NCBI GenBank assembly: GCA_049515535.1
Contig: JBEKTZ010000002.1
Location: 147,467 to 211,466 of the forward strand
Reading direction: 5' to 3'
DNA length: 64,000 bases
Source: Candidatus Aminicenantales bacterium
Lineage (GTDB): Bacteria > Acidobacteriota > Aminicenantia > Aminicenantales > UBA4085
Shown here: positions 1 through 64,000 of the stretch, piece after piece
Position numbering within the stretch: the stretch's first letter is position 1
Layout: the number at the start of each line of letters is the position of its first letter
Notes under the pieces: model-generated
Seen by the model: only the letters and a program-made list of their open reading frames with translations
Told to the model about the DNA's origin: nothing
Databases searched by the model: none
Position numbers and translations under genes: made by a program

Positions 1-975
1 ATCTTCGTTCTGGAGGGAAAGGAACCCGGCGGCAAAGCCTTGATCATGGCCAACACCCACGCCAACGAACCCGAAGGATTGCTGGCCTCCGTGATCATGA
101 TCGAAAACGCTGTCGTCGAAAAGGGAACGCTGTTGATCATTCCCCAATTCGACGCCAGCGCCGGCCGCAACACCAAACCCGGCGACGGCTACCCCCTCTA
201 CTTCGATATCCCCACCGAATGGGGACAGAAACGATTCCGGATGGGAAACCGGGACGCCTCGCCCCTCGATCAATGGCCCGATCCGGATCTCTATATCCAC
301 TATCCCGACAAGCAGCTCTTGTCTTTCGCCGATGTCCGCAACACCAATCGGACCTGGCCGGGACGGCCGGACGGCCCGCTTACGGAACAAGTGACATTCG
401 CGGCGATGGAAATGATGCGGAAGGACAAAGTCGATATCGCCGTCGACATGCACGGGGCCGAGACGATGTTTCCCGTCACCAACTGCATTGTCGCTCCCCA
501 GAAATCGGCCAAGATCGCCACTTTGGTGTCCATGACCGTCAAAGCCACGGAAGGCTTCGATAACCACGTCGAACCCTCGCCGTCGAATTTTCACGGTCTG
601 TCCCATCGTGAGATCGGCGACTTTTCGGATACGCTTCCGTTTCTGCTCGAGGCGCCCATCCCCTTCCTCGATCAGCCGACGGGTCCAAAGACCGTCAAGC
701 TCCTCCTCGACGGAAAGGATCCCTTTCTGCTCAGCCTTTCCAAAAAGAAAAAGCTCTTCGTTCCTTACGACGAGAACGGCTGGCCGATGGACAAGCGCGT
801 CGGGCAACATTGCTCGGTCGTCTTGGAGATCATCCGACAGTATTCGAAAAAGAACCCGGATATGGCCGTCCGGATCAACGGCATTCCGCGCTACGCGGAC
901 CTCGTCAAGAACGGCACGGGCCATTATTTTCACGACCCAGCCAAAGCGGAAAAGAAAAATATTCATTATGAATGA
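1..975 (+). CDS. Succinylglutamate desuccinylase/aspartoacylase-family (M14-like) deacylase, 5'-truncated
   Basis: Frame is open from base 1 (IFVLEGKEPGGKALIMAN...). Motifs THANEPEG (HxxE zinc ligands), RNTNRTWPG (DxNRxFPG-like) and AVDMHG. Confidence 0.75.
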   Translation: MFVLEGKEPGGKALIMANTHANEPEGLLASVIMIENAVVEKGTLLIIPQFDASAGRNTKPGDGYPLYFDIPTEWGQKRFRMGNRDASPLDQWPDPDLYIHYPDKQLLSFADVRNTNRTWPGRPDGPLTEQVTFAAMEMMRKDKVDIAVDMHGAETMFPVTNCIVAPQKSAKIATLVSMTVKATEGFDNHVEPSPSNFHGLSHREIGDFSDTLPFLLEAPIPFLDQPTGPKTVKLLLDGKDPFLLSLSKKKKLFVPYDENGWPMDKRVGQHCSVVLEIIRQYSKKNPDMAVRINGIPRYADLVKNGTGHYFHDPAKAEKKNIHYE

Positions 976-984
976 AAGCGCGGA

Positions 985-1017
985 CCCCGCCGTGGCTGCG
1001 CCCCATCCGCGGCGGGG
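985..1017. repeat. GC-rich intergenic hairpin (REP-like/processing stem)
   Basis: CCCCGCCGTGG-N11-CCGCGGCGGGG, an 11-bp stem with one G-U pair, between the deacylase and the first C69 gene. No U-tract. Confidence 0.5.
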
Positions 1018-1097
1018 CGGCCGGGACCGGCATGACCGCCGCCGGACCAAGGCTTCGCCTCTCTTTTGAATATCCCATGTCATCGAGGAGATCGAGA

Positions 1098-2825
1098 ATG
1101 TCCGCGAGAAAAAAGCTTTCTCTGACTCTAGGATTCTTGTTGGTTTTGTCGATCGCCATTTATTCGACGCTTCCGCCCCACCGGAACGCGGGAACCGCAT
1201 TCCCGGACACGGGCCTTTTCTCCGAAAACTGCACGGTCATCATGACCGGAAAAGACGCCACCACGGACGGATCGGTCATCACGACCCATACGGCCGACTG
1301 CGGCTCGTGCGACTGGACCTGGCGCAAGATCCCGGCCGCCGACCACAAGCCCGGCGAGATGCGCAAGCTCTATCATATTTCCCAAATGAAAACCTGGCCG
1401 CCCAAGGAAGGCCAGAAATGGGACATGATCAAGAAAGACTTCACCGGCGTCGAGATCCCCGAGCCGCTCCACACCTACGGTTATATGCACGGCGTGTTCG
1501 GCTATATGAACGACCAGCAGCTGGCCATGGGCGAATCGACGATCGGCAACCAGCGTAAAATGAGCAACCCGACGCCGGCGGCCAAAACGGATATCACGAT
1601 GCTCACCCTCCTGGCCATGGAGAGGTGCCGCACAGCGCGCGAGGCGATCAAGCTCATGGGCTCGCTGGCCGAGAAGTACGGATACGGTTTCGTCGACAGC
1701 GGCGAAATGCTGGCCGTGGCCGACGCCAAGGAAGTCTGGATCTTCGAAATCATGCCCGTCGGCCCGCTGTGGACGCCCGAAAGCGGAAAGCCCGGCGCGG
1801 TTTGGTGCGCCGAACGCATCCCCGACGACCACGTCAGCGTCTGCCCCAACGAATCGCGGATCGGCGAGATCGATCTCGACAAGCCCGATGATTTTCTGGC
1901 CTCCCCGAACGTCGTCTCGTACGCGACCGAAGCCGGGCTGTATGACCCGAAAAGCGGAAAACCGTTCAGATGGAAGCAGGCCTATGCTCCGGCCGAGGGG
2001 AGCGCTTCCAGCAGCCAGGGCCGGCGCGCCCGCCTCTGGCGGTTCTTCGATGTCGTCGCGCCGTCGCAAAAGTTCAAGCCCGAAACGCCCAACATGGACC
2101 TCCCCTTCTCCGTCAAGCCGGAAAAGAAGATCTCCGTCCAAGACGTCATGGCCTTGACCCGCGACAAGTGCGAAGGCTCGACGTTCGACCCGGTCCGGGG
2201 CATCCGCGGCGGCCCGTTCGCCAATCCGAATTATTACGGCGCAACGAGGACCATCGGCACGAACAAGGCTGAGTATACGACCGTCACGCAGTGTCGGAGC
2301 GGCCTGCCCGACCCCGTTGGCGGGATTGTCTGGCTGGCTTGGGGCGCTCAGGACACCGCTTGTTATATGCCTTTTTATGCCGGCGTAACCAAGATCCCGA
2401 AATCGTTCAATGTCGGCGATCATTGGGAGTTCAACCGGGGCTCGGCCCGCTGGGCGTTCGATTATACGGATTTCCACGCCCAAGTGGCTTATGCCGACGC
2501 TATCCAGGACGTAAAAAAGGCCCAACAGGAATGGGAAATCGGCGCCCTGACGAAAATCCCCGATATCGACAAACAGGCCTCGGAGCTTTATCTCAAGAAC
2601 CCGGCCAAAGCCGCCCAATTACTGACGGACTTCTGCAACGGCAACGCCGACAAGGTCGTGGCCGCTTGGTGGGAGCTGGGCGACAGGCTTCTCGTCAAGT
2701 ATAATCACCTTGGGTATTACGACGCGGAGAAGCGAGGACGAAGCCGCGGCAAACCCGCGCCTGATCTCTGGCGCAAAGCCGTGAGAATGGCGGACATTCT
2801 GACGGAACCCGAAACGCAAAGGTAA
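1098..2825 (+). CDS. C69-family dipeptidase (Ntn hydrolase), secreted, copy 1
   Basis: GAGGAG RBS before ATG 1098 and a signal-like N-terminus. Catalytic Cys motif CTVIMTGKDATTDGSVITTHTAD; MNDQQLAMGEST; GQDTACYMPFY-type C-terminal motif. Confidence 0.9.
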   Translation: MSARKKLSLTLGFLLVLSIAIYSTLPPHRNAGTAFPDTGLFSENCTVIMTGKDATTDGSVITTHTADCGSCDWTWRKIPAADHKPGEMRKLYHISQMKTWPPKEGQKWDMIKKDFTGVEIPEPLHTYGYMHGVFGYMNDQQLAMGESTIGNQRKMSNPTPAAKTDITMLTLLAMERCRTAREAIKLMGSLAEKYGYGFVDSGEMLAVADAKEVWIFEIMPVGPLWTPESGKPGAVWCAERIPDDHVSVCPNESRIGEIDLDKPDDFLASPNVVSYATEAGLYDPKSGKPFRWKQAYAPAEGSASSSQGRRARLWRFFDVVAPSQKFKPETPNMDLPFSVKPEKKISVQDVMALTRDKCEGSTFDPVRGIRGGPFANPNYYGATRTIGTNKAEYTTVTQCRSGLPDPVGGIVWLAWGAQDTACYMPFYAGVTKIPKSFNVGDHWEFNRGSARWAFDYTDFHAQVAYADAIQDVKKAQQEWEIGALTKIPDIDKQASELYLKNPAKAAQLLTDFCNGNADKVVAAWWELGDRLLVKYNHLGYYDAEKRGRSRGKPAPDLWRKAVRMADILTEPETQR

Positions 2826-2837
2826 AAGGAGTATCCC

Positions 2838-4562
2838 ATGATCATTAAAAAACGTTGGCCGTTCATCGGCCTGCTTGCGATCTTCCTCATCGTCGGCGCG
2901 TATGCGCTGGTCGCTCCGCGCCAAAGCGCCGGGGACGAAGCGTTCGCGGATTTCGATACGGGCGCCTGCACCGTCATCATGGTGGCGAAAGGCGCGTCGG
3001 CGGACGGCTCGACCCTGACGACCCATACCTGCGACTGCGGGATGTGCGATTGGACGTGGGGGCACATTCCCGCGGCCGATCACAAACCCGGTGAGACGCG
3101 CAGGATTTATCACATCAATCAGTACAAGACCTGGCCGCCCAAGGAAGGCCTAAAGTGGGATCTGATCAAGAAGGATTTCAGCGGGCTGGAGATCCCCGAA
3201 GTCCCGCACACCTATGCTTATCATCGCGGGATGTTCGGATATATGAACGAAAACCAGGTGGCGATCTCTGAATCCACGTTGGGCACGGTCCGGAAGCTCG
3301 TCAACAACACCCCCTCGGCGAAAATCGACCTGTCGACGCTCTCCCTCCTGGGGATGGAGCGATCCAAGACGGCGCGCGAGTGCATCCAGATCATGGGCGC
3401 GCTCGCCGAAAAATACGGATACGGCTTCAACGACGACGGCGAGATGTTCGCCGTCTCCGATCCCAACGAAGTCTGGATCTTCGAAATCATGCCCGTCGGC
3501 CCGCTGTGGACGCCGGGAAGCGGCAAGCCCGGCGCGGTCTGGTGCGCCGAGCGCCTCCCCGACGACAACGTCAGCGTTTGCCCCAACGAATCGCGGATCG
3601 GCGAGATCGATCTCGACAACAAGGAATTTTTCATGGCCTCCCCGAACGTCGTCTCCTGCGCCGTGGAAAACAAGCTTTATGATCCCGCCTCCGGCAAGCC
3701 GTTCAGCTGGAAGCGCGCTTATTCGCCGAAAGAGTTCAGCGCCACGAGCAGCCAGGGACGGGCGGCGCGCCTGTGGCGCTTCTTCGATATCGTGGCCCCT
3801 TCGCAGAAGATCAGCCCCGACACGCCGGACATGAACCTGCCGTTCTCGGTCAAACCCGACAAGAAGCTCTCGGCCCAGGACGTCATGAACATCACCCGCG
3901 ACAAGTGCTACGGCACGCCTTTCGATCCGGTCAAAGGCATCCGCGGCGGCCCCTACCTGAACCCCAATTACTGGAGCGGCACGCGGAAGATCAGCGTGGC
4001 CAACGTCGAATACACGAGCCTGGTCCAGTGCCGCGCCGGACTGCCCAACGACATCGGAGGCATCGTCTGGCTGGCTTTCGGCCCTCAGGACACATCGTGC
4101 TACATGCCCCTCTACGCGGGCATCACCGAGATGCCGAAATCCTTCATGATCGGCGACCATTTCGTGCTGAACCGGGCCTCGGCTCGCTGGGCGTTCGATT
4201 ACACGGACTTCCACACGCAAGTGGCCTACTCCGAAGCCATCGAGGACGTCAAAAAAGCGCAGATCGAATACGAGGCCGGCGTCGTCCAGAAGACGGCCGA
4301 GATCGACAAGCAGGCGCAGGATCTCCACGCTAAGAATCCGGCCAAGGCCCGCCAGTTCCTGACGAAATACTGCCTCGACAACGCCAACAAGGTCGTCAAC
4401 GCCTGGTGGGAACTGGGAGACAAGCTCCTGGTCAAATATAATCATTTCGGATTTTACGACGAGGCCAAGCGAAGCCGGGGCCGCGGCAAGCCCGCGGCGT
4501 CGATCTGGCAGAAAGCCGTAAGGATGATCGACGTTCTCGTCGATCAAGAACCTCAAAGATAA
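2838..4562 (+). CDS. C69-family dipeptidase, secreted, copy 2
   Basis: AAGGAG RBS. CTVIMVAKGASADGSTLTTHTCD motif. Colinear paralog of 1098..2825. Confidence 0.9.
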   Translation: MIIKKRWPFIGLLAIFLIVGAYALVAPRQSAGDEAFADFDTGACTVIMVAKGASADGSTLTTHTCDCGMCDWTWGHIPAADHKPGETRRIYHINQYKTWPPKEGLKWDLIKKDFSGLEIPEVPHTYAYHRGMFGYMNENQVAISESTLGTVRKLVNNTPSAKIDLSTLSLLGMERSKTARECIQIMGALAEKYGYGFNDDGEMFAVSDPNEVWIFEIMPVGPLWTPGSGKPGAVWCAERLPDDNVSVCPNESRIGEIDLDNKEFFMASPNVVSCAVENKLYDPASGKPFSWKRAYSPKEFSATSSQGRAARLWRFFDIVAPSQKISPDTPDMNLPFSVKPDKKLSAQDVMNITRDKCYGTPFDPVKGIRGGPYLNPNYWSGTRKISVANVEYTSLVQCRAGLPNDIGGIVWLAFGPQDTSCYMPLYAGITEMPKSFMIGDHFVLNRASARWAFDYTDFHTQVAYSEAIEDVKKAQIEYEAGVVQKTAEIDKQAQDLHAKNPAKARQFLTKYCLDNANKVVNAWWELGDKLLVKYNHFGFYDEAKRSRGRGKPAASIWQKAVRMIDVLVDQEPQR

Positions 4563-4588
4563 AATGAAATAGAAGGAGAAACATCCCT

Positions 4589-5242
4589 ATGAGAAATATC
4601 GTTCTCGTCTTTATCGCGATGGGCGCGCTCCTGGCCCTTCCCAGCATCGCCCTCGGCCAGACTCCGCCCCCCAAAACCCAGCTCCCCGTGCTGACGACGT
4701 CGGCCGGCCAGAGCAACGACGTCAATACGGTCAACGCGGTCTTGGAAGAGGCCGGCATCAAATACGATTATTGCGACGTGCCCTCCCTCGAAATGATCAG
4801 CGCCGGCGTGGGCCTGGCGGGAAAGCAGTCGTCCGAGGGCTTCCATGTCGAATGCTATACCGACACGGCCAAATTCCCTAAGGGCACGCCCTACAAGGCG
4901 ATTATCATCGCCATCGGCGCAAGCCTCAAGGGCATGGGCGCCTCGGGCCTGACCACGGACGCCGAGGAAGCGCGCATCAAGAAGATCGTCGATCTCTGCA
5001 AAAAGAACAAGATCTTCATCATCGGCGTCCACGCCGGCGGAGAAGCCGCCCGCGGACCGGCGGGCAGCGATAACGAACGGATGATCGACGCCGTCGCCCC
5101 CTTCGCGGACTGCCTCATCGTCACCAAGGACAGCAACAAGGACGGCCGGTTCTCCAAGATCGTCGAAAAGAGCAAATCTCCCATGACCCAGGTGGACTAT
5201 GCCCTCGGCATGGTCGATATCGTGAAGAAAATCTTCTCGTGA
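4589..5242 (+). CDS. DUF6305-family exported protein
   Basis: Signal peptide, then PVLTTSAGQSNDV and IGASLKGMGASG motifs that I recognise from DUF6305 proteins. Confidence 0.65.
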   Translation: MRNIVLVFIAMGALLALPSIALGQTPPPKTQLPVLTTSAGQSNDVNTVNAVLEEAGIKYDYCDVPSLEMISAGVGLAGKQSSEGFHVECYTDTAKFPKGTPYKAIIIAIGASLKGMGASGLTTDAEEARIKKIVDLCKKNKIFIIGVHAGGEAARGPAGSDNERMIDAVAPFADCLIVTKDSNKDGRFSKIVEKSKSPMTQVDYALGMVDIVKKIFS

Positions 5243-5253
5243 AAGAGGCCCCC

Positions 5254-8085
5254 ATGTCGTTCCTAAAAAAGATCATCGTCTTGACGGTCGCCCTGGTCCT
5301 TGCCGTATCGCTCGTCTCGGCCCAGGGAAATATCACTTCCCCGAAACAGCAATTCGGATTCAATGTCGGCGACGACTATCAGCTCATCAATTATACCCAG
5401 CTCCTCGCCTATTGGAAAAAGCTGGACAAGGAATCCGACCGGATATCGCTCGTCAACATCGGCACCTCTTCCGAAGGCCGACCGATGATCATGGCCATCA
5501 TTACCGCGCCCAAGAACCAGGGCAAACTCGAGTTCTATAAGCAGATCGCCAAGAAGCTTGCCCTGGCCAAGGGCCTGACGCAGGCCGAAGCGAAGAAACT
5601 GGCGGCCGAGGGGAAAGCGGTCGTCTGGATCGACGGCGGCCTCCACGCGTCGGAGATCGTCGGCTCCCAGCAGATCATCGAGCTCGTCTATCAGATGGCC
5701 AGCGGCAAGGACGCCGAAACGCTCAGAATCCTCGACGACGTCATCCTTCTCGCGGTCCCGGTCAACCCCGACGGCCTTGAGCTCGTCGCCAACTGGTACA
5801 TGCGGGAAAAGGATTTGCTGAAAAGGACGATGAGCGGCCTCCCCCGGCTTTACCAGAAATACGTCGGGCACGACAACAACCGCGATTATTATATGATCAA
5901 CCAGCCGGAAACCGAGGTCGTCAGTCGCCAGCTCTATATCGAATGGCACCCGCAGTTCCTGTATAACCACCACCAGGCCGGTCCGGCCGGGACGGTCTTG
6001 TTCTGCCCGCCGTTCCGCGATCCCTTTTACTACTATTTCGATCCCCTGGTCCCCGTCGGAACAGACCTCCTGGGATTGGCCATGCACGAGAGATTCGCGG
6101 TCGAGAACAAGCCCGGCGCCATCATGCGCTCGGGGGCGAGCTACTCCACCTGGTGGAACGGCGGACTCCGCAGCACGGGCTACTTCCATAACGTCATCGG
6201 GATCCTGACGGAGATCATCGGAAATCCCACACCCATGGACATCCCGTTCATACCCGACCGGGTGTTGCCCAAAGGCGACTACCCCTTCCCGATCATGCCC
6301 CAGAAATGGCACATGCGCCAATCGATAGATTATTCGATCACGGCCGATAAGGCGATCCTCGACTTCGCCTCGCGCCGGCGCGAGGAAATTCTCTACAACC
6401 GCTACGTCATGGGGAAAAACGCCATCGAAAAGGGCAGCCGCGACACGTGGACGTTCGAGCCCCTGCAGATCGCCGCGCTCCAAGCCCAAATCGAGAAAGA
6501 CCGGGCGGCGACCGCGGCCTCCGCGCCCGCTTCCGGAACTCCTCCCGCCCAGGGCCCGGCCGGGATGAGGGGCGGGGGAAGCGTGAATCTCAAATATTTC
6601 GACATGCTCAAAGACCCGGCCAAGCGCGACCCGCGCGGCTATATCATTTCCTCCGATCAGCCGGATTTTCCGACGGCTACCAAATTCGTGAACACGCTGA
6701 TCAAAAGCGGCATCGTCGCGCACCGGGCGACAAAGCCGTTCACGGTCGGGACAAAGACCTATCCCGCGGGGTCCTACGTCGTCAAAACCGCTCAGGCCTT
6801 CCGCGCCCATATCATCAGTATGTTCGAGCCGCAAGATCATCCCAACGACTTCGCCTACCCCGGCGGCCCCCCGCGCCCGCCCTATGACAGCGCCGGATGG
6901 ACCGTGGCGTTTCAAATGGGCATCCAGTTCGACCGCATCTTGGACGGCTTCGACGGCCCTTTCCAAGAGATCCAAGGCTTGGCCAAGCCGCCGGCCGGGA
7001 CGTATCCGACGGCGAACGCCAAGACCGCGGCCGGCTTCTTCGTCAGCCACCAGGTCAACGATTCGTTCATCCTGATCAACCGGCTCCTGAAGAATAACGA
7101 AGAGATCTACTGGATGAAAAAGCCGTTCACGGCCATGGGCAAAACGTTCCCGGCCGGAACGATGTACGTTCCCGCCAAGCCATCCGTCCTTCCCGTCCTC
7201 GAAAAAACGGCAAAGGAACTCGGCCTGAACATCGAGGCGGCGGACCTCAAGCCGATCGGAGAAGCTTTTCGGCTGAAGCCTCTGCGCCTGGGTCTCTGGG
7301 ACAATTACGGAGGCTCCATGGACTCGGGCTGGGTCCAGTGGATCCTCACCCGGTTTGAGTTTCCGTTCGAAGTCATCTATGCGCCAACCCTTGACGCCGG
7401 CGATCTTACGGCGAAATACGACGTCTTGATCTTTGTCGGCGGCGCCATCCCCGGCCTATTCCCGGGCGGGGGTCGGGGCGGAGCCGGCGGCTTTGGCCAG
7501 CTCAATCCGGATAATGTCCCTCCGGAATTCCGTTCAATGATCGGCCGGATCACAGTGGACAAGACGATCCCCCAGATCAAGAAATTCATGGAAGACGGAG
7601 GCGCGGTCCTGACCATCGGCAGCTCGACCGGCCTGGGCTATCACCTGGGACTTCCGATGGCGAATCACCTGGTCGAGATCACGCCGGATGGGAAAGAAGC
7701 TAACGTGGGTCAACAGAAATTTTATGTGCCGGGTTCCGTCCTTCAGGTCCGCGTGGACAATTCCCTGCCGCTGGCTTACGGGATGCCGGATTCGGTGGAT
7801 GTTTTCTTCGACAACAGCCCGGTTTTCGATCTGACTCCCGACGCCGGATTGAAAGGCGCGCAGGCCGTAGCCTGGTTTGAAAACGCCAATCCCCTCCGGA
7901 GCGGATGGGTTTGGGGAGACCAGTACCTTCGTCGCGGCGTCGAGGTCATCGCCTCTCCGGTCGGCAAAGGAAAATTGTTCCTTTTCGGCCCCGAAATCAC
8001 GTTCCGCGGACAGCCGCACGGAACTTTCAAGTTCCTCTTCAACGGGATTTATTTCGGAAGCGCGGAAACGGTCAGTTTGAATTAA
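5254..8085 (+). CDS. M14-family zinc carboxypeptidase, large secreted form with C-terminal GATase-like domain
   Basis: Signal peptide; IDGGLHASE, PVNPDG, GHDNNRD and NHHQ motifs. Confidence 0.88.
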   Translation: MSFLKKIIVLTVALVLAVSLVSAQGNITSPKQQFGFNVGDDYQLINYTQLLAYWKKLDKESDRISLVNIGTSSEGRPMIMAIITAPKNQGKLEFYKQIAKKLALAKGLTQAEAKKLAAEGKAVVWIDGGLHASEIVGSQQIIELVYQMASGKDAETLRILDDVILLAVPVNPDGLELVANWYMREKDLLKRTMSGLPRLYQKYVGHDNNRDYYMINQPETEVVSRQLYIEWHPQFLYNHHQAGPAGTVLFCPPFRDPFYYYFDPLVPVGTDLLGLAMHERFAVENKPGAIMRSGASYSTWWNGGLRSTGYFHNVIGILTEIIGNPTPMDIPFIPDRVLPKGDYPFPIMPQKWHMRQSIDYSITADKAILDFASRRREEILYNRYVMGKNAIEKGSRDTWTFEPLQIAALQAQIEKDRAATAASAPASGTPPAQGPAGMRGGGSVNLKYFDMLKDPAKRDPRGYIISSDQPDFPTATKFVNTLIKSGIVAHRATKPFTVGTKTYPAGSYVVKTAQAFRAHIISMFEPQDHPNDFAYPGGPPRPPYDSAGWTVAFQMGIQFDRILDGFDGPFQEIQGLAKPPAGTYPTANAKTAAGFFVSHQVNDSFILINRLLKNNEEIYWMKKPFTAMGKTFPAGTMYVPAKPSVLPVLEKTAKELGLNIEAADLKPIGEAFRLKPLRLGLWDNYGGSMDSGWVQWILTRFEFPFEVIYAPTLDAGDLTAKYDVLIFVGGAIPGLFPGGGRGGAGGFGQLNPDNVPPEFRSMIGRITVDKTIPQIKKFMEDGGAVLTIGSSTGLGYHLGLPMANHLVEITPDGKEANVGQQKFYVPGSVLQVRVDNSLPLAYGMPDSVDVFFDNSPVFDLTPDAGLKGAQAVAWFENANPLRSGWVWGDQYLRRGVEVIASPVGKGKLFLFGPEITFRGQPHGTFKFLFNGIYFGSAETVSLN

Positions 8086-8094
8086 ATTCCATAG

Positions 8095-8145
8095 AAATCC
8101 CCCTTCATACCCCTTTGAGAAAACGGGATGAAGGGGGATTTTTTT
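8095..8145. terminator. Intrinsic terminator between convergent genes
   Basis: AAATCCCCCTTCAT-N19-ATGAAGGGGGATTT perfect 14-bp stem followed by a T run. Confidence 0.75.
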
Positions 8146-8971
8146 ATCCGGCGATCCGGCCGTCGATCCCGATGATGACCTTCTTCGGTTCGAGGGGCGA
8201 ACCCGACAACGCGACGGCTTCCTCGACCATATGGAAGAGACCGGAGCAGCAAGGCACCTGCATGATCGCGACGGTCAATGATTTCAAGGCGTTGAGCTTG
8301 AAGATTTCAGCCAGTTTTTCGACGTAACCCGTCGCGTCGTCGAGCTTCGGGCAGGCGATGACGAGCCTCTTGCCTTTTAAAAGATCCGGATGGAAGCTTC
8401 CGAAAGAAAAGGCCGTGCAATCGGCCGCAATCAAAAGGTCGGCGTTCCGGAAGGTGGGCGCGGCCGGTGAAACCAGGTGCAACTGGATGGGCCATTGACC
8501 GAGTTCGGAGCGGCCGGAAACGGTCAGGCCGGAATCCTCTTTTTCATCTTTGACGATTTCTCGGGCCAGGCTTCCGGGGCAGCCGCAGGCCAGGGTACCC
8601 CCCGATGTTTTCTTCGACGCCGCGGCCGTAATCCGATGCCCGCCCATTCCTTGATCGTGATGCCGATCCCGCTTCACGGCGCCGTCTTTGATTCCATGGA
8701 CATTCTCCGCCGCCGCCGGGCCTCTCGTCTTCATGACATGCCGGTAAGCGGCCGTGGGATCGTAGGACCGGCTTTCGCGCTCCACGACCTTCAGGGCGCC
8801 GGTGGGGCAGACATCCAGGCAAGCGCCCAGGCCGTCGCAGAAAATCTCTTTCACCAGGACGGCCTTATTCTCTTCGTCGATTTCGAGAGCCCCTTCCATG
8901 CAGGCCGTCGTGCACACGCCGCAGCCGTCACACAAGTCCCTGTCGATCTCGATGATCTTTCTTTTGGCCAT
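8144..8971 (-). CDS. 4Fe-4S dicluster protein of the hcp-associated (FrdX-like) type
   Basis: CDGCGVCTTAC and CDGLGACLDVCP ferredoxin motifs. C-terminal domain with QWPIQLHLV, AADC, CPKLD and VPCC. Confidence 0.85.
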   Translation of the reverse strand: MAKRKIIEIDRDLCDGCGVCTTACMEGALEIDEENKAVLVKEIFCDGLGACLDVCPTGALKVVERESRSYDPTAAYRHVMKTRGPAAAENVHGIKDGAVKRDRHHDQGMGGHRITAAASKKTSGGTLACGCPGSLAREIVKDEKEDSGLTVSGRSELGQWPIQLHLVSPAAPTFRNADLLIAADCTAFSFGSFHPDLLKGKRLVIACPKLDDATGYVEKLAEIFKLNALKSLTVAIMQVPCCSGLFHMVEEAVALSGSPLEPKKVIIGIDGRIAG

Positions 8972-9002
8972 GATTTCATCTCCTTTTTTACCTGCTGGAC
9001 CG

Positions 9003-9044
9003 ATGATACGGGAGGGCGGGGATGAAATCCTTGACTTAGGTCAA
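9003..9044 (-). promoter_or_regulatory. Crp/Fnr-type operator (TTGAC-N4-GTCAA) with class II promoter for the 4Fe-4S gene
   Basis: Perfect palindrome TTGACTTAGGTCAA at 9031-9044. Minus-strand -10 TATCAT at 9008-9003 predicts +1 near 8996, which centres the box at -41.5. Confidence 0.75.
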
Positions 9045-9057
9045 AAGGAGACAATGA

Positions 9058-9717
9058 TCAAAGACCCAACTCGTCGCGCAATTTGGGGCAATCCTTGATG
9101 TGGATCGCCGGGCCCCGGACCACGATCAGTCCGTCGGCTTGCATACGCCGGAGAGTGCGGGAAAGCGTCTCACTGATCGTTCCCAGGAGCCGGGCCAATT
9201 CCGATTTTTTCATCCGAAGATCGACGACGCAACGGCCGGCGCCCGGGCAGTTCTTGAGCAAGTGGCGGATGAGCCTCTGCCGGACCGTCTTGAGGCCGAG
9301 GCTTTCGATGCGGTCGCTCAGGGCGACGCACTTCCGTGCGAGCAGATCGATGAAAAAGCGGCCCAGCGCGGGATCCGCGGCGAGAGCCCGGAAGATCTCG
9401 CGTCTTTCGAAATAATAAGCCTCGGAGTCTCTGACGGCTTGACCGTAAAAAGGAAAATTTCCGGAGATAAGGGCGACGGCTTCTCCGACGAAATCGCCCG
9501 GTCCGAGGCGCGCGACCTCGAGCTCGCGCCCTTGATCGTCGACTTTGAAGACGCGAACCTCTCCCGAAGTCAGGCAAAAAAACCCGGTGGCGGGGTCCTC
9601 GCTTCGAAAAAGATATGTCCCTCGGGAAATTTTCTTCCGGGCGCCCAGCCGCTTGATCGTGTCCGCGAGGTCCTTCATCTTGATCATCATGATATCATAA
9701 ATTGTCAGGGATCCCAT
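9058..9717 (-). CDS. Crp/Fnr-family transcriptional regulator (HcpR/Dnr-like; start uncertain)
   Basis: cNMP-binding beta-barrel (GPGDFVGE), LKTVRQRLIRHLL, and HTH KSELARLLGTISETLSRTL. No FNR N-terminal Cys cluster. Confidence 0.9.
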   Translation of the reverse strand: MGSLTIYDIMMIKMKDLADTIKRLGARKKISRGTYLFRSEDPATGFFCLTSGEVRVFKVDDQGRELEVARLGPGDFVGEAVALISGNFPFYGQAVRDSEAYYFERREIFRALAADPALGRFFIDLLARKCVALSDRIESLGLKTVRQRLIRHLLKNCPGAGRCVVDLRMKKSELARLLGTISETLSRTLRRMQADGLIVVRGPAIHIKDCPKLRDELGL

Positions 9718-9796
9718 ATCGCGGGACTCCAGGCTTTTCCCGCCCGTCCGAGGCGCCGGGCCGTCTCAAAAAGCGTTCCCCTGGAGAGAGAGCCGG

Positions 9797-9825
9797 TTGC
9801 AACGCCGTCCCCAATCGCATATGAT
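9797..9825 (+). promoter_or_regulatory. Sigma70-type promoter for 9868..12210
   Basis: TTGCAA-N17-TATGAT, followed by a GGGAGG RBS. Confidence 0.55.
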
Positions 9826-9867
9826 AAGGCCGTGTTTTTCTCTCATCACAAGGGAGGCAATCCATCC

Positions 9868-12210
9868 ATGGCTAAAAAGCGTTCTCTTCCGACTTTTTGC
9901 GTTATCGCGGCCGGAGTCATCGTCATCTTCGCCTCGGCCGCCGCGTTCGGCCAGGAACCCGTCCATCACAGCCAGTTCTTGACCTATGCGCGCGCGTCGG
10001 CGGATTGGACCTGGCAACATTACGATGAGACCATCGATAAATGGAAAAAAACGTTCGACCCCGGGAACGTTTTCGGCTACCGGGCGCCCGGCGGCCTGCT
10101 CGAAATGGCGGCGATCTATTCCTATTTCTTCGAAAAGGAAAAAAACCCGGAATACGCTCGACGCGCCAAAAAGGTCCTCCTGACCTACGGGGATTTCCGC
10201 TCTATTTTCCCTGACGCGGCCCGAAAGATGCGGTTCGATTACGATGACGGCGTCCCTCCCCTTCCCGACTTTTTCACCGTCATGCGCTATATCAGGACCT
10301 ACGAAACGCTCCATCGGCTTCGACAGCTGACCCCCGAGGAAAACGCCAAGGCCGAAGCGATCATCTCCGAAAGCATGGCCTATATGCTCCGGACTCAGGA
10401 GTGGGGGGCCATGAACAGAGGCCTGCTCCGGGCCGAAAATCTGGCCTGGGCCGTCCGGGCTCTTCCCGGCCACAAAAACATCAAAACCTGGGAGATGCAG
10501 AGGAAGGCGCTCGGAGACGATAACTGGGAACACTGGGAGATCGAGGACGCGACGATCTATAACGGCGTCTGGCTCTATTCGCTTCTCGGCTACTCCGACG
10601 CACTGGGGAAGATGGACGAGCTGTTCCAAACGCCCGAGATGTATTATTACGGCCAGTATTATTTGAACTTGATCTGCCCGGCGGGAATCGTCCCCGATTT
10701 CGGCGACGCTCACTGGGAAGCGAACTGGCCGCATTTTCTGGTCTTTTTCGAGGCGGCCGCCCATCATTATAAAAATCCGAACCTCAAATGGGCCGCGACG
10801 ACCCTTGTCCGAAAATACATCGATTTCAATAATCCGACGAGCGTCGGCCTGGGCTATATGCTTTTGGACTGCGTCCGCTGGGGGACGGATGCGCTCGCGC
10901 CCGTCCAGCCTCAGACGCCGTCAAGGGAAGTCATGGAGGACGTCCAGGGCAAGAAGATCGTGTTTCGCAACGGCTGGGACCCCGGATCGACCTACCTCCT
11001 TCTCAATTACAGGGACGAGGGCGACGGCGGGCTCAATTTTCGCGATTACTTGCGCGATACGATCCCCGTCGAGGAAGAGAAAATGACTCACGGCCACGCC
11101 GACGAAAACAGCATCCCCCTGCTGATGTCCGGAGGTTCGGTCCTCCTCCATGACGGCGGCTACCGCGATTACATGCCCAGCGGCCCGTATGGAAATTACC
11201 GGCAGGACTATTTTCATAACCGGCTCTGCATCCGGCCGGAAAAGATCTGGATGGGGCAAAAAGCGGACGAATGGCGCTACAGCCTCCATGAAAACGTTCC
11301 CGGCCAGGGCATTCTTGATTTTTTGCGCGATGCCGGCTCCTACAGAAAGATCCGGACCCAGAAAGTGGATTTTTTAAGCCTCCCGGACATCGATTACAGC
11401 CGGAGCCGCCTTATCGACGATAATTGGGGATATACCTGGGATAGAATCGTCGCCTATGTCAAAGAGGCCGACATTTTCGTCGTCTTCGACGTTTTCAAGT
11501 CGCTCAAAGAAGAATACTTCACCCTGGCCAATCTATGGCACACGCGAAAAATCATCCGCCAGGGCGACCATTGGTACGAGACGGTCTATGACGCCATCGC
11601 CGGATACGGGGGAACACCGGGGACGCCGCTCCCCCAGAACAAGCGCCTGCTCATCGTTTTCCCCTCGACCCACTTTAAGATCGAGGGCGTCGAGGCCCAG
11701 AAGCGCCATTACCAGGATGAGCTGACGATCCATCAGACGACGGGCCAGCACTTCGAACTCCGCGAGACGGTCGGCTTCGTGACCGTTCTTATCCCCCACG
11801 CGGCGAGCGCTGATCCGCAAGCGATCGCGTCCAAAGTCAAGCTCCTTTCCGCCGACCCGGCCCGGGCCGGTCAGGGGGTCCAGATCGAAATCTCGGGCAA
11901 GACATATTTCATAGGGGCCAAGAACGATTTGCGCCAGGACATGAGCCGGGACAACAAACGTCCGAAATACACCTATGACGCCGGAAAAATCCGGTATGGC
12001 GATTTCGAGACGAACGGAGATTTTCTCTTCGCCTCGCTCGACGGCTCCAAGCTCGGCTACACCATCGTCAATCTGACCAAAGCGCTGTTCAAGGACAAGG
12101 TCTTGATCGAGAACAAGCCGTGGCTCTCCGGGTTGGGATTCGACGGCGGCCCGGATTCCCCCGAGCGGGGAAAGCTCCGTTACTGGCGCGACGAGGTTCT
12201 CATCAAATAA
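9868..12210 (+). CDS. Secreted heparinase II/III-like (polysaccharide lyase-fold) protein
   Basis: Signal peptide; helical N-half; VPDFGD; IVFRNGWD...THGHADENSI...GSVLLHDGGY motif of the Hepar_II_III beta-domain. Confidence 0.55.
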   Translation: MAKKRSLPTFCVIAAGVIVIFASAAAFGQEPVHHSQFLTYARASADWTWQHYDETIDKWKKTFDPGNVFGYRAPGGLLEMAAIYSYFFEKEKNPEYARRAKKVLLTYGDFRSIFPDAARKMRFDYDDGVPPLPDFFTVMRYIRTYETLHRLRQLTPEENAKAEAIISESMAYMLRTQEWGAMNRGLLRAENLAWAVRALPGHKNIKTWEMQRKALGDDNWEHWEIEDATIYNGVWLYSLLGYSDALGKMDELFQTPEMYYYGQYYLNLICPAGIVPDFGDAHWEANWPHFLVFFEAAAHHYKNPNLKWAATTLVRKYIDFNNPTSVGLGYMLLDCVRWGTDALAPVQPQTPSREVMEDVQGKKIVFRNGWDPGSTYLLLNYRDEGDGGLNFRDYLRDTIPVEEEKMTHGHADENSIPLLMSGGSVLLHDGGYRDYMPSGPYGNYRQDYFHNRLCIRPEKIWMGQKADEWRYSLHENVPGQGILDFLRDAGSYRKIRTQKVDFLSLPDIDYSRSRLIDDNWGYTWDRIVAYVKEADIFVVFDVFKSLKEEYFTLANLWHTRKIIRQGDHWYETVYDAIAGYGGTPGTPLPQNKRLLIVFPSTHFKIEGVEAQKRHYQDELTIHQTTGQHFELRETVGFVTVLIPHAASADPQAIASKVKLLSADPARAGQGVQIEISGKTYFIGAKNDLRQDMSRDNKRPKYTYDAGKIRYGDFETNGDFLFASLDGSKLGYTIVNLTKALFKDKVLIENKPWLSGLGFDGGPDSPERGKLRYWRDEVLIK

Positions 12211-12261
12211 GCGGAGCCCTCATCAGCCACCGCGCCGGCTATTTCGCCAATTAGCGCCGGC

Positions 12262-14601
12262 CTAGCGGAATGGGTCGTCGTCGACGCGGAACATATAATC
12301 GGGATCGATGGCGGGCTTGTCCCTCCGGTGTTTTTTCATCAGAGCGATTTTCTTTTGAAGCAGTCGGGGAAAATTCTCGCCATAGATGAACGGCGTTTCG
12401 CCGAAATCCGTGACATGCATCCATTCGGCGGTCGTTTCGTGCCAAAGCCGGATGAGGTTCCGCGCGTTGGCGATCTCCCGCCCGATCATAGCGTCTAAGA
12501 GGCTCCGGCAGCGGGCCTTCTTCACGGCGTCGCGCGTTTCTTGAAACTCGTGGACGGCATAAATCCAGACCGCCGTGTTACGCAACGTTTCGTAAAGGCT
12601 CCCGAGGGCCCGGGCCCGCACGCGCTGGTCCTTGAAAACGGCTTCCGCCCTTTCGTCATGAGCGCGATTCGCTTCGCGCATCTTCCTCGTGAAGAGCTCG
12701 ACGGCGGCCTGGAGCGCCTTCAGGGCTTGGGCATCGATCCGCTGATATGCGGAGCGGGCATAATCTTTACTGATGAGCTCGAAAAGGACGTCCCGAGCCA
12801 GGTCCACCTTGTTGGGATTGTGGACGGGGCTGACCATGACGTTTTCATAATAGGCGCGCTCTTCTTCGGGGATTCGGTCGATGTCGGGCACGAGCGGCCG
12901 GACCAGAAGCCTGTTCCAAACCGTGCCGAATCCGGAATACAAAGACATCGGCACGAAATGTCGGATCGCCTTTTCGACCAAACGCCAGCCCGCGACGAGA
13001 TCCGCGGCGAAACGGTCTCCGGCATAGACGCGGGCGATCTTCAGCACCGTCCGATCGATATCCAGGCCGGCGTTCCATTGAAATTCCCGGAAGAGTTCCT
13101 GGTTCACGGCATAGGGAACCTTATCCGGAGGCTGAAGGCCGCCCATATGGGCCATGGTCCTGATCCCCAGTCTTGCGCAGGCTTTGAGCTTCTCATACGT
13201 CAACCAGGGAAAGGGAATCCCCAGGAGAGGCTCGTGGTTGCCGTGGGAGTTGAAGAAATGGTAGTAATAGCTCCGGCTCCCGCGGCTCCATAGTTCGGTC
13301 GCGCTTTTCTTCTCGCTGTCCCATAACTGATTATGGTAGGCCGAACCTAGAACCTGGATGTCCGGATACGAGGGATGCGGATAGTTGTTCTCCCAGCCCG
13401 AGACGAGCAGGGAATTGATTTCGACATCGAGCCGGTCCCGGAGTTCAGGCCAGAGATAGCGGCGCTCACCGTAAAAGGATTCCAGACGAGTGATCACGCG
13501 GAAGCGAGGGTTGACCCTCGCCGCCGCGTCCCGGATTAGCCGGTAAAAATTCGCGATGTTGGCCGCGGCCGCCTTGGCGATCTCCTCGTCGTTTTTCCAT
13601 TCGCGGATCATGTAAGCTCCGCCGTTGCGCCCGACGTAAAGGGACTTTGTGTGCTCGAATCCCGAACCGCTGTCGTTCGACCAGATCGCCATGAATTCGA
13701 GCTCCGGCACTTCATTCATCAAATTCGTCATCAGTTCCGCATAATGCTTCCGGGCGACCGGATGGACGAGAGACAGCGTGAAACGCGGTTTGAAGCTCCG
13801 GAACGGATGGTCCACCCGCGCGCCGCGCAAAGTGGGAAATTTCTGGAAAAGCGTTTCGGGGACGGAGCGCGGCTCGAAACAGAGGAGACCCGGCGTGAGG
13901 CCGTATTTGAGGGCCAGACGGGCGTTTTCCTTGAGACGGGCCAGGTTCGCATCCAGATATTCCTTGGGATAGAGGCCTTGGTAAAGGCGGCTCTCCACGA
14001 ACTGGTCGAGGGCCGGACAGTAGGTATAGAAATCCGGGTAAAACTCCTTGGGCACGCCCTGCTCGTAAGGAAAGGGCGCCGCCAGGGCGTTGACTTCGAT
14101 ATGGGTGAAGCCGAGCCGGGCATATTCGCGGATATAGCGCTCGCGGTCGAAGCCGCGGATGATCCGGGCGTATTGCGTCAAGACCAGGTCGAACGTCGAT
14201 TTCTCGACGGAAAAACTCATTTTCCGGATACGGTGCCGCAGGGAAGATCCTTCCTCATCGAGCAGCTTCTCGACGAGAAACGTGAATCCGGCAAAGAGAA
14301 AACACGGCTGGGAGCTCAACAGGAAGACCGAGCCCGCGTCATCGACGTGAAAATAGACCCATTCTCTGTCGAGCGGAAGCTTGACGCCGGACCGGGACAG
14401 CCGCGCCCGCCAGGATTTGTCGACGAGGGCGATATGGAGTTCCTTTTTTCCGGGCCCGGCCGGCGGGCCGTCGATCTTCCGAATGGACGCCCCGCTTTTG
14501 AGATAAGCCAGGGCCTCCCTCGCGATCGTCACCTCGACCGGATGTCCTTTCGCGGCAATACGGACTTTTCGAATCTCAGCCAAGGTCTGTCGGACGGTCA
14601 T
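12262..14601 (-). CDS. Hypothetical 779-aa protein, possibly glycoside-hydrolase-like
   Basis: GGGAGG RBS before ATG 14601, long ORF with genome-typical codon use, no signal peptide. No family confidently recognised. Confidence 0.7.
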   Translation of the reverse strand: MTVRQTLAEIRKVRIAAKGHPVEVTIAREALAYLKSGASIRKIDGPPAGPGKKELHIALVDKSWRARLSRSGVKLPLDREWVYFHVDDAGSVFLLSSQPCFLFAGFTFLVEKLLDEEGSSLRHRIRKMSFSVEKSTFDLVLTQYARIIRGFDRERYIREYARLGFTHIEVNALAAPFPYEQGVPKEFYPDFYTYCPALDQFVESRLYQGLYPKEYLDANLARLKENARLALKYGLTPGLLCFEPRSVPETLFQKFPTLRGARVDHPFRSFKPRFTLSLVHPVARKHYAELMTNLMNEVPELEFMAIWSNDSGSGFEHTKSLYVGRNGGAYMIREWKNDEEIAKAAAANIANFYRLIRDAAARVNPRFRVITRLESFYGERRYLWPELRDRLDVEINSLLVSGWENNYPHPSYPDIQVLGSAYHNQLWDSEKKSATELWSRGSRSYYYHFFNSHGNHEPLLGIPFPWLTYEKLKACARLGIRTMAHMGGLQPPDKVPYAVNQELFREFQWNAGLDIDRTVLKIARVYAGDRFAADLVAGWRLVEKAIRHFVPMSLYSGFGTVWNRLLVRPLVPDIDRIPEEERAYYENVMVSPVHNPNKVDLARDVLFELISKDYARSAYQRIDAQALKALQAAVELFTRKMREANRAHDERAEAVFKDQRVRARALGSLYETLRNTAVWIYAVHEFQETRDAVKKARCRSLLDAMIGREIANARNLIRLWHETTAEWMHVTDFGETPFIYGENFPRLLQKKIALMKKHRRDKPAIDPDYMFRVDDDPFR

Positions 14602-14722
14602 GTGATCCTCCCGTTTTGAAGCGTCATCATTTTCATTCCCGGTCAAACCGCGGCTCGCCCTTTTCGGAGGCCGGCCGATCTCTCAGGTGAACATTCTTCA
14701 TCCCTTTGTCGTCCACGATCGC

Positions 14723-15217
14723 TCAAAAAGAAAGGACGAGAACGCGGTTTCCGCGCCAGGCAAGGAATTTTTGAAGATCGGAATAAGCGATCGTGAGCGT
14801 CGCCGTGTTCACGTTGGGATGAAAATTGATGAGCGTCTCTTTTTGGAGATCGGCGTCGAGGACGACCGTCACCTCTTTCCCATCGTCCTGGAGCAGGCCG
14901 AACGGCGAGACTTCGCCGGGGCTGAGGCCCAGATGGCGCTTGAGGCGCTCGTCGGAGGCGAAACTGAGACGGCTATCATGAAGTTCCCGGGCAATGGCTT
15001 GAATATCGACTTTCTTGAGGTGTTCGGCGATGATGAGGTAATGGCGATTGCCTTTCTTGTTGCGGACGAACAGGTTCTTGCAATGAGCGCCCGCGATTCC
15101 CTTCCAATGGCTGAGCGCCTGTTCGACCGTGAAAACGGGCGGGTGCTCGTGCCGGCTATAGGAAATTCCCAAGCTCGCCAGCGCGTCGTAAACCTTCTGT
15201 TCTCTTTCTAACGTCAT
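14723..15217 (-). CDS. Prolyl-tRNA editing protein, YbaK/ProX superfamily (PrdX/ProXp-ala type)
   Basis: HEHPPVFTVE, CKNLFVRNKKG, RLSFAS, PGEVSPFGL and HPNVNTATL motifs. Confidence 0.88.
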   Translation of the reverse strand: MTLEREQKVYDALASLGISYSRHEHPPVFTVEQALSHWKGIAGAHCKNLFVRNKKGNRHYLIIAEHLKKVDIQAIARELHDSRLSFASDERLKRHLGLSPGEVSPFGLLQDDGKEVTVVLDADLQKETLINFHPNVNTATLTIAYSDLQKFLAWRGNRVLVLSF

Positions 15218-15336
15218 GCGACTCCAGCCATCATCCCAGATTTTTAACCGGCTTACGGATCGAAGTCAAGCCGCTCGATGAACCTATTCACCCGATTTTT
15301 CGTATGAACAGATGGAGACATGGAGGTCACAAAACC

Positions 15337-15528
15337 ATGAAATTTTTGCTGTGGCTCATTCTGCTGGTGATCTGTTGGCCGGTGGCCCTGTTGGCCTTGT
15401 TCCTCTATCCTATCGTTTGGCTGTTATTGCTTCCTTTCCGCCTCATCGGCATCACGGTCGACGCGGTTTTCGATCTGTTCAAAGCCCTCATCAGGCTGCC
15501 GGGGCGGGCGCTCGCTGGACTTCGCTGA
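15337..15528 (+). CDS. Small hydrophobic membrane protein
   Basis: GGAGG RBS; MKFLLWLILLVICWPVALLALFLYPIVWLLLLPFRL. Confidence 0.7.
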   Translation: MKFLLWLILLVICWPVALLALFLYPIVWLLLLPFRLIGITVDAVFDLFKALIRLPGRALAGLR

Positions 15529-16384
15529 GGTAGGAGCATCGCGCCTGGGCCGCAAAATAGGCGATCTTCAACCAACCCCGGCTGGCGATAAAAAGCTGGG
15601 CCAGAAAAAAACCGAGAAAAATACCGCCCCATGACTCTTGGGCGAAACTCCCGGCCATCGCTCGATAAACCAAAAAGACCGCCCATCCGGTCAATCCCAG
15701 TCCATAGTACAAAATCAGGGTCTTCGCGGGACGGCTCAAGACGAACTTGACCGAACCGAGAAGCTCGTGAAAGACCTTCCGGGTGTCCTTCGCGACGATC
15801 CCGATGCGGGCGTAGTCCAGAATCATCTTGACCAAATACGCGAGAAAAAGAGCGATCGCGATCCGTGCCAGCGTCAGATAAAATCCGAGCTGTTCGTGGA
15901 CGGGATTCTTGGTGAGCACTCCTAAAAGATTGTCCACGATGAGGAAGCCGGCCAGCGCGGGCAGCCAGAGCAGAATCGAATAAATCGCTAGGCGGAAGAA
16001 CCGGCCGAAGAACGCGCCGCAGCCGGCGAAGAACGACTTCGCGAGGCTCTCGCCCGCGCTCCGCTGAAATAGGACATGAAGGATTCCTCCATTGAGGAAA
16101 ATCGAGGCCAGCGCGTAAAGAAAAGCCAGGACTACGACCGCCGTTATGATCTCCCCCAGGACTGCGCCCGACGAGGTCAGAAATTCGATGAAGATGTTCA
16201 TATCCATTTTCTTGATCAAGTCCCGTATCAGGAGGCTCGAGCCAAGGACGGATCCGAACACGGCAGAAAACAAGAAATAGGTCAAGACGGCGAAGAGGAA
16301 GTTGACAAGCCAGAGGATCATGACCATTTTCGGCCGGAGCGTCGCTTCCCAAAGCCCTTTGGCATAACAGATGATGATATTCAT
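15491..16384 (-). CDS. Multi-pass membrane protein co-transcribed with the M1 peptidase
   Basis: About 6 hydrophobic segments; starts 14 bp after the M1 stop. Confidence 0.75.
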   Translation of the reverse strand: MNIIICYAKGLWEATLRPKMVMILWLVNFLFAVLTYFLFSAVFGSVLGSSLLIRDLIKKMDMNIFIEFLTSSGAVLGEIITAVVVLAFLYALASIFLNGGILHVLFQRSAGESLAKSFFAGCGAFFGRFFRLAIYSILLWLPALAGFLIVDNLLGVLTKNPVHEQLGFYLTLARIAIALFLAYLVKMILDYARIGIVAKDTRKVFHELLGSVKFVLSRPAKTLILYYGLGLTGWAVFLVYRAMAGSFAQESWGGIFLGFFLAQLFIASRGWLKIAYFAAQARCSYLSEVQRAPAPAA

Positions 16385-16398
16385 GGCGTCACCTTTGC

Positions 16399-18360
16399 TC
16401 AGAAGGAAATCAGGGTGAGAAATCCCTGGAACCATTCCATGAACCCGGCCGCAATCTTCATGACGACCGGCTTTCTGGGCTCCAGCACCCGGGAATTGTT
16501 CGCATAATTCACGTCGAGGGCCAGCTTGTGTCCGGGGTCGACCTCGGCGGACCTGACTTTCACGTCCTTCACATACACGAATCGCTTCCAGCGATCCTTC
16601 CCGTCCCACGTCTCTCGGACCTTTTCGCCGTTATCGAACTCAATCAGGACCTCCTGCGGGAAGACCCATTCACCGAAACGGGCCGCGACGACCACGTTGC
16701 GGAACTTTTTTGGAGCCGTCTTTGCGCCCGCGGCCTTGTCCCGGACGTTCTTGGCGGACTCCGTCTTCCGGCCGTCGAACAAACCTTCGGGTTCGGGAAC
16801 CTCTTCGGCGCGCAAGTCGCTGATCCCGTAATCGAGCTTGTCCGGGCTGTAAAGGACCTGGTCGAAGAACCAGCTGAGGTCCTTACCGCTGACCTCTTCA
16901 GCGACCCGGACGAAATCTTTTGTCGTCGGATGCCGGAATTTCCATCTTTCGAAATACGTCCTCATGATCCCGGCCATGACGTCCTCGCCGAGCCATCTCT
17001 CGAGGGTCAGCAGCATCAAGGCCGCCTTGGAATAGACGTTCAAGGCATAGCTCGAACGGCCTATAAAATCCCAGGATTTTTTCACGATCGGATCGAAACG
17101 TCCCGATCCGATCACGGAGGTCCGGTTAAAGGTCTCATCGCCGATCGCCCAACTTCCAAAGTCGATCATGGAGCGTCCCGCGCCGTAATAGCGATCCATC
17201 GCTTTGATCTCGGAATACGAATTGATGCCCTCGTCCAGCCAGGCTTCCTCGAATTCGTTCGATCCGACCATGCCGTACCAGTAGTTGTGGCCGAACTCAT
17301 GGATCGTGACCATTTCCGGCAGACGCACGCCCAGCGGCAGCCACGACATCGTCTCGGCCGTGAACAGCGTCGGATATTCCATCCCGCCGGCGGCCATGGC
17401 TCCCGGAGCGGGATCGACCAGCGTGATCGTCGGATAGGGATAGGCGCCGTAGCTCTTACTGTAGAATTCGAGGCCGTTGCGCAGCGCCCCCGCGTAGCGG
17501 TCCTTCTGCCGGAGATGAGCGCGGTGAACGAGGAGAATCATCTCGGTCTCGACGCGGGGTTGGTCGAGTTTGTAAGTCTCCTTGAATTCGACGAAATCGG
17601 GACAGGCCGCCCAGGCGAAATCGTGGACGTCCTCTTGATAATGCGTGACCGTCCTCGTCCCGTCGGCGTTCTTCCGCTCGAGGATACGCTTTCCCGTGGC
17701 GCCGACGACGTATTTTTCCGGGACCGTGATCGCGACCTTGTAGACGCCGAAATCGGCATAGAACTCCGACGTGCTGTGATATTGATGGCAATTCCAGGCC
17801 TTGTTCTGAAAGACGCCGATCTTGGGAAACCATTGTCCGATCATGAAGAAATCGCCGACGAACCCCGACCGGGCGAAGACCTTCGGCAGTTTGGATGTGA
17901 ACTCCATGGCCAGCGTGATGCTTTCATGCGGTTTCACGGGGGCCGGAAGGCCGACCCTCAGCACGGTCTGGTCGTCGGGATTCCCGTCGTCCGGCTGAAG
18001 GAAAGACGTCGCGGCCAGGAGATCGGCGCCGTCCTGGATCTGGAATTTATTCAAGGTGATCGAGCCCCAATTTTCTTCGTCCATCTTGAAGCCTCGGTGG
18101 GAGCCTCCGCTCTCCTTCATGAACGTCGACAAATTGTTTTTGAAGGCGTTCAGGTAGAGGTGAAACTGAAGCTCGGAAACCGGGACGTCCGAATCATTGA
18201 GCCAGATCAAAACTTCCCGGCCTTCGACCTTTTTTTCTTCGGGGACGAGGCGGGCCGTAATGTCGTAATTCACGATCGGCTTGCCGGTCGCGGCGAACAA
18301 TCCCGGACTCGAGCTCACGATCATTGCCGCCACGCACAAGATCGGACCGATTTTTTTCAT
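16399..18360 (-). CDS. M1-family metalloaminopeptidase, secreted
   Basis: Signal peptide MKKIGPILCVAA; GGMEYP exopeptidase motif; HEFGH-x18-E (WLDEG). Confidence 0.92.
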   Translation of the reverse strand: MKKIGPILCVAAMIVSSSPGLFAATGKPIVNYDITARLVPEEKKVEGREVLIWLNDSDVPVSELQFHLYLNAFKNNLSTFMKESGGSHRGFKMDEENWGSITLNKFQIQDGADLLAATSFLQPDDGNPDDQTVLRVGLPAPVKPHESITLAMEFTSKLPKVFARSGFVGDFFMIGQWFPKIGVFQNKAWNCHQYHSTSEFYADFGVYKVAITVPEKYVVGATGKRILERKNADGTRTVTHYQEDVHDFAWAACPDFVEFKETYKLDQPRVETEMILLVHRAHLRQKDRYAGALRNGLEFYSKSYGAYPYPTITLVDPAPGAMAAGGMEYPTLFTAETMSWLPLGVRLPEMVTIHEFGHNYWYGMVGSNEFEEAWLDEGINSYSEIKAMDRYYGAGRSMIDFGSWAIGDETFNRTSVIGSGRFDPIVKKSWDFIGRSSYALNVYSKAALMLLTLERWLGEDVMAGIMRTYFERWKFRHPTTKDFVRVAEEVSGKDLSWFFDQVLYSPDKLDYGISDLRAEEVPEPEGLFDGRKTESAKNVRDKAAGAKTAPKKFRNVVVAARFGEWVFPQEVLIEFDNGEKVRETWDGKDRWKRFVYVKDVKVRSAEVDPGHKLALDVNYANNSRVLEPRKPVVMKIAAGFMEWFQGFLTLISF

Positions 18361-18386
18361 GCGTTCTCTCCTGATCATCCGAAACA

Positions 18387-18914
18387 TCAAGCCGTCCAAA
18401 AGGCGCGGCTTTTTATGGTCATAATGATTTTTTTCCCAAACAGGACGAAGACCGGGAGGACGAAGATGACCGCTTCGAGTAAAAGGATCCGGATGTTTCT
18501 CGTCGAAAGCATGACCCTCAGGCTGCCCCGTTGAAGATGCGGAAAAAATCCGAAATTGTAAAGGGCTTTGGACAATGGGAAAAATGGCTTGATGCCGACG
18601 GGCCGGACCGGATCGATCACGATGATATCCAAGAGGATATGGGACAGGCCCACGAGAATCAGGCTCCAGCGGTCTCTGCCGGCAGGAAGCAAAAGAGACA
18701 GAAGGGCCGAGGTCAGGATCACGAAGAAGAGATTGTGCGTATAGGCCTGATGAAGGGAAAGCGTCTTTTCGCGTCCGAGGATGAGATGGAAAAGGAAATC
18801 GATATCGGGCAGGTTGCCGACGAGCAGGAAGAGGCTCAGCGTCTTGACGTTCTTGCGGGTGGCCCCGAGCTGCCAGCCGAGGAGCGCCACCCCGCTGTGG
18901 GCGATCGGGCTCAT
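18387..18914 (-). CDS. Membrane metal-dependent hydrolase (YdjM/YbcI, DUF457-like)
   Basis: AHS, LPDID, HQAYTH and SHILLD motifs. Confidence 0.8.
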   Translation of the reverse strand: MSPIAHSGVALLGWQLGATRKNVKTLSLFLLVGNLPDIDFLFHLILGREKTLSLHQAYTHNLFFVILTSALLSLLLPAGRDRWSLILVGLSHILLDIIVIDPVRPVGIKPFFPLSKALYNFGFFPHLQRGSLRVMLSTRNIRILLLEAVIFVLPVFVLFGKKIIMTIKSRAFWTA

Positions 18915-18931
18915 CGTGAATCGCAGGCCCG

Positions 18932-19002
18932 ATTATACCATACCCTTTTGGCCTTGACGGCCGGGTCAGACCGATACCTCATACCGGGCATTGTACCATA
19001 CC
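18932..19002 (-). promoter_or_regulatory. Two tandem extended -10 elements
   Basis: Minus-strand GGTATGGTATAAT (18944-18932) and GGTATGGTACAAT (19002-18990). Confidence 0.5.
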
Positions 19003-19060
19003 TCTTTAGAATACAAGTCGGCGGCAATTCAATTCTAAACGACAAAATTGCTATGAATGA

Positions 19061-19089
19061 TTGACAGGGCGAGCCGAGGATTCTATAAT
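19061..19089 (+). promoter_or_regulatory. Consensus sigma70 promoter for asnA
   Basis: TTGACA-N17-TATAAT, an exact match. Confidence 0.85.
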
Positions 19090-19155
19090 AGCGCCTTCTC
19101 GTTTGATAAAAGGATTCCTTTTATCACTCTCAAATTTCACAGAAGGAGTCAGAAC

Positions 19156-20286
19156 ATGGTCGGAGACAAGAGAGCGGATCTCGCTGGGCCGGGGATCAGC
19201 ACCTATCCGGAAGTCGAGAAAATCCTGCCTACGAATTATCGGGCGATTCTTCCGCCGCGGGAGCGGATGAAAGCGCTTTTTGCGATCAAAGAATACATCG
19301 AGAAGAACCTGTGCCAAGAGCTGAACCTGACCATGGTTCAGGTTCCTCTCATCGTTGAACGGGAAAGCGGGATCAACGACATGCTGGACCGGGACGGATC
19401 GCGAACGCCCATCGAGTTCCCGTGCGGCCTCGGGCTGAAAAAGCGGCTTAACGCTCAGATCGTGCAAGCCGCGACGAAATGGAAACGGCCGGCCCTTGCC
19501 GAATTCGGCTGCAAGGTGGGCGAGGGCATCTGCACGGATATGAGGGCGATCCGCAAGGACTACTTTCTCGATCACGATCACAGCGCTTATGTGGACCAGT
19601 GGGATTGGGAGCGGGTGATGACGATGGACGAGCGCACCTTGGATTTCCTCAAGGACGTCGTTAGAAAAATCTGGAAGGTCATCCGGGGGGCCGGAAAGCA
19701 TGCTCAAGAGCTCTATCCGCAACTTCGAACGAAAACATATCCCGACTTTCCTGAAGAGCTGACCTTCTTGACCGCCGAAGAAATTCTGGATATGTATCCG
19801 GACCTGCCGCGCAAGCAGCGCGAGACTCAAGTGCTCCAGAAATATCCCGCCGTCTTCATCATCGGGATCGGCTATCCGTTGAAGGACGGATACCCTCATG
19901 AGATGCGGGCCGCCGACTATGACGATTGGATCACTGATACGTCCCACATGACCGGAAAGCCGACCCATGGGCTCAACGGCGACATTCTGGTCTGGAACCC
20001 GGTCACACGCCGACGGCACGAGCTCACGTCCATGGGCATTCGGGTGACCAAGGACACGCTCGTTAAGCAGCTCGAGATGTCGAAGTTGATGGAAAACCTC
20101 AAGCTGCCCTATCACCAGGCCATCATGAACGATAAAATTCCCTTGAGCATCGGCGGCGGGATAGGACAATCGCGGACATTCATGTATCTACTCCGGACCG
20201 CGCATTTGGGCGAGGTCACCGTCTCCATATGGCCTAAAGAGCTTAAGGAGATCTGCGAGAAACACAACATTTTCGTTCTCGAATAA
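19156..20286 (+). CDS. asnA: Aspartate--ammonia ligase
   Basis: AAGGAG RBS; VQAATKWKR, HSAYVDQWDWE, RAADYDDW, ELTSMGIRV and LSIGGGIGQSR motifs. Confidence 0.95.
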   Translation: MVGDKRADLAGPGISTYPEVEKILPTNYRAILPPRERMKALFAIKEYIEKNLCQELNLTMVQVPLIVERESGINDMLDRDGSRTPIEFPCGLGLKKRLNAQIVQAATKWKRPALAEFGCKVGEGICTDMRAIRKDYFLDHDHSAYVDQWDWERVMTMDERTLDFLKDVVRKIWKVIRGAGKHAQELYPQLRTKTYPDFPEELTFLTAEEILDMYPDLPRKQRETQVLQKYPAVFIIGIGYPLKDGYPHEMRAADYDDWITDTSHMTGKPTHGLNGDILVWNPVTRRRHELTSMGIRVTKDTLVKQLEMSKLMENLKLPYHQAIMNDKIPLSIGGGIGQSRTFMYLLRTAHLGEVTVSIWPKELKEICEKHNIFVLE

Positions 20287-20381
20287 GACGATAGATATAA
20301 GTTTAAGACGGGGGCGAAAGACGACAAGGATGTCCGTCTCCGCGTCCGAAACGGCCGTCCGCTTACCGCGGAAATAGGATC

Positions 20382-21950
20382 TTAATTGAAGCTTCTCTGT
20401 GGCTCGTTCGGATTGAAATATTTTCTCGGCAGCTTCTCGTCCCTCATCGCGGCATTGTAAACGAATGAGGCCATGATCGTGGCCGCCTGCATCAGGTCCC
20501 CTCGCGACAGGTGGTCATAGACGTCCATGTTCGAATGATGGGTGAGCGAGTCATACTCCAGCTCGTCCTGGATGAACTGAAACCCGGGCAGACCAACACC
20601 GTCGAAGGATAGATGGTCCGTTCCGCCCGTGTTGCGGTTCGTCACCGTCGTCGCCCCGAGATCGTGGAAAGGTTTGAGCCACTCTTCGAAGATCGGGACA
20701 ACGGCCAGGTTGCCTTGGGCGTAGATCCCGCGGATCTTGCCGCTGCCGTTGTCGAAATTGAAGTACGCCGACAATTCATCGTAATCCGGAGTTTTTTCCT
20801 TTTTGGTCCGATCGAAGAAGTGGTTCTTCACATACTCGCGGGAACCGATAATCCCCTGTTCCTCGGCATCCCACATGGCGATGCGGATGGTGCGCCGGGG
20901 TTGGAGGCCAAGGGCCTTGATGATCCGCACGGCTTCCATCGCCACCCCGCAACCGGCCCCGTCGTCCGTGGCGCCCGTCCCCGCGTGCCAAGAGTCGAAA
21001 TGGCCGCCGAGCATGACGATCTCGTCCTTCAGTTTCTTGTCCGTTCCCGGGATCTCGGCCACGACGTTGTAACCGTGCGTATCGTCCTCGGTAAAATTGG
21101 CCTGGATCTCGATCTCCATGGCGACCGGGATGTCCTTCTGCAGGATGCGGACGATCCTATTGTACTGCTCGACCGAAACGACGATCGACGGCACCGGCAT
21201 CAGGGCGCCCTTTGCCTGCGACCCGCCGCCCTGGACGAAAACCGTTCCATCCTTGCCGCGGCTGGGCTCGATCATGACGGCGGCAGCTTCGTCGCGGAGC
21301 AACTTGGTTACCGCGGCTTGGAGCTGCTGTTGGGCCATCATTTCCTGCATCCTTGCGGCGTATGGCGATTTGGCGCCCGGCTCGGGGGCTGTCTCGAGCT
21401 TCTTCAGATCGTCGTCCGACAACCGCCGGGCGCCCGGTTCGAAGGAGATGGCGAGTTCTTTTTCGCCCTGCGTCAGGACAATCGCGCCTTTGAGCTTGCC
21501 CTTGTATTTTTCCAGGTCGGCGGCCGTCGTCGCTTTGACCATGATCGCGTTGCCTTTCACGACGCCGTTCGTTCCCGGAGTCCACGCCTTCGGATAGGCA
21601 ATCAAAGGCATATATTGGGGCGCGGTCATCGCGGCGTAGAACTTTTGGAGCTCCCAGCCCCGGCCGAACGTCCCCCACGGCTCCATCTTCGCGTTGACCA
21701 GGCCGAGTTCCTTGAGTTTGCCCACGACCCAATCGCCGGCCTTGCGGTACTGGGGCGATTCGGAAAGGCGCGGGCCATAGACGTCGCAGAGATAGCTCAT
21801 GAAATCCATGATCTTGGAGTTCTCGAGCCCCTCTTTGCGGATGCGCTGGACGGCCTGAAGATCGACCTTGTCCTGGGCGGCGATCTGAAAAGCGAAAAGG
21901 AGAACCAGAATGGCGACGAAAATGACATGTCTTGTGGAATTTTTTTTCAT
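20382..21950 (-). CDS. M28-family (carboxypeptidase Q-like) secreted aminopeptidase
   Basis: Signal peptide; GGHFDSW, DDGAG, AEEQG, NFDNG and HHSNMD metal-ligand motifs. Confidence 0.9.
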   Translation of the reverse strand: MKKNSTRHVIFVAILVLLFAFQIAAQDKVDLQAVQRIRKEGLENSKIMDFMSYLCDVYGPRLSESPQYRKAGDWVVGKLKELGLVNAKMEPWGTFGRGWELQKFYAAMTAPQYMPLIAYPKAWTPGTNGVVKGNAIMVKATTAADLEKYKGKLKGAIVLTQGEKELAISFEPGARRLSDDDLKKLETAPEPGAKSPYAARMQEMMAQQQLQAAVTKLLRDEAAAVMIEPSRGKDGTVFVQGGGSQAKGALMPVPSIVVSVEQYNRIVRILQKDIPVAMEIEIQANFTEDDTHGYNVVAEIPGTDKKLKDEIVMLGGHFDSWHAGTGATDDGAGCGVAMEAVRIIKALGLQPRRTIRIAMWDAEEQGIIGSREYVKNHFFDRTKKEKTPDYDELSAYFNFDNGSGKIRGIYAQGNLAVVPIFEEWLKPFHDLGATTVTNRNTGGTDHLSFDGVGLPGFQFIQDELEYDSLTHHSNMDVYDHLSRGDLMQAATIMASFVYNAAMRDEKLPRKYFNPNEPQRSFN

Positions 21951-22157
21951 GGCGGCCTCCGTCGATAAATCTTCAAAACTTTAGTCCAAATGGGGAAACC
22001 TGTCAACCGCGTGACGTTTTCATCCGCAAAAAATCTCATCCCGCTATCCGGCGGCTCGGCGTCCGCTTGAGCTTTGAAAAACCCGGGATCGCCTTTCCCC
22101 GATGAGCCGCTTCTGCCGTGCTGGTGCCTTGCTCGCCTGGAAACCCCATCATTATTC

Positions 22158-22166
22158 TGGTATGCT
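22158..22166 (+). promoter_or_regulatory. Extended -10 predicting a leaderless ggt transcript
   Basis: TGG-TATGCT with the -7 position at 22166 puts +1 at 22173, the A of ATG. Confidence 0.45.
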
Positions 22167-22172
22167 GAGAGC

Positions 22173-24119
22173 ATGAAAACGATAGGCTTGATAGGCGGTC
22201 GGTGGAATCCATTATTTATTATCCTTGCCGTGGTGACGGCATTCGTGCTGCTGGCGGGAGTGACGATCGCGCAGCAAGCCAGGCCGGCGCAATTCGGCTC
22301 GCAAAATCCACGCTGGCCGCGAACCGAGAAGCCGCAGCTGCACGGAAAACATTGGGTCGCGCTCACAGGCAAGCCCCTGGGAGCGACCGCCGGAGCGATG
22401 ATCTTTGAGCGCGGAGGAAATGCCGTTGATTCCGCCTGCGCCATGCTCGCCGTCGTCTGCACGATGGTCGATACACTGAGTTGGGGCGGAGAGACCCAAG
22501 CCTTGATCTATAACCCGAACAGCAAAAAGGTGGTCGCCATCAACGGCCTGGGAGTGGCGCCAACCGGCGCTACGGCGGAATTTTTCAAGAATAAGGGCAT
22601 GGCGTTTCCACCCAACGAGGGTCCCCTGGCGGCAGTCACTCCGGGAACTCCAGGCGGCCTCATGACGATGTTGGCCGAGTTCGGCACCATGAGCCTGAAA
22701 CAGGTCCTTGAGCCGGCTCTTGAGATGGCCAGAAACGGATATCCTGTCGAGGCGCAAGCAGGCAATGCCTGGGAGGGTTCGAAGAAGACGCTCGCTCAGT
22801 GGCCCTACTCGAAAAAAACGTTTCTTACGCACTTCGATGCCGGGGATGAAAAGAAACGCTGGGCTCCGGAACCGGGTGAGATCTGGACACAGCCGGATCT
22901 CGCAAACACACTTCAGAAGTTGATGGACGCAGAGCAGGCGGCATTGAAGAAAGGGAAAAGCCGCAAGGAGGCCATTTACGCCGCCTACGAGCGCTTCTAT
23001 AAAGGCGATATCGCCATTGAGTATTGCCGCGGCTCACAAGAACAGGGGGGCCTGCACACCCCGGCAGACCTGGCGAACTGGAAATGCTATATCGAGGAAC
23101 CCGTAAAAACTACCTATAAGGGGATCGACGTCTATAAGCTGAACTGTTGGCAGCAGGGACCGGTTCTATTGCAGGCGCTGAACATGCTCGAGGGGATCGA
23201 CCTCAAATCCATGGGCTACAACAGTCCAAAGTACATCCACACGTTGTACCAGGTGATGAATCTCGCCTATGCCGATCGCGACTTTTATTATGGCGATCCG
23301 TATGTAGCTCCCGAGGAGCCGATGAAGGGACTGCTTTCCAAGGAATACGCGGCGGAACGACGCAAGCTGATCAACTGGGAGAAAAACGATCCAAACGTAA
23401 AGCCGGGCGATCCCTACCCGTTTCAGGGGGGAGTGAATCCCTATAAGAATCTGCTCGAAAAGTGGAGCGATGTCGGCGCGGTGGACCATGCTCTCTGGAG
23501 CGAAGCGGAGCTGGCCGAGTGGCATAAACAGTTCACGGCCGGAACCACCTCCATTCAAAGTGCCGACGAAAAAGGCTGGGTCGTGTCGGTGACGCCGAGC
23601 GGCGGCTGGAATCCCGCCTGTATCGCGGGCAACACCGGCATCGGCATGAGCCAGAGGATGCAGGCTTTTGTTCTTCAGGAGGCTAAGAATCCTTTCAATG
23701 TCCTGCATCCCGGACAAAGGCCGCGCTCGACCCTGTCGCCGAGTATGGCGCTCAAGGACGGCAAGCCATTCCTCTCCTGGTCGATCCAGGGCGGAGACGA
23801 ACAGGACCAGCGCTGCCTGCAGCATTTCCTCAACGTCGTCGAATGGGGAGCCACGGTGCAACAGGCGTGTGAAGCTCCGGACATCACCAGCGGCCAGATG
23901 CAGAGCACATTCGGCGCCCATGTTGCCACACCCGGCGACCTGAGGGTGGATTCGCGGACGCCACTCGACATTATCAAGGCGCTGGAAGGGATGGCCTACA
24001 AGGTGTTGCCTACCCAACGCAATTCCGGTCCCATGAATGCCATTTTCTTCGATTGGAAGCATGGAAGCTTCTGGGCGGGTTCAAGCAATAACGGCGAGGA
24101 TTACGGCATCATCTGGTAA
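22173..24119 (+). CDS. ggt: Gamma-glutamyltransferase family protein
   Basis: GGNAVDSA, AVTPGTPGG, autocatalytic Thr in GTTSI, PRSTLSP and GGDEQ motifs. Confidence 0.9.
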   Translation: MKTIGLIGGRWNPLFIILAVVTAFVLLAGVTIAQQARPAQFGSQNPRWPRTEKPQLHGKHWVALTGKPLGATAGAMIFERGGNAVDSACAMLAVVCTMVDTLSWGGETQALIYNPNSKKVVAINGLGVAPTGATAEFFKNKGMAFPPNEGPLAAVTPGTPGGLMTMLAEFGTMSLKQVLEPALEMARNGYPVEAQAGNAWEGSKKTLAQWPYSKKTFLTHFDAGDEKKRWAPEPGEIWTQPDLANTLQKLMDAEQAALKKGKSRKEAIYAAYERFYKGDIAIEYCRGSQEQGGLHTPADLANWKCYIEEPVKTTYKGIDVYKLNCWQQGPVLLQALNMLEGIDLKSMGYNSPKYIHTLYQVMNLAYADRDFYYGDPYVAPEEPMKGLLSKEYAAERRKLINWEKNDPNVKPGDPYPFQGGVNPYKNLLEKWSDVGAVDHALWSEAELAEWHKQFTAGTTSIQSADEKGWVVSVTPSGGWNPACIAGNTGIGMSQRMQAFVLQEAKNPFNVLHPGQRPRSTLSPSMALKDGKPFLSWSIQGGDEQDQRCLQHFLNVVEWGATVQQACEAPDITSGQMQSTFGAHVATPGDLRVDSRTPLDIIKALEGMAYKVLPTQRNSGPMNAIFFDWKHGSFWAGSSNNGEDYGIIW

Positions 24120-24318
24120 TCCCCTCTTCAATGATCATTCGGAAACCGAACTGAGAAACCACGGAACATGCGGCGAAGCATTTCCGCAACCAAGCAGAGC
24201 GAAAAAGCAAATCCTTATACTCGACTTGCCCCCGCTTCGCCCCCTGGCGTCAAGGATCCGAAGGCCATTTGATAATCGGGATCGACGGATGTATATCTTA
24301 ATTAAGAAGGAGGGAATC

Positions 24319-25104
24319 ATGTACCGCAAAAAAATTGTGCTCGTTTTGCTTGGGGGGGCGTGCAGCCTGTTTTTTTCCTCGATGTCCTGGGCGACGCCTC
24401 CGACAAAGCCCGACCTCAAGGTCACGGAGTTGACCGCCGAACGGAAGCCCAACCTAACCATCCCTCTTCGGCTCGAGATCACCGTCCATATCAAGAACAC
24501 CGGGGCGGCGACGGGCGCAGTGAATTTCGCGACGCGCTTGTCTTATCGAATGCATTCGAGCGATCCCTGGCAAAAGCTCCAGGACTGGTCTTCCGGCGCT
24601 TTGGGGGCCAACGGAGGGGCCGTTTACACAAAGACCTTCGACTTCACGGAAGGAGGAACCTATTATTTCAAGGCTGAGGTCGATGCCGACAACGCGGTGG
24701 CGGAGTCGGCGGAAGGGAACAACACGAAGACATTGACGAAGACCTTTCAAGCCGGCACCCCCGATCTGGTCGTGAATAACCTGGCCGCGACCTCCCTCCA
24801 GACGTCCGCTTCGGGATCCATGAGCGTCAAGGTCGAGTGGGATGTCGAAAACATCGGCGACGGGAAGGCCTCGGGCTCCTTCGTAACCGTTCTCTGTGTG
24901 TCAAAGAACGGCGGAAGCTACAGCGAGGTCCAGCGCTACACGCGATCGAACCTGAATTCGAACGGGACACTACATTTCAGCAAGACCTCCTCGTATACCA
25001 ATTTCAATTCGCTGAGGTTTAAGGTCACGACCGACGAAACGCATACGATCGAGGAAAAACTCGAAGGTAACAATACCGCATTCTCGAACACGATCACTCG
25101 TTAG
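24319..25104 (+). CDS. Secreted protein with two CARDB-like Ig domains
   Basis: Signal peptide; two repeats PDLKV...KNTG...VDADNAVAESAEGNN and PDLVV...ENIG...EEKLEGNN. Confidence 0.8.
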   Translation: MYRKKIVLVLLGGACSLFFSSMSWATPPTKPDLKVTELTAERKPNLTIPLRLEITVHIKNTGAATGAVNFATRLSYRMHSSDPWQKLQDWSSGALGANGGAVYTKTFDFTEGGTYYFKAEVDADNAVAESAEGNNTKTLTKTFQAGTPDLVVNNLAATSLQTSASGSMSVKVEWDVENIGDGKASGSFVTVLCVSKNGGSYSEVQRYTRSNLNSNGTLHFSKTSSYTNFNSLRFKVTTDETHTIEEKLEGNNTAFSNTITR

Positions 25105-25384
25105 ATCGCGGGCTTTTATCTCGGTGGGGGAGGCCGAAACCGGCCCAAGCGGTAAGGTAAGACTAGTCCCTGTACTACCCCTTCTTCCTCGCTTTCCAGA
25201 CAGTTCCTTTTTTATCGGGGCAATGGGATATAACGAAAGGTTTGGTCAGCGCAGTTCTAAAATAACTATAAAGGCCCCGCTTTCTGTTGATTTTAGATTT
25301 TCAGCGTCTCGCTCATCGCCCTGTTCCGCCAACTTGAACATTATCATCAGCTTTGCTGTGCGGGAGCCGGGCAGTCCTAACGGG

Positions 25385-25852
25385 CTATCTTCCTGGCCTT
25401 TTCGGCTTCCCCAGCCGCGCCGCGACCTCTGCCTTTTTCATGCCCTTCAGCTCCGTCAGCATTTTTCTCACTTCAGGCTTTTTGATTGTTATCTTCCCGG
25501 ATTTCTTCTCCCAATGTGCGATGCTGATCCTGTGCATACCGACCAGCATGCCTAGGTCGATCTGGGAGAGACCGAGCCGCCGACGGATGCTCTTGATCCC
25601 CCTGGCATAGACCGCGACGTGCTCGGCTTCCGGTTCCGAATGGGCTTCGACCCGCTGATCTTGACTGAACGCGGCCTGTTTTTTTGAAAGTTCTTTGTTA
25701 TCTTTCTCGATTGCGGAGATTCTGCGTTTTTGCTCGGCGAGTCCCTTCTTCAGGGCAATATGATCCCGGCGGAAATTCGAGAGCGCCAGGCGAATTTCCC
25801 GGCGGGAGATTCGCCTAATCTCATCTTTGATTGTTTGAGCGAGGGTGGACAT
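25385..25852 (-). CDS. Coiled-coil plus XRE-type HTH protein
   Basis: AAGGAG RBS; MSTLAQTIKDEIRRISRREIR coiled coil; IRRRLGLSQIDLGMLVGMHRISIAHWE HTH. Confidence 0.8.
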   Translation of the reverse strand: MSTLAQTIKDEIRRISRREIRLALSNFRRDHIALKKGLAEQKRRISAIEKDNKELSKKQAAFSQDQRVEAHSEPEAEHVAVYARGIKSIRRRLGLSQIDLGMLVGMHRISIAHWEKKSGKITIKKPEVRKMLTELKGMKKAEVAARLGKPKRPGR

Positions 25853-26044
25853 GATAAAAACTCCTTTTATCTTGAAGATGCACCAATCCCCCGATTGATG
25901 AATGAACAATTCTGCATACTGACCAGCTCGCTTTTATCATATCACTCCTTTCGCCGGAATCCCAGGTTGTTGGGACTTCCAAGAAATAGTTCGAGCATCG
26001 CGGGAATGAAATTGAACGATTCGCCGGATAAAGATACGGCTGTC

Positions 26045-26185
26045 TGAACTACTCCCCGAAAACTGGACAGGGGGTATAAGTGGATTTTGAGCCTGCCATA
26101 TCTCAGAAGGAGGTATGGTATGCTTTCGAATATGAGGAAGACGTACGACGCGGCCTTCAAGGCAAAAGTGGCTTTTGAAGCGGCC
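26045..26185 (+). mobile_element. IS3-family left end with truncated orfA
   Basis: TGAACTACTCCCCGAAAACTGGACAG resembles IS150/IS3-type IRL; AGGAGG RBS; peptide MRKTYDAAFKAKVAFEAA breaks off. Confidence 0.7.
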
Positions 26186-26555
26186 GGAAGTCGTTGGCCT
26201 CGTAAACCTCGAGGATCTCACTTCGCAAGTCGTCGAAAGCCTTGTCCCGGAACAGATGATCCTGGCGGTAGGCTCTGTAGTCCTCTTCCTCTATGGCGAA
26301 GTATTTGGCCACGGTTCTGGGATCGAACTCCAGGGCTGTGACGATCGCGCCCTTGGAATATCCCTGCCGCCGAAAAGCTTGAACCTGTTTGAACATCGCT
26401 TTGTTGATCATTCCTGCTCCTGTAAAGTTTTTTTCAACCATACAGGAGTTCTCAAGCCATGGGAATTCCATTTACCCTGCCTATAGGATTTCTGTTTACC
26501 GTGACCATGGGAATTCTGCTTACCATTGCCCTAGGAATTCAGCTTACCATTTCCA
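26181..26555 (-). mobile_element. IS21-family left end with truncated istA
   Basis: Minus-strand TG end at 26555, four 24-bp repeats, then ATG 26411 MINKAMFKQVQAFRRQGYSKGAIVTALEFDPRTVAKY (IstA N-terminal HTH), truncated near 26181. Confidence 0.7.
26462..26555. repeat. Four tandem 24-bp repeats GGAATTC-NNN-TTACC-N9
   Basis: Units start at 26462, 26486, 26510 and 26534, an exact 24-bp period with no spacers. Confidence 0.85.
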
Positions 26556-26720
26556 AGGTTGCGCTCACGGCTGCCGAGTCGGGGGCGGAGTATTTTTGAT
26601 CGTTACTGTCGATTCGTTTTTAGAGCGAAAGAGAGAGGTCTTTCATCTTTCGGGCGATTTTCCGGTCGACCGCGACGATGATACGGCTGGACGGCCTCCT
26701 TCGCAGCCATCTTTGTGTTG

Positions 26721-26750
26721 TTGACATCGATCCGCGGCCTGGATTATGCT
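26721..26750 (+). promoter_or_regulatory. Sigma70-type promoter
   Basis: TTGACA-N18-TATGCT upstream of 26855. Confidence 0.5.
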
Positions 26751-26854
26751 CATTTCGTGATGGGCGGTATCGATTCCGAGCTTTTTAGGAAGGAATGTCG
26801 CGGAGTGCTAAAAAGCAAATCCCTTATTTTATCACCGCAAAAGGAGGAGAACCG

Positions 26855-27322
26855 ATGAATCTGAAAAGCGCCGCCTTATTGGGCGTCATCTGCATGATCA
26901 TCGGCTGCGGCCTTTCTGAAGAAGCCCGCCAGGTCAAGCTTTATCAGAACCGGCTCGGAGCGATGCTGGGTCGGGAGGACCGGGACATCCGAAAACAGAT
27001 CAAAGAGGAATTCCGATTCGAACTCCTGGACCGCTGGAAAGCGGAAAACCCAGGCCCAGAAACGGTCGTGAAAAACAACTACCGGGTCCACGGTTTTTCC
27101 CGGGAGGAAGCCCGTGAGGAATTTGGGATTCCCGGGATTTATGAGGTTGAGATCTACTCGAAAAAACAGGCAGCCGAAACCGCGCGGATCGAGCAGATCA
27201 ATCAAATGGGCCAGACAATCCCCGACACCCGGCATACGCTGATGACCAACGAATTCTATACCTATATCCGGGTGGTTTTCCGGGACGCGGCGCTCATCCG
27301 CGTCGACGTCTGGAGGCGCTAA
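26855..27322 (+). CDS. Hypothetical lipoprotein
   Basis: AGGAGG RBS; lipobox-like IIGC. Confidence 0.65.
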   Translation: MNLKSAALLGVICMIIGCGLSEEARQVKLYQNRLGAMLGREDRDIRKQIKEEFRFELLDRWKAENPGPETVVKNNYRVHGFSREEAREEFGIPGIYEVEIYSKKQAAETARIEQINQMGQTIPDTRHTLMTNEFYTYIRVVFRDAALIRVDVWRR

Positions 27323-27329
27323 ATCGAAT

Positions 27330-28211
27330 GTGTTCGATTTCCGCAGTGACAAAATGATTTTCGCGCTTTTCGTGTCTATTCTGATCCAACTGGGAGCTTC
27401 GCCCTCCGCCATACGAGCGGGCGCGCAGACCTCCCCGAATGTTGTCCAAAATGACGTCCTGCCATCGATCTTGAAGGCGACAGGGGAATATTGCGAAATC
27501 GTCAAACGGCTGGCGCTGAACTTCATTTGTAAGGAACGCGTCGACGATCGGGAGAATTTTTTCACGCGGGGGCCGGGATCGACCCGAAATTCTCCCGACG
27601 AAATCAGGATATCCAAGGTCAACAGACGAAGCTTCACGTATGATTTCCAAATCATCAAGAAGGGGGATGACGTCCAGGAACGGCGTACCCTGCTCGAGGA
27701 GAATGGCAAAAAACGCCACCGGGAAAACGCCGATCCGCCGACTCTCAAATTCTCCGCCCGCAACCTTGTCTTCGGCCCGGTCGGTTTCTTGAGCCGGTAT
27801 TGGCAGGAACACTTTCACTACGAGATCGTCGGCTGGGAACTAGCGGACGGGAAATCGGCCATCATCATCCGGGCGGTTCCGTTTAGCGAGGCACAGGAGA
27901 ACAACAATCACGGCCTGATTTGGGTGGAAGCATCGACATATCAAATCCTGCGCATCGAATTTGAGCCGAAAGCCGTTCAGGGTTCCGATGTGGCCTTTGA
28001 AGCCGGCAACACAGCGATCGGCGCTAAATACATACGCCATTTGAGTTGGACGGTCGATTATGGGGTCGAAAAAAGCGGCGTCCGATTCCCCAGCCGTCAG
28101 AATATTTGCGAGTACTACAAAAGCGCTACGGGCTTCAAGATCACTAAACGGGAAATCCTGTATGAATACACCGATTACAAATATTTCACCGTCGAGGTCG
28201 AAATCAAATGA
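27330..28211 (+). CDS. Hypothetical exported beta-rich protein (start may be 27354)
   Basis: Signal-like N-terminus, YCEIVKRLALNFICKE, GLIWVEASTYQILRIE, YEYTDYKYF. 7 bp from the upstream lipoprotein gene. Confidence 0.7.
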   Translation: MFDFRSDKMIFALFVSILIQLGASPSAIRAGAQTSPNVVQNDVLPSILKATGEYCEIVKRLALNFICKERVDDRENFFTRGPGSTRNSPDEIRISKVNRRSFTYDFQIIKKGDDVQERRTLLEENGKKRHRENADPPTLKFSARNLVFGPVGFLSRYWQEHFHYEIVGWELADGKSAIIIRAVPFSEAQENNNHGLIWVEASTYQILRIEFEPKAVQGSDVAFEAGNTAIGAKYIRHLSWTVDYGVEKSGVRFPSRQNICEYYKSATGFKITKREILYEYTDYKYFTVEVEIK

Positions 28212-28608
28212 CGTTGCGGCGCTTCGTCCGAAACCCAGCGTCGCTTCGGTCCGCCTTCACGACGAATCGCCGAGCGACCGGCGGTCGGCGACGGCGTAAG
28301 TATATTTGAAACATCGAGGGGATGGTTCCCCGTGAATCATTCCCTTTTTTGTTTTTTGATCGATTTTCGGCTCCCATCCGGCCTGTGATTCCGGTCAAGC
28401 ATTTGCCGGGGCCGGGTTTTTTATTTGCGGGCCTGATTCGAGATTCCTGCCGGAATCCGGAACCAGGCCTTTCGTGTTTTAGGGCGTCAACGTCGGTTGA
28501 CGTTTTCTCGACCTGATTCGACCTTCAGCGCTGGGGCTTCCTCGGCCTTAACAGGGTCGACTCGGGCTTGTCTGGCATTGGCCCGTTTCTTGAGGCTTTT
28601 CTCCCGCC

Positions 28609-28791
28609 ATGGCGGGAGTCTATCGTCCTCGACATCCGGAGCGGACCGTTCTTTACCGGGTGCTGTTCCATCATTTCGAGCGGTTCGTCGCGGAATACGA
28701 GCGTTTCGCGAAGGCCTACGGCTACTTCCGGCCGATCGTCAAGGACGTCGTGGAGAAGTACCTCGACTGCGGCAATCCCCGCTGTGGGTTC
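28609..28791 (+). pseudogene. IS91-like transposase zinc-binding domain remnant
   Basis: [22 protein letters not shown]...[12 protein letters not shown] matches the Zn_Tnp_IS91-type N-terminus. The frame becomes unrelated after CGF and stops at 28830. Confidence 0.7.
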
Positions 28792-28912
28792 GTGTCAAGG
28801 GTCCTCGAAATTTCCCCCACCCTTCCATGATAGTTCTGTTCGGTATCAACTCTCATCGAAAATTCTTCCTCTTCCGGCCCATGAGAACTATTCCCCCCTC
28901 CTACGTCCTTAG

Positions 28913-29791
28913 CTATTTTATCGCGCTCCAGATAACCTTGCCATCCGGCCCGAACAGAATCAGAGAAGATTCCGGATATACGATCGTTATTCCTTCTGGC
29001 GATATGATCTTTGTATTTCCTGCCCAGAAACGGGCCTTGCCATTTTCGTCCTTCAGTATCAGACATGGCTTGCCATTTTTGTCCACCATCAGGCTGACGC
29101 GGAATTTGTCATTTTCGTCAGCCAGCCCCAAGCCTGGGCCATCCTTGCTCATCATGGCCAGCTGGGCGCGGAACTTGCCATTTTCATCAAGCAGCCACAA
29201 GCCAGGGCCTTCTTTGCTCATGGTCAGCGCGGCACGATTTTTGCCATTTTCGTCCGATAGCAAAATGCTTGGGCCAGATTTGCCTGTATCTAATCCGATG
29301 GAGTTCTTGCCATTTTCATCCCGTAGCCATAGACCTTGGTCAGCTTTGCTCGCGCCCGCGCCAAGCAAGACGCGGTTCTTGCCGTTTTCGTCATCCAGCA
29401 CCAGGTCCGGGCCATTTTTACCCACGCCAAGCCGAGTGCGGAGGGCGTCATTTTCATCGTATAGTGCAAGGATCGGGCCTTTTTTTGTCACAGCCAACCT
29501 GGCGCCGACCTTGCCATTTTCGCCACACAGAGTCAGTTCCGGGCCATCTTGGGGCGACCATAGCAGGGCGCGGACCCCGCCTTTCTCGTCCTCAAGAATG
29601 AAGCTCCTCGCGCGGATCTGCTTAGACGTTCCCGGCTCTTGTGCCTGTGCTCGGATCACCGTTGTCTTAAACACGCCAGGTGCGACCAAGCCCCCAACTA
29701 CAAGCAGAATCACGCCTAGCAGCCAGCGGTTGCGCCGCTTCAGACGCCCCAGATCTTTTTCCATGTTTTCCAATCGTTCTTCAACGGTCAC
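28913..29791 (-). CDS. Membrane-anchored protein with about nine 22-aa beta-hairpin repeats
   Basis: GTG start; N-terminal coiled coil plus TM; repeats of GPxLxLxDENGKxRxxL. Confidence 0.8.
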   Translation of the reverse strand: MTVEERLENMEKDLGRLKRRNRWLLGVILLVVGGLVAPGVFKTTVIRAQAQEPGTSKQIRARSFILEDEKGGVRALLWSPQDGPELTLCGENGKVGARLAVTKKGPILALYDENDALRTRLGVGKNGPDLVLDDENGKNRVLLGAGASKADQGLWLRDENGKNSIGLDTGKSGPSILLSDENGKNRAALTMSKEGPGLWLLDENGKFRAQLAMMSKDGPGLGLADENDKFRVSLMVDKNGKPCLILKDENGKARFWAGNTKIISPEGITIVYPESSLILFGPDGKVIWSAIK

Positions 29792-29967
29792 GTTAGCTCC
29801 CCCCTTTAAAGAATTTTTCTCACGCGCTGGATCCCGCGGCTATGAACTCCGCAGTATTCCATTTACAACCTTCTAAAACTTGCTATACGCTTTTTCCCCT
29901 TCTTTAGATTTTATTATATAATGGAAATCAAAATAAGGCAGTTTTACTTTTTGAACGAGGGGGGGGA

Positions 29968-30480
29968 ATGAATAAATCCAATCAAATTCACGAAATGTTT
30001 AGAAAAACGCCACGGGGAGAACGATATAAATTATTGTGGAGGATGACAAAGAGGTATTACGATGCTTTCAAATCGATAAATGAAGGCTCGCCAGAATTTC
30101 CTTTTTTATCAAAATTTGACATTGTGCAGTCTTTTTTTATTTTTTGCTACCATTTAAAAGACTGGCTCAATAATGATTTGAATATTAAAGTAGAAGACAT
30201 TCGCGAGCTATTTTCTTCAAATCCAGAACTCAGATATTGCGCGGATCTTTGTGATGGATTTAAACATTTGCGACGCACAAAAAAGCTTCATAGTAAGTCG
30301 CAGCCGGATTATGAAAAGAAAGTTTTTGAATTTAGAGAAGAAATTCGTATTCCAGGATGTAAATTCATTATCTCTACAGATCAAGGAGATATGGACGCCT
30401 TTATATTAGCCTCGAAATGTATGGATATTTGGTATGAATTCATCGTGAAATATGACCCTACAATTTCTAAAGAGTTGTAA
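29968..30480 (+). CDS. AT-rich hypothetical protein (weak HEPN-like resemblance)
   Basis: Intact 170-aa ORF in AT-rich DNA with GAGGGGGG RBS; FFIFCYHLKDW...CADLCDGFKH. Confidence 0.6.
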   Translation: MNKSNQIHEMFRKTPRGERYKLLWRMTKRYYDAFKSINEGSPEFPFLSKFDIVQSFFIFCYHLKDWLNNDLNIKVEDIRELFSSNPELRYCADLCDGFKHLRRTKKLHSKSQPDYEKKVFEFREEIRIPGCKFIISTDQGDMDAFILASKCMDIWYEFIVKYDPTISKEL

Positions 30481-30640
30481 AACTGAGGCGGGGCCCGGGG
30501 AAGTGACGCTGTGACAGCGATGTCGCGCCTCGCTGGGAGAGACGCTCGAGCGATAGATTTTTCTCATGGGAGGGCGATCGCTTCAATGAAGGCTCCAGTC
30601 GGCCGACTAAACTCTCTGAAGGAAAAGCGGCGCGAGGGCA

Positions 30641-31156
30641 CTACCTTTTTCTTTTGCCTTTTGGCAAGGCAAACTTAGGCTTTGGCTTGAATGGTTTATT
30701 TACAAAATCAATACGCTCCATGGAGGGAGACCTGAACGAAAATACCGTTTGATTATAGATATTTGTAACAGCGAAGTCCCCGCTTCCGATGATGTCCATT
30801 CCAATTATTACATCGGCGTTTGTTATGTTAGCCTTGGTTACTTTAAGATTAGAAATGACGGTCTTGTTTGGTAACCATATATTGACTAGATATTGATTGC
30901 TCCTTTGGGGACCGCTCCCATATTGGACCTCGACTATGCCGATGGGGCTTAGCTGGCAATCTTGAATCACTTTCTCAGTAATTGCTGAATTGGTAGCCCC
31001 TGTATCCCATATTGCGATGTACTCTTTGCACTTGGCATCATCTGATGACATCAATCCCTGGGTAGGATTAATCGCTTCAGACACTAATACCTTATTGCTT
31101 AGAACATTTGAGTGACTTGGATAAGCAGACGTGAAAGAAAAAGTGCGGATTGCCAC
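30641..31156 (-). CDS. Retropepsin-like aspartic protease
   Basis: IAIWDTGATNSAI catalytic motif and VIIGMDII (ILGxD) motif; basic C-tail. Confidence 0.85.
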   Translation of the reverse strand: MAIRTFSFTSAYPSHSNVLSNKVLVSEAINPTQGLMSSDDAKCKEYIAIWDTGATNSAITEKVIQDCQLSPIGIVEVQYGSGPQRSNQYLVNIWLPNKTVISNLKVTKANITNADVIIGMDIIGSGDFAVTNIYNQTVFSFRSPSMERIDFVNKPFKPKPKFALPKGKRKR

Positions 31157-31165
31157 TGTAATTGA

Positions 31166-31408
31166 CTAAACGAACTCAACCCGTGAATGAAATGTCTGTG
31201 TATATACGGCTTTTCCAGCTTCGCACTTTTGAACCAGGAAGGTCCCTCTCTTTTCTTTTTTTGATGTCTCCGTAATTGCTTCCATTAAATCATCGAAAAC
31301 CCCAATTACGGCCTCATTCTTAATGACGATATACTTCCCCCCGTGTTTCTTGACTAATTCGTCTTGATTTTTTACGAAGTATTCAAATTCTTTTTCGAGT
31401 GGCAACAT
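31166..31408 (-). CDS. Small DUF5678-like protein
   Basis: EKEFEYFVKNQDELVKKHGGKYIVIKNEAVIGVFD pattern; ends 9 bp upstream of the protease start. Confidence 0.65.
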   Translation of the reverse strand: MLPLEKEFEYFVKNQDELVKKHGGKYIVIKNEAVIGVFDDLMEAITETSKKEKRGTFLVQKCEAGKAVYTQTFHSRVEFV

Positions 31409-31693
31409 TTTTCTCTTCTACTGTTTAATATTCATCTAAAATACTGCCAGATGTCAAGCTCAGGTTTTCTGACTGAGAATCCCCGCTTTCGCCGAATGTC
31501 CTCATCATCGAGCCTATCTTCCGCCTAGAAGCGTTTCTATGGCTCTTGAGTACCCAATCCGAATACAGACGGGATTCGTGTGGACAAATTGAGGACAAAA
31601 CCACTAAAAATGGCTCAATTTAAGATACTCAGGCCTAAAAAACTAAATCAGAAAAACCAATGGAACCTAAAGAAAACGAAGGAAATAAGAGAG

Positions 31694-31767
31694 CGCGCGA
31701 GAGAGGACTCGAACCTCCGACCTTCTGATTCGTAGTCAGGCGCTCTATCCAACTGAGCTACTCGCGC
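31694..31767 (-). tRNA. tRNA-Arg(ACG), CCA not encoded
   Basis: GCGCGAG acceptor pairs with CTCGCGC; TAGCTCAGTTGGATAGAGC D-arm; CT-ACG-AA anticodon loop; GGAGG-TTCGAGT-CCTCT T-arm. Confidence 0.97.
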
Positions 31768-31806
31768 GCCGGAGTGGGGATATTATGCCAGAATTCGGCC
31801 GATTTA

Positions 31807-32811
31807 TTAAGAATTAATTTTCAAGACGGCGGCGCCGGTGATCCGGCCTTCCTTGAGACGCCGCAAGACGATATTCGCGTCCTCAAGAGCGAAAACTTGG
31901 ACCATGGTCTTGATCGGGATTTCCGTCGCGATCTTTAGCAGCTCTTCCCCGTCCCGCCTTGTCGCGTTGGCCACGCTCCGCAGGATCCGTTCCTGAGCCA
32001 AATGCTTCCGATGATCCAGCTCCGGAATCGGCGTCATATAAATGCCGGCCAGCACGACGATCCCGCCCCTTTCCGTATTCGCCAGCGCGAGCGGAACGAG
32101 ATCTCCGGCCGGAGCGAAGATGATCGATCCGCTCATTTTCGAGGGAGGCGCATCGTGGGCCGTTCCGGTCCAGACCGCGCCGAAGCGCCGGGCCAATTCC
32201 TGGTGCGCGCGGCTCCGCGAAAAGACAAAGACTTTGGCTCCCCAATGAACCGCGACTTGGATGGCGATGTGGGCCGAAGCCCCGAAGCCGTAGAGGCCAA
32301 GCGTCCCGCCCGCCTTGATTCCGCTCAATCGCAGCGCCCTGTAGCCGATGATCCCGGCGCACATAAGCGGCGCGGCTTCCTCGTCGGAAAACGTCCCGGG
32401 GATCGCATAAGCGAATTTTTCGGGAACGGTCATATATTCGGCGTATCCGCCAGCGGCATGATAACCGGAAAAGCGGCCGGCGACGCATAAATTCTCCTGA
32501 CCGTTGAGACAAAATCGGCACGTCCCGCACGCCGAACGCAGCCAGGCCGCGCCGATCCTGTCTCCTTTTTTAAAACGCGCGCACCCTTCCCCCGTTTTTT
32601 CCACGATTCCGATCGCCTGATGGCCGGGAATGATTGGCAATCCGACTTCCGGAAGTTCGCCCTCCGCCGTATGGAGGTCGGTATGGCAGACGCCGCAGAC
32701 GCCGACGCGGATCGACAATTCGCCGGCGGCGGGTTCCGGGATCGATACATCGGCGAATTCCAGAGGATTCCGCTCGATGGGGCCGAATTTCCGCAGGATC
32801 GCGGCTTTCAT
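31807..32811 (-). CDS. Zinc-dependent alcohol dehydrogenase family protein
   Basis: GVCHTD, PGHQ, CGTCRFC...ENLC, LMCAG and GLYGFGASAH motifs. Confidence 0.92.
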   Translation of the reverse strand: MKAAILRKFGPIERNPLEFADVSIPEPAAGELSIRVGVCGVCHTDLHTAEGELPEVGLPIIPGHQAIGIVEKTGEGCARFKKGDRIGAAWLRSACGTCRFCLNGQENLCVAGRFSGYHAAGGYAEYMTVPEKFAYAIPGTFSDEEAAPLMCAGIIGYRALRLSGIKAGGTLGLYGFGASAHIAIQVAVHWGAKVFVFSRSRAHQELARRFGAVWTGTAHDAPPSKMSGSIIFAPAGDLVPLALANTERGGIVVLAGIYMTPIPELDHRKHLAQERILRSVANATRRDGEELLKIATEIPIKTMVQVFALEDANIVLRRLKEGRITGAAVLKINS

Positions 32812-34151
32812 GACGACGGTCCCGCTTTTCCTTTCTTCGGCTTCAGGATTTTCCGGTTGAGCCTTTCCAGCCTGTGCTCGAAATCCTGCTGAAAGTTCGG
32901 CGCGCCGTGGATCGCCAGGGCCAGGCCTTCTTCAGCGGCTTTCTTCGCGTCCTCGTATCGCTTGGCTTTGTGCTCGTAATATATGGCCAGCTCCCGGCAG
33001 CAGAACAGCCGGTCTTCGAGCGAAGACATGTCCTGCCAGAGAGAAACGGCCTTGTCCCAATCCGCGTTTTTCTTGAAATGAAAGGTCAGCTTGCGCTTGA
33101 TGGTGACGGAGAGCGCCTCCGGCAGGTTTCCGGCCAGGGCGCGTTCGAAAAAAGCCACGGATTTCTCCACGTCTCCCACGCTCTCGAAGACTTTGCCGAC
33201 ACCGAACATGTCCATCGCGTCGAATCCGTCGTCCTCCAAAGTCCCCCTGTCTTCTTCGAACATCTTGGCGGCTGAAATCAAGAGGCCCAGCAGGGACAGG
33301 ATGTCTTCCTGATTGTGATAGAGAATGGGTTCGATGAGCGACGAAAAATCCCCTCCCCGCAGATAGTCGAAATACCGGAACGGGATCTCGGCCGAAGGGA
33401 TGTCCTCGGCCCGGTCAGCTTCGACGATCTGCTGGGCCAGGTGGAAAAGACGGCAGCTCTCGTGCTTGTGCTTCCAAAGACTGCGCGCGGAAAAAAGGAG
33501 ATCGAGATGCGGCAGCTCCGACAGGGTGAACTGCTCCCTGTGCATGATGAACCGCGTTTCAAGAAGCGGCAGGTCGAAAGCCTTCCCGTTATAGGTCACG
33601 ACCGACTGGAAGCCCATCTCCTTGAAGAATCGGCCGAGTTCGCGGATCAGGCGCTCTTCCTCGCCTATCTCGGACAGAAAATACTGCGCGACCCGGAATT
33701 TGCCGTCGCGGAAATATCCCATGCCTATGAGAAAGGGCACGGTCCCCGTCCCGCCGGCGAGGCCGGTCGTCTCGAGGTCGAGTAAGAGGGCCGTGGACAT
33801 GTCGAGGCCCGAAAACTCCTCGTTCTTGCTCAAGTAAGAGAGGATTTCGCCCTTGATGGCCAGGCTGTCGTCGATGCGGTTCTTTCCGTATTTCGTCTGG
33901 AGCGGATATGGATTTTCAAAAAACTGGATCGGTTCCCGTTCACGCTCCCGGGGAGGCGGCCCGGAGGACTTTTTCGGCTCGGGCTTTGTTTTTTTCGCGT
34001 CGGTCAGGTTGATGAGCTTTTCGAGCTTCTCTTTGACCGTCAGACCTCCGTCTTTATCGATCCGGTTCCACGCCTCTTCGATGGATTGCGCGCGCCGCGC
34101 GCGAAGGTCCCGCTCTTTCTTGTGGCGTTCGAGCTGATCCTTGATATCCAT
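32808..34151 (-). CDS. YprB/MrfB-like RNase H-fold (DEDD) exonuclease with TPR C-terminus
   Basis: LLLDLETTGL, TYNGKAFD, HLDLL and YHNQED motifs; TPR-like helices; charged N-terminal extension. Confidence 0.85.
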   Translation of the reverse strand: MDIKDQLERHKKERDLRARRAQSIEEAWNRIDKDGGLTVKEKLEKLINLTDAKKTKPEPKKSSGPPPREREREPIQFFENPYPLQTKYGKNRIDDSLAIKGEILSYLSKNEEFSGLDMSTALLLDLETTGLAGGTGTVPFLIGMGYFRDGKFRVAQYFLSEIGEEERLIRELGRFFKEMGFQSVVTYNGKAFDLPLLETRFIMHREQFTLSELPHLDLLFSARSLWKHKHESCRLFHLAQQIVEADRAEDIPSAEIPFRYFDYLRGGDFSSLIEPILYHNQEDILSLLGLLISAAKMFEEDRGTLEDDGFDAMDMFGVGKVFESVGDVEKSVAFFERALAGNLPEALSVTIKRKLTFHFKKNADWDKAVSLWQDMSSLEDRLFCCRELAIYYEHKAKRYEDAKKAAEEGLALAIHGAPNFQQDFEHRLERLNRKILKPKKGKAGPSS

Positions 34152-34253
34152 CGGATGCGTCCGTATATTTTGACTTCCGCTTTTATCATACCGAAAACGC
34201 CGATAAATTTCACGCTTGATAAACGACGTCAAAATGAATAAAAATGAAGTCCG

Positions 34254-35738
34254 ATGAGCAAACACCAATACTTGGCGTTTGACCTGGGGGCCGAAAGCGG
34301 ACGGGCCATGCTGGGCACTCTCGATAACGGCCTCATTTTCATCCGGGAGATCCATCGCTTTCCGAACGCGCCCATCGCCATTAACGGTCTCCTCCATTGG
34401 GATGCCCCTTCGATTTTCAACGAGATCAAAAAGGGCTTGAAGATCTGCGCCACCCAATACGCGCCGGACATAGAAAGCGTGGCCGTCGATACCTGGGGGG
34501 TGGACTTCGGTCTGCTGGCCGAAGACGGGACTCTCCTCGGCCTCCCCTTCGCCTACCGCGACTTGCGCAATGTGAGGGCCATGGAGAAATTCCTCGCCCG
34601 ATTCCCGAAAGAACGGATCTACGAGATCACGGGGGTCCAGTTCCTGCCGTTCAATTCCCTCTTTCAGCTCTGCGCTCTGACCCTCGAAAATCCCGATCTT
34701 CTCGCTTCGGCCGCGGATCTGCTCTTCATGCCCGATCTCTTCACCTTTTTTCTTTCCGGACGGAAAGCCACCGAGACGACCATCGCCTCGACCTCGCAGC
34801 TCTTTGATTCCCGCCGCGGGGAATGGAGCGAAGAATTATTCGACGCGCTCGGTCTTTCACGAAAAATCATGCGAAAGCCGACGCCGCCGGGAACGGTCAT
34901 CGGCCGCCTTCTCCCCGCCGTCGCCGGGGAATCCGGTCTCAAAGAGATCCCCGTCATCGCTACGGCCGGTCACGACACGGCTTGCGCCGTCGCCGCCGTC
35001 CCGGCCCGAGGAAAACAGTGGGCTTATATCAGCTCCGGAACCTGGTCGCTGATCGGCATCGAAACGCCCGCGCCCTTGATCACGCCCGAGACCATGCGAC
35101 TGAACTTCACCAATGAAGGCGGCCTGGAAAATCGAACACGACTCCTGAAAAACGTCACGGGTTTATGGCTCGTCCAGGAGTGCCGTAAAAGATGGAGCGC
35201 GGACCGCCCCCTGAGCTATGAGGACATGAGGGACATGGCGGAAAAAGCCGAACCGTTCAAAGCCATGATCGACCCCGATGCTCAGGATTTGCTCAACCCT
35301 CCGGACATGCCGGCCGCCGTCCAAGAACTCTGCCGCAGAAGCGGCCAGGCCGTCCCCGAAACGAAGGAGGAGATTCTCCGCTGCATCATCGAAAGCCTCG
35401 CTTTGAAATACCGGATGGTCCTCGAAGAATTGAAGCGGATCTCCCCTCATTCGATCGGGATGCTCCATGTCATCGGCGGCGGCAGCCGGCATGCCACGCT
35501 CTGCCGGTTCACCGCGAACGCCGCTTCGCTCCCGGTAGCGGCCGGTCCCGTCGAAGCGACGGCCATCGGCAACATCATGGGGCAAGCGCTAGCGCTGGGG
35601 CATGTCCGCTCGCTCGAGGAGATCCGGGCGATCGTCTCCGCGTCGACCGAGATCACGGCCTACGAGCCCCAGGATACGCGCGCCTGGGACGCGGCCTATA
35701 TGCGTTTTCAAAAAATCATGGCCTATGGGAGAAGCTGA
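34254..35738 (+). CDS. rhaB: Rhamnulokinase
   Basis: AFDLGAESGR, DTWGVDF, GHDTACA, ISSGTWS and GPVEATAIGN motifs. Confidence 0.93.
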   Translation: MSKHQYLAFDLGAESGRAMLGTLDNGLIFIREIHRFPNAPIAINGLLHWDAPSIFNEIKKGLKICATQYAPDIESVAVDTWGVDFGLLAEDGTLLGLPFAYRDLRNVRAMEKFLARFPKERIYEITGVQFLPFNSLFQLCALTLENPDLLASAADLLFMPDLFTFFLSGRKATETTIASTSQLFDSRRGEWSEELFDALGLSRKIMRKPTPPGTVIGRLLPAVAGESGLKEIPVIATAGHDTACAVAAVPARGKQWAYISSGTWSLIGIETPAPLITPETMRLNFTNEGGLENRTRLLKNVTGLWLVQECRKRWSADRPLSYEDMRDMAEKAEPFKAMIDPDAQDLLNPPDMPAAVQELCRRSGQAVPETKEEILRCIIESLALKYRMVLEELKRISPHSIGMLHVIGGGSRHATLCRFTANAASLPVAAGPVEATAIGNIMGQALALGHVRSLEEIRAIVSASTEITAYEPQDTRAWDAAYMRFQKIMAYGRS

Positions 35739-35739
35739 C

Positions 35740-37008
35740 ATGAATTCCGGAAACATCCAAAAAATCTACAAAGCCGCCCAGGAATCTTATGCCGAATACG
35801 GCGTGGACACGGAAGCGGCCCTGAGGAAATTGAAAGGCGTTTCCCTCTCTCTCCATTGCTGGCAGGGCGATGACGTCGGCGGCTTTGAAAGACCCGGCGC
35901 GGCTCTTTCCGACGGAGGCTTGCAAGTCACCGGCCACTGGCCGGGCAAGGCCAGGACGATCGACGAGCTCCGCCAAGATCTTCATGAAGCTTTTTCGCTG
36001 ATCCCCGGCTCTCACCGGCTCAACCTGCACGCCATTTACGGCGAATTCGGCGGCATGGACGTGGAGCGGAACGAGATCGGTCCGGAACATTTTCGCGGCT
36101 GGATCGACTGGGCCAAACAGGAAAAGCTGAAGATCGACTTCAACGCGACCTGCTTTTCTCATCCCAAGGCCGCGTCCGGCTTTACGCTGAGCCATCCGGA
36201 AAAGTCCGTCCGCAAGTTCTGGATCGAGCATGTCCAAGGCTGTCGCAAGATCAGCGGATGTATCGGCCGGGAGTTGAAAAGCGCTTGCCTGCACAATCTC
36301 TGGATCCCCGACGGCTCGAAAGAGGTCCCCGTGGACCGTTTCGGCTGCCGCGCCCTCCTGAAAGAATCCCTGGACGAGATCTACGCCGTCGATTACAGCC
36401 CGACCCAGATGAAGGACTCGCTGGAAAGCAAACTCTTCGGCATCGGATCGGAGTCATTTGTCGTCGGCTCCCACGAGTTCTACCTGGGCTACGCGCTGAG
36501 CAAAGGCAAAATGGTGTGTCTCGATCTCGGCCATTTCCATCCGACCGAATCCGTCGCCGACAAGGTTTCCGCGATTCTTGCCTTCGCGCCGGGCCTCGTC
36601 TTCCACTTCAGCCGCGGCGTCCGTTGGGACAGCGACCACGTCGTGACCTTCACCGACGATGTCCAGGCGGTCGCCGAGGAGATCGTGCGCGGACAGGCCT
36701 TGGACCGGACGCGGATCGCCCTGGATTACTTTGATGCCAGCTTGAACAGGATCGGGGCCTGGGTGATCGGGGCGCGGGCGACCTTGAAAGCGCTCCTTTA
36801 CGCCCTCCTCCTGCCCGAAGAAAACCTGCGGGCCGCCGAGCGGGCAGGCGACAATTTCAAGCGTCTCGCCCTCCGTGAGGAGTTCAAGTCCCTGCCGTTC
36901 GGCGCGATCTGGGATGCGTTCTGCCTCCAGTGCGGCGTCCCCGCCGGGCGGGAATGGCTGGATGAGGTCGGCCGCTACGAAAAGGACGTGCTCAGCCGGC
37001 GCGAGTGA
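35740..37008 (+). CDS. rhaA: L-rhamnose isomerase
   Basis: SLHCWQGDDVGGFE, ESKLFGIGSE, GSHEFY, DLGHFHPTE and RGVRWDSDHV motifs. Confidence 0.95.
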   Translation: MNSGNIQKIYKAAQESYAEYGVDTEAALRKLKGVSLSLHCWQGDDVGGFERPGAALSDGGLQVTGHWPGKARTIDELRQDLHEAFSLIPGSHRLNLHAIYGEFGGMDVERNEIGPEHFRGWIDWAKQEKLKIDFNATCFSHPKAASGFTLSHPEKSVRKFWIEHVQGCRKISGCIGRELKSACLHNLWIPDGSKEVPVDRFGCRALLKESLDEIYAVDYSPTQMKDSLESKLFGIGSESFVVGSHEFYLGYALSKGKMVCLDLGHFHPTESVADKVSAILAFAPGLVFHFSRGVRWDSDHVVTFTDDVQAVAEEIVRGQALDRTRIALDYFDASLNRIGAWVIGARATLKALLYALLLPEENLRAAERAGDNFKRLALREEFKSLPFGAIWDAFCLQCGVPAGREWLDEVGRYEKDVLSRRE

Positions 37009-37084
37009 ATTTCCTTCCGATAATTGATCTTTCGGACTTTTTGTTTTATGGTTAAAGAGAAAGGAAGAAACGAGCGATTCCCTG

Positions 37085-38866
37085 ATGGATATTAAAAACA
37101 ATCCTCGAGACGTTCCAGGGGCCTCGGACGAGATTCCTGACGCAAAAACCCTGGAACGCGTCAAGGAGATCTTCCTGCTCTTCGCTCACGCCGTCTCGGC
37201 CATGAAGCTCTTCCCTCCTTATCATTCCACGGTCCTGAAATTCCAGGACGACCTCTTCGAAAAGCTGAAAGCCTTTCTGGACGAAAATTGGGAGCTCGAA
37301 ATCCGGATCGAGGAAAACGCCTTCGCCCATGGAACCGAGATCGTTTACCGCGACGACAACATCGTTAAAAGCCTGCCTTATCTGTTCTTCAAGGACGGAA
37401 TGTACGCGCTGACTTTTATCAGAGACCTGGAGAGGGACGAGCTTCAGGGTTTTTTAGACGCGATCAAGACTGCTTCTCTTCTTCCGGTCGACGTGGGCGA
37501 TATCGTGGAGACGCTGTGGGAACTCGATCTCACCCACATCCGCTATTACGCGCCCGACGATTTTCTGGAAGCCAAGCTGACGAGCGGGCGGACCGGTCTC
37601 GGCGGCCTGAACGCCGTCCATCGTCGCCTGGATTTGAGAATCAATACCGATGAATTATACAAGGGAAGAATCGAGCTGAGCCGGGAAGATCTGGAAGATA
37701 TCTCGAAAAGGCTCCTGGATCTCCGTCAAAAAGAGAACAAAGCGGAAACCGAATTCGCGACCCTGTCGGCCGCCTTGGATATGGGCGACATGAGCTCCAT
37801 CGAAACCATGCTCAAGTCCGATCGGAGAATCTCGACGGAGAAGGACCTACTCGACCTGCTCTTTGAACTCCTCTATCTTGAGGAGAGGATCGCGCCGTTC
37901 AAGATCGTCCTGGGCTTCCTCGAAAAACGCCACAGGGATCTGGTCCAAAAAGCCGATTTCACCCACGCCGTCCTGATCCTGACACATTTGGAAGAACTCG
38001 CGCTCGTTCTTGCCGACAAATCTCCGGACCGGGTGGCCGAGATCGCGAAGTGCCTGAGGTCCGTCTATAACCAGGTCCCCCTCGATAATCTTCATGATTT
38101 GGCCGGCCGCGGACGGATCGGGGACGTTCCCTCCTTTCTCGAATATCTCCGCCGGCTCGGGCCGAGGGCGCTGCCGGTCGGCGTCGAGCTCCTTCATGTC
38201 GATCAAGATCCCGACGTCCGGTCCGCAGCCTTCAATTTCCTCGCCGAAGTGGGGAAAGAAAATCTCAATGTCCTGGCCGGAATGGCCCAAGAGCACAATC
38301 CGTACATCACCAAGGCCATTATCGCCATTTTCGACTCCCTGAACGACAAAAGGACGATCCCGTTTCTCGCCGCGTTCATGAACTATAAAAGCAAGAACAT
38401 CAAGGCCGAGGCCATACGCGTCCTCGCCCGCTTTTCCGATCTTCTGGCCCACAAGATCCTTCTCGGCTTTCTTCGCGACCAGGATGAAGACATCCGCGTC
38501 GCGGCCGCCAAGAAGATCCGTTTGGACCTGCATCCCGATTTGGTGAAAGCCGTCATGTCTTCGGTGGCGGCCAAGGAATTCAGTGAAAAATCGCTCCGGG
38601 AGAAAGAGGCCGTCCTGAAGGCGTTAGGGCGCAGCCGGTCGGACGAAGCGGGCGTTTTGCTCCGCTCGCTCCTCGAAAAAACGAGCTTCCTGGACAGAGC
38701 CAAATCGACGGAGACGCACCTCTGTGTCGTCAATGCTCTGGAGGCCATGGCCACGCCCATGGCCGTGGAAACCCTGCGTTCGTGCGAAAAAAGCGCCGGC
38801 AAGAAGATCAAAGAAGCCTGTCGGCTGGCCCTCGACCGACTGAAAGCCGGTCCGGCGGGGAGCTGA
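37085..38866 (+). CDS. HEAT-repeat protein
   Basis: C-terminal HEAT repeats (DPDVRSAA, IKAEAIRVL, DEDIRVAAA). N-terminal domain resembles that of the adjacent HD-GYP protein. Confidence 0.85.
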   Translation: MDIKNNPRDVPGASDEIPDAKTLERVKEIFLLFAHAVSAMKLFPPYHSTVLKFQDDLFEKLKAFLDENWELEIRIEENAFAHGTEIVYRDDNIVKSLPYLFFKDGMYALTFIRDLERDELQGFLDAIKTASLLPVDVGDIVETLWELDLTHIRYYAPDDFLEAKLTSGRTGLGGLNAVHRRLDLRINTDELYKGRIELSREDLEDISKRLLDLRQKENKAETEFATLSAALDMGDMSSIETMLKSDRRISTEKDLLDLLFELLYLEERIAPFKIVLGFLEKRHRDLVQKADFTHAVLILTHLEELALVLADKSPDRVAEIAKCLRSVYNQVPLDNLHDLAGRGRIGDVPSFLEYLRRLGPRALPVGVELLHVDQDPDVRSAAFNFLAEVGKENLNVLAGMAQEHNPYITKAIIAIFDSLNDKRTIPFLAAFMNYKSKNIKAEAIRVLARFSDLLAHKILLGFLRDQDEDIRVAAAKKIRLDLHPDLVKAVMSSVAAKEFSEKSLREKEAVLKALGRSRSDEAGVLLRSLLEKTSFLDRAKSTETHLCVVNALEAMATPMAVETLRSCEKSAGKKIKEACRLALDRLKAGPAGS

Positions 38867-38874
38867 AGAACGAC

Positions 38875-40287
38875 ATGCAACCGGCCAAAACAACGGAGAC
38901 GCGCCCCAGGGAAGCCGCGGATATCCTTGTCCGTTTGCAGGCCCTCTTCAAGCTGGCCAAGTTCTATGAACTCAACAACAGCATCTTTCTTGAGCAGATC
39001 AACTTGTTCTTCAGCCTCCTCCATCTCGTATTGGAAAGGGATAAAATCGTCCAAATCGACATCAGTCAAAACTCGATCTTTTTCAATCGTACCCGGGTGA
39101 AGTTCGATTTCGGCACTTATCACGTCTACAAATTCCTGGTCGCGGAGTTCCAAGAAAGGGAATTCGGGATGCTGGCCTTGTCGCCCGGTCTAACCCTGGA
39201 AGAGCTGGGCCGGTTCATCGCCTTTCTGGTCAAGACGGAAGTCCCCCGGGAGGATCCCTTCGAACGCATCATGAAAGAATTCAAGGCGGCCTCCTTCCCC
39301 CACATCGAAATCGGGATGGAACGCGTGGAAAACAAAGAACGGGCCGCCGCCAAAATGTACTTGCTGGGCATTTCCCATCTCAAGGAGATCTTCGACAGAA
39401 ACCGGGAAATGCTGAACTTCAACTTGACCAAACGCTGGATCCAATCCATGTTCAATCACATCGCGGCGAACGAATCGTTCGTCCAGGGTCTGGCCAACAC
39501 GAAGAACTTCGACGAGTACACGTTGAACCATTCGGTCAACGTCTGCGTTTTTTCCCTGGCCTTGGGCCGGCGGATGGGGCTTTCCCGCCAGGAATTGACG
39601 GAGCTCGGCATCGGCGCCTTTCTCCATGATATCGGAAAACTCGATATTCCCAAGGAGATCCTCGACAAGCCGGCTAAACTCGATGCCGGGGAACGTTCCA
39701 TCATCGAAAAGCATTCGTACCTCGGGGCGGAAAGGCTCGTGGAGCTGGCCAGGGCCCCCGGCATCCCGTTCCGGGCCATCCAGGTCGCCCTCGAACATCA
39801 CTCCAGGGTCGATATGAGCGGCTATCCAAAGTACGTCCGGATCAAGGAGATCAGCCTCTTCAGCAAGATCGTGCAGATCGTCGATACCTTCGACGCCATG
39901 ACGTCGAGACGCGTCTTCCGCAAGAAAGTCTTCACCAAGGAAGAAGCGCTGGGTTTCATGGTTGAAAAAAGCGGCATCGAATTCGATCCCATCGTCCTCA
40001 AAGCGTTCATAAGCATGGTCGGCATTTATCCGGTCGGTTCTCTCGTCTTCCTGAGTTCCGGGGAGATCGGCATCGTTTTCGCCAACAATCCCCATGCCTC
40101 TCTCGCCCAGCGGCCTAAGGTCAAGCTGATCGCCGACCCCGAGGGCCAAAAAATGGACGGGCCCCTCGTCGATCTGACGGACGTGGATCCAAGCACGAGA
40201 AAATTCCAGAGGACGATCGTCAAGTCGTTGGACCCGGATAAATATGGAATCCAGGTCTCCGACTATTTTCTGGTTCGCGCCCTCTGA
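38875..40287 (+). CDS. HD-GYP domain phosphohydrolase
   Basis: HSVNV, LHDIGK, EHHSRVDMSGYP and IVDTFDAMTS motifs. Confidence 0.9.
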   Translation: MQPAKTTETRPREAADILVRLQALFKLAKFYELNNSIFLEQINLFFSLLHLVLERDKIVQIDISQNSIFFNRTRVKFDFGTYHVYKFLVAEFQEREFGMLALSPGLTLEELGRFIAFLVKTEVPREDPFERIMKEFKAASFPHIEIGMERVENKERAAAKMYLLGISHLKEIFDRNREMLNFNLTKRWIQSMFNHIAANESFVQGLANTKNFDEYTLNHSVNVCVFSLALGRRMGLSRQELTELGIGAFLHDIGKLDIPKEILDKPAKLDAGERSIIEKHSYLGAERLVELARAPGIPFRAIQVALEHHSRVDMSGYPKYVRIKEISLFSKIVQIVDTFDAMTSRRVFRKKVFTKEEALGFMVEKSGIEFDPIVLKAFISMVGIYPVGSLVFLSSGEIGIVFANNPHASLAQRPKVKLIADPEGQKMDGPLVDLTDVDPSTRKFQRTIVKSLDPDKYGIQVSDYFLVRAL

Positions 40288-40308
40288 GATCGATCTGGAG
40301 ATTTCGCC

Positions 40309-42984
40309 ATGATGATTCCGCCTCCTTTCGGCCTGGCCTGCGAAGCTTTACGAAATCCCGTCGGCATCGATGCGCGCCGCCCACGCTTGTCCTGGAAGCT
40401 CGAACACCGGGAGCGGGGCCAGACGCAGACGGCGGTCCGGATCATCGTCGGATCGAGCCCGGATTCCATGAAAAGCGGAGCCGATGTGATCTGGGACAGC
40501 GGCAAACGGCCGTCCGACGGATCGACCCACGTTCGCTACGCGGGACAGGCTCTGGAAAGCCGGAAGCGCTATTTCTGGAAGATCCGCTGGTGGGACAAAA
40601 AAGACAGGGCCGGCGATTTCAGCGAAGCCGCATTTTTCGAGATGGGCCTTCTCGATGACTCGGATTGGCGGGCGGACTGGATCAGCGCCGGGAATCCGCG
40701 CTTTTTCCGGACGCGGGGAACGGTCCTTTCGGGAAAATACCGGGGGGATTATATCCAGACCGAGGCGATGTATTTCGTCAAGGAATTCGAAGCTCAACCG
40801 GGCGTAATAAAAGCCCGAACCTATATCTGCGGCCTCGGCTTCTTTGAACTCGTCGTCAACGGCCGGAAAGTCGGCGACCATGTCCTCGATCCCGGCCAGA
40901 CCGATTATAAAAAAACCGCGCTTTATGTCACGCACGACATCACGGAACGCCTCGAGCGGCGGAATTCGGTCATCATCGTTCTGGGAAACGGCCGGCATAT
41001 CAAGAACTTCGGCTATGGACCGCCCAAGGCGATTTGCCAGATCGAGATCGAATATGAAAACGGCCGCCGGCAGGTCGTCGTCACGGACGAAACATGGCCG
41101 TCCGGCAGGGGTCCGATCCGGGAAAACGGGATCTATTTCGGCCAGATCCTTGACGCCCGACGAGAAAATTTCGAAAGGAACGGGAAGGCCGTTCGCGTTT
41201 CGGGCCCGCCTCTTTGCGCCCAAATGTGTCCGCCGATCCGAGTCGTCCAAAGGCTGCCCCCCCGAAGGATTTTCCGCCCTTCGTCCGGCGTTTTTATCTG
41301 CGATTTCGGCCAGAATTTCGCCGGATGGGTCAGGCTCCGGGCCAAGGGTCGGACCGGGACGAAAATCATTCTCAGGCACGCCGAGCTCTTGAACGGCGAT
41401 GGGACGCTGAACGCGTCGCCCAATCAGGGCGCTCGGGCCGAGGATATCTTCATTCTCAAAGGACGCGGCGTCGAAGCCCACGAGCCAAGATTCACTTACC
41501 ACGGTTTCCGCTACGTCGAGCTTTCAGGTTATCCGGGGACTCCCCGGCTGGAGGATATCGAAGGCTGCGTCGCGCATAGCGATGTCGAGCCGGACGGCGA
41601 ATTCCGATGCTCCCATCCCCTTTTCAACCGCATCCACCGCAATATCGTCTGGGGTCAGCGCTCGAACCTGATGAGCCTGCCCACGGATTGCCCGCAGAGG
41701 GACGAGCGGCACGGCTGGCTCGGCGATGCTCACCTCGCCGCCGAGGAAGCGATTTTCAATTTCGATATGGAATCTTTCTACGCGAAATTCCTGCGGGACA
41801 TCAGGAACGCCCAGGACAGACGAGGAAGAATTCCGGATTTCGTGCCGCCGTATGTCTCCGGTTTCAGCCCGGCCGATCCGGCCTGGGGCTCGGCCTACAT
41901 CACCCTGGCCTGGCTCCTTTACTGGCATTATGGAAATACGGATGTGCTGGCCGAGCATTTCGAGGGATTGAAAAAATATGTCGATTTTCTGGCCGAAAAC
42001 GCGGAAGGAGGCATCCTGAAAAACCTCGGCAAGTACGGCGATTGGTGCCCGCCGGGGAGCATCGTTCCGAAAAAAACGCCGCTCGAACTGACCTCGACCT
42101 GGTATTACTATCACGACACCCTGCTCCTGGCGAAGATCGCGGAGGTCTTGAACAGAACGGAGGACGCGAAAAAATACGCGAAATCAACGCTTCGCATCAA
42201 GGACGCGTTCAACAAGAAATTCCTCGAAGGCGATCAGTATGCCTCGATCCGCACCAGTCCCGTGGACAAGTACGTCTCTCAGACGTCCAACGTCCTTCCG
42301 CTCTATCTCCGGATGACCCCGGCCGGGAAAAAGGCGGCGGTCTTGCGAAGCCTTCTTCGCAGCATCATCGACGATTGGGATTATCACCTCGATACTGGGA
42401 TTCTCGGGACGCGTTATCTCTTGGAGGTGCTGAGCGACAACGGACGCGCCGACGTCGCCTATCGCATCGCGAGTCAAACCACTTACCCCGGCTGGGGATA
42501 TATGATCAAGGAAGGAGCGACCACGCTCTGGGAACGTTGGGAGAAAAACACGGGCGGCGGCATGAATTCGCATAACCACATCATGCTGGGGAGCATCGAT
42601 GCGTGGTTCTACAAGACCATCGCGGGAATCCGCTGCCTGGCCCCCGGCTGGAAGTCCATCCTGATCGCTCCTCCCGGATTGCCGGCCTTGGGTTCCGCGG
42701 AATGTTCTCTGCGAACGGTCCGCGGGCGGGCGGCCGTCCATTGGATAAGGCGGGACAACGATTACGTCCTTGACATCCGCATCCCCGTGGGCGCGGAAGC
42801 GGAAGTGCGCCTGCCTCTGCTCTGGAAGAAATCCCGGCTGACAGAGGGCGGAACCGTTCTTTGGCGGAACGGAAAATGTCATCAAAGGCCGGCCGAGATC
42901 AAATTCTCGAAGGCCAAATCCGATCGCCTTATTTTAAAAATTTTGAGCGGGACATATCGCTTCCGATTGGAAGAAAGCGATTAA
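40309..42984 (+). CDS. Alpha-L-rhamnosidase, GH78
   Basis: DFGQNFAGW, FTYHGFRY, PTDCPQRDERHGWLGD, YGDWC, GATTLWERW and SHNH motifs. Confidence 0.93.
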   Translation: MMIPPPFGLACEALRNPVGIDARRPRLSWKLEHRERGQTQTAVRIIVGSSPDSMKSGADVIWDSGKRPSDGSTHVRYAGQALESRKRYFWKIRWWDKKDRAGDFSEAAFFEMGLLDDSDWRADWISAGNPRFFRTRGTVLSGKYRGDYIQTEAMYFVKEFEAQPGVIKARTYICGLGFFELVVNGRKVGDHVLDPGQTDYKKTALYVTHDITERLERRNSVIIVLGNGRHIKNFGYGPPKAICQIEIEYENGRRQVVVTDETWPSGRGPIRENGIYFGQILDARRENFERNGKAVRVSGPPLCAQMCPPIRVVQRLPPRRIFRPSSGVFICDFGQNFAGWVRLRAKGRTGTKIILRHAELLNGDGTLNASPNQGARAEDIFILKGRGVEAHEPRFTYHGFRYVELSGYPGTPRLEDIEGCVAHSDVEPDGEFRCSHPLFNRIHRNIVWGQRSNLMSLPTDCPQRDERHGWLGDAHLAAEEAIFNFDMESFYAKFLRDIRNAQDRRGRIPDFVPPYVSGFSPADPAWGSAYITLAWLLYWHYGNTDVLAEHFEGLKKYVDFLAENAEGGILKNLGKYGDWCPPGSIVPKKTPLELTSTWYYYHDTLLLAKIAEVLNRTEDAKKYAKSTLRIKDAFNKKFLEGDQYASIRTSPVDKYVSQTSNVLPLYLRMTPAGKKAAVLRSLLRSIIDDWDYHLDTGILGTRYLLEVLSDNGRADVAYRIASQTTYPGWGYMIKEGATTLWERWEKNTGGGMNSHNHIMLGSIDAWFYKTIAGIRCLAPGWKSILIAPPGLPALGSAECSLRTVRGRAAVHWIRRDNDYVLDIRIPVGAEAEVRLPLLWKKSRLTEGGTVLWRNGKCHQRPAEIKFSKAKSDRLILKILSGTYRFRLEESD

Positions 42985-44381
42985 TACAGATACTTCTTGA
43001 ATAATTTCGCCGTCTCGGCATAGGCCTCTACCGTTTTCGTGATGTGCGTATCCTCGTGCGCCAGCGAAATGGCCCCGCCTCCGTGAACGACATGCACGTT
43101 CTCCGTCAAAAGGGCGATCTTCAGGATCTCTTCCTTGAGCCGGACATCCGAAAACCTGGGATTCCAAAGATCCTCGGCGCTCGAATAGGTGGTTTTCTTG
43201 AGGGGAAAATTGACCATGTAGAGCGAGCCGCCTCGGATGACCTCGTTGCCGTAGCCCGTGCAGCGAGCTTCAATGCCTTCGCAAAGGAAAACGTCCTCGA
43301 CGCTTTTCCGCAAAAGATCTCCGGATGCGACGAGCCGCGGATAGATCATGGCGGCGTGCTCAACCAGGTGCTTCAGCATGACGTATCCCGCCCGCATATA
43401 TTGAGGATGCGAGGAAAATGTACCGCCTTCGAATTGGACCCGAAGATATCCCGAAGCCTTGGACGGTTTCACGTCGAGGATCTCCGTTCGTCCGGCCACG
43501 GCGGAGACGGCGTGCCCGCCGCCGATGACCTTTCCGAACGTCGACAAATCGGGCTCGACTCCGTAGAGCTTTTGGACGCCGGAGGGACAGAACCGGAATC
43601 CCGAGACGATCTCATCGAAGATCAAGACGATGCCGTAGCGTTCGGTCAGACGCCGGGCCAGCTCGATGTATTCCTTGGATGCCGCCAAAAAACCGCCCAC
43701 CCCTAGAAACGGCTCCAGGATGAAACAGCCGATCTTATCCCTTTTTTTTTGGAGAATCCGTTCGAGGTCGTCCGGGTCGTCGAATCGGGTGATAAAAATG
43801 TCCCGGAGGATTTCCCGGGGCACGCCGGCCGATTCCGGGTGATTAAAACCGCGCTTTTCGTGAAATTTCACGCCTTTGAGAAGATAGGGCGAAGCGCCGT
43901 GCCATCCGCCCCCGATCTTCAAAATCCCCTGCCGACCGGTGGTGGCCTGGGCGAGCATGACCGCATACATCGTGGCCAGCGTCCCCGAAGTCGTAAAACG
44001 GACTTTGTAATCTTTGTGCCCGATCTGTTTGAGCAGCAGTTCGGCAAGCAGGACTTGGCTCTCCCCTTCGAAACCCGTATGCAGGGAGCCGGCCTCGGGA
44101 TCGAAACGCTCGAATTCCTTTTTCAGAACGGCCGGATTATGACCGAGGATATTGGCATAATGGCCCTGCCAGTAATCGATAAAGGCATTGCCGTCGACAT
44201 CATAAACATAAGGTCCTTTGGCCCTGGCCATGAAAAACGGATAAGGCGTCCAGAGACGGATGGAATGACTCCCTCCTCTGACCATGACGGCCTGAGCCCG
44301 TTCATGCAGCTTCCGGCTTTTTTTTGTCTTTTTTTTATAGCGTGTTTCGAGGACGTCAAGGAGTTTATTGATTTTTTTCAT
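42981..44381 (-). CDS. Class III PLP aminotransferase (glutamate-1-semialdehyde aminomutase-like)
   Basis: YDVDGNAFIDY, FTTSGT, GWHG, FDEIVSGFR, FGKVIGGG and GTFS motifs. Confidence 0.85.
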   Translation of the reverse strand: MKKINKLLDVLETRYKKKTKKSRKLHERAQAVMVRGGSHSIRLWTPYPFFMARAKGPYVYDVDGNAFIDYWQGHYANILGHNPAVLKKEFERFDPEAGSLHTGFEGESQVLLAELLLKQIGHKDYKVRFTTSGTLATMYAVMLAQATTGRQGILKIGGGWHGASPYLLKGVKFHEKRGFNHPESAGVPREILRDIFITRFDDPDDLERILQKKRDKIGCFILEPFLGVGGFLAASKEYIELARRLTERYGIVLIFDEIVSGFRFCPSGVQKLYGVEPDLSTFGKVIGGGHAVSAVAGRTEILDVKPSKASGYLRVQFEGGTFSSHPQYMRAGYVMLKHLVEHAAMIYPRLVASGDLLRKSVEDVFLCEGIEARCTGYGNEVIRGGSLYMVNFPLKKTTYSSAEDLWNPRFSDVRLKEEILKIALLTENVHVVHGGGAISLAHEDTHITKTVEAYAETAKLFKKYLY

Positions 44382-44562
44382 GAGATCTCGTTTTTAATAA
44401 AGAACCACTTTACTAACCTGATATTCTCTTGTCAAACGCCGAAGGAAATTCCTTGCCGGGATGACCGGCATGCCTTCCCCGCCTGTTCCGGACTCTTGAC
44501 CATAGTCCAGTTTCAAAGAAAAAGGGTGCACGAAACTGAACTACGGTCAGTCCGGACCCTAA

Positions 44563-44590
44563 TTGACTTCACCCGGTTTGGTGCTATAAT
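44563..44590 (+). promoter_or_regulatory. Sigma70 promoter of the phosphodiesterase operon
   Basis: TTGACT-N16-TATAAT with an extended TG; only 10 nt separate the -10 from ATG 44601. Confidence 0.7.
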
Positions 44591-44600
44591 AGGCCAGTTT

Positions 44601-45896
44601 ATGTCTATCCTCAAGAAAAAAAAGCAAAACCGCGTCTGCGTTATCGGTCTGGACGGCGTGCCCCACGGCCTTCTCCTCGACCTGGCCAAGAAGGGTGTGA
44701 TGTCCTCTCTCGGCAGGATCATCGATTCCGGCCGTCTTCACAAGATGAAAGCCAGCCTTCCGGAAATCTCGGCCGTCAGTTGGACGGACTTCATGACCGG
44801 GACCAATTCCGGCACCCACGGCATTTTCGGCTTCACGGACCTGAAGCACGGCGCTTATGAGCTCCGCTTCCCCAATTTCCTGGACGTCAAAGTTCCGACG
44901 TTCTGGGATGTCCTGGGCGAGAGAGGCTTGAAAAGCATCATCATCAACCAGCCCTCGACATATCCGGCCCGCAAGATCAACGGCGTTCTTCTCTCGGGTT
45001 TTATCGCCGTGGAACTGGCCAAAGCCGTCTACCCCCCATCCTACAAGACCGAGCTGGAGCAGATCGGATATCAGATCGATATCGACACGCTCAAGTGCAG
45101 GGAAAACCCGAGCCTGCTCTGGCAGGAATTGATCAAGACGCTCATGGGCCGTCAAAGAGCCTTGAATTTTTTCTGGGAAGAGGAGTGGGAATATTTCGAA
45201 TTCGTCATCACCGGCACGGACCGGCTACATCATTTTCTCTGGAATGCTTATGAGAATCCCGATCATCCCCACCATCAGAATTTCCTCGAATACTACCGGC
45301 AGATCGACCGGCTGATCAATAAAATCTACGGTGCGTTCCGGAAGACCGCCGGCGATGAAGAAAATATCTTTTTTCTGTCCGATCACGGATTCACCGGCAT
45401 CAAACAGGAAGTCTATCTCAATGCCTGGCTCGAAAAAGAGAAATTTTTGAGATATTTCAATTCGATCCCCAAAGGGCTGGAGGACCTGTCCCCAAAGACC
45501 GTCGCCTTTGCTCTCGATCCCAATCGCATTTATCTGAACTACAAAGAAAAGTATCCCCAAGGCTCGGTCAAACACGGCGAGGCCAAGGCCATCAAGGAAG
45601 AAATCACCAGAAAGCTGGAAAAACTGGAATTCCAAGGAAAAAAAGTCGTCCGGAAGGTCTTCAACGCCAAGGATGTCTATAGTGGACCGCTCGTTTCGAA
45701 AGGCCCTGACCTGATCGTGCTCGGCGAACCGGGATTCGATATGAAAGGCTCGGTCAAGAAAAAAGAGATCTTCGGCCGCACACCCGGCCTTCACGGCATG
45801 CACACCTGGGACGACGCTTTCTTCCTGGCAAAAAACGACTTCGGAGACAAACTCGCGATTTCGGATATTTCGCGCATCATCATGGACCGCTACTGA
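44601..45896 (+). CDS. Alkaline-phosphatase-superfamily NPP-type phosphodiesterase 1 (no signal peptide)
   Basis: IGLDG, PEISAVSW, TDRLHH, SDHGF and GMH metal/nucleophile motifs. Confidence 0.88.
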   Translation: MSILKKKKQNRVCVIGLDGVPHGLLLDLAKKGVMSSLGRIIDSGRLHKMKASLPEISAVSWTDFMTGTNSGTHGIFGFTDLKHGAYELRFPNFLDVKVPTFWDVLGERGLKSIIINQPSTYPARKINGVLLSGFIAVELAKAVYPPSYKTELEQIGYQIDIDTLKCRENPSLLWQELIKTLMGRQRALNFFWEEEWEYFEFVITGTDRLHHFLWNAYENPDHPHHQNFLEYYRQIDRLINKIYGAFRKTAGDEENIFFLSDHGFTGIKQEVYLNAWLEKEKFLRYFNSIPKGLEDLSPKTVAFALDPNRIYLNYKEKYPQGSVKHGEAKAIKEEITRKLEKLEFQGKKVVRKVFNAKDVYSGPLVSKGPDLIVLGEPGFDMKGSVKKKEIFGRTPGLHGMHTWDDAFFLAKNDFGDKLAISDISRIIMDRY

Positions 45897-45904
45897 GGGC
45901 AGGC

Positions 45905-48118
45905 ATGGGCAGCTCCATCAAAGCGCGCTCTAAGATCGTCCTGGCTGCGCTTTTATGGCTTGGCGTGGGGTTGCCTCTCTTTGCCTATATCGGGCCGGGC
46001 GCCGGATTCGCTTTCCTGTCCTCGTTTCTCGTCCTGTTTCTGACATTTATCCTCGCCGTCTTTTCTTTTCTCTCCTGGCCGTTCCGCTTCTTTTTTCGCC
46101 TGATTCGAGGCGGCAAGGCCTACAAGAAAAGCCGCACGGACCAGGTCGTCATCATCGGCCTGGACGGTCTCGCGCCCGAATTGGCCGAGAAATTCATGGC
46201 CGAGGGCAAACTCCCCAATCTGGCAAAGCTGAAAAAAGAAGGCTTTTACGCCCGGCTCCAAACGACGACGCCGGCCATTTCTCCCGTCGCCTGGTCTTCC
46301 TTCATGACGGGTTCCAACCCTTCCAAACACAACATCTTCGATTTTTTGAGCAGGGACCCGAGGACATATCTGCCCGATCTGTCCTCCGCCCGCATCGGCC
46401 CCCCAAAAAAAACGCTTTCCATCGGCAAATATAAAATCCCGCTTTCCAAGGCCGAGATCCGGGGAATGCGAAAAAGCGTCCCATTTTGGAAGATCCTCGG
46501 AGACCATGGGATTTTCAGCACCATCCTGAGGGTGCCGATCACATTCCCGCCCGAGAAATTCAAAGGGCATTTGCTTTCCGGGATGTGCACGCCCGACCTC
46601 AAAGGCAGCCAGGGGACATTCTCCTTTTATACGTCCGACCCGGCCAAAATCCAGAAGCGCGAAGGCGGCATCGCGATTCCGATCGAGGTCAAAAACGATC
46701 GCGTGGAAACGTTCATTTCGGGTCCCGAAAATACCATGCTGAAGGAACCCAAGGAAATCCGCCTTCCCCTGACGATCGTGATCGACCGCCTGAAGGATGA
46801 AGCGCGGATCGAAACGGCGGGACGGAAACTCACGCTCAAGAAAAATGTCTTCTCGCCGTGGACAAGAATCACCTTCCGGCCGGGTCTGGGCTTCAAGATC
46901 AAATCCATATGCCGCTTCTATGTCTCCCAGATCTCGCCTCATTTTGAGATGTACGTCACTCCGCTCAACATCGATCCGGAAAAGCCCGCCCTGCCGATCT
47001 CCCATCCCTTCATCTATTCCGTGTATCTGGCCAAACTCCTGGGCAGCTTCATCACTCTGGGCGAAGCCAACGATACCTGGGCCTTGAACGAAAACGCGCT
47101 CAGTGAAAGCGCGTTTTTGGACTTGACCTATTCCAATCACAAGGAATGGGAAGGGATGTTGTTCAACGCCCTGGACAAGACAAAAAAGGGCCTTGTCGTC
47201 TGCGTCTTCGAGACGACGGACAGCATTTCCCACATGTTCTGGCGTTATCTGGACAAAGCCCATCCGGCCCTGAAAAAAGGGCCGTCTGCTTTGGGGCCTC
47301 AGGTCATCGAAGATCTCTTCGTCAAGATGGACGAAATGATCGGGCGCGTCAGGGAAAAAATGTCCGCCGAAAGCGCGCTTTTCATCATGTCCGATCACGG
47401 TTTCAAGTCGTTCCGCCGCGGCGTCAATGTGAACGCCTGGCTTCACAAAAACGGCTATCTGTTTTTGAAAGGCGAAAAAACCGAATCCGGGGAATGGTTC
47501 AAGGACGTGGATTGGAAAAGAACCAAGGCCTACGGCTTGGGACTGGGCGGATTGTATATCAATCAGAAGAACCGCGAGGCCGAGGGTATCGTCGACTCCG
47601 ATCAGGAGGCCAAAGCCCTGCGGGCCGAGCTTCTCCGGAGGCTCAGCGGTTTGAAAGACGAGCAAAATGGAGAGGTCGCGATCAACCGCGTCTATGACCG
47701 GGACGAAATCTATTCCGGCCCATATAAAGATAACGCGCCCGATCTGATCATCGGTTACAATGCCGGCTATCGGGCCTCTTGGGAAGGCGTCGCCGGGATC
47801 GTAAAAGACGCGATTTTCGAGGATAACGTCAAAGCCTGGAGCGGAGACCATTGTATCGACCCGCCGTGCGTTCCCGGCGTGCTTTTCTCGAGCCTCAAAC
47901 TGGGCGTCAAGGGACGAGCCTTCGCGGCGGAAATTGACCCGCGGGCAAAGCCCGGGGCCCCGTCCGCCGTCGAGACGCCTTCGATCATGGATATCGCCCC
48001 AACCGTGCTCGAGCTTTTCGGCCTTGAACCGCCGGCCCATATGGACGGCCGCTCGCTGCTCGAAAAAAAACTCCCGTCCGGATCCTCTCGGCCGCAAGAA
48101 AGAGAGAAGCCAAAGTGA
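45905..48118 (+). CDS. NPP-type phosphodiesterase 2, membrane anchored, with in-frame repeat insertion
   Basis: N-terminal hydrophobic segments; IGLDG, PAISPVAW, TDSISH, SDHGF and GDH motifs. Confidence 0.88.
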   Translation: MGSSIKARSKIVLAALLWLGVGLPLFAYIGPGAGFAFLSSFLVLFLTFILAVFSFLSWPFRFFFRLIRGGKAYKKSRTDQVVIIGLDGLAPELAEKFMAEGKLPNLAKLKKEGFYARLQTTTPAISPVAWSSFMTGSNPSKHNIFDFLSRDPRTYLPDLSSARIGPPKKTLSIGKYKIPLSKAEIRGMRKSVPFWKILGDHGIFSTILRVPITFPPEKFKGHLLSGMCTPDLKGSQGTFSFYTSDPAKIQKREGGIAIPIEVKNDRVETFISGPENTMLKEPKEIRLPLTIVIDRLKDEARIETAGRKLTLKKNVFSPWTRITFRPGLGFKIKSICRFYVSQISPHFEMYVTPLNIDPEKPALPISHPFIYSVYLAKLLGSFITLGEANDTWALNENALSESAFLDLTYSNHKEWEGMLFNALDKTKKGLVVCVFETTDSISHMFWRYLDKAHPALKKGPSALGPQVIEDLFVKMDEMIGRVREKMSAESALFIMSDHGFKSFRRGVNVNAWLHKNGYLFLKGEKTESGEWFKDVDWKRTKAYGLGLGGLYINQKNREAEGIVDSDQEAKALRAELLRRLSGLKDEQNGEVAINRVYDRDEIYSGPYKDNAPDLIIGYNAGYRASWEGVAGIVKDAIFEDNVKAWSGDHCIDPPCVPGVLFSSLKLGVKGRAFAAEIDPRAKPGAPSAVETPSIMDIAPTVLELFGLEPPAHMDGRSLLEKKLPSGSSRPQEREKPK
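47906..47974 (+). repeat. In-frame palindromic element, short copy (69 bp)
   Basis: 62/69 identical to the two flanking blocks of 63210-63103(-). Encodes VKGRAFAAEIDPRAKPGAPSAVE. Confidence 0.85.
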
Positions 48119-50112
48119 ACGATCCCATCAGCCGCCGGAATTTTCTCAAATCGAGCCTTGGCGCCGCTTCTCTTATGGCCATGGGACCCCGGCCTTCTTG
48201 GGTAACGAAAGCCTACGGCAAAAAGGCGACGGCCCGTAAAGTCGTCATTCTCGGCTTTGACGGTATGGATCCCCGTATGACCGGAGCCTGGATGAAAGAC
48301 GGAAAGCTTCCCGCTTTTCAAAAATTGATGGGCCAGGGAGGTTTCCGTCCGCTCGGGACGAGCATCCCGCCGCAGAGCCCCGTGGCCTGGTCGAACTTCA
48401 TTGCCGGCACGAACCCGGGCGGCCACGGGATTTTCGACTTCATCCACCGCGACGCGAAGCGCTACCTTCCCGTTTTCTCGGCGTCGGCCACCGAAGAGAC
48501 GACGAAGACGATCCGCATCGGAAATACGCTTTTCCCGGTCAAGGGAGGGACCGTCAAAAACCTGAGGAAAGGAAAAGCCTTTTGGCAGGTCCTCGAAGAA
48601 CACGACATTCCCGCGACGGTCTTTAAGATTCCGGCGAACTACCCGCCCGTTCCTTCGAAACAAAGGACGATTTCCGGAATGGGGACGCCGGACATCGTCG
48701 GCAGTTACGGCTTGTTCCGCTACTACACCACCGAGCCCAAGGATATTAAAGAGGACATCGGCGGGGGCGAGGTCCGCCAGGTCTATGTCATCAACCATCG
48801 GATCGAGGCCAAGCTTCCAGGGCCCGTCAATGCATTCAAGAAAGACCGCCCCGAAGCCGAGATCGATTTCAAGGTCTTCATCGATCCGCAGAATCCCGTG
48901 GCCAAGATCGTCATCCAGGACCAGGAATTCATCCTCCGCGAAAAAGAGTGGAGCGGGTGGAAACGCGTCCGTTTCCATCTCATCCCGACCCAGGGCGTGA
49001 GCGGCATCTGCCTTTTTTATCTCAAAGAGGTCCGGCCGAATTTCAAGCTCTATATTTCTCCGATCAATATCGATCCGGGCGATCCGGCCCTGCCCATATC
49101 GACGCCGGCCTCCTATGCCGAAGAACTCGCCGGAAAATTCGGGCCCTTTTTCACGAAAGGCCTTCCGGCCGATACCAGCGCCCTCGATAACGATGTCCTG
49201 GACGAGGGGGAATTTCTCCAGCAGGACGATGTTGTCCTTCAAGAAAGCCGGACCATGCTGGATTATGAGCTCGCCCGTTTCGATTCCGGTTTGCTCTTCT
49301 ATTACATATCGAGCACGGACCAGCGCCAGCACATGTTCTGGCGCCTTTTGGACGACAAGCATCCGTTGCATGACGCCGCATTGGCCAAAAAATACGGAAG
49401 CGTGATCGAGGACACATACCGGGAGGCGGACCAGATCCTTGATCATGTCATGGGAAAAGTCGGCAAGGACGCGCTCATTCTGGTCATGTCCGACCATGGG
49501 TTCAATCCATTTTACCGGAGCTTCAACCTCAATACATGGCTTCGCCAAAACGGCTATTTGAAGCTCGCTAACGAGTTCAAAGAAGAAGACCTGGATCTGG
49601 CTTTCGCCGGAACCGATTGGTCCAGGACCAAAGCCTTCGGCGTGGGATTGAACGGCCTTTACATCAATCAGAAGGGCCGGGAGGCTGAGGGCATCGTTCC
49701 GGCCGGCCGCGAAAAAGAGAGCCTCGTCCGCGAAATCGCGGCGAAACTCGAAGAATTCGTTGATCCTAAAACGGGCGATAAGATCATCCGGAGGGCCTAC
49801 GTGGCTCAAGACGTTTATTCGGGGCCTTATGTCGACGAGGCACCGGAAATCATCCTCGGCTTCAACCGCGGCTATCGCATTTCCAATAAGTCGCCCCTGG
49901 GCCGCGTCCCAAGGGAGGTGGTCGAGGACAATCGGGCCAAATGGAGCGGAGACCACATGGGGGCCGCTGAGATCCTGCCCGGCATCCTGCTGGCCAACCA
50001 GCCGATCAAGGCCGAAGCGCCGGCGCTCACCGACCTGACGGCAACGATCATGGATGTCTTCGGCATCGAAAAACCGAAAGCCATGATCGGGACGACCATC
50101 TTCAAGGAGTGA
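48115..50112 (+). CDS. NPP-type phosphodiesterase 3, Tat-exported
   Basis: GTG start; SRRNFLK twin-arginine signal; GFDG, PPQSPVAW, TDQRQH, SDHGF and GDH motifs. Confidence 0.88.
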   Translation: MNDPISRRNFLKSSLGAASLMAMGPRPSWVTKAYGKKATARKVVILGFDGMDPRMTGAWMKDGKLPAFQKLMGQGGFRPLGTSIPPQSPVAWSNFIAGTNPGGHGIFDFIHRDAKRYLPVFSASATEETTKTIRIGNTLFPVKGGTVKNLRKGKAFWQVLEEHDIPATVFKIPANYPPVPSKQRTISGMGTPDIVGSYGLFRYYTTEPKDIKEDIGGGEVRQVYVINHRIEAKLPGPVNAFKKDRPEAEIDFKVFIDPQNPVAKIVIQDQEFILREKEWSGWKRVRFHLIPTQGVSGICLFYLKEVRPNFKLYISPINIDPGDPALPISTPASYAEELAGKFGPFFTKGLPADTSALDNDVLDEGEFLQQDDVVLQESRTMLDYELARFDSGLLFYYISSTDQRQHMFWRLLDDKHPLHDAALAKKYGSVIEDTYREADQILDHVMGKVGKDALILVMSDHGFNPFYRSFNLNTWLRQNGYLKLANEFKEEDLDLAFAGTDWSRTKAFGVGLNGLYINQKGREAEGIVPAGREKESLVREIAAKLEEFVDPKTGDKIIRRAYVAQDVYSGPYVDEAPEIILGFNRGYRISNKSPLGRVPREVVEDNRAKWSGDHMGAAEILPGILLANQPIKAEAPALTDLTATIMDVFGIEKPKAMIGTTIFKE

Positions 50113-50115
50113 ACC

Positions 50116-50307
50116 ATGGGCCAAGAGAAGATCAAGCTCGACAAAATCCTTTTGGACAAAGTGCGCAAATACGCGGGGCTCGCGGGGTATTCGTCCGCCG
50201 AGGAATTCATCGCCCATTGCCTCGAGAGAGAAATGGCCAAGCTCGAAGACACCGACTCCGAGGATGAAATCAGGAAAAAGTTGAAGGGGTTGGGATATCT
50301 CTCGTAA
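50116..50307 (+). CDS. Small RHH/CopG-like protein with C-terminal LKGLGYL motif
   Basis: AGGAG RBS; KIKLDKILLDKVRKYAGLAGYSSAEEFIAHCLERE; translationally coupled (TAATG) to the next gene. Confidence 0.7.
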   Translation: MGQEKIKLDKILLDKVRKYAGLAGYSSAEEFIAHCLEREMAKLEDTDSEDEIRKKLKGLGYLS

Positions 50308-51134
50308 TGGGCATTTTCAATCTCGCCTTCGGCAAGATCTTCGATGTCATTTTTTTTCCTTTTCGCGCGCTCGATCCGTGGGCGGCGATGATCGCCGTTT
50401 CGTTCCTGACGGGACTTCTGATGCTTTTCGTTTTCCACCGCGCCTCGAACCAGGAGGGAATCCGAGGGGCGAAAGACAAGATCAAAGCCCACCTCCTCGA
50501 ACTGCAGCTCTATAAGGACAGCCTGGCCCAGCAGCTCAATTCCCAGGGCAAGATCCTGCGGGCCAATTTTCGATATATCGGCTACGCCCTCAAACCCATG
50601 CTGATCACGATCGTGCCCGTCATGCTCATTCTCATTCAGCTCAATCTCTGGTTCGGATCACGGCCGCTTGATATCGGCCAGACGGCTCTCGTCAAGATCA
50701 AGCTGACGTCGCGCGCGAATCCGCTTCAAACCGACATTCGGTTGGAAACGCCTGCCGGCGTCGCTGTCGAAACGCCGGCCCTCCGGATCGAGGACGAACG
50801 GGAAATCGACTGGCGCGTCCGCGCCGTAGAGAACGGCGTCCATGTCCTCACCTTTCGCTTCGGCGAGGCCGTATTCACGAAAGTCCTGTCCGTCGGCCAA
50901 GGCCGCCTTTCCCGGATCGCCGCCGTTAAGCCGGGTCCCGCTTTTTGGAGCCAGGTTTTCAACCCCGGCGAAAAGCCGCTGCAGAAAGGCGCGCCGATCG
51001 AATCCGTGGAAATCGCCTATCCTCCCCTGAGATTGAGCTTGTTCGGTTGGCGCATGCACTGGCTCGTCGCCTATTTCGCTTTATCCATCGCCTTCGGCTT
51101 CGCCTTCAAAGGCGTATTCAAAGTCGAGATCTGA
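50307..51134 (+). CDS. DUF106/EMC3-TMCO1-like membrane protein with inserted soluble domain
   Basis: TM1, then basic coiled coil, then LKPMLITIVP TM2; terminal FGWRMHWLVAYFALS TM3. Confidence 0.55.
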   Translation: MGIFNLAFGKIFDVIFFPFRALDPWAAMIAVSFLTGLLMLFVFHRASNQEGIRGAKDKIKAHLLELQLYKDSLAQQLNSQGKILRANFRYIGYALKPMLITIVPVMLILIQLNLWFGSRPLDIGQTALVKIKLTSRANPLQTDIRLETPAGVAVETPALRIEDEREIDWRVRAVENGVHVLTFRFGEAVFTKVLSVGQGRLSRIAAVKPGPAFWSQVFNPGEKPLQKGAPIESVEIAYPPLRLSLFGWRMHWLVAYFALSIAFGFAFKGVFKVEI

Positions 51135-51145
51135 AAGGCCTCCCC

Positions 51146-52258
51146 ATGAACATCGAAACCTTCAAGCTCGAGCGATTTCAATCCACCTGGGAAAACATCG
51201 TGAAATACAACCTGGCCGAAAGCGGCGTCCATCCGCTGTCGCTCCATGATTTCGTCGGGAAAAAGGAACTCGAAAAGCTCCTCTCCCTGGAAATCGGCTA
51301 CAGCCAGACCAACGGGACTCCCGGGCTGCGAAAAGCCATCGCCGCCTTCTATCCCGGGATCGCTCCGGACGCGATCCAGGTGACGGCCGGCTCCACGGAA
51401 GCCAATTTCCTTCTCATGTGGCGCCTTATCGAGCCCGGCGACGAAATCGTCTTCGAGGTTCCCAATTACATGCAGATGTGGGGCCTCCTCCGCGGATTCG
51501 GGGCCAAAGTCAAGACGTTCCGCCTCCGGGAGGAAAAAGGCTGGAAGCCCGATCTGGACGAGCTTGGGCGGGCCGTGACAAAAAAGACCAAGCTCATCAT
51601 ACTGACCAATCCGAATAACCCGACGGGAGCCGTGCTGAGCCGGGAAGAGATGGACGAGATCATCAGAATCGCCCGGAAAGCCGGCGCTTGGATCCTGGCC
51701 GACGAAGTCTATCAAGGCGCCGAGCGGATCGGCGGGCGGACGCCGAGTTTTTGGAAACGCTACGATCGATCCATCTGCGTCAACGGCATGTCCAAGGCCT
51801 TCGGCCTGGCGGGACTGAGAATCGGCTGGATCGCCGCTCCCCTGTCCATGATCCGGAGCCTCTGGCCGTACCACGATTACACGACGATATCGCCCAGCGT
51901 TCTGAGCGATGCGCTGGCCCGCATCGCCCTTTCCCCGGTCCATCGCGACCGGATCCTCCGAAGAACGAGGACCATCCTGACGGAAAACTTCGCCGTGCTT
52001 GGATCCTGGCTCAAGACGTTTAGCGGGGTCTTCCGATGCGTCCCTCCGAGAGCGGGAGCCGTGGCCTTTGTCCACTACGATCTCAAGATCAATTCCACGA
52101 AGCTCGCCGAAAAAATCATCCGCGAGCAAAGCGTGTTCTTGGCTCCGGGCGACCTTTTCGAGATGGACCATTTTCTGCGCATCGGGTTCGGCGCGGAAAA
52201 AGAAAGACTGATCGAAGCGCTGGGCCTCATGAAAAAATCGATCGCGCGACTCCGCTAA
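51146..52258 (+). CDS. Class I/II PLP aminotransferase
   Basis: NPNNPTG, ADEVY and GMSKAFGLAGLRIGW motifs. Confidence 0.92.
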   Translation: MNIETFKLERFQSTWENIVKYNLAESGVHPLSLHDFVGKKELEKLLSLEIGYSQTNGTPGLRKAIAAFYPGIAPDAIQVTAGSTEANFLLMWRLIEPGDEIVFEVPNYMQMWGLLRGFGAKVKTFRLREEKGWKPDLDELGRAVTKKTKLIILTNPNNPTGAVLSREEMDEIIRIARKAGAWILADEVYQGAERIGGRTPSFWKRYDRSICVNGMSKAFGLAGLRIGWIAAPLSMIRSLWPYHDYTTISPSVLSDALARIALSPVHRDRILRRTRTILTENFAVLGSWLKTFSGVFRCVPPRAGAVAFVHYDLKINSTKLAEKIIREQSVFLAPGDLFEMDHFLRIGFGAEKERLIEALGLMKKSIARLR

Positions 52259-53319
52259 GGGACGCTTCGCACGTACGGCAGATTCTTCGTCCTGAGCTTG
52301 ATCAAAACCTTCGATTCCTGGTCCCACCCATCTTTGTCTTTCATCTTGAATGTAAGATTTAAGTCTTGAACCGTCTGGATTTTCGGCGGCTCAACGTCCT
52401 TATTGTCCTTTTTCTTGAAGAGGTCTTTTAAGAGAGAGTAAAGGGCGCTGATGACGGCGGGGATCGAGATCGAATTCATGGGGTCCGGCTCGTTGCGATG
52501 GAGCATCCAATCCGGTTTGAACCCGAAAGGATTAGGGTTCGGCTTGACGCCGATCTGCCACGAGACGGGATATTCCCTTTTCTGACTGGACATCACGAGC
52601 TCTCCCCCGACGTACATCGACAATTTGTATTCCAGGGGCGGGCCGCTCGCCGCCGCGGGCTGCGGCGGGGGGATCCGGGGCGCTGAGGCCTCGACATCGA
52701 GCGTGATCTCTTTTTTCAGGATCAGGCCGCCCGCCTTGATTTCCAAAATATAGACGCGCGTTCCCGGGTTGAGCACAAGCTCGTTGGCATCGAGGGCAAT
52801 GATGTTGAACCCGGCCTTGAGCTGACCCCCTTCGAGGACGTTCCCGTCCCGCGAAAACTTGTAGAGCGCTTCGTTGGCGACCACGACCACGAGCGGCAGG
52901 ATGCCCTGGGGGACGATGGTCTGATCTCCGATACCTTTAATGAGGGCGATCTCCGAGATGAAAGGATAGCGGCTTTTCCAAGCGTTCAGCCAACCGAGGA
53001 CGTCCGCTTGGCTGACCAGATCCAAAAACGCGAACCCGGTGTCTTGGGCCTTGCAGATCTCAAAGTATTCGACGATCCACCGTGTTTCGTTCAGCGGATC
53101 GTTTTGACGGCCGAAGGCGAACGCCAGAAGGCCGGACGCGTCGGCCTTGTCGATCGTGTTTTCCAGATTGTCATAGCTCCGGACGAGATAGTCCGACAGC
53201 TCCTTATAGTCTTTGTCTTTACTGAAGATCTGGGCGACGTCGGCCCGCCATTGGGCCCGCAGAGTCCCGGTGCATATCGCGAACAGCGCAAAAACGAGGA
53301 CCTTTTTTTTAATGGCCAT
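52255..53319 (-). CDS. Hypothetical exported protein
   Basis: Signal peptide MAIKKKVLVFALFAICTG; overlaps the TonB-like gene. Confidence 0.7.
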   Translation of the reverse strand: MAIKKKVLVFALFAICTGTLRAQWRADVAQIFSKDKDYKELSDYLVRSYDNLENTIDKADASGLLAFAFGRQNDPLNETRWIVEYFEICKAQDTGFAFLDLVSQADVLGWLNAWKSRYPFISEIALIKGIGDQTIVPQGILPLVVVVANEALYKFSRDGNVLEGGQLKAGFNIIALDANELVLNPGTRVYILEIKAGGLILKKEITLDVEASAPRIPPPQPAAASGPPLEYKLSMYVGGELVMSSQKREYPVSWQIGVKPNPNPFGFKPDWMLHRNEPDPMNSISIPAVISALYSLLKDLFKKKDNKDVEPPKIQTVQDLNLTFKMKDKDGWDQESKVLIKLRTKNLPYVRSVP

Positions 53320-54262
53320 ATTCGAACACGAAATAAAGCTCGAGGCTGGAATTAGGAAAATCCGCCGGAAGCGGAGGAAAGGGCGCGCATGCCTGAAGCG
53401 CTTTCAAGGCGGCCTGGTCCAGGACTTCGACTTTGGAGGGCGTCGCGATTTCAGCCGAGAGGAGTTCGCCGCTCTTGGCGATCATGACCGAGATCCCGAC
53501 TTCCCCCTTCCACCCCGCGTTTCCGGCCCGCCCGAGCGACCAGTTCTTCTGGATCTTCGTCAGGACCTGATTGGCCCAGGGAGCCAAATCGTAGCGGCGG
53601 ATATTGACCGAGACGCCGGCTCCGCGGGACTGTCCGCCGGACCCTTTGCCCCCGGGACCCGATGGGCCGCCTCCTCCTGAAGAACCGGTCAACGACGCGC
53701 CTGAACCGGCGTACTTGGAAAAATTGATTTCCCTCAGATCCCGATACCTGTTCGGCCTGAGAAGTGCATCCAACGGATTTTCCGGGGCCTTAGCCAAATT
53801 CAATGGGGCGTTTTTTGGATACGTGAGATGGAATCCCGAGAACGGTCCTTCTCCGGGCTGAACTCCGCTCGTCCCCGCGGATGAAGATTGAGCGGCCGTC
53901 CCGGCAACCGGGGCATTCGCGCCGCCGCCGCCTCCCGCCGGAGTGGCCGGCTTTTGGGCTTCTCCTTGTTCAGTCTTGGCCTGACCCTGTCCTGAAGTCT
54001 CGGAATCCCGGCCCGGCTTGATGATGACCGGTTCCGGCGGTCCGGCCGATGTCTTGACCCTGATGGGGACTTTTGGAAGGCGGACCGCGTCTTCGGGCAA
54101 CAAAACGACCGCCGTCACCTTCTCCCGGTCATTGAAAACCTTGTAATTGTACTTGGCGTGCAGAATGACATAGAGTCCCACGATATGAAGCGCCACGGAG
54201 AAAACGAAGATGGCGATTCTATTTATATATTCCGGTTTTCGGTCGAGAATTTTCGACTCCAA
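53309..54262 (-). CDS. TonB/TolA C-terminal domain protein (start uncertain)
   Basis: N-terminal TM (SVALHIVG), Gly/Pro-rich linker, and WANQVLTKIQKNW...LDQAALKALQACAPFPPLP. Confidence 0.8.
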   Translation of the reverse strand: MESKILDRKPEYINRIAIFVFSVALHIVGLYVILHAKYNYKVFNDREKVTAVVLLPEDAVRLPKVPIRVKTSAGPPEPVIIKPGRDSETSGQGQAKTEQGEAQKPATPAGGGGGANAPVAGTAAQSSSAGTSGVQPGEGPFSGFHLTYPKNAPLNLAKAPENPLDALLRPNRYRDLREINFSKYAGSGASLTGSSGGGGPSGPGGKGSGGQSRGAGVSVNIRRYDLAPWANQVLTKIQKNWSLGRAGNAGWKGEVGISVMIAKSGELLSAEIATPSKVEVLDQAALKALQACAPFPPLPADFPNSSLELYFVFEYGH

Positions 54263-54351
54263 AACGATATTTTAGCATAAATCGGACCTCTATTATCTTA
54301 ATGCCTTTTCCGCCGAAGTCGTTACAAATAATTTTAATGAAAGGAATGTTT

Positions 54352-56925
54352 TTATCGGAAGTTCAGGACAAGTTCGTGTCGTACATATATGCCTGGAGGG
54401 CCGTCGGGGATTTGGATGTGAATCGTAGAGCCTTCCAAGGCTCCTCCCGTGACGGTCCGGATAAGACGGGCATTGGCCAACCGCAAATCGTAAATGCGGC
54501 CCGCGATCCCCTCGACGACGGCCTTCAGATTCCCGCCGTCCTGCGTCAGACGGATGATCCTCAAGCCCTTGTTGATATCCCCCGTTTCCGATTCATTGGC
54601 CGGAGGCAGGAATTCCGGGGCCGGATCCGTTTCGATTTCGATGAGGTCGCTCTGGGAAAGTCCGGTTTCCACGACGGGCCGGACGGCCTGAGCCAATGGG
54701 TTTGCCTCCAGCCGAAAGGCGATCTTCCGTCCGTTCAGGTTGATGCTTCGGACGCGGGTACCGAGGCCGAGAGCAGGGGCAAAGATCAGCCGGCACGGCG
54801 CGCTTTTCCGCCGTTCGATCTCCAGCGCGATCTTGTTCGCGGATTTTCGATAGCGCAGGGATAGGACTTCGTCCCCGATTTTATAATTCTCGATCGAGAC
54901 GTGCGTCCAGTCCGCCGGAAAGCGCGGCTCGAAACGGACCTCATGTTTTAAAGCGTCTCCTTCAAGTCCAAGCAGTCCCCGGATCAGGGGAAAAACGACG
55001 CCGCTCGAGGAGAAGCCTTGATGGCAAACGCCCTCCTGCGGCCAGATATTCTGTTCGCCGGAGAAGAGCTCGGTGACATATCCGAGCCCGTTGTCGAAAG
55101 TATGGCGAACGGCCGCCAGGAGCAGCCCGTAGCCCTGAAGCGCATAGTCGTTTTTGAATAGGGCTGTCGCCACCCAACCCGTGAGGAACGGCCAGACCGC
55201 GCCATAGTTGTAATTCAAGGGCTCGAAGAAAGCGCTTTTATTCGAAAGCATCCGGACTCCCCAGTCGGTGGTGAGTTCGGAGGCGTTCATCTTTTGGAGC
55301 GTCAGCATGCCGCGCCGGGCGTCGCCCTGACCCCAGGCGAGCGGAACCGCGCTCCACGGCGTAAGTTCCCTGACCTGTTTTCCGTCGGCGTTGAAAGCGT
55401 AAGCGTATTGCTCGTTCTCCGCGTCCCAGAACCTGGCGTCAAGCGCTTTTCTCGCCAGGTCATAATGGTCACGCGCCCGTTTCTCGGAAATTTGATCTCC
55501 CGCCGCTCGGGCCAACTGTTCCATGGCGGAATCCGCCCGGATGCCGGCCGCCGCGAGAAAAATATCGGTTTTGATGCCGGTGAGCGAACCGAATTCGAGG
55601 GCTCCGAGGCCGGCCCGGTCGTTATCCATGAGGCCGTCGCCGTCGGCGTCCGTGGACAGGCACCAGTCATAGGCTTTCTTGATCGAGGCCCAGCTCCGCC
55701 TCACGAACTCCGCGTCTCCCGACGCCCGCAGATAATCATAGCAGGCCGCGATGTAGAACGGCGTGGTGTCTCCATGGATATAGCCGTAAGGATAATCCTT
55801 GAACCAATCGAGATATCCGGCCGCCTGGGACAATTCGTGGGCCATTTTCCCATCGTCGCGCTGCCACTTTTGGGTGAAGGAAAGGGCGTCTTTGACCTCT
55901 GAAAACGCCCCATAGCTGTCAAGGCTCAAGGAATTCATGTAGGCGTCGCCTCCGAAAAACCAGCCGAAACCGGGACGGCCGCCCGTTCCCGATGTTCCCA
56001 GCCCGGCGACAAGCCCCCGGCCGAGGTCGGGATTGTCCACCATCAGGTTATCGTAAGCGACCTTGGCCCACTCGAAGGCCAGGTCGATTTTCCCTTCCGG
56101 CGTTTTGATCCGGAGCGTATCCTGCCGCAGGCGGCGATAATGATCCGCCGCGGCGCGATAAACAGATTCGGGGTCGGCAGCGAGCTTCTCATAGACCTTT
56201 CGGACGTCGTCGCGCTTTCCCTTGCCGCCGGCCATGACGATCGGAATGAATTTCCCTTTGACCTCGTCCTTGTTCTCGATCGCGATCTTGAATTGATTCG
56301 GGGAATCCGAGAGCATATGGGCCGGCGTATAGGAGATCCCCTGCGCGGCCGGCGACCCGATATATCCGTGGTTCTTTCGCGTCGGTTCGCTGATGAGATA
56401 GGCTCTCAGGCCGACGTCCCAGGAAGCGTATTGCCCGCCGAGGCCGGCCGGCCACATCGGCTGGAGCACGGGCAGGAAACTGCAGACGACCGTCACGGGC
56501 TCGGTCGTATCCACGGCCAGAAGGATGACGGCCCCGGGATCTTCGATCGCCGTGACGAATGTCGCCCTCATGGTGAACGATTGAAAGGCGTACGTCAGCG
56601 TCGTCGCCGCGGGCGTCACGGAAATGAAACGAACGATGTCCTTACCGAGAACGGCCTGCGTGCTCGAGCCGAGGAGAAACGAAAACTCGAAATTCCGGAT
56701 GAGCTTGAGCGGATAGGCCCAAGCCTCGAACGTTCCGCTTTCGTTGCCGAGCACGGCGAACCTCCGGCCGGCTTTGTCAAAATACGTGTTCGGCTGGGCG
56801 AGGCGACGGAGTTCGAGATCGTTCGACGCCGTGTCGAATCGCGGGACGAGCCCGTCGCGGTCTCCGGCCGACGCGGTGAACGCTCCCAGGACAAAAATTG
56901 AAAGTGCGAAAATGATTTTTTTCAT
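54352..56925 (-). CDS. Secreted (alpha/alpha)6-barrel glycosidase, glycogen-debranching/amylo-1,6-glucosidase-like
   Basis: Signal peptide; AGL...GFGWFFGGDA, DTTPFYI and YNYGAVWPFLTGW motifs, plus ELFS. Confidence 0.7.
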   Translation of the reverse strand: MKKIIFALSIFVLGAFTASAGDRDGLVPRFDTASNDLELRRLAQPNTYFDKAGRRFAVLGNESGTFEAWAYPLKLIRNFEFSFLLGSSTQAVLGKDIVRFISVTPAATTLTYAFQSFTMRATFVTAIEDPGAVILLAVDTTEPVTVVCSFLPVLQPMWPAGLGGQYASWDVGLRAYLISEPTRKNHGYIGSPAAQGISYTPAHMLSDSPNQFKIAIENKDEVKGKFIPIVMAGGKGKRDDVRKVYEKLAADPESVYRAAADHYRRLRQDTLRIKTPEGKIDLAFEWAKVAYDNLMVDNPDLGRGLVAGLGTSGTGGRPGFGWFFGGDAYMNSLSLDSYGAFSEVKDALSFTQKWQRDDGKMAHELSQAAGYLDWFKDYPYGYIHGDTTPFYIAACYDYLRASGDAEFVRRSWASIKKAYDWCLSTDADGDGLMDNDRAGLGALEFGSLTGIKTDIFLAAAGIRADSAMEQLARAAGDQISEKRARDHYDLARKALDARFWDAENEQYAYAFNADGKQVRELTPWSAVPLAWGQGDARRGMLTLQKMNASELTTDWGVRMLSNKSAFFEPLNYNYGAVWPFLTGWVATALFKNDYALQGYGLLLAAVRHTFDNGLGYVTELFSGEQNIWPQEGVCHQGFSSSGVVFPLIRGLLGLEGDALKHEVRFEPRFPADWTHVSIENYKIGDEVLSLRYRKSANKIALEIERRKSAPCRLIFAPALGLGTRVRSINLNGRKIAFRLEANPLAQAVRPVVETGLSQSDLIEIETDPAPEFLPPANESETGDINKGLRIIRLTQDGGNLKAVVEGIAGRIYDLRLANARLIRTVTGGALEGSTIHIQIPDGPPGIYVRHELVLNFR

Positions 56926-56989
56926 AGCCGCCCCTTTCTCAACGCATCATCGGAAAAATGATCGCCATCGAGATCCGGATGCATTCCAA

Positions 56990-57547
56990 TCAACCTTCGA
57001 ACGTGTTGAACCAGGCGATGTCATCGAGGGACTTGCGTCGCTGCTCCCTCTTCGGCTTATGTTCATAATAGCCCATCGCCAGCAACGCGACAATCTTGTA
57101 TTTGCGCGGGATCTTGAAAAATTTGCGCGTCTTCCGAATGTGAAACCAGCCGATCCAGCACGTGCCGAGCCCGAATTCTTCCGCTTGAAGGACGAGGTGC
57201 TCGCCGGCGATGCCGACATCGATCATGTAGAAGGGAATCTTCTGGACCTGTCGGCCGAGCCGGTTGGCCAGGAAATCGAGCCTGGCCAGGATGAGAACGA
57301 GAATCGGGGCTTCGGCCGCGAAACGGCAACTGGAATAAATCCCGGAAAAGGCTTCTTTGGCGAACCGGGCCTTAAGATCCGGCTCATCGAGCACAAGGAA
57401 TCTCCAGGTCTGGGCGTTCTCGGCCGACGGGGCCAGGCGCGCCGCTTCAAGGCAAGCCGTGATTTTTTCGCGTTCGACCGGTTTGGGAAGATAGCGCCGG
57501 ATGCTCCGCCGGCTTCGGACGAGCTGTTGGAACGGTGTCAAGATCAT
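56990..57547 (-). CDS. Nitroreductase family protein (alternative start 57562)
   Basis: RRSIRRY, APSAENAQTW and GLGTCWIG motifs. Confidence 0.88.
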   Translation of the reverse strand: MILTPFQQLVRSRRSIRRYLPKPVEREKITACLEAARLAPSAENAQTWRFLVLDEPDLKARFAKEAFSGIYSSCRFAAEAPILVLILARLDFLANRLGRQVQKIPFYMIDVGIAGEHLVLQAEEFGLGTCWIGWFHIRKTRKFFKIPRKYKIVALLAMGYYEHKPKREQRRKSLDDIAWFNTFEG

Positions 57548-57837
57548 GATGTCATCTCTCATTTGATCAAGCGCAACCGCCCGTCTCCTTTTGCCCCAAT
57601 AGGACCGGCGGCCGTCCCGCATGGGAAAAAACGGGCAGCATCGACGCAAAAATCCCGGCCGGGCAGAGGCCCATGACGATTCGCCGGGCTTGGTTCGTTC
57701 TCATCCTTCCTCCTTCCGTTCGAACTCCGCAGGAATCGAATTTCTTTTTATATACCAAAATCAAAATAAATATGATATAGTCTGGCCAAAGAACCTTTAC
57801 GGGAATGATCTCGTATAAGAGAAGAAGGAGGAAAAGC

Positions 57838-58872
57838 ATGAAAAAATTTGCTGCTGTCGGATTGGCCCTCGCCTGCGTGTTGCTCGGCTTCGCCGCTTGT
57901 AACAAGAGCGCGGGAAACGGGTCGGAAAATGCGCTCTCCCTGATCCCGACGGACACCCAGGGCGTCGTCGTCATCGACATCCATAAGGCCATGACCACCG
58001 CCATCGCGGATAAGGCCATCAAGGAAAGCCAAGAGTTTCAGAAGTACCAGGAGTTCATCAAAGAGACGGGAATCGATCCCCAAAAGGACATTGATTTCGC
58101 CGCCATCGGCATTTCAGGCATAGGGAAGTCCGGGGAATCCTCCGGCGCCGGCGTCGGGGTTATCAGCTTGAAATACAACAAAGACACATTGCTGGCCAAA
58201 TTTAAAGCCAAAGCGACGGACGTAAAAGAAGCGAACTATGAGGGTGTGACGCTCTACACGGCAAGGGAAGGCAACGGCCAAAAACCCGTGTGGGGCGCCT
58301 TCCTTGACGATTCCCGCATCGTTCTCGGCACGGAAACGAGCGTCAAAGCGGTCATCGATGTCTTCGCCAAAAAAGCCGACAATATCTACAAGAACGCCGG
58401 CATGGCCGCTCTGTTCAAAACGGCGAACAAAAAGGCCATGATCTGGTGTGCGTTCGATTTCCCGCCCGACATGATGAAAAACGTCGCGTCCTCGACCCCG
58501 ATGATGTCCGACGTAGCCGGCGTCAAAGCCCTTCTCGCCTATTTCGATTATGCCAATAAGTCTCTCCAGCTCGAGATTAAAGCCATCGGCGGAGACGCCG
58601 ACAAGAATAAAAAGCTCGCGGACGCCCTCATCGGATTCAAGGCCCTGGGCGGAATGGCCTCCGGCGATAAACCCGAGGTCGGCGAACTGTTGAACAAGAT
58701 CGAGATTTCCTCGGCGCCTGATTCCGTCAAGATCTTCGCCAACGTTCCCGAAGACCTTTTGAACAAGCTCAGCGCGACCGCCCAGAAGACGGTCGAAGAG
58801 AAGATCGCCGGGGCGAAAAGCGAAGAAAAGAAGGACGAGAAGAAAGAAGAGAAGAAAGAGGTCAAGAAATAA
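57838..58872 (+). CDS. Hypothetical lipoprotein
   Basis: AAGGAGG RBS; lipobox FAAC; charged EEKK tail. Confidence 0.75.
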   Translation: MKKFAAVGLALACVLLGFAACNKSAGNGSENALSLIPTDTQGVVVIDIHKAMTTAIADKAIKESQEFQKYQEFIKETGIDPQKDIDFAAIGISGIGKSGESSGAGVGVISLKYNKDTLLAKFKAKATDVKEANYEGVTLYTAREGNGQKPVWGAFLDDSRIVLGTETSVKAVIDVFAKKADNIYKNAGMAALFKTANKKAMIWCAFDFPPDMMKNVASSTPMMSDVAGVKALLAYFDYANKSLQLEIKAIGGDADKNKKLADALIGFKALGGMASGDKPEVGELLNKIEISSAPDSVKIFANVPEDLLNKLSATAQKTVEEKIAGAKSEEKKDEKKEEKKEVKK

Positions 58873-58881
58873 CGCCGAGGG

Positions 58882-59676
58882 TCAATCCTCGAAGATATAT
58901 TCTTTCCTGGAAAAGACCAGGCAGGCCAAGCAGAGAAAAACGACCGTAAGGACGAGGAGCGTCACTATGGCCACGGCTGGATGACTGGGTTCCAGGTTGA
59001 ACTTTAGAAAAGAAATCTTTCCGTCATCCGAAGACATCGCGGGCAGCAAAGATTTCAAGTAATGTATGATCGTAAATTTTTGTGTTGAGCCCGGAAAATA
59101 CTGGACGACGTTCTCCCATCCAAAACTGAAAAACAGGCCGAAAATGACGGCCCTTTTGAAGAACGTCCCCAGAAATGTGAAGAAGGCCGTATAACAGAAG
59201 AGGCCGGTGACCAACACGCCCATGCTTCGAAAAAGCATCGTCCAGGCGGACGGCTCGGAGATCTGGCCGATGTGGAGAATCAGGAAAGACACGACGATGC
59301 CGGCGGCCATGGCGCCTATGAGGAAGGCCATATAAGCCGCATACTTGCCCAGGATGATAGCGGATTTCGAGACAGGCCGGGTCGTCAGGTAGGTCAGCGT
59401 CTTTCCTTCCAGTTCCTCCGAACAAATCGATGTCCCATAGAAAAGGGCCAGCATGAGGATCAGGAATTGCAGGTAGAAGCTCATGATGATGTTGAGAAAA
59501 ACGGACGGACCGTCGATGAGAGCGCCTCTGGAGAAGATCTGGTTGAGCTGAAGAACGAGCGAAATCGCCACGGGCAGGCAGCCGATGAGGAAAAAAGCCT
59601 TGGTCCGGCGCGCCCTGCGCCCGATAAAAAAGAACAGCGAGAAAATGGAGCGCACAGCGTTTCGGGTCATCGTCAT
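58882..59676 (-). CDS. ABC-2 type transporter permease
   Basis: EELEGKTLTYLTTRPVSK...GKY motif; 6 TM segments. Confidence 0.88.
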   Translation of the reverse strand: MTMTRNAVRSIFSLFFFIGRRARRTKAFFLIGCLPVAISLVLQLNQIFSRGALIDGPSVFLNIIMSFYLQFLILMLALFYGTSICSEELEGKTLTYLTTRPVSKSAIILGKYAAYMAFLIGAMAAGIVVSFLILHIGQISEPSAWTMLFRSMGVLVTGLFCYTAFFTFLGTFFKRAVIFGLFFSFGWENVVQYFPGSTQKFTIIHYLKSLLPAMSSDDGKISFLKFNLEPSHPAVAIVTLLVLTVVFLCLACLVFSRKEYIFED

Positions 59677-60599
59677 TTTCCTATGAGATAATCGAAAACC
59701 GCTTGAAGATTGTCGTCGGGCGACGTGATCTCCTCGACGTCGATGTCGCCGTCGACGATCAGGCGGGGCAAGAGCTCGAAGAATTTATCGCGGTTCCGCG
59801 TCTCGAAGACGACCGTATCCGGCGCCGCGCCGAACCGGATATCCATGACCGATGGCTCTTCGACCAGGCGGGCGGCCAAACCGCGGGCCTCGCTGCATCT
59901 CACGGAGACCATGTGGGGATGCTGATCGATCAGATCGCGGATGTAGTGAATGTCGCCCTGGGCCAAGATTTTCCCCTGATGGAGAAGGATGATCGTCCGC
60001 GTCAGGGCTTCGATCTCGGGCAGGACATGGCTCGAAATGACCACGGTCTTTCCAGCGTCCTTTTGATCCTTGAGCATCCGGATGACCTTGCGCTTGCTCA
60101 GAGGATCCAGCCCGTTCAACGGCTCATCGAGGATGATGATCTCCGGGTCGTGGGCCACGGCTTGGGCCACCTTAAGCCTCTGCCGCATGCCGCGGCTATA
60201 GCCCCTGACCAACCGATCTTTGTCTTTATAAAGCTCGACGAAATCGAGCGCTTGTTTCGCCTTGGATTCAATCTCGCAGCGCGAAAACGAGTACAGACGC
60301 AACAGGCTCGTCAAAAACTCCCAACCCGTCATCCCTTCGTAGAAAGCGTCCTGTTCCGGGCAAAATCCGATCGACGCGAATATCCGGGAATTGTTCCAGA
60401 TATTCTCGCCGCGAATGGAGGCCCATCCGATGCTCGGCTTTATCTGTCCCGTGATGAGCTTCAGCAGCGTGGATTTTCCGGCCCCATTCGGGCCGAGAAG
60501 CCCGGTGATCCCCGGCTCGATCTCGAGCGAGACGTCGGACAGGCCGAGGATGTTGCCGTACCATTTGCTGAGCCTTTGCGTCCGGATGACGGCCGTCAC
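59673..60599 (-). CDS. ABC transporter ATP-binding protein
   Basis: GTG start; GPNGAGKST, YSRGMRQR and LDEP motifs. Confidence 0.92.
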   Translation of the reverse strand: MTAVIRTQRLSKWYGNILGLSDVSLEIEPGITGLLGPNGAGKSTLLKLITGQIKPSIGWASIRGENIWNNSRIFASIGFCPEQDAFYEGMTGWEFLTSLLRLYSFSRCEIESKAKQALDFVELYKDKDRLVRGYSRGMRQRLKVAQAVAHDPEIIILDEPLNGLDPLSKRKVIRMLKDQKDAGKTVVISSHVLPEIEALTRTIILLHQGKILAQGDIHYIRDLIDQHPHMVSVRCSEARGLAARLVEEPSVMDIRFGAAPDTVVFETRNRDKFFELLPRLIVDGDIDVEEITSPDDNLQAVFDYLIGK

Positions 60600-61486
60600 C
60601 GAATCACCTCGACGCTCCGTATTTTTTTTATCAGCACGAAGCCGGACAGGCCGCAGACGGCGGCGAGGATGATCAGGGAATAGAACCACGGAACATTGTA
60701 AAGAGGCCTGACCCGGAAAAGAAACGCGCCGATTTGTTGGAGGTTGCCGTGGATCGAGAACAGCGCGAAATACGGACTTCTGAAACTCAAGTAAAAAATA
60801 CCGAAACAGATATCCGAGAGGATATAGATCAGAATCATGAAAATAGAGACAAAAAGACGGCTCCGGCTGAGGCAGGAAACAAGGAGCGTGTAAAAGGCGA
60901 AGAAGATCGAGAAAAGGAAGGAGCAGGCGATCACGGACAGGGGAAGCCAAGGATAGTCCGTCAGAAATTTAAAGCTTCCGGAAAGGACGAGCTTAGCGAT
61001 GATGAAAAGGAGGCCGGGCACGAGGGTCATGGTCAGTAGGAAGAACAGGACCGTCGAAATTTTTCCCAGAAAATAATCCCGTCTGCGGAGCGGCCTGGAA
61101 AAATAGAGCTGAAGGGAATTGTTTTTCAAATCGTCGGTCATGAGCCAGGCGCCGCTGGGGATCAAGGCGATGATGATCAGAAGCAAGATAAACCAGCTCG
61201 TGAAATAGTCCTTGAACCTTTCCGGGCTGGCCTGGATGGCCGTCAGAACCTGGGTCGGCCCCCCCCTCCGGCCTCTGAAAATGGATTGGAAATCCTCGAA
61301 GTGTTCGGAGATATAGATCATCGTGAGAGGGACGACCATCGGAAGGAGCGAAAACAGATAGCTGAAGATGAACAGTTTCCGCTTCAGCGCCTGGCGGATG
61401 CCCCGCCTCGCGATCGGCCACCAGGGAAACCGCCGTTCGACGAAGGTTCCCTGCCAATGGACGTATCCCCGTTCCGAGATCGGCAT
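60596..61486 (-). CDS. ABC-2 type transporter permease
   Basis: DDLKNNSLQLYFSRPLRRRDYFLGK motif; TGATG coupling with the upstream ATPase. Confidence 0.88.
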   Translation of the reverse strand: MPISERGYVHWQGTFVERRFPWWPIARRGIRQALKRKLFIFSYLFSLLPMVVPLTMIYISEHFEDFQSIFRGRRGGPTQVLTAIQASPERFKDYFTSWFILLLIIIALIPSGAWLMTDDLKNNSLQLYFSRPLRRRDYFLGKISTVLFFLLTMTLVPGLLFIIAKLVLSGSFKFLTDYPWLPLSVIACSFLFSIFFAFYTLLVSCLSRSRLFVSIFMILIYILSDICFGIFYLSFRSPYFALFSIHGNLQQIGAFLFRVRPLYNVPWFYSLIILAAVCGLSGFVLIKKIRSVEVIR

Positions 61487-62397
61487 CAATCCACTCCCAC
61501 CGTCTGGGCGAAAAGGTCCTCGAGCGAGGTCCGGCTCTTGACGAAATACCGGATTTGAACATCTTCCCGGACCGCCGCCCGGAAGATCTCGCGGCGAGAA
61601 AGGTTCGCCGGCATATAGATTTTCATGAGCTGTTCTTCGGTCTCTTCAACGCGGCAGCCCAGGTCTTTCAAGACTTGGAGAAACCTCCCGGTCTCCCCCT
61701 TCGTTCTAATCTCATATAGGCTGTATTGAATTTCCTTCAGGGTTTCGAGTTCTCCCTGGGCCGCGACCGCTCCCTTGTTCAGGATGACGACATGCGAACA
61801 GGTGAATTCGATGTCGGTGAGGATGTGAGACGACACGAGGATCTGGATGTCTTTCTTGGAAGAGATGTCTTTGATGAGGTCGAGAATCTCGTTTCGTCCC
61901 TGAGGGTCCAAGTTGCTCGTCGGCTCATCCAGAAAAAGGAGCTTCGGATCGTGGACGAGGGCCTGGGCCAGCTTCAGCCGTTGTTTCATTCCGGCCGAAT
62001 ACGTCTCAAGAGAACGATAGCGCGCCTCACCAAGCCCGACATAAAAAAGGACATCATGAGCCCGTTTCATGGCTTCCTGCCGGGGCATGCCCGAGAGCTC
62101 GCCGAAATAGGCGGTGAATGTCACAGCATCCATTCCTGGGATGAGACAGTCGTCCTCGGGCATGTACCCGACAGACCGGCGGATGAGAAACTGATCCTTT
62201 TGGATGTCATAGCCAAGGACCCGGCCTTCGCCCCGGTCGGGCCGGAGAAAGCCGAGCAGGATCCGGAGGAGCGTGCTTTTGCCCGCGCCGTTCGGACCCA
62301 GGAGTCCGCAGGCGCCTTCGCCGAGGGCAAGGGTCACTCCGTCAAGCGCGGTGATCTTCCCATAATGGAAATGGATATCCTTGAGTTCGATGTTCAT
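61486..62397 (-). CDS. ABC transporter ATP-binding protein
   Basis: GPNGAGKST, YSAGMKQR and LDEP motifs. Confidence 0.92.
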   Translation of the reverse strand: MNIELKDIHFHYGKITALDGVTLALGEGACGLLGPNGAGKSTLLRILLGFLRPDRGEGRVLGYDIQKDQFLIRRSVGYMPEDDCLIPGMDAVTFTAYFGELSGMPRQEAMKRAHDVLFYVGLGEARYRSLETYSAGMKQRLKLAQALVHDPKLLFLDEPTSNLDPQGRNEILDLIKDISSKKDIQILVSSHILTDIEFTCSHVVILNKGAVAAQGELETLKEIQYSLYEIRTKGETGRFLQVLKDLGCRVEETEEQLMKIYMPANLSRREIFRAAVREDVQIRYFVKSRTSLEDLFAQTVGVD

Positions 62398-62415
62398 GAC
62401 AATAAATAATGTTCT

Positions 62416-64000
62416 CTAAGATTTACGAGATTTCATCAATAAAGTTCCAGCCGGCCGGCCCTCGCCGTGGACAAGCGCCCGGTAAGTCTTCTCGATCCGG
62501 TCCCATTTCTCTTCGCGATCGAGCGACCAGTATCGCCCGATGACGGTCGCGACCTCGCCGATGCCGAGCGCCCGGCACGTTTCCTCCACCTTTTCGACAT
62601 AGATCGCGCCGCTCTCGGGCATTTCTCCGCGCCGTCCTATGAAGCCATGGACGTGGACCTTGGTCAAGCCCGCGTCTTTGGCGAGCTTGAGAAGGGCGAA
62701 AAGGTGCCTGATCGTGCCGTGAGAGCTGTAATGGGAAATGATGCCCATAAGATGAAGAGCCCGATGCTCCCGCTTGGCTTTATCCATGACGCCGAGGAAG
62801 GCCTCATTGCGGAAAAAACTCCCGTCCTCGACGGCCTTGTCGATCCGGACGCGATCGAGAAGGACGCGGCGTCCCGCCCCCAAATGAAGGTGGCCGGCTT
62901 CGGAATTCCCGACGGTTCCCGCGGGCAAGCCGACGGCCTCTCCCGAAGCTTGAAGCAGGGACCGGGGGAATCGGGACCATAGGTCGTCGAAGTGCGGCGT
63001 CCTGGATTGCGCGATCAAATTACCGCTTTGAACCGCGCTCATCCCCCATCCGTCCAGAATGAGCACGACGACTTTTTTCCGGATCGGCGCGTGACGAGGC
63101 CGCTCGACAGCGGCTGGGGCCCCGGGCTTTGTCCGGGGGTCCACTTCCGCCGTACTCGCCCGTGGATATAAGCCACAGGCGAGTGGCGAGCCGAAGGCTC
63201 GTCCCTTGACGAAGAGGCTATGTCCCGTCATTTCTGGGGGTTTCGGGATGTCCAGGAGATCGAGAATCGTCGGAGCGACATCGGCCAGTTCGCCGGATTC
63301 GCGCAAATTCGGGTAGGCCGGCTTTCCGGACGCATCATCGGAGAAAATGAACGGCACGGGATTTTTTGTGTGTCCCGTATTGATCGTTCCGTCCTGATAC
63401 TCCCATTCTTCGACCGTCCCGTGATCGGCAGTGACGATCAGAGCGACCGCTCGCCGCCGCGCTTCCTCGATGACGCGCCCCAATTCCTTGTCCACGGTTT
63501 CAACCGCGCGAATGGCCGCTTCTTTGTTTTCGATATGGCCGACGACGTCGACGTTGGCGAAATTGGCCATGACGACATCGAAGCGAGGGTCGCCGATTTT
63601 ATCGATGACGGCGTCCGCCACGGCCGCGGCGCTCATTTCAGGCCTTTGATCGTAGTTGGAAACGTCCTGGGGAGAAGGAACGATCACCCGTTCCTCTCCC
63701 GGAAAAACGGCATCGGACTTGCCGTTCATGAAAAATCCGATATGGGTCGCCTTCTCGGACTCCGCGATCTTGGCCAGACGAAGCCCAGCCTTGGAAAGAA
63801 CTTCGGCCAACGTGTTCTTGATCTTAACGTCCGCGGGGAAGGCGACGCGGACGCGCAGTTTGGGATCGTATTCGATCATGGTCACAAAGTCGAGATCCAG
63901 ACTTTTTTCGACCGGAAAATGAGAAAAGGCCGGATCGATCAGGCATTGGGTGATCTCGATCTCGCGCTCGCCCCGAATGTCGTAAAAAATGACGGAGTCG
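62416..64000 (-). CDS. gpmI: 2,3-bisphosphoglycerate-independent phosphoglycerate mutase, domain-permuted, 5'-truncated
   Basis: Frame is open to the window edge (DSVIFYDIRGER...). Native C-half motifs (ESEK, ANVDVVGH, ADHG, GHT, LADVAPT) precede native N-half motifs (LILDGWG, GNSEAGH, GRYW). Confidence 0.85.
   Translation of the reverse strand, partial: DSVIFYDIRGEREIEITQCLIDPAFSHFPVEKSLDLDFVTMIEYDPKLRVRVAFPADVKIKNTLAEVLSKAGLRLAKIAESEKATHIGFFMNGKSDAVFPGEERVIVPSPQDVSNYDQRPEMSAAAVADAVIDKIGDPRFDVVMANFANVDVVGHIENKEAAIRAVETVDKELGRVIEEARRRAVALIVTADHGTVEEWEYQDGTINTGHTKNPVPFIFSDDASGKPAYPNLRESGELADVAPTILDLLDIPKPPEMTGHSLFVKGRAFGSPLACGLYPRASTAEVDPRTKPGAPAAVERPRHAPIRKKVVVLILDGWGMSAVQSGNLIAQSRTPHFDDLWSRFPRSLLQASGEAVGLPAGTVGNSEAGHLHLGAGRRVLLDRVRIDKAVEDGSFFRNEAFLGVMDKAKREHRALHLMGIISHYSSHGTIRHLFALLKLAKDAGLTKVHVHGFIGRRGEMPESGAIYVEKVEETCRALGIGEVATVIGRYWSLDREEKWDRIEKTYRALVHGEGRPAGTLLMKSRKS
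63103..63210 (-). repeat. In-frame palindromic element, long copy (108 bp, three hairpins)
   Basis: CGAGCC-TTC-GGCTCG, ACTCGCCTGTGG-N7-CCACGGGCGAGT and CCCCGGAC-AAA-GCCCGGGG. Encodes VKGRAFGSPLACGLYPRASTAEVDPRTKPGAPAAVE. Confidence 0.85.

What the first reader, a model, noticed from the sequence alone, without database searches (positions are those of the whole stretch)
44601..52258. Operon of three differently localised Ser-nucleophile NPP enzymes with accessory genes and flanking aminotransferases
Seen: six tightly packed genes (gaps of 11 bp or less, or overlaps). The three AP-superfamily paralogs have full metal ligands and differ in targeting: no signal, membrane anchor, and Tat signal. 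All three carry Ser at the nucleophile position (EISAVSW, AISPVAW, PQSPVAW), where classical NPPs use Thr. They are followed by an RHH-like protein, a DUF106-like membrane protein and a class I/II aminotransferase, with a class III aminotransferase divergent. Inference: an uncharacterised trans-envelope pathway that makes or removes phospho-/phosphono- or sulfo-ester substituents on an amino-containing substrate, possibly as a heteromeric complex.
Basis: partly seen in the sequence, partly recalled or inferred. Interest (0 to 1): 0.62.

Follow-up and report, generated by a model that had tools for sequence, protein, structure and literature searches.

The report
Two-sided phosphatase-fold operon tied to sulfation
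This operon of an uncultured peat bacterium is the membrane half of a widespread, unstudied gene system: phosphatase-fold enzymes on both faces of the inner membrane, an archaeal-type membrane insertase and a small tailed protein, all travelling with the genes that make activated sulfate, so it probably adds or handles sulfate on a cell-envelope glycan.

Summary
Five genes (npp1, npp2, npp3, a 63-aa RHH-like protein and a DUF106/Ylp1-like membrane protein) are packed with gaps of 8 nt or less, or overlaps. They keep this order in every Aminicenantes locus with enough flank: 68/70, 64/64, 63/63 and 57/57.

The two aminotransferases are variable neighbours (28/50 and 20/60) and are not part of the unit.

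All three enzymes keep the six AP-superfamily metal ligands, carry Ser at the nucleophile position, and have Phe where canonical NPPs have the oxyanion Asn. npp2's catalytic domain is predicted to face the cytoplasm; npp3 is a Tat substrate.

The new point is context:
- npp1 sits inside a large Ser clade whose other branches lie next to, or are fused with, CysDN or Sat/APS kinase.
- In other Acidobacteriota classes the same module is contiguous with those genes, for example RHH-Sat-APSK-npp1-npp2-npp3-RHH.
- This genome has a second operon, RHH-sat-npp4-cysC-uronate epimerase-UDP-glucose dehydrogenase, but no PAPS reductase and no canonical sulfotransferase.

Best reading (confidence about 0.5): a two-sided AP-fold system that uses activated sulfate on a membrane-linked acidic glycan. 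The chemistry is inferred, not shown.

The parts
44563..44590 (+). Promoter-like site (TTGACT, 16 nt, TG-TATAAT) ending 10 nt before the npp1 ATG. It would give a nearly leaderless operon mRNA.
   Evidence: 11 of 12 consensus matches. The count of such sites in the region is no higher than in shuffles, so this is only suggestive.
44601..45896 (+). npp1: 431-aa soluble AP-superfamily enzyme (PF01663) with a Ser57 nucleophile. It belongs to the short Ser clade that is linked to sulfate activation in other phyla.
   Evidence: AF2 model pLDDT 95.6. The nearest solved folds are PhnA and NPPs, at TM about 0.6 and 10-16% identity. Tree placement. Genomic contexts.
45905..48118 (+). npp2: 737-aa long-form paralogue. 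Its N-terminus is like phage M13 procoat: a signal-peptide-like segment, AxA then Y(I/V)GPGAG, a transmembrane helix, and a block of 7 Lys/Arg. It has an all-beta insert of about 200 aa in the catalytic domain. The catalytic domain is predicted to lie on the cytoplasmic face.
   Evidence: AF2 model pLDDT 89.5, with helices 3-28 and 33-74 and beta strands 163-351.
47906..47974 (+). Strain-specific in-frame insert of 21-23 codons in npp2. It is absent from all orthologues compared and is modelled as disordered.
Evidence: alignment gap in 20 orthologues. (residues 670-689, pLDDT below 50).
48115..50112 (+). npp3: 665-aa long-form paralogue with a twin-arginine signal (SRRNFLK). Predicted to be periplasmic.
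   Evidence: RR(D/E/N)F(I/L/M)K is present in all 19 orthologues listed. TatC is present in the genome.
50116..50307 (+). rhh: 63-aa ribbon-helix-helix-like protein with an acidic linker and a C-terminal ...IRKKLKGLGYLS tail. The tail motif is shared with CysD, APS kinases and some AP-fold enzymes.
   Evidence: Only 4 of 39,189 ORFs in this genome end in the motif.
50307..51134 (+). memb: 275-aa bacterial homologue of archaeal Ylp1 (DUF106, Oxa1 superfamily). Layout is TM1, a basic cytoplasmic coiled coil, TM2, a periplasmic domain of about 130 aa, then TM3.
   Evidence: Profile hit to MJ0480 (5c8j) at E 1.8e-9. PF01956 is hit by 22 of 31 orthologues, below the cut-off. JGI names. Hit to an archaeal SecY-adjacent DUF106 at E 3e-37. 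Charge distribution.
51146..52258 (+). AT12: class I/II PLP aminotransferase (PRK07324-like). A variable downstream neighbour, not part of the conserved unit.
   Evidence: Adjacent in 28 of 50 Aminicenantes loci and absent from the module in other classes.
42981..44381 (-). AT3: class III aminotransferase (HemL-like, below the cut-off). A variable divergent neighbour, not part of the conserved unit.
   Evidence: Adjacent in 20 of 60 loci.

Best explanation
The window holds the membrane half of a sulfate-activation-coupled system that Aminicenantes keep at two loci.

The second locus (G000 contig C2, 357135-360511 and onward, outside the window) encodes RHH, ATP sulfurylase, a Thr-nucleophile paralogue (npp4), APS kinase, a uronate 4-epimerase and UDP-glucose 6-dehydrogenase. 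It supplies PAPS and uronic-acid sugar nucleotides.

The proposed steps in the window operon are:
1. npp1 (soluble) and npp2 (tethered to the cytoplasmic face) are binuclear-metal, Ser-nucleophile AP-fold enzymes. They take a group from the activated-sulfate nucleotide through a covalent Ser intermediate and pass it to a membrane-linked acceptor. The group is most likely sulfuryl, and the acceptor most likely a lipid-linked acidic glycan.
2. The Ylp1/DUF106-like protein inserts and holds npp2's procoat-like hairpin. It may also help the intermediate cross the membrane.
3. npp3, exported already folded by the Tat pathway, does the matching transfer or trimming in the periplasm.
4. The RHH protein uses its CysD-like LGY tail as a docking or feedback element.

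Shown here: gene structure, active-site conservation, synteny, linkage to sulfate activation, and the absence of other PAPS consumers.

Inferred: topology, the group that is transferred, the acceptor, and the roles of the DUF106 protein, the RHH protein and the tail.
For: 1. Invariant five-gene synteny in Aminicenantes: npp1 68/70, npp3 64/64, rhh 63/63, memb 57/57.

2. The DUF106-like gene is in 88 of 301 genomes sampled across the phylum. In 18 of 18 fetched loci it sits with an LGY-tailed RHH and a long-form enzyme. In 14 of 18 it sits with both a hairpin npp2 and an npp3.

3. Direct same-strand contiguity with sulfate activation in other classes:
- L229: RHH-Sat-APSK-npp1-npp2-npp3-RHH, with gaps of -22 to +25 nt
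- L215: CysD-CysN-npp1-npp2-npp3-RHH-DUF106
- L216 and L232: similar arrangements

4. npp1 nests (support 100/99) in a short Ser clade whose other sampled branches are Sat/APSK-, CysDN- or PHP-linked. CysD-CysN follow the homologue in 26 of 46 loci. One homologue is fused to a CysD/PAPS_reduct domain.

5. The own genome has sat and cysC scoring above the NCBIfam cut-offs. It has no PF01507 and no Sulfotransfer_1, _2, _3 or _4.

6. APS kinase is present in 82 of 88 module-positive genomes and 106 of 213 module-negative ones (odds ratio 13.8, p 3e-14).

7. The PAPS operon runs on into a uronate epimerase and UDP-glucose dehydrogenase here and in 9 of 9 other Aminicenantes genomes.

8. Published precedent: the AP-superfamily proteins Agl30 (membrane) and Agl31 (soluble) sulfate hexuronic acids of a lipid-linked N-glycan (PMC11980604).

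9. npp2's N-terminus is the kind of small-loop hairpin that Oxa1-family insertases handle (PMC5868721).
Against: - No member of this PF01663 Ser clade has been assayed. No curated family or close solved structure exists.
- Periplasmic npp3 has no access to PAPS, so it needs a different donor or is a hydrolase.
- Long-form homologues in other phyla are mostly solitary Sec-exported enzymes with no DUF106, RHH or sulfate genes nearby. That pattern fits ordinary secreted hydrolases.
- Agl30 and Agl31 belong to the sulfatase-fold branch, not PF01663. That paper reports no donor and no in-vitro data.
- NPP-type enzymes normally attack phosphorus. With APS or PAPS that would release sulfate, not transfer it.
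- The genome is a 94%-complete MAG, so the absences are soft. The Sulfotransfer_2 search had no positive control.
- APS kinase is also present in half of the module-negative genomes, and the association is not corrected for phylogeny.
Confidence: 0.5

Rival explanations
1. The enzymes are helpers of sulfate activation, not transferases. They would hydrolyse pyrophosphate, the by-product PAP, or excess APS/PAPS, which pulls or tunes the ATP sulfurylase and APS kinase reactions.
For: - Position between or beside Sat, CysDN and APSK, and fusion to a CysD-like domain.
- PHP and DHH phosphoesterases, families that include known PAP phosphatases, are frequent neighbours.
- The short clade has invariant basic residues (R208, R309, K382) that suit a polyanionic nucleotide.
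Against: - It does not explain a membrane-tethered paralogue, a Tat-exported paralogue, a dedicated DUF106 partner, or four paralogues in one genome.
- PAPS would still have no consumer in this genome.
- R208 and K382 are not kept in npp2 and npp3.
Confidence: 0.15
2. An envelope phospho-group system, working like LtaS, EptA or OpgB. The enzymes would move or remove phospho-alcohol head groups (or phosphodiester-linked substituents) on lipids or glycans on both faces of the membrane. The link to sulfate genes would reflect only a shared target polymer.
For: - The nearest folds are phosphodiesterases and phosphonate hydrolases.
- Periplasmic AP-superfamily transferases that use lipid donors are well established (textbook knowledge of EptA and LtaS).
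- Most module loci (13 of 18) have no sulfate gene within 9 kb.
Against: - Repeated tight same-strand coupling and fusion to CysDN or Sat/APSK.
- The LGY tail shared with CysD and APS kinase.
- The strong co-occurrence with APS kinase.
- The canonical NPP oxyanion Asn is replaced by Phe in all paralogues.
Confidence: 0.15
3. Three independent generic phosphodiesterases or nucleotide pyrophosphatases for phosphate scavenging, clustered by tandem duplication.
For: - PF01663 membership and complete metal ligands.
- Solitary Sec-exported long-form homologues are common in other phyla.
Against: - Two of the three face the cytoplasm.
- Order and translational coupling are invariant across a whole class, and the four-gene core with RHH and DUF106 is kept across the phylum.
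- No Pho-regulon genes lie nearby.
- Paralogues are only 25-39% identical, so the duplications are ancient and the copies have specialised.
Confidence: 0.08
4. One reading: the enzymes act together with the two flanking aminotransferases on an amino-containing substrate.
For: - An 11-nt gap between memb and AT12 in this genome.
- AT12 is adjacent in 28 of 50 Aminicenantes loci and AT3 in 20 of 60.
Against: - Neither aminotransferase is found in the module outside Aminicenantes, nor beside the Ser-clade homologues of other phyla beyond weak 25-27% hits.
- Both score below every curated family cut-off.
Confidence: 0.05

Closest known systems
Agl30 (VNG1056C) and Agl31 (VNG1057C), N-glycan sulfotransferases of Halobacterium salinarum (PMC11980604)
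   Same: AP-superfamily proteins acting as sulfotransferases. One is membrane-associated and one soluble, both on the cytoplasmic side, and both act on hexuronic acids of a lipid-linked glycan. Here too there is a soluble plus a membrane-tethered pair, and the PAPS operon carries uronic-acid sugar-nucleotide genes.
   Different: Agl30 and Agl31 are sulfatase-fold (their best structural matches are GAG and ulvan sulfatases), not PF01663. They have no Tat-exported paralogue, no DUF106 partner and no RHH-LGY protein. The sequence relationship was not tested here, and their donor and mechanism are not established in the paper.
Nucleotide pyrophosphatase/phosphodiesterases (Xanthomonas NPP 2gsn/7n1s, ENPP1-7) and phosphonoacetate hydrolase PhnA (1ei6, 3szy)
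   Same: PF01663 membership, the AP fold, six metal ligands and the nucleophile position. These are the best structural matches.
   Different: Only 10-16% identity and TM about 0.6. Ser replaces Thr as nucleophile. Phe replaces the oxyanion Asn (Asn111 in Xanthomonas NPP). Two of the three enzymes are cytoplasmic. npp2 and npp3 carry a 200-aa beta insert. The genomic coupling is to sulfate activation, not to nucleotide or phosphonate metabolism.
Archaeal Ylp1/MJ0480 (DUF106) and eukaryotic EMC3, TMCO1 and GET1, the Oxa1 superfamily (PMC5868721)
   Same: [quoted passage not shown] Significant profile match to MJ0480, and to an archaeal DUF106 encoded next to secY.
   Different: It is bacterial, whereas the literature read describes the family as archaeal and eukaryotic. 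It carries a periplasmic domain of about 130 aa between TM2 and TM3. It is encoded in an enzyme operon, not beside the general secretion genes.
Canonical PAPS pathway cassettes (Sat or CysDN, CysC, P-loop sulfotransferase, PAP phosphatase) in glycan loci
   Same: Sat and CysC operon joined to sugar-nucleotide genes.
   Different: No P-loop sulfotransferase and no PAPS reductase in the genome. AP-fold enzymes occupy the place where the consumer would be expected.
RHH antitoxins and NikR-type RHH regulators
   Same: An N-terminal ribbon-helix-helix followed by a flexible C-terminal partner-binding segment (sequence pattern; weak NikR hit for rhh2).
   Different: The tail is the CysD-type ...RLKxLGY(L/M/I) motif, shared with APS kinases and AP-fold enzymes. 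There is no toxin partner. DNA binding is untested.

Membership tests
PF01663 (type I phosphodiesterase / nucleotide pyrophosphatase), AP superfamily | Pfam model scored above the gathering cut-off | tested here: met
   112.4, 116.5 and 105.9 bits against a cut-off of 23.
PF01663 / AP superfamily | Six ligands for the binuclear metal site (Asp; Asp and His; Asp and His; His) | tested here: met
   D18, D207, H211, D261, H262 and H401 are invariant in the three paralogues and in 60 relatives.
Canonical NPP (Xanthomonas NPP, ENPP1-7) | Thr nucleophile | tested here: not met
   Ser57 aligns with Thr90 of Xanthomonas NPP. Ser is kept across the whole short and long clades. Only the Sat-linked paralogue npp4 has Thr.
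Canonical NPP | Asn that hydrogen-bonds the transferred phosphoryl group (Asn111 in Xanthomonas NPP, the HGIxxN motif) | tested here: not met
   The motif reads HGIFGF, HNIFDF and HGIFDF. Phe78 is nearly invariant.
Type I sulfatases (formylglycine enzymes) | (C/S)-x-(P/A)-x-R maturation motif at the nucleophile | tested here: not met
   The sequences are S-A-V-S-W, S-P-V-A-W and S-P-V-A-W, with Trp where Arg is required. PF00884 is not hit.
AP-fold sulfotransferases (Agl30/Agl31 type) | Loss of the gene abolishes sulfation; heterologous expression confers it | not testable with these tools
   Only context is available: coupling to Sat/CysC/CysDN, and no other PAPS consumer.
AP-fold sulfotransferases (Agl30/Agl31 type) | Sequence or fold relationship to Agl30/Agl31 (sulfatase-like branch) | not tested
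The paper places them nearest to GAG and ulvan sulfatases, whereas npp1 and npp2 are nearest to PhnA and NPPs.
DUF106 / Ylp1 / EMC3-TMCO1 (PF01956, Oxa1 superfamily) | Pfam model scored above the gathering cut-off | tested here: not met
   The window protein scores 13 bits against a cut-off of 27.1. 22 of 31 orthologues hit at E below 1, best 1.5e-5.
DUF106 / Ylp1 | Profile-level homology to a solved or bona fide archaeal member | tested here: met
   MJ0480 (5c8j) at E 1.8e-9 over TM1, coiled coil and TM2. An archaeal SecY-adjacent DUF106 at E 3e-37 over residues 8-273.
DUF106 / Ylp1 | [quoted passage not shown] | tested here: met
   Hydrophobic segments at 22-47, 90-118 and 252-271. Residues 45-96 carry 10 Lys/Arg against 4 Asp/Glu.
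Tat substrates | S/T-R-R-x-F-L-K motif followed by a hydrophobic region, and Tat machinery in the genome | tested here: met
   SRRNFLK followed by SSLGAASLMAMG. The RR motif is in all 19 orthologues listed. TatC scores 232.8 bits. The Pfam TAT_signal score is 20.4, just under the 22.7 cut-off.
Ribbon-helix-helix (CopG/Arc/MetJ) | Significant match to an RHH model | tested here: inconclusive
   No Pfam or NCBIfam hit for the window protein. JGI names homologues CopG/Arc/MetJ. The paralogue rhh2 hits the NikR N-terminus at E 7e-4.
Single operon | Same strand, short gaps or overlaps, conserved order | tested here: met
   Gaps of +8, -4, +3 and -1 nt. Order is invariant in 57-68 loci. No transcript data could be found.

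The most novel reading that the evidence does not exclude
PF01663-type, Ser-nucleophile AP-fold enzymes are an unrecognised class of bacterial sulfotransferases that work on both faces of the inner membrane. The cytoplasmic members (npp1, npp2) would take sulfate from APS or PAPS as a covalent sulfo-Ser intermediate and load a membrane-linked carrier or glycan. A bacterial Ylp1/DUF106 protein would insert the npp2 hairpin and help the loaded intermediate cross. The Tat-exported member (npp3) would then use that intermediate to sulfate envelope polymers in the periplasm, where no PAPS exists. The CysD-like LGY tails would dock the sulfate-activating enzymes and the RHH protein onto the AP-fold enzymes for channelling and feedback.
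Probability: 0.2. Interest if true: 0.9.

Novelty: new variant of a known kind. Interest (0 to 1): 0.7.

Why it matters
If the reading holds, four things follow:
- A large, uncharacterised clade of "phosphodiesterase" annotations (at least 1,592 cluster representatives at E below 1e-30) would belong to sulfur metabolism and envelope sulfation.
- It would explain why many anaerobes make PAPS without any known consumer.
- It would extend to bacteria, and to a different AP branch, the recent archaeal finding that AP-fold proteins can be sulfotransferases.
- It would give the first functional context for a bacterial member of the Ylp1/EMC3 insertase lineage, which the literature read here treats as archaeal and eukaryotic.

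It also makes a concrete biochemical question testable with one soluble protein, npp1 or a CysDN-linked homologue.

Tried and rejected
- **Direct look-ups gave nothing.** A phmmer search of npp1 and npp4 against PDB sequences found no match. NCBIfam has no family for any of the four paralogues.
- **Literature.** Searches for AP-superfamily enzymes linked to sulfate adenylyltransferase, and for Aminicenantes sulfation, found no description of this system.
- **Expression.** No RNA sequencing run holds the operon, so co-transcription is untested.
- **DUF106 and RHH beside long-form homologues in other phyla.** I found 0 hits in 57 loci. The four-gene module is therefore not a general property of long-form enzymes. 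It was found instead by searching from the DUF106 gene.
- **An argument I retracted.** I first planned to argue that the clade lacks conserved basic residues and so cannot bind polyanions. One search shows invariant R208, R309 and K382 in the short clade.
- **Sulfatase reading.** Rejected because the formylglycine motif is absent.
- **Aminotransferase-coupled pathway.** Rejected on the synteny counts.
- **Model coordinates.** They could not be read in the Python box, so active-site geometry and the position of the conserved basic residues were not examined.
- **Insert fold.** The fold search with the npp2 model returned only the catalytic core, so the beta insert remains unassigned.
Full report
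**What is in the window**

The stretch 44601-52258 holds six same-strand genes:
- npp1, 44601-45896, 431 aa
- npp2, 45905-48118, 737 aa
- npp3, 48115-50112, 665 aa
- a 63-aa protein (rhh), 50116-50307
- a 275-aa membrane protein (memb), 50307-51134
- a class I/II aminotransferase (AT12), 51146-52258

The spacings are +8, -4, +3, -1 and +11 nt. A class III aminotransferase (AT3, 42981-44381) is divergent, across a 219-nt spacer. That spacer holds a near-consensus promoter-like site ending 10 nt before the npp1 start. Record titles of close relatives place the organism in Candidatus Aminicenantes (GTDB phylum Acidobacteriota). The DNA is found mainly in peat and groundwater metagenomes.

**The three enzymes**

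All three match PF01663 far above the cut-off. They share D18, S57, D207, H211, D261, H262 and H401 in npp1 numbering. That is the full AP-superfamily binuclear-metal set plus the nucleophile.

A 60-sequence profile aligns Ser57 on Thr90 of Xanthomonas NPP. It also puts a nearly invariant Phe where NPPs have the oxyanion Asn. The formylglycine motif of sulfatases is absent.

High-confidence AlphaFold models were obtained: npp1 at pLDDT 95.6 and npp2 at 89.5. Their nearest solved folds are phosphonoacetate hydrolase and NPPs, at TM about 0.6 and 10-16% identity. No curated NCBIfam family covers them. So they belong to PF01663 but are not canonical NPPs.

**Localisation**

- npp1 has no hydrophobic segment.
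- npp3 carries SRRNFLK. Every orthologue examined has RR(D/E/N)F(I/L/M)K, and the genome encodes TatC.
- npp2 begins with a signal-peptide-like segment ending in AxA. The nearly invariant Y(I/V)GPGAGFAFLSSF follows, then a second hydrophobic helix, then 7 Lys/Arg in 22 residues.

By the positive-inside rule, this procoat-like hairpin leaves the npp2 catalytic domain in the cytoplasm. The three locations are therefore cytosol, cytoplasmic face of the membrane, and periplasm. This is inferred from sequence, not shown.

npp2 and npp3 share an all-beta insert of about 200 aa. The window's npp2 also carries a strain-specific 21-23 codon insert that is modelled as disordered.

**The accessory proteins**

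A profile of the membrane protein hits MJ0480 (Ylp1, PDB 5c8j) at E 1.8e-9. It also hits an archaeal DUF106 encoded next to secY at E 3e-37. Pfam PF01956 is hit only below its cut-off.

The protein has the Oxa1-superfamily layout: TM1, a basic coiled coil, TM2 and TM3. An extra domain of about 130 aa sits in the extracytoplasmic loop. The literature I read describes DUF106 as archaeal and eukaryotic.

The 63-aa protein has an RHH-like N-terminus, although the database support for that is weak. It ends in ...IRKKLKGLGYLS.

**Conservation**

Among 80 Aminicenantes loci the five-gene order is invariant wherever the contig allows: npp1 68/70, npp3 64/64, rhh 63/63, memb 57/57. AT12 is adjacent in 28/50 and AT3 in 20/60. 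The aminotransferases are lineage-variable neighbours.

The DUF106-like gene occurs in 88 of 301 genomes sampled evenly across the phylum, most of them outside the class. In 18 of 18 such loci it lies beside an LGY-tailed RHH gene and a long-form enzyme. In 14 of 18 it lies beside both a hairpin-type npp2 and an npp3. The core unit is therefore npp2-npp3-RHH-DUF106, and npp1 is a frequent addition.

By contrast, long-form homologues retrieved from other phyla by similarity to an Ignavibacterium protein are mostly solitary Sec-exported enzymes without these partners.

**The link to sulfate activation**

I reached this link before consulting earlier notes. A library-wide search shows that npp1 belongs to a large clade, with 1,592 representatives at E below 1e-30. 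The contexts of distant members repeatedly contain sulfate-activating genes:
- ATP sulfurylase and APS kinase
- CysD-CysN directly downstream in 26 of 46 loci of one clade spanning Thermodesulfobacteriota, Nitrospirota, Nitrospinota and Aquificota
- a natural fusion of an npp1-like domain to a CysD/PAPS_reduct domain inside a nonulosonic-acid glycan cluster

A maximum-likelihood tree places the Aminicenantes npp1 group (support 100/99) inside this clade. Its sister is a homologue that follows an LGY-tailed APS kinase.

In other classes of the same phylum the window's module is physically joined to these genes:
- RHH-Sat-APSK-npp1-npp2-npp3-RHH, with gaps of -22 to +25 nt (L229)
- CysD-CysN-npp1-npp2-npp3-RHH-DUF106 (L215)
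- two further arrays (L216, L232)

APS kinase is present in 82 of 88 module-positive genomes and in 106 of 213 module-negative ones (odds ratio 13.8, p 3e-14). This figure is not corrected for phylogeny.

**The second locus in this genome**

About 146 kb downstream on the same contig, the genome carries the following:
- RHH (ending ...RLKALGYID)
- ATP sulfurylase
- npp4, a Thr-nucleophile paralogue
- APS kinase (ending ...LKERGYLD)
- a TviC-like uronate 4-epimerase
- UDP-glucose 6-dehydrogenase

The same order is found in 9 of 9 other Aminicenantes genomes examined. APS kinase is in 39 of 41 relatives.

The genome, 94% complete, has no PAPS_reduct family member and no Sulfotransfer_1, _2, _3 or _4. 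PAPS therefore has no recognisable consumer.

Only four of 39,189 ORFs in the genome end in the LGY motif: the two RHH proteins, APS kinase, and an exported sulfatase-like protein. Elsewhere the same tail ends CysD, APS kinases, a CysH-like protein and several AP-fold enzymes.

**Interpretation**

The simplest account that covers all of this is that the window operon is the membrane half of a sulfate-activation-coupled system.

There is published precedent. AP-superfamily proteins act as sulfotransferases in Halobacterium salinarum, where membrane-associated Agl30 and soluble Agl31 sulfate hexuronic acids of a lipid-linked N-glycan (PMC11980604). The soluble plus membrane-tethered pair here, and the uronic-acid genes in the PAPS operon, echo that case.

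I therefore propose the following:
- npp1 and npp2 use a covalent Ser intermediate to pass a group, most likely sulfuryl, from APS or PAPS to a membrane-linked acidic glycan.
- The Ylp1-like protein inserts npp2's small-loop hairpin, which is the substrate type Oxa1-family insertases handle. It may also help translocation.
- Tat-exported npp3 carries out a matching transfer or trimming step outside.
- The LGY tails dock the partners together.

Only the anatomy, the conservation and the context are shown. The chemistry, the acceptor, the topology and the tail function are inferences. I put about 0.7 on "belongs to a sulfation pathway in some role" and about 0.5 on the mechanism as stated.

**Caveats and rivals**

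- No member of the clade has been assayed.
- Agl30 and Agl31 are sulfatase-fold, not PF01663, and their donor is unknown.
- NPP-type enzymes usually attack phosphorus.
- The periplasmic paralogue cannot see PAPS.
- Solitary exported homologues look like ordinary hydrolases.
- Absences in a MAG are soft.

Helper roles (PPi, PAP or APS/PAPS hydrolysis) fit the cytosolic members, and fit the invariant basic residues R208, R309 and K382 of the short clade. They do not explain the membrane module. A phospho-group transfer system remains possible. Generic phosphate scavenging and the aminotransferase-coupled pathway are unlikely.

**Verdict**

The feature is a real, deeply conserved and undescribed module built from known superfamilies. 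I rate it a new variant of a known kind, with interest 0.7.

Noticed in passing
window 47906-47974: npp2 carries a 21-23 codon in-frame insert (…GVKGRAFAAEIDPRAKPGAPSAV…). It is absent from all 20 orthologues compared and is modelled at pLDDT below 50.
   Followed up: partly
window 44563-44601: A near-consensus extended -10 promoter (TTGACT, 16 nt, TG-TATAAT) ends 10 nt before the npp1 ATG. This implies a leaderless or almost leaderless operon transcript.
   Followed up: no
L098 4862-10508 (G000 contig C2, 354862-360508, outside the window): A second operon on the minus strand: RHH(LGYID)-sat-npp4(Thr)-cysC(RGYLD)-uronate 4-epimerase-UDP-glucose 6-dehydrogenase. It is conserved in 9 of 9 other Aminicenantes genomes, and most of those carry an extra NDP-sugar dehydrogenase paralogue.
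   Followed up: yes
window 62416-64000; L095 4489-6045; L232 10215-11783: The circularly permuted iPGM-like gene noted by an earlier report recurs inside or next to the sulfate and AP-fold modules of unrelated genomes (52-58% identity). It may belong to the same system and not to glycolysis.
   Followed up: partly
G000 contig C7, 51508-53280 (minus strand): An exported sulfatase-fold protein of about 540 aa (in a 590-aa stop-to-stop frame) with a Thr nucleophile (PITLPSH), no formylglycine motif, and the same ...EDMLRSLGYIK tail. It is the only other tailed protein in the genome.
   Followed up: no
L149 8001-10124: A natural fusion of an npp1-like Ser enzyme to a CysD/PAPS_reduct domain ending ...LRTLGYM. 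It lies inside a NeuB and CMP-sugar (nonulosonic acid) glycan cluster with a second LGY-tailed PF01663 gene.
   Followed up: partly
L151 7376-7891: A 171-aa protein between two PF01663 genes downstream of Sat. It looks like a degenerate P-loop kinase and ends ...QQRLEQLGYL. It may be an inactive APS-kinase-like adaptor.
   Followed up: no
window 42981-44381 and 51146-52258: The best named NCBIfam matches of the two aminotransferases include the guanitoxin enzymes GntE and GntC (and VioD). All are well below the cut-offs, so this is family-level resemblance only.
   Followed up: no
L234 7875-10040: In a DPANN-labelled archaeal genome (28% GC), the DUF106 gene that matches the bacterial profile lies directly after secY in the ribosomal-protein cluster. 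This is a useful positive control for the homology.
   Followed up: yes

Follow-up and report, generated by a model that had tools for sequence, protein, structure and literature searches.

How does nearly the same short sequence come to stand twice, in one reading frame, within two different enzyme genes of the 64,000-nt stretch of DNA analysed here (the window)? The two copies share an exact 19-mer, GTCAAGGGACGAGCCTTCG, at 47906-47924(+) and 63210-63192(-), for which the chance expectation is 0.01; the next 50 nt differ at seven positions between copy 1 and copy 2, an extra 39 nt (63191-63153) lies between these blocks in the gpmI copy, and a repeat search returns the pair as the longest inverted repeat of the window (56 nt, 84%). 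The 19-bp identity, the 50 bp with seven mismatches and the 39 extra bp of a preliminary description were all found again, as was its common reading frame, both copies being read as VKGRAF...KPGAP.AVE within long ORFs. Both stretches are copies of one small, non-autonomous family of hairpin-forming mobile DNA, and the corresponding features of the window are as follows.

45905-48118, + strand: host gene 1, a phosphodiesterase of 737 aa, membrane-anchored, of the alkaline-phosphatase superfamily (Pfam PF01663)
47906-47968, + strand: copy 1, the short form, a net insertion of 63 nt made up of GTCAAGGGACGAGCCTTCG and CGGCGGAAATTGACCCGCGGGCAAAGCCCGGGGCCCCGTCCGCC
47925-47969, + strand: 3' compound hairpin of copy 1, with outer stem CGGCGG/CCGCCG and an inner stem around GGGC-AAA-GCCC
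47969-47973, + strand: right-junction target GTCGA of copy 1, assigned to host DNA by the family-wide rule from filled and empty pairs at other sites
62416-64000, - strand: host gene 2, gpmI, a circularly permuted 2,3-bisphosphoglycerate-independent phosphoglycerate mutase (iPGM)
63109-63210, - strand: copy 2, the long form, a net insertion of 102 nt in the linker of the permuted iPGM
63153-63191, - strand: the 39-nt module that distinguishes the long from the short form, composed of the 3' arm of hairpin 1, hairpin 2 and one A
63108-63152, - strand: 3' compound hairpin of copy 2, with outer stem CGGCGG/CCGCTG and inner stem CCCCGG.C/GCCCGGGG, from RNA and DNA folds and pair counts on 78 copies
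63104-63108, - strand: right-junction target GTCGA of copy 2, single in the empty allele

The first host gene is the middle one of three tandem paralogs, and copy 1 is translated within the phosphodiesterase as VKGRAFAAEIDPRAKPGAPSA. Alignment of orthologs, one of the checks proposed at the outset, finds the insert in phosphodiesterases of 97-99% identity and in none at 81% identity or below, and the paralog at 48115-50112 also lacks it. The full product of the second host gene (P0001) is 571 aa long, its start lying about 131 nt past the window end, and copy 2 is translated as VKGRAFGSPLACGLYPRASTAEVDPRTKPGAPAA. This enzyme is one of a family of circularly permuted iPGMs, and the insertion point of the element is the permutation linker, a short segment leading from the ancestral C-terminus to the ancestral N-terminus. 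The permuted order is common to more than 100 homologs, for which reason a tandem duplication or misassembly was rejected as its origin; a literature search returned no description of a permuted iPGM. Placement of the inserts near the C-terminus of the enzyme core, as originally described, is too simple for gpmI, where the insert belongs to the linker that runs from the ancestral C-terminus on to the ancestral N-terminus. In AlphaFold models the phosphodiesterase insert (residues 670-689) and the gpmI insert plus linker (residues 311-349) have pLDDT values below 50; each is modelled as lacking secondary structure and is flanked by confidently modelled elements. The prediction for both is thus a floppy, low-confidence surface loop, in line with the expectation that surface loops would be their location.

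The proposal that these are mobile insertions is borne out by filled and empty alleles in near-identical strains and by nested copies. Among closely related strains, the gpmI site carries the long form in the window, the short form in a second strain (L002) and no element in a third (L001), where the empty allele reads CTCTTC-GTCGAG-CGG. The window and L001 are 99.2% identical over 120 nt without gaps, and nucleotide identity is 98-100% right up to the gpmI site, with no footprint. A phosphodiesterase ortholog of 97% identity (P0436) has 53 more element-derived residues nested in its copy; element copies are nested in other copies at an internal GTGGA, and taking the insert out restores the host copy with 100% identity. 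Truncated copies also occur.

Six close filled/empty pairs define the insertion site. The empty allele consists of left flank, GTNG(R) and right flank without a gap, the N of the empty allele is the base found at the right end of the filled one, and the target is single in both alleles, so that there is no target-site duplication. In one pair (L102/L117) the target is GGCG and the left end is nevertheless GTCAAGG, which excludes a duplication of GT. Of 156 copies, 112 have GTNG directly after the conserved end GGGGCCCCGGCCGCY, where the background frequency is 1.4%, and 25 of the exceptions are internal junctions of composite copies; the flank upstream of the element is random. The element thus inserts directly 5' of GTNGR, and the target is neither duplicated nor damaged. 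The lengths first given for the window copies, 69 and 108 nt with bounds GTCAAG...GTCGAG, are multiples of three as stated, but the closing GTCGAG is the pre-existing host target and not part of the element, so that the net insertions are 63 and 102 nt. An invertible segment of 15 kb between the two inverted copies was considered and rejected, both host genes being intact and collinear with their orthologs as oriented.

Units combine three parts, of which the 5' block (GTCAAGGGACGAGCCTTCG) is constant, the 39-nt hairpin module is optional and the 3' compound hairpin ends in ...GGGGCCCCGGCCGCY; their canonical net lengths of 63, 102 and 180 nt are all multiples of three. The element had been described as one palindrome; the folds instead give two or three hairpins in series. 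Hairpin 2 in the 39-nt module has the arms CTCGCCTGTGG/CCACGGGCGAG, and the TTCG-CGGCGG junction is identical across all short copies. The consensus ends GTCAAGGGACGAGCC... and ...GGGGCCCCGGCCGCY have no mutual complementarity, that is, there are no terminal inverted repeats. On the opposite strand the element lies 3' of YCNAC and has TTGAC as its own end, with one boundary at YCNAC-RGCGGCCGGGGCCCC... and the other directly after ...GGCTCGTCCCTTGAC. Single-strand folds have z values of -3 to -8.4 and leave 5-6 nt at the ends unpaired, and strong structure is predicted on both strands. In the long form the termini are unpaired, and the nearest hairpin stands 9 nt away from one of them and about 0-3 nt away from the other; the short form has no 5'-proximal hairpin, yet is widespread. 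Across 78 copies 93.5% of cells are paired, with 14 double-change cells compared to 3.6 in shuffles, a modest covariation because the copies average 88% identity. A known RNA family or tRNA-like structure was rejected for lack of any match: with Rfam 15 the sole match at gathering threshold in the window is a tRNA, and the long copy scores at best 15.8 bits, below the cut-off of 42.

Genomes of Candidatus Aminicenantes, class Aminicenantia, carry the family in abundance. An exact 18-mer scan returns at least 119 stretches in metagenomes and at least 100 in species-representative genomes, the genome matches listed being nearly all from Candidatus Aminicenantes MAGs; for one of these, JAUYDS01, the matches listed include at least 41 to the exact 18-mer. 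Within 1.49 Mb of fetched loci nhmmer finds 260 matches, and the initial description of a dispersed, non-autonomous, hairpin-rich repeat is well supported by these counts. Viral contigs yield one chance 18-mer match and none to the 3' core. About 80% of copies are intergenic or non-coding, and 38 of the 195 non-edge units fall in coding-like ORFs, a division of coding from intergenic copies that had been proposed as a check; genes were called by a codon log-odds score, a crude method compared with a proper gene finder. The repeat family is new, selfish in-gene repeats of such a kind being already known in other bacteria, and a literature search found no paper tying Aminicenantes to REP or MITE elements.

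Copies inside genes show why the reading frame is shared. Net length is divisible by three in 29 of 30 coding copies compared with 79 of 159 non-coding ones, and stop codons are almost absent in every frame of the G+C-rich hairpin sequence. In coding DNA the target GTN-GAN (Val-Asp/Glu) is mostly in codon phase 0, and independent insertions therefore tend to share the frame VKGRAF...KPGAPAAVE. In-frame coding copies are explained by these three properties, a 3n length, a near stop-free sequence and the codon phase of the target. Frame use tracks target codon phase, with 17 copies in frame s0 against 13-14 expected, although a departure from the target-phase expectation remains (chi-square p = 0.02). 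The element peptide is carried by 73 protein cluster representatives, most of them short ORFs of 42-160 aa, which we regard largely as false gene predictions across intergenic copies. Pfam-confirmed hosts include a Ser/Thr kinase, a DAG kinase and an alpha/beta hydrolase, and a GTPase and other proteins are further hosts. New in-frame peptide segments, as had been suggested, are present in many unrelated proteins, and the alkaline-phosphatase superfamily shared by the two window hosts, to which attention had been drawn, is a coincidence. Selection adds to this by removing gene-breaking copies, and the survivors lie in loops or linkers that tolerate them, which in the window are the loop before the last phosphodiesterase helix and the linker of the circularly permuted iPGM.

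Several known repeats behave in related ways. Rickettsia palindromic elements (RPE-1 to RPE-8, of Ogata, Claverie and co-workers, as cited in PMC3733652) are likewise selfish palindromic in-frame repeats that add peptides of frame-compatible length to unrelated protein genes, a purely functional likeness. The present family differs from them in belonging to another phylum, the free-living Aminicenantes, in having most copies intergenic, and in that both its insertion target (GTNGR) and the cause of its frame (target codon phase) are defined. Abundant G+C-rich hairpin repeats, mainly intergenic, also recall REPs, BIMEs and REPINs, and the mosaic combinations of modules recall BIMEs in particular. 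GTAG and CGTC REPs, too, are reported to lie now and then in frame within genes, where they encode 20-30 residues, for example in Opitutus terrae and Rickettsia conorii (PMC3733652). However, a REP is a single palindrome of 20-40 nt whose foot bears a GTAG or CGTC tag (PMC3733652), and the Aminicenantes unit lacks these tags and has two or three different hairpins in 63-102 nt. REPs also favour convergent and unidirectional gaps (PMC3733652), whereas the Aminicenantes copies show no such preference, with 18 tandem-sense, 22 tandem-antisense, 21 divergent and 14 convergent by the crude gene caller.

Taken as a whole, these data make it likely that the family is a GTNGR-targeted hairpin mobile element with in-frame copies, transferred as a single strand by an HUH enzyme. 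Hairpins beside single-stranded ends, a one-sided target, the lack of terminal inverted repeats and target duplications, and seamless loss point to HUH 'peel and paste', and the element probably moves as single-stranded DNA, with an HUH tyrosine transposase of the IS200/IS605/RAYT type acting in trans as the catalyst. YCNAC^ and TTGAC^ would be the candidate cleavage sites, and an excised single-strand intermediate would have the circle junction ...CCCTTGAC-RGCGGCC.... The closest parallel is with palindrome-associated transposable elements (PATEs), which are ends-only derivatives of IS200/IS605 moved in trans by the Y1 HUH transposase TnpA. IS200/IS605 elements are marked by the absence of terminal inverted repeats and target-site duplications, by going in 3' of a tetra- or pentanucleotide and by having hairpins at both ends (PMC7290912). 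Like PATEs (PMC7290912), the Aminicenantes family has neither kind of repeat, a one-sided target of 4-5 nt, seamless empty alleles, hairpins by single-stranded termini, and a gene-less unit at high copy number. Unlike PATEs, it has no parent IS or TnpA with these ends in the loci searched, its unit is 63-102 nt long compared with about 271 nt in the one PATE-like example described (PMC7290912), its short form is without one end hairpin, and its modules are gained and lost in situ.

Mobilisation by RAYT or IS200/IS605 TnpA, as the preliminary description proposed, accords with the lack of terminal inverted repeats and target duplications and with the 5-nt target, but 1.5 Mb of element-bearing loci yielded no cognate enzyme. 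A jackhmmer search of all ORFs of at least 70 aa in these loci, with IS200 TnpA and E. coli RAYT sequences as probes, finds weakly a single Y1_Tnp-like gene (L189), which Pfam confirms as Y1_Tnp (PF01797, 31 bits). The element is present on one side of it only, between the conserved leader of the gene and its ATG. The gene has 1745 homologs in the protein collection, and the three homolog loci fetched all lack the element and keep their own upstream leader, so that the adjacency at L189 is a chance insertion and the gene was rejected as the cognate transposase. The L189 family is also without a tyrosine at the position which we take to be that of the RAYT tyrosine. Within the element-bearing loci we see no TnpA or RAYT gene with the same hairpins, no RAYT gene flanked by copies as in REPtrons, and no autonomous copy with a gene between the 5' and 3' blocks; matches to the 5' block only are, by eye, truncated copies beside ordinary genes or chance, one of them in a eukaryotic retrotransposon-like contig.

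A simple HUH model does not explain the exact interconversion of forms at fixed loci. Forms change in situ, between long and short at gpmI and between short and composite in the phosphodiesterase, at exact junctions free of microhomology, the 39-nt deletion junction among them. Nor does a strict rule of one hairpin per end obviously hold, since the short form is widespread without its 5'-proximal hairpin. It is conceivable, although rather unlikely, that the family is no ordinary ends-only derivative of a known insertion sequence but consists of self-assembling hairpin modules served by machinery not yet tied to such repeats (an unrecognised HUH or other ssDNA system), with the 39-nt hairpin and the larger composite inserts precisely gained and lost at fixed loci and with stop-free 3n frames as an adaptation for survival within genes. 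If so, the modular element would regularly supply the phylum with new disordered protein loops.

Site-specific recombination at a short core without HUH chemistry, by an IS110-type enzyme with a guide RNA, an integron-like system, or a tyrosine or serine recombinase, would account for the seamless gain and loss and for the resemblance of the core GTNGR to the left end GTCAA of the element, and would fit with no HUH partner having turned up in the element-bearing loci. We regard it as distinctly unlikely: a non-systematic search saw no recombinase beside the copies, the element is too short for a guide RNA plus enzyme, and by eye on the consensus its ends do not fit the integron attC core, RYYYAAC...GTTRRRY.

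Quite improbable is a functional structured RNA or DNA motif under selection, such as a terminator, an mRNA stabiliser or a REP/BIME-like protein site, with the coding copies as by-products. The strong structure predicted on both strands, some compensatory changes, and the position of most copies in intergenic DNA near gene ends (median distances 44-124 nt) speak for it, but the copies have no preference of orientation or context, no U-tract and no Rfam match, they are present or absent between near-identical strains, and they occur truncated and nested. Some copies may have been exapted to a secondary role.

MITEs carry terminal inverted repeats and target duplications, and a classical MITE, a deletion derivative of a DDE insertion sequence moved by cut-and-paste with a duplication of 2 bp (GT) or 3 bp (GTC), is suggested by the GTC...GTC flanks of both window copies and by a size of 63-102 nt and a copy number that are typical. 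This explanation is very improbable and is largely refuted. The ends, GTCAAGGGACG... and ...GGCCGCY, are not inverted repeats; the left end does not vary, whereas the right 'repeat' has different third bases (G 42, C 39, T 7, A 6), in every case the one present in the empty allele; L102/L117, with its GGCG target, keeps GT at the left end; and the empty allele of the 98-100%-identical strain has no footprint. Coding MITEs, for example the QMITEs of Coxiella burnetii (PMC5896051) and those covered by a review (PMC10969869), are similarly small and non-autonomous and can be located in ORFs and change proteins. The Aminicenantes family has neither the terminal inverted repeats nor the target duplications that are general among MITEs. 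Exchange of a conserved protein segment between related enzymes, or an assembly chimera, in place of mobile DNA has next to no probability and is already refuted by the family census, for although both hosts are of the alkaline-phosphatase superfamily with the peptide in the same frame, the insert positions are non-homologous in the two folds, non-coding copies make up about 80%, proteins of unrelated families carry the peptide, and filled alleles recur in independent contigs and sources (P0121 on 11 contigs; P0435 from NCBI, JGI and ENA).

A GTNGR-targeted hairpin element of this kind bears on how the Aminicenantes, an uncultivated and widespread sediment lineage, are read from their genomes. 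The repeats inflate its gene predictions, are expected to break assemblies, and yield protein length variants at the strain level; with the element and its GTNGR target known, annotators can mask copies and tell true insertions from errors. The pair YCNAC^ and TTGAC^ offers concrete candidate cleavage sites for tracing the responsible enzyme. The family shows the colonisation of coding sequence by a hairpin element with neither terminal inverted repeats nor target-site duplications, whose common frame is sufficiently explained by target codon phase and 3n length, and the inserts are natural loop additions of 21-34 residues to enzymes that are conserved apart from them, including the one in the permuted iPGM linker.

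Exact copies of the 19-mer GTCAAGGGACGAGCCTTCG lie at 47906-47924 (+) and 63210-63192 (-), with a chance expectation of 0.01, and the 50 nt that follow it differ at 7 positions between the two copies. No inverted repeat in the window is longer than this pair (56 nt, 84%). Exact matching and alignment confirm what the preliminary description reported, including the exactly 39 nt extra between the blocks of the gpmI copy and the reading frame common to both copies, each of which lies within a long ORF. A search of the window with the family profile (nhmmer) recovers no copy beyond these two, and a site at 54435 with 3 mismatches is a chance match within a GH116 gene and is conserved in that gene's ortholog. 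The two host genes are:

45905-48118, + strand: phosphodiesterase of the alkaline-phosphatase superfamily, 737 aa, the middle of three tandem paralogs
62416-64000, - strand, running past the window end: 'gpmI' ORF, a circularly permuted iPGM; also at 10001-11653 in L001 and 10001-11701 in L002, two loci outside the window

Other repeats are also present in the window. A 66-72-nt periodic array at 29035-29602 (6-9 copies, 65-80% identity) is probably a repeat-containing coding region, and a 300-nt direct repeat (1229-1528 and 2966-3265, 74% identity) has a spacing of 1737 nt that is shared by several shorter repeats, so that it probably reflects a pair of tandem paralogous genes.

The 21-residue phosphodiesterase insert is found only in orthologs of 97-99% identity. 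Its reported absence from the paralog is borne out, and orthologs at ≤81% identity also lack it. The three tandem paralogs span about 44600-50112 (+); the middle and last are 38% identical, and only the middle one contains the element. P0436, an ortholog of 97% identity (790 aa, on a contig of 34473 bp), has 53 more element-derived residues, in frame and nested at KPG^AP within the coding copy (aligned to 47906-47974); this comparison shows a coding insert that has grown in frame between close strains.

The 'gpmI' ORF presents the natural iPGM C-terminus (...EMTGHSLF), then the insert, then the natural N-terminus (RKKVVVLILDGWG...). Misassembly as the source of this order is ruled out by over 100 homologs (about 535-541 aa, most with an Aminicenantes label) that are collinear with the ORF at ≥98% coverage. 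Comparison with PDB 1EJJ matches residues 25-321 to iPGM 220-510 and residues 330-538 to iPGM 3-211. Collinear homologs and 1EJJ order together identify the host as a circularly permuted iPGM with the element within the 8-residue permutation linker. Its first residue corresponds to about residue 215 of the classical enzyme, and from there it continues through the natural C-terminus and the linker to the N-terminal 211 residues; no description of a permuted iPGM was found in the literature searched. The inserts had been expected to fall in surface loops, and AlphaFold models of the permuted iPGM (pLDDT 84.7, pTM 0.83) and the phosphodiesterase (pLDDT 81.5, pTM 0.82), both confident overall, predict them as low-confidence coil flanked by confident elements, with pLDDT <50 at residues 311-349 (insert and linker) and 670-689 (insert) respectively.

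Comparison of orthologs with and without the insert reveals filled and empty alleles in near-identical strains. Among three contigs, the window's and the two bearing L001 and L002 (both JGI metagenome 3300044800), the gpmI site is long in the window, short in L002 (94% protein identity) and empty in L001 (98%). Without the element the site has the sequence CTCTTC-GTCGAG-CGG, and with it CTCTTC-[GTCAAGG...GCYGCT]-GTCGAG-CGG, which makes the net insertions 102 and 63 nt. On either side of the site, each 100-nt bin shows 98-100% nucleotide identity between window and L001, and L002 is about 94% identical to the window around it. The bins contain no divergence patch pointing to replacement by a foreign allele, and both gpmI copies carry the rare variant CCCCAGC, present in 2 of 78 aligned copies; these observations favour a single gain, after which the L001 lineage would have lost the element seamlessly and its form would have changed, over the less probable case of two independent gains at the same position. 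A long intergenic copy, orthologous between the two loci, is found 24 nt past the stop codon of a PAP2 gene, antisense to that gene, at 4594-4701 (-) in L001 and about 4925-5046 (-) in L002, where it is more decayed with its 3' end duplicated; it is an older insertion common to strains whose gpmI sites differ.

The element begins with G(91%)TCAAGGGACG after a random upstream flank and ends in ...GGCCGCY, followed by G-T-N-G-R. Among 156 copies gathered by the conserved end alone, GTNG follows in 112, against a background of 1.4%, and 25 of the remainder fall at junctions within composite forms. Six close filled/empty pairs read gaplessly as left flank, GTNG(R) and right flank, with N identical in both alleles (e.g. 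GTGGAA, GTCGAG, GTGGGG, GTGGGA); one pair has the target GGCG, yet its left end is still GTCAAGG. Nested copies are inserted at an internal GTGGA of the host copy, which is rebuilt at 100% identity once they are removed. The gapless pairs and nested copies identify the pentanucleotide as the target, without duplication, and neither end is an inverted repeat of the other. Viewed on the complementary strand, insertion is 3' of YCNAC and the element end is TTGAC.

Further copies are plentiful. Exact-pattern scans find at least 119 stretches with the element in JGI metagenome contigs and at least 100 in a set of one genome per GTDB species, nearly all Candidatus Aminicenantes/Aminicenantia MAGs; among the matches listed, at least 41 belong to MAG JAUYDS01. 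The element was not found in IMG/VR viral contigs. A profile from 87 long copies gives 260 matches in 1.49 Mb of fetched loci. The density is roughly tens of copies per Mb, and the 64 kb window has 2. The parts are a 5' block, an optional 39-nt module and a 3' compound hairpin, and variants include extra loop hairpins, composites of 184 nt, sub-units of 81 nt in tandem and numerous truncated copies. Tandem arrays of the 81-nt sub-unit (hairpin 2 and the 3' block, with the 5' block missing) at L093 2348-2508 and L164 413-530 suggest that parts can be reiterated independently. A perfect 33-nt palindrome at L021 1935-1967 joins the 5' block to its reverse complement (GTCAAGGGACGAGCC-TCC-GGCTCGTCCCTTGAC) and contains nothing else of the element. 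In the long form, either strand is predicted to fold into three hairpins as RNA or single-stranded DNA (z-scores -4.2 to -8.4) with the terminal 5-6 nt unpaired, and the short form would keep only the 3' compound hairpin. When 78 distinct long copies are compared, 93.5% of cells are paired, and changes on both sides of seven pairs occur in 14 cells versus 3.6 in shuffles (0/500); strong covariation is out of reach because the copies are too alike (88% mean column identity).

The shared frame is simply explained. The consensus lacks stop codons in four of six frames, and the other two have a TAA within a hairpin loop, present only in the long form, and a TGA right at the end, respectively. Counted by frame, as the preliminary description had suggested, 38 of 195 non-edge units lie within coding-like ORFs (scored by codon log-odds after training on long ORFs), most often in s0 (s0 17, a1 9, a2 5, s1 4, s2 2, a0 1). 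The target has a strong phase bias in real coding sequence, where GTN-GA in phase 0 makes up 35% of all sites, and xTC-NAC on the other strand 44%; from target phase, 13-14 copies are expected in s0 and 15-17 in a1. Frame use departs from uniform at p = 4e-5 but from the target-phase expectation only at p = 0.02, the shortfall being mainly in a1, where the loop stop codon falls. Net length is divisible by three in 29/30 coding copies versus 79/159 non-coding ones. The 36-residue window peptide matches 73 cluster representatives among 1.84 billion proteins (E ≤0.001), most of them short ORFs; Pfam-confirmed hosts include a Ser/Thr kinase, an alpha/beta hydrolase and a DAG kinase whose two domains the insert separates, and an EngB-like GTPase and two-copy proteins were recognized by eye. 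Intergenic copies (18 tandem sense, 22 tandem antisense, 21 divergent, 14 convergent) have no orientation or gap-type preference, which argues against selection for a terminator- or REP-like role as the chief cause of spread.

The polymorphic gpmI site and the dispersed family support the earlier interpretation, in-frame insertion of a mobile and non-autonomous hairpin element, which we regard as very probable. Its anatomy comprises one-sided insertion at a 5-nt target, no terminal inverted repeats (TIR) or target duplications (TSD), seamless empty alleles, and hairpins adjoining single-stranded ends. One-sided targeting, absence of TIR and TSD, and hairpins at single-stranded ends are defining features of IS200/IS605 (PMC7290912). 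By this analogy an HUH Y1 (or Y2) enzyme would mobilise the element in trans on single-stranded DNA, a proposal to which we give slightly less than an even chance. The suggested link to a TnpA/RAYT gene with the same hairpins finds indirect support in the anatomy; no cognate transposase was found in the fetched loci, where the only Y1_Tnp-like gene is that of L189, and no copy has a gene between its end blocks. In L189 an element copy lies one nucleotide from the start codon of this gene and interrupts an upstream leader shared with homologous loci; three such loci have no copy. The HUH model also leaves unaccounted the wide distribution of the short form despite one missing hairpin, and the exact gain and loss of the 39-nt and composite modules at fixed loci without microhomology.

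Y1_Tnp-like (IS200-like) genes are located at L189 769-1482 (-), L222 4001-4708, L223 4001-4711 and L224 75-794, and in three loci this gene type sits inside sugar-nucleotide/polysaccharide gene clusters. The ~60-nt leader is conserved in L189, L222 and L223, the L224 upstream sequence being too short. The family is widespread (about 236 aa, 1745 matches) and its HUH motif is conserved, with F/H replacing Y at what we take to be the RAYT tyrosine position; the protein may be a domesticated transposase.

MITE membership is rejected on the TIR and TSD tests, and REP/RAYT membership on tag, size, context and REPtron alike. The closest mechanistic analogue is the palindrome-associated transposable element (PATE) of the IS200/IS605 family, with which it shares three of five features, the other two concerning the end hairpins and a cognate transposase; the closest phenomenological analogues are the Rickettsia RPEs and the intragenic REPs that occur in several phyla (PMC3733652). 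No description of this Aminicenantes family was found in the literature. The element is a known type of mobile repeat and the family itself is new, adding a defined target and a simple explanation of the shared frame.

Follow-up and report, generated by a model that had tools for sequence, protein, structure and literature searches.

The gene at the end of the analysed stretch of 64,000 nucleotides from a Candidatus Aminicenantales bacterium (hereafter the window) is, on sequence grounds, a true circular permutant of cofactor-independent phosphoglycerate mutase (iPGM), and not a duplication, two genes or a misassembly. It is labelled gpmI, a predicted phosphoglycerate mutase. iPGM belongs to textbook glycolysis and is a drug target; its catalysis relies on hinge motion of an inserted transferase domain relative to the phosphatase domain that it splits. 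In the widespread natural variant the other domain is the split one, so that nature has already set up an experiment on the effect of chain connectivity on folding and domain closure.

Reading frame and order of the halves

The window holds the 3' 1,585 nt of the gene (62416..64000, minus strand), which correspond to residues 45-571 and the stop codon of P0001, a 571-aa database protein from a 367,550-nt contig that shows 100% identity across all 527 window residues. The minus-strand frame 63999..62416 is unbroken and consists of 527 sense codons and a stop at 62416-62418; according to the full-length P0001, the start codon lies 132 nt outside the window end. When the window protein was compared with the PDB using phmmer, residues 1-265 aligned to residues 253-511 of the B. 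stearothermophilus (Bst) iPGM, 1EJJ, whose numbering is used here as the reference (i-E 1e-54), and residues 307-515 aligned to residues 3-211 (i-E 1.7e-61), the overall match in swapped order reaching E ~1e-119. A match to 253-511 followed by one to 3-211, far exceeding chance, gives the order C-half, linker, N-half, stop. The Pfam families Metalloenzyme and iPGM_N were each found as two split stretches. TIGR01307 scored 491.6 bits and passed its cutoff of 330.65 only by summing two stretches, and the collinear equivalog model NF003897 scored 386.8 bits, under its cutoff of 862. The collinear order (phosphatase-N, transferase, phosphatase-C) is absent, the domain order being rotated in the window protein. 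These results bear out a preliminary description of the DNA, in which a single frame had been read as C-half, linker, N-half and stop. Every motif quoted there (ESEK, NVDVVGH, ADHG, GHT, LDGWG, GNSEAGH, GRYWSLDRE) was found, and the zone 63100-63210, singled out for a possible stop or frameshift, contains neither and is occupied by an in-frame insertion of a 102-nt repeat element.

The same description had left two alternatives: either the gene is a natural circular permutant, or it is a 1.5-fold duplication, in which a second N-half follows a complete canonical iPGM. A start 40-60 codons upstream had been taken as the mark of the permutant. P0001 begins 44 codons outside the window; its opening, MTDRTFSLGPAIRAAYRAGQEDEALEP..., matches canonical residues ~218-252, which places the start at ~218. 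In L018, a close relative (92% protein identity, dS ~0.05), the upstream neighbour of the permuted gene is a divergent, unrelated 159-aa ORF, and tblastn found no second N-half. Since the chain starts at ~218 and L018 has no upstream N-half, the duplication is rejected, and we assign it practically no probability; the lengths of the homologues (489-571 aa, about one iPGM length) likewise speak against it. No evidence in its favour was found, the idea having arisen only because the window cuts the gene. The permutant alternative held, the homologues also keeping the swapped order.

The chance that the frame is an assembly artefact, a misjoining of two adjacent genes or a decaying pseudogene is also negligible. 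The junction (63106-63209) consists of a multi-copy repeat, and misassembly is typical of such places; however, the repeat-free P0003, P0004 and more than 100 others, obtained from independent samples and assemblers, share the continuous C-then-N frame, with a linker of 14-19 aa in the repeat-free homologues, and in P0002 the insert is likewise in frame but shorter. Moreover, the catalytic residues are invariant, and dN/dS between the window gene and that of L018 is 0.135. The two-gene, misassembly and pseudogene readings are ruled out by this conservation across samples.

Domain layout, active site and linker

The chain starts midway through the transferase domain (canonical ~218) and crosses hinge 2 to reach the C-terminal part of the phosphatase domain (311-511). 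A new short linker leads on to the old N-terminus (3-76, with Asp12 and the phospho-Ser), and by way of hinge 1 the chain comes back to the transferase domain, ending after its first part (77-211). The rotated order makes the phosphatase domain contiguous and leaves the transferase domain split, both hinges being kept. Like GpmI/GpmM (1EJJ/1O98; TIGR01307; Pfam Metalloenzyme and iPGM_N), with which it shares ~41-43% identity over both halves, the protein has both domains in its sequence, the seven metal ligands, the phospho-Ser motif, the Arg/Lys/His substrate residues and both hinge segments. Unlike GpmI/GpmM, it has its order rotated: the old termini are joined, and new ones have been opened in the transferase-domain loop ~211-218. 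It also lacks Asp154, reads SHYSSHG for SDGGVHS, GRRGE for DGRDV and GNSEAGH for GNSEVGH, and fails the collinear model NF003897.

All coordinates of the domains and residues that follow refer to the minus strand. The second part of the transferase domain, now N-terminal (63832..63999; Bst ~253-310, bounds approximate), carries the substrate residues Arg261 (R53, 63973-63975) and Arg264 (R56, 63964-63966). The C-terminal part of the phosphatase (metal) domain (63211..63831; Bst ~311-509) contains Lys336 (K127, 63751-63753), metal site 1 (D195, 63547-63549; H199, 63535-63537; H254, 63370-63372) and D236/H237 of metal site 2 (63421-63426), the metal sites being assigned according to PMC5382265. 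Beyond the linker, the old N-terminal part of the phosphatase domain (62860..63081; Bst 3-76) holds Asp12 (D360, 63052-63054), the phospho-Ser62 (S410 in GNSEAGH, 62902-62904) and His66 (H414, 62890-62892). The first part of the transferase domain, now C-terminal (62455..62859; Bst 77-211), contributes His123 (H471, 62719-62721), Arg153 (R501, 62629-62631), Arg185 (R533, 62533-62535) and Arg191 (R539, 62515-62517), with G502 (62626-62628) replacing Asp154. A new C-terminal tail, PAGTLLMKSRKS, of low model confidence, closes the chain (62419..62454).

The alignment confirmed the earlier claim that the metal ligands and the catalytic Ser are kept: all seven ligands, the Ser included, are present in P0001 (D360, S410, D236, H237, D195, H199, H254), and their Bst counterparts (D12, S62, D444, H445; D403, H407, H462) are kept in 35/35 permuted sequences aligned. 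P0001 also has the eight substrate-contact residues H66, H123, R153, R185, R191, R261, R264 and K336, which are those that bind phosphoglycerate in the canonical enzyme (1EJJ/1O98). K336 is kept in 23/24 permuted (Aminicenantes) family members, and the other seven, together with the seven metal ligands, are invariant in the sampled permuted family. The altered substrate loops noted earlier were found as well, SHYSSHG and GRRGE being the forms in this protein of a remodelling of the transferase-domain loops SDGGVHS and DGRD that extends clade-wide. Position 154 is Gly in P0001 and Asp in 125/130 canonical sequences; no relevant paper on the role of Asp154 was found in the literature.

The AlphaFold2 model (pLDDT 89.4, pTM 0.85) is disordered only in the linker insert and at the termini. 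The top 22 Foldseek matches to this model were all iPGM structures, with ~300 aligned columns and TM ~0.5 in sequential alignment; such half-length alignments are what a sequential method would give for a permutant, and they are compatible with the fold without being decisive for it. There is a precedent in a phosphomutase whose natural circular permutation gives the phosphoserine loop a new place in the sequence while leaving its three-dimensional position unchanged (PMC5570346). That enzyme differs from iPGM in having an unrelated fold and superfamily, and only ~60 residues within one of its domains are permuted.

The new linker, which joins the old C-terminus to the old N-terminus (63082..63210, minus strand), is 51 aa long. 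Apart from P0002, the other permuted homologues all have 14-19 aa here, roughly what the native N- and C-tails add up to. The linker is unusually long because a hairpin-rich repeat element of ~102 nt, encoding KGRAFGSPLACGLYPRASTAEVDPRTKPGAPAAVE, is inserted in frame at 63106..63209. A direct repeat, T(C/T)GAC, flanks the element, which has a fold z of -4.6; its site is empty in L018. A second, shorter copy, also in frame and encoding KGRAFAAEIDPRAKPGAPSAVE, lies at 47905..47980, in the 3' part of a Phosphodiest-family ORF (45905-48118, plus strand). No Rfam match was found in 62300-64000. At the G+C content of this DNA ORFs often arise by chance, and long open frames across the repeat copies were therefore not taken as coding evidence. 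Residues 311-345 have pLDDT <50, the linker being predicted as disordered, and the extra 34 residues would represent a mobile repeat element tolerated as a disordered surface loop. The element resembles the Rickettsia palindromic elements (RPEs), which are likewise short, hairpin-forming, multi-copy and located in frame at tolerant surface positions of protein genes, but its sequence is unrelated to theirs and the host phylum is different. The in-frame element marks the new linker as a permissive insertion site.

Distribution and subfamilies

The search for homologues of the same order, proposed in the preliminary description, was productive: the swapped order was found in 100/100 related genomic loci checked, in more than 120 database proteins and in 10 further 50%-identity representatives. 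The carriers include Aminicenantes, Syntrophales/Thermodesulfobacteriota, Anaerolineae (with the cultured Levilinea saccharolytica), Oscillospiraceae and others. Across the sequences compared, the permutation is conserved in many anaerobic bacterial lineages, and the permuted arrangement is under purifying selection in independent genomes. No publication on a permuted iPGM was found in the literature on circular permutation with iPGM or the alkaline phosphatase superfamily, and the circularly permuted iPGM appears not to have been described previously.

The window protein belongs to subfamily A, a separate, stand-alone clade (100% bootstrap) without HAD, ApgM or kinase partners. Subfamily B (Anaerolineae including L. 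saccharolytica, and Oscillospiraceae) forms one clade with A (100% bootstrap) and shares the permutation, GNSEAGH, xSSHG and the loss of Asp154; it differs in its ~40% identity to A, in a DGRST loop where A has GRRGE, and in being embedded in HAD/ApgM/PRK-like kinase gene clusters. These clusters, conserved in Anaerolineae and Oscillospiraceae, comprise 1-5 HAD genes, the permuted gene, a PRK-like kinase, an ApgM-type mutase and another PRK-like kinase. The ApgM-type PGM scores over its equivalog cutoff, and its presence in the operons, with the HADs and PRK-like kinases, suggests that at least subfamily B is not the housekeeping mutase. The Levilinea cluster adjoins genes for RpiR, GFO/IDH/MocA, AP_endonuc_2, aldehyde dehydrogenase and a fused ABC permease, and other clade members adjoin organophosphate-type ABC importers (phnS2/U2-like) and GDPD.

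Two further permuted proteins, P0140 and P0143, share the break point and the C-then-N order with the window clade but, unlike it, keep SDxGVHS, DGRD and GNSE[VI]GH. They do not group with the window clade, monophyly of all permuted proteins being recovered in 5/100 NJ bootstraps, and their lineage is possibly an independent permutation event. A candidate third permuted lineage, P0126, was dropped, as the 1,520-nt contig that carries it truncates it on both sides and does not allow its architecture to be assessed.

Substrate and metabolic role

We consider it probable that the protein is a natural permutant of the bacterial two-domain Mn-dependent iPGM which keeps fold and chemistry, acts on 3-/2-phosphoglycerate and tolerates the linker insert. 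It would adopt the same two-domain fold as canonical iPGM and follow the same chemistry: the phosphate would pass to Ser410 on the binuclear metal centre, the substrate would be reoriented in the Arg/His/Lys pocket, and the phosphate would then be returned. With less certainty, the substrate may still be 3-/2-phosphoglycerate, with a role in glycolysis and gluconeogenesis of an Aminicenantes-type bacterium. The most plausible origin of the permutation would be a tandem duplication followed by fusion in frame, with the outer halves then lost. Two further observations count for the permuted iPGM explanation: tandem iPGM genes are present in L016, and P0140, with its canonical motifs, is encoded directly after the glucose-6-phosphate isomerase gene (pgi). 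Counting against it are the Asp154 to Gly replacement, the remodelled loops and the shortfall in NF003897 score (386.8 bits vs 862), as well as the operon partners of subfamily B and the importers beside other clade members.

The context of the window gene is an ABC-2 transporter, not glycolysis. A four-gene ABC-2 cluster (ATPase, permease, ATPase, permease; 58882..62397, minus strand) begins 18 nt past the iPGM stop. The ATPase is directly downstream in 11/11 Aminicenantes-type loci examined, and the remaining cluster is found wherever the contig reaches. Neither ApgM nor canonical iPGM gave a match in the window and ~0.79 Mb of sampled Aminicenantes DNA, a small sample; a His-phosphatase probe had no match in the same DNA, the dPGM probe being a cobC-like protein and not a proper dPGM probe. 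No statement on PGM was found in papers on Aminicenantes metabolism.

It is possible, but less probable, that the permutant is real and the clade has been neofunctionalised into an iPGM-derived phosphomutase or phosphatase for another anionic phosphoester, with the same phospho-Ser and bimetal chemistry and the true PGM encoded elsewhere. The clade-wide loss of Asp154, the co-variation of the two glycerate-side loops and the replacement of GNSEVGH by GNSEAGH agree with this, as do the conserved clusters of subfamily B, the neighbours of the Levilinea gene, the importers and GDPD next to clade members, and the ABC-2 transporter that always follows the gene in Aminicenantes. However, every known Arg, Lys and His for the phosphate and carboxylate of phosphoglycerate is kept, subfamily A stands apart without the partners of B, and Glu503, right after the lost Asp position, could substitute for it. 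Several PGM types in one genome are, moreover, common (PMC2964296). Rather unlikely is the wider proposal that the Asp154-less clade is a new family with a different substrate, that subfamily B serves in an uncharacterised organophosphate pathway, and that permutation in the same loop arose at least 2 times independently. Under that proposal, the partners of subfamily B would be ApgM-like mutases, tandem HAD phosphatases and PRK-like kinases. Should the specificity of the clade prove to be new, the conserved HAD/ApgM/kinase operons would point to an undescribed phosphometabolite pathway.

The permuted proteins bear inconsistent database names ("alkaline phosphatase family protein", "sulfatase-like", "hypothetical"). 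Given these names and the failure of the collinear equivalog model, the PGM step may be missed or mislabelled in metabolic reconstructions of Aminicenantes, Syntrophales, Anaerolineae and gut Oscillospiraceae.

Order of the halves and predicted structure

On the minus strand, 527 sense codons follow one another without interruption from the window edge at 63999 to the stop codon, TAA, at 62416-62418. In a phmmer search of all PDB sequences, residues 1-265 of the encoded part matched residues 253-511 of the B. stearothermophilus iPGM (1EJJ), and residues 307-515 matched residues 3-211 (whole-sequence E-value 6.8e-119), so that canonical residues 212-252 alone were absent. The Pfam domains Metalloenzyme and iPGM_N were found in two stretches apiece, and the iPGM profile TIGR01307 likewise matched in two stretches. 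The swapped order of the halves reported in the preliminary description was thus right in all details, and the altered loops SHYSSHG and GRRGE are present as claimed.

Such a frame could belong either to a circular permutant or to a full-length enzyme with an extra N-half at its end, and a start 40-60 codons upstream had been expected for the former. P0001, the full-length database copy of the protein, has 571 aa and is encoded on a contig of 367,550 nt. It is 100% identical across all 527 window residues, and its N-terminus, MTDRTFSLGPAIRAAYRAGQEDEALEPIIRVDEKGRPVGRISRG, lies 44 codons past the window edge and corresponds to canonical residues ~218-252. P0001 is therefore one iPGM-length chain that begins right after its own end point (canonical ~211-215), as is expected of a clean circular permutation. 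The JGI contig L018, which encodes the 92% identical relative P0003, agrees with this: a divergent ORF of 159 aa lies upstream of the permuted gene, tblastn with P0001 gave a single collinear match and no extra N-half in this contig, and the precomputed Pfam order of the product is iPGM_N, Metalloenzyme, Metalloenzyme, iPGM_N. The start of P0001 at canonical ~218 and the lack of a second N-half in L018 rule out a 1.5-fold duplication.

An AlphaFold2 model of P0001, built from a 75-sequence alignment, had a pLDDT of 89.4 and a pTM of 0.85, with low confidence confined to residues 1-3, 311-345 and 566-571. All 22 Foldseek matches in the PDB with E <= 0.001 were iPGMs, and an iPGM fold of the permuted protein is strongly implied, short of formal proof. 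Each match covered ~230-310 aligned columns at a target-normalised TM of 0.38-0.50; partial alignments are exactly what is expected when a sequential aligner meets a permutant. The phosphatase domain is contiguous and the transferase domain is now split, with both hinge peptides known from iPGM (PMC5382265) kept. In every permuted protein but two, the linker joining the old termini is 14-19 aa long, about the sum of the native N- and C-tails, which suggests that the old termini lie close together.

Phylogenetic range and origin

The best 120 database matches (521-571 aa, 59-92% identity) each spanned 97-100% of the query in a single local alignment, and the named proteins among them came from Candidatus Aminicenantes. 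Among representatives clustered at 50% identity, ten further clusters, at 37-47% identity, had the C-then-N order; their named members came from Ca. Desulfofervidus auxilii, a Pseudomonadota MAG and an Anaerolineales MAG. Scanning one-genome-per-species GTDB contigs gave at least 599 matched stretches, and all of the best 80 loci had the permuted order. These came from Anaerolineae and other Chloroflexota, including the cultured Levilinea saccharolytica KIBI-1, Oscillospiraceae and other Clostridia, Syntrophales, Thermodesulfobacteriota, "Deltaproteobacteria", Thermotogae, Bipolaricaulota and Aminicenantes. The order was permuted in 100/100 extracted loci carrying the family of the window protein, and the ten weaker matches of the first locus scan were iPGMs in canonical order. 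Database names for the permuted proteins were inconsistent between sources.

For neighbour-joining trees, permuted sequences were rotated to canonical order and aligned with 130 canonical representatives. Proteins with GNSEAGH and xSSHG formed one clade (bootstrap 100/100), within which two subfamilies separated cleanly, at a mean identity of 40% to each other. Subfamily A (GIVS[HF][YF]SSHG and GRRGE; bootstrap 100%, mean identity within 59%) includes the window protein and ranges over Aminicenantes, Syntrophales/Thermodesulfobacteriota and a few Chloroflexota; subfamily B is marked by GLLTEKSSHG and DGRST (bootstrap 97%, mean identity within 61%). Monophyly of all permuted proteins was recovered in 5/100 replicates only. 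P0140 and P0143, which are complete permutants but have all motifs in canonical form (SDxGVHS, DGRD), were placed elsewhere in the tree, which suggests, short of proof by neighbour-joining, that permutation arose a second time in the same loop.

Circular permutants usually arise when a gene is duplicated in tandem, the copies fuse in frame and the outer halves are then trimmed away. Two canonical iPGM genes stand in tandem in locus L016 (5938-7515 and 7546-8142), with ~30 nt between them and the second running off the contig; GNSEAGH is present in the first, and fusion of this kind of arrangement could yield a permutant. No fused N-C-N or C-N-C intermediate occurred among 268 proteins classed by half order. 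A precedent for circular permutation in a phosphomutase is PGM3, which belongs to a superfamily unrelated to iPGM (PMC5570346). Full-text literature searches turned up no account of a permuted iPGM, and the protein represents a real, conserved and apparently undescribed variant of a known enzyme.

Active site, gene neighbourhoods and function

In B. stearothermophilus numbering, verified on the printed alignment, D12, S62, H66, H123, R153, R185, R191, R261, R264, D403, H407, D444, H445 and H462 were kept in 24/24 sampled Aminicenantes-family members and K336 in 23/24; the metal-site assignment is consistent with the C. elegans iPGM structure (PMC5382265). Position 154, Asp in 125/130 canonical sequences, is Gly in subfamily A and Ser/Gly elsewhere in the clade. 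The P0001 loop reads G499-R500-R501-G502-E503 against canonical D-G-R-D-V, and Glu503 might stand in for the lost Asp154 carboxylate.

Judged by sequence, the window protein is rather probably a phosphoglycerate mutase (PGM). The whole phosphate- and carboxylate-binding residue set is kept, the TIGR01307 score exceeds its cutoff, conservation is strong (dN/dS of 0.135 against L018, from 23 substitutions only), and the gene of P0140, a permutant with canonical motifs, overlaps the end of pgi. However, Asp154 and two substrate loops are altered clade-wide, and subfamily B genes belong to conserved clusters in which one to five HAD hydrolase genes stand in tandem upstream; these features and the other gene neighbourhoods described below call for caution, and a changed specificity is the less probable reading. 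On the downstream side, subfamily B clusters encode an ApgM-type mutase, which scores 560.9 bits with NF003160 (cutoff 468), and one or two PRK/uridine-kinase-like kinases. Several PGM types per genome are common (PMC2964296), so the ApgM neighbour does not settle the matter.

These clusters were found in L029, L032-L040, L044, L047, L049-L053, L056, L062, L064-L066, L068, L071, L073-L074, L077-L079, L081, L084-L085, L087-L090, L092, L094, L096, L098, L102, L104, L107-L108 and L110. The HAD paralogue array stands alone beside the permuted gene in Oscillospiraceae and is joined in Anaerolineae by the ApgM-type mutase and the kinases, here 398 aa long. Genes flanking the Levilinea saccharolytica cluster encode an aldehyde dehydrogenase (Aldedh), an AP_endonuc_2 TIM-barrel protein, a GFO/IDH/MocA oxidoreductase, an RpiR regulator and a fused ABC permease of 617 aa. 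The pathway of the subfamily B clusters could concern an inositol or sugar-acid phosphate, and the conserved operons of this sister subfamily deserve follow-up.

Subfamily A loci always stand alone, without HAD, ApgM or kinase partners. In Aminicenantes, an ABC-2 transporter cluster follows the permuted gene by 15-120 nt in 11/11 loci (L001-L006, L017-L021), with all four genes (ATPase, permease, ATPase, permease) present wherever the contig is long enough; in the window it occupies 58882-62397 on the minus strand, after an 18-nt spacer. Across Aminicenantes-type loci the first ATPase is better conserved (70-85% identity) than the permuted enzyme (57-66%). Other clade members end a LysR-regulated phnS2/PhnU2-like ABC importer operon or lie beside a glycerophosphodiester phosphodiesterase (GDPD) gene and a comparable importer whose fused permease has 618 aa (L026 2217-8572; L024 8666-14038). 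A giant ORF of 2,100-2,400 aa on Desulfofervidus-like contigs (L022 839-8044; L023 389-6817), whose 3' end the permuted gene overlaps, contains a PPDK_N domain and matches P-loop kinases faintly.

A repeat element in the linker

The zone 63100-63210, where a stop or frameshift would have meant two separate genes, is unbroken and holds an in-frame insertion of ~102 nt (63106-63209). The same site is empty in L018, and a T(C/T)GAC repeat borders the insertion. The element shows, too, that the junction did not arise by misassembly. The element folds into three hairpins (-62.5 kcal/mol, z = -4.6) and encodes 34 residues, disordered in the structure model. L018 has a full copy between genes (4597-4700), a shorter in-frame copy lies inside a Phosphodiest-family ORF at window 47905-47980, and the linker of the related permuted protein P0002 holds the same short form. 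Exact copies of its 26-nt core occur in 69 GTDB-genome stretches (L111-L179), nearly all from Aminicenantes MAGs, with ~35 in one MAG. The hairpin-rich element ranges from 76 to 104 nt, and in its behaviour it resembles the palindromic elements that lie in frame in Rickettsia genes.

The two window copies, in different alkaline-phosphatase-superfamily genes, share orientation and frame and encode KGRAF...DPRxKPGAPxAVE. Two such ORFs of the Phosphodiest (NPP) type are adjacent on the plus strand: 45905-48118 ends with an iPGM-like ...DIAPTVLELFGLEPPAHMDGRSLL motif, and 48115-50112 carries a TAT signal.

Follow-up and report, generated by a model that had tools for sequence, protein, structure and literature searches.

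REP/BIME and IS200/IS605-derived elements are palindrome-associated and are mobilised by HUH Y1 transposases. One conserved flank, no target duplication, hairpin-rich ends and a seamless empty allele are the features expected of HUH-type transposition (IS200/IS605, REP/RAYT, IS91). Rickettsia palindromic elements (RPEs) are short hairpin repeats inserted in frame in unrelated protein genes (Ogata et al. 2000, via PMC10969869), and some of the bacterial MITEs (Correia/NEMIS, ERIC, BOX, Nezha) form in-frame fusions (PMC10969869).

The locus described here is a gpmI gene in the window, the 64,000-nucleotide stretch of Candidatus Aminicenantes DNA that was analysed. The encoded iPGM is circularly permuted, and a hairpin repeat lies in frame where its old termini are joined (Table 1). 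We are highly confident that this repeat inserted into the Val-Glu codons (GTCGAG) of the pre-existing linker VERPRHAPIRKK in an already permuted enzyme, and that it is a recent and tolerated passenger there. In the literature searched, we found no description of a permuted iPGM and no paper on such repeats in Aminicenantes.

Table 1. Positions of the permuted gpmI gene, its parts and the two repeat copies within the window.
Feature	Position	Strand	Basis
gpmI for the circularly permuted iPGM; codons 45–571 and the stop lie in the window	62416..64000	(-)	ORF, TIGR01307, Pfam, 1EJJ
gpmI part homologous to the canonical C-terminal portion (1EJJ ~255–511), ending …PKPPEMTGHSLF	63211..64000	(-)	TIGR01307, 1EJJ
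102-bp repeat, long form, 34 codons, VKGRAFGSPLACGLYPRASTAEVDPRTKPGAPAA (P0001 residues 308–341)	63109..63210	(-)	Empty/filled alignments with L001, L211, L212
39-bp module B: middle hairpin and 3' arm of hairpin 1; missing in the short form	63153..63191	(-)	Copy comparison, folding
Third hairpin, CCCCGGACAAAGCCCGGGG, the family's most conserved core	63120..63138	(-)	Folding, copy alignment
GTCGAG (Val-Glu codons), target sequence pre-existing in the empty allele	63103..63108	(-)	Empty/filled alignment
Native linker of the permuted iPGM, VERPRHAPIRKK, old C-terminus to old N-terminus	63073..63108	(-)	18-sequence alignment, linker-length census
gpmI part homologous to canonical ~5–211 (VVVLILDGWG … ALVHGEG), then short tail and stop	62416..63072	(-)	TIGR01307, 1EJJ
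Host gene of the short copy, type I phosphodiesterase/nucleotide pyrophosphatase, 737 aa, PF01663 Phosphodiest	45905..48118	(+)	ORF, Pfam
63-bp short form, in-frame peptide VKGRAFAAEIDPRAKPGAPSA	47906..47968	(+)	Copy comparison, family profile search

The window fragment of the protein is 100% identical to the full-length iPGM P0001 (571 aa), whose gene is expected to start at ~64131, outside the window. It matches TIGR01307 with 491.6 bits (cut-off 330.65) in two stretches that occur in permuted order: its first 263 residues align with model positions 248–504, and the model's N-terminal part matches downstream. Pfam gives the same unusual order, with Metalloenzyme (PF01676, 2.3e-62) followed by iPGM_N (PF06415, 6.8e-47). 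Alignment of P0001 with PDB entry 1EJJ pairs residues 12–309 with 220–511 and residues 351–559 with 3–211, and from this order of segments we conclude that the protein is a true circular permutation of iPGM. The canonical collinear order of N-terminal phosphatase segment, transferase domain and C-terminal phosphatase segment is absent; the transferase domain holds the new termini, between canonical residues ~211 and ~220, and the old termini are joined. The D, S, D/H, DH and H columns, which on the basis of B. stearothermophilus iPGM we assign to the catalytic Ser and the metal ligands, do not vary in the alignment of 18 homologues, P0001 included. With these catalytic residues intact, the enzyme is most likely still active.

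Comparisons with other permuted iPGMs place the rearrangement well before the repeat. The best 120 homologues of the window protein, at 59–100% identity, are all collinear with it, and all are therefore permuted. In 118 of these 120 (59–83% identity) the spacing between the DVAPT and DGWG motifs is 41–43 residues, and it is longer only in P0001 and P0002. The alignment of 18 homologues likewise has extra residues at the junction only in P0001 (34) and P0002 (21), the insert of the latter, VKGRAFAAEMDPRAKPGAPAA, being the short form of the same element. More distant permuted proteins were recovered by an exhaustive profile-free search of 1.84 billion cluster representatives, as single matched stretches covering approximately residues 24–538; full-length examples are 37–47% identical. 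Fifteen of the distant proteins were examined at the junction, of which four did not match the junction motif, leaving their linkers unread; the 11 that could be read (41–47% identity), among them proteins from Limnochordia and from a Pseudomonadota MAG, all have short, element-free linkers. Across the 118 homologues and these 11 distant proteins the linker is 10–12 residues long and variable in sequence, with no element. The permutation is evidently ancient, being common to proteins down to ~40% identity, some of them from outside Aminicenantes, and on these alignments it is far older and broader in distribution than the element.

An earlier note on this DNA had suggested that the element fused two halves or tandem copies of the gene and so drove the permutation, and had named beforehand a comparison of linkers among permuted homologues as the test. 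That suggestion is refuted, because very close and very distant permuted iPGMs alike have short element-free linkers, which mark the element as a later passenger and not the cause. The alternative offered in the same note, that the repeat entered a tolerant linker already in place, has strong support from the element-free homologues and from the empty alleles described below.

At the junction the minus-strand ORF reads …EMTGHSLF-VKGRAFGSPLACGLYPRASTAEVDPRTKPGAPAA-VERPRHAPIRKKVVVLILDGWG…, with the repeat placed in frame between the old C-terminus (…GHSLF) on one side and the old N-terminus (…KKVVVLILDGWG) on the other. A 111-nt stretch folds into three hairpins closed by a fourth helix. As DNA the stretch has a minimum free energy of -32.8 kcal/mol (z -4.2), as RNA one of -61.9 kcal/mol (z -4.7); of 200 shuffled sequences, none folds as well. 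The in-frame, triple-hairpin repeat recognised in the earlier note is thus confirmed by the ORF, by the copies and by folding. An Rfam scan of the repeat region gave nothing near threshold, the best score being 16 bits against a gathering score of at least 42. A CRISPR array considered at 28.9–29.8 kb of the window was ruled out; the repeats there are imperfect, 66–72 nt long and coding.

A search with nhmmer finds only two copies of the element in the 64-kb window, one in the iPGM gene and one in a phosphodiesterase gene. The iPGM copy matches the family model with an E-value of 3e-33 and differs from the family consensus at four positions. The region of the second copy, 47905–47974, is 86% identical to 63103–63152 over 50 nt (E 7e-7) and identical to 63192–63211 at 20 of 20 positions. 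It lacks exactly the intervening 39 bp, and folding agrees with the earlier reading of this segment as the middle hairpin together with the 3' arm of hairpin 1. The short copy is directly followed by GTCGAG at 47969–47974, and an adjacent phosphodiesterase paralogue has a 21-residue gap exactly at its place.

Three alleles of the iPGM junction exist among closely related strains. In L001, L211 and L212 the junction is empty, CTCTTC running directly into GTCGAGCGG, and the empty allele is found in five further contigs. Relative to these the window carries 102 bp as a clean indel, while L002 carries 63 bp inserted at the same nucleotide. The outgroup L209 is also empty (TTTCTCGAACGA), and its site reads CTCGAA, without GTCGA and without the element. 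Over 1482 shared columns the window differs from the empty alleles of L001, L211 and L212 by 1.2–1.6% of nucleotides, from L002 by 5.4% and from L209 by ~10%, and all the compared loci have the same neighbouring genes. The 108-bp element of the earlier note is real as a repeat, but the inserted DNA is 102 bp, since the last 6 bp, GTCGAG, are already present in the empty site. Nor does the element form the linker, as had been claimed; it sits within the linker, and the 12 residues of the native sequence are intact beside it.

The repeat belongs to a family that was surveyed by scanning public metagenome and genome collections for its 22-nt core hairpin. Among the matches listed there are at least ~190 unique flanked copies, nearly all in Candidatus Aminicenantes contigs, and a single MAG, JAUYDS01, has at least 53 core matches, many located at the ends of contigs. 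Unit lengths fall into sharp classes of 63, 102 and 141 bp. The units are mosaics in which a head (GTCAAGGGACGAGCCTTCG, also written GTCAAGGGACGAGCC) and a tail (CCCCGGCCGCC, also written CCCCGGCCGCCGTSGA) enclose a core (CGGCGGAAGTG-GACCCCCGGGCAAAGCCCGGGG), optionally preceded by a 39-bp hairpin module; some copies carry additional hairpin-plus-core units in between. Among 62 long copies, which come from many samples, identity averages 96%. No covariation of the three or four helices is seen among these 62 copies, owing to this near identity, and the hairpins accordingly rest on thermodynamics only; in the copy alignment 96.7% of cells are paired, compared with ~40% for slid controls.

Neither form has a stop codon in any of the three forward frames, and one or two reverse frames are free of stops as well. 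Copies were counted as strictly in frame if a codon-usage score trained on the window gave the same best frame on both sides, if no stop intervened and if the frame stayed open for at least 150 nt to either side. Of the 135 copies whose flanks are long enough for this, at least 22 are strictly in frame within ORFs, in four different frames, 13 of them in the VKGRAF… frame; this count is a lower bound, because the phosphodiesterase copy of the window just misses the criterion. In four further empty/filled locus pairs the net insertion is exactly 63 or 102 bp. In a fifth pair (L090/L058) the tail is non-canonical and the 3' junction is not clear. A 62-aa compound element-peptide query matched only 80 short spurious ORFs and none of the real host proteins.

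The two ends of the element are flanked differently. Across 105 copies no constraint is seen on the 10 nt that precede the head, whereas the 5 nt that follow the tail are conserved as GTSGA (G 95%, T 79%, S 91%, G 94%, A 62%). GTCGA pre-exists at the empty iPGM site; two other empty sites have GGCGA or other sequences. No terminal inverted repeats are present, the consensus ends GTCAAGGGACG… and …CCCCGGCCGCC not being inverted copies, and no target-site duplication is seen in five empty/filled comparisons, the net insertions being exactly 102 or 63 bp. The one candidate for a duplicated flank at the iPGM site is an ambiguous GTC; the 5' GTC is constant, and the 3' flank is GTC or GTG. The long form has hairpins near both ends, and the short form is without the 5' hairpin. 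In ~1.4 Mb of loci, searched for an autonomous parent, we found no head-to-tail pair more than 260 bp apart, none that encloses a gene, and no transposase gene enclosed by element ends. An IS630-like transposase, identified by eye, and ordinary genes lie between inverted copies in L155 and L189, and were judged unrelated to the element. The same genomes also contain IS91-like (Y2 HUH) genes, which are not linked to element ends; one copy of an IS91-like gene carries the element in frame.

The single conserved flank, the lack of duplication, the hairpin-rich ends and the nested empty allele would fit single-strand transposition of the HUH type, and the resemblance to IS200/IS605 or REP stems, which the earlier note had pointed out, is a lead to possible membership. 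A more far-reaching proposal is that the family is an active, coding-compatible element, mobilised by an HUH enzyme, that inserts next to TCSAC, excises seamlessly and adds or removes loops of 21 or 34 residues across the proteome, with the iPGM linker and its three alleles in co-occurring strains as a live example. We regard this proposal, taken as a whole, as rather doubtful.

Other accounts of the insert fare much worse than insertion into an existing linker. The element might itself have created the permutation, its stop-free DNA fusing tandem gpmI copies or halves, with the short linkers elsewhere as eroded remnants. The repeat is indeed open in three frames and lies exactly at the junction of the old termini, but an empty allele 98.5% identical to the window is set apart from it by a clean indel of 102 bp beside an intact native linker, nhmmer detects no second element-like stretch in that linker, and the 118 homologues and 11 distant proteins have no element in theirs. 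Moreover the family is essentially confined to Aminicenantes, and the ~96% identity of its copies indicates that it is young, whereas permuted iPGMs also occur in Limnochordia and in other MAGs. The probability that the element made the permutation is accordingly negligible. It is scarcely more probable that the insert is an artefact of assembly or binning in which a repeat was collapsed into the gene. The repeat is abundant and does often stand at contig ends in MAGs, yet the long allele is also recorded from a second source as P0389, on a different contig (JGI/IMG and ENA, 248,841 bp, versus NCBI, 367,550 bp, for P0001), the short allele comes from a separate contig, and the window insert is perfectly in frame with exact junctions. 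Removal of the insert before or during translation, as an intron-like or bypass-type intervening sequence that leaves the protein unaltered, is again very improbable, if slightly less so. It would accord with the very stable RNA structure noted above; however, there is no Rfam match and there are no intron or intein features, and the intragenic copies keep frame, are stop-free and have lengths in multiples of three, none of which would be needed if they were removed at the RNA level.

How many times the iPGM site was hit is a closer question. The gene tree is (((L001, L211/L212), window), L002), with the element present in its long form in the window and in its short form in L002, and absent from the L001/L211 clade. 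A long recombination tract from an L002-like strain is excluded, since the sequence immediately flanking the window insert matches L001 and not L002. Two independent insertions at one hot-spot nucleotide, the long form in the window and the short form in L002, would explain the pattern without excision, the L001/L211 clade never having been hit. The tree needs two events either way; the GTSGA 3' flank, at 79–95% at its first four positions across the 105 copies, and the position of both window copies before GTCGAG suggest target specificity; the outgroup site, CTCGAA, is empty; and long and short forms are both abundant. Against this, the two iPGM copies share a pair of tail variants, CCCCAGCyGCT in place of the consensus CCCCGGCCGCC, that occurs in only three of 110 copies, one of them unrelated, and L032 and L132 differ at an orthologous site, one genome having the long and the other the short form, so the 39-bp module changes in place. 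We consider two insertions unlikely, while giving them appreciable weight. The shared rare variants favour a single insertion at the iPGM locus without settling the matter. Given the gene tree, one insertion implies later seamless loss or recombination in the L001/L211 clade: the element would have entered before L002 split off, and loss or allele replacement in that clade and a 39-bp change would have followed.

In the explanation that we prefer, the 12-residue linker received, in its GTCGAG codons, a mosaic hairpin repeat that is non-autonomous and has many copies in Candidatus Aminicenantes. The event is recent, with empty, 63-bp and 102-bp alleles all within ~5% nucleotide divergence, and would have occurred by a transposition that prefers a target sequence, makes no target duplication and may allow seamless excision, possibly through an HUH-type enzyme. 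The insert would be tolerated because every unit length is divisible by three and none of the three forward frames contains a stop, and because it lands in a surface linker, where the additional 34 residues are predicted to be disordered. An AlphaFold2 model built with 18 sequences has a confident two-domain fold (pTM 0.75), in which residues 311–350 of P0001, comprising insert and linker, have a pLDDT of ~29 and no secondary structure. Foldseek aligns the model with iPGM crystal structures in stretches of ~300 columns, the result to be expected of a permutant. In all likelihood the insert is translated and forms a tolerated surface loop, probably roughly neutral in effect.

These results remove an attractive story in which a mobile element drove the permutation of an enzyme. 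What they offer instead is a natural experiment, with one enzyme whose linker has three alleles (0, +21 and +34 residues) among uncultured bacteria that are close relatives, and an RPE-like, coding-compatible repeat family documented outside Rickettsia, in a candidate phylum. The permuted iPGM family could interest enzymologists who study iPGM domain motion. The repeats also matter for the annotation of Aminicenantes MAGs, since they break assemblies and yield dozens of spurious 'hypothetical proteins'.

Like canonical GpmI (1EJJ; TIGR01307), the permuted enzyme has both domains and the putative metal and catalytic residues, and each of its halves is ~40% identical to the B. stearothermophilus enzyme; it differs in segment order, the old termini being bridged by ~10 residues. 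The element resembles classical MITEs in being small, non-autonomous and high in copy number, with occasional in-frame intragenic insertions, but we conclude that it is not one of them, because it has no terminal inverted repeats and shows no target duplication in the five empty/filled comparisons. With REP/BIME and IS200/IS605-derived elements it shares GC-rich imperfect palindromes, module mosaics, the lack of terminal inverted repeats and of target-site duplication, a short conserved flank (TCSAC on the complementary strand) and a seamless empty site that is compatible with precise excision. In contrast to those elements, a sizeable fraction of its copies is intragenic, no GTAG-type head is evident, and no RAYT or TnpA is linked to it in the ~1.4 Mb of loci; its membership among them is at most putative.

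Compared with RPEs, ~80% of the Aminicenantes copies are not strictly intragenic, and the element is a mosaic with optional modules of 39 bp and larger and a conserved pentanucleotide at one flank. The family comes from an unrelated phylum, and it is likened to RPEs by its behaviour, no sequence relationship being expected. In that behaviour the two agree well: both are dispersed hairpin repeats of ~60–150 bp with a conserved stop-free frame, and both insert recurrently, in frame, at sites compatible with the fold. The Aminicenantes family, moreover, looks currently active, since close strains differ in having the empty, the short or the long allele.

The circularly permuted cofactor-independent phosphoglycerate mutase (iPGM) is a large family in its own right. 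Permuted iPGMs from Aminicenantes form more than 118 clusters at identities of 59% or above, and beyond these lie more than 12 further 50%-identity clusters, at 37–47% identity, some of them from Limnochordia and one Pseudomonadota metagenome-assembled genome (MAG); the permutation point is the same in these more distant clusters. Literature searches for permuted iPGM found no paper on these proteins, and their NCBI label is often just 'alkaline phosphatase family protein' or 'hypothetical protein'. The arrangement of the iPGM gene with a downstream ABC-transporter cluster is common to all of the relatives (the empty alleles L001 and L211, the 63-bp allele L002 and the empty outgroup L209), in which a peptidase S9/tricorn-like gene lies upstream.

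Features of the window and of related loci
Feature	Location	Strand	Remarks
Truncated 5' fragment, putative IS91-like transposase gene	28609-28790	+	Reading of sequence; includes …CGNPRCGF
ORF of imperfect 66-72-nt tandem repeats	28913-29791	-	Recurring D-E-N-G-K motif
Small ORF	30641-31156	-	Weak aspartyl-protease-like Pfam matches; within low-GC stretch
tRNA-Arg(ACG)	31693-31767	-	Within low-GC stretch
ABC-transporter cluster	59673-62397	-	ATPase, permease, ATPase; downstream of iPGM gene
Permuted iPGM gene	62416-64000	-	Family members P0003-P0120, P0203-P0317
Related putative IS91-like genes	L114 9651-10079 and 11118-12326
Planctomycete loci with hairpin core	L136, L137, L146, L177, L179, L190, L194-L196		Lacipirellula and other Planctomycetota

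At orthologous sites other than the iPGM locus, too, the hairpin element differs in form. The 102-bp and 63-bp forms occupy one such site in two loci (L032 9747-9853 and L132 ~3385-3447, respectively), and L044 differs from L207 and L053 in element length form or in other internal deletions; gain or loss of the 39-bp module within resident copies is therefore a recurrent event, and its boundaries are identical. Translations of the element also populate the protein databases, where at least 80 short 'hypothetical proteins' (P0121-P0200, 40–107 aa), the named ones mostly from one Aminicenantes MAG, are mere products of gene callers, an annotation artefact that deserves flagging.

The truncated fragment, as read from its sequence, looks like an IS91-like transposase of the zinc-finger/Y2 HUH type; no family-library match backs this identity. 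Other Aminicenantes loci contain multiple copies of related genes, and in several of these putative IS91-like copies the hairpin element lies in frame, separating the zinc-finger part from the catalytic part. The neighbouring tandem-repeat ORF resembles a CRISPR array only at first glance, its imperfect repeats being those of a coding protein repeat. Window 30001-32000 is low in GC (43%, compared with ~57% elsewhere) and may represent an island or integration site.

Among the core matches listed, the 22-nt hairpin core GACCCCCGGGCAAAGCCCGGGG is found, identical, in planctomycete genomes. Its context there differs, with a second, similar GC-rich hairpin ∼50 nt upstream of the core and unrelated flanks, and the core shared with the Aminicenantes element may reflect either convergence or a distant relationship.
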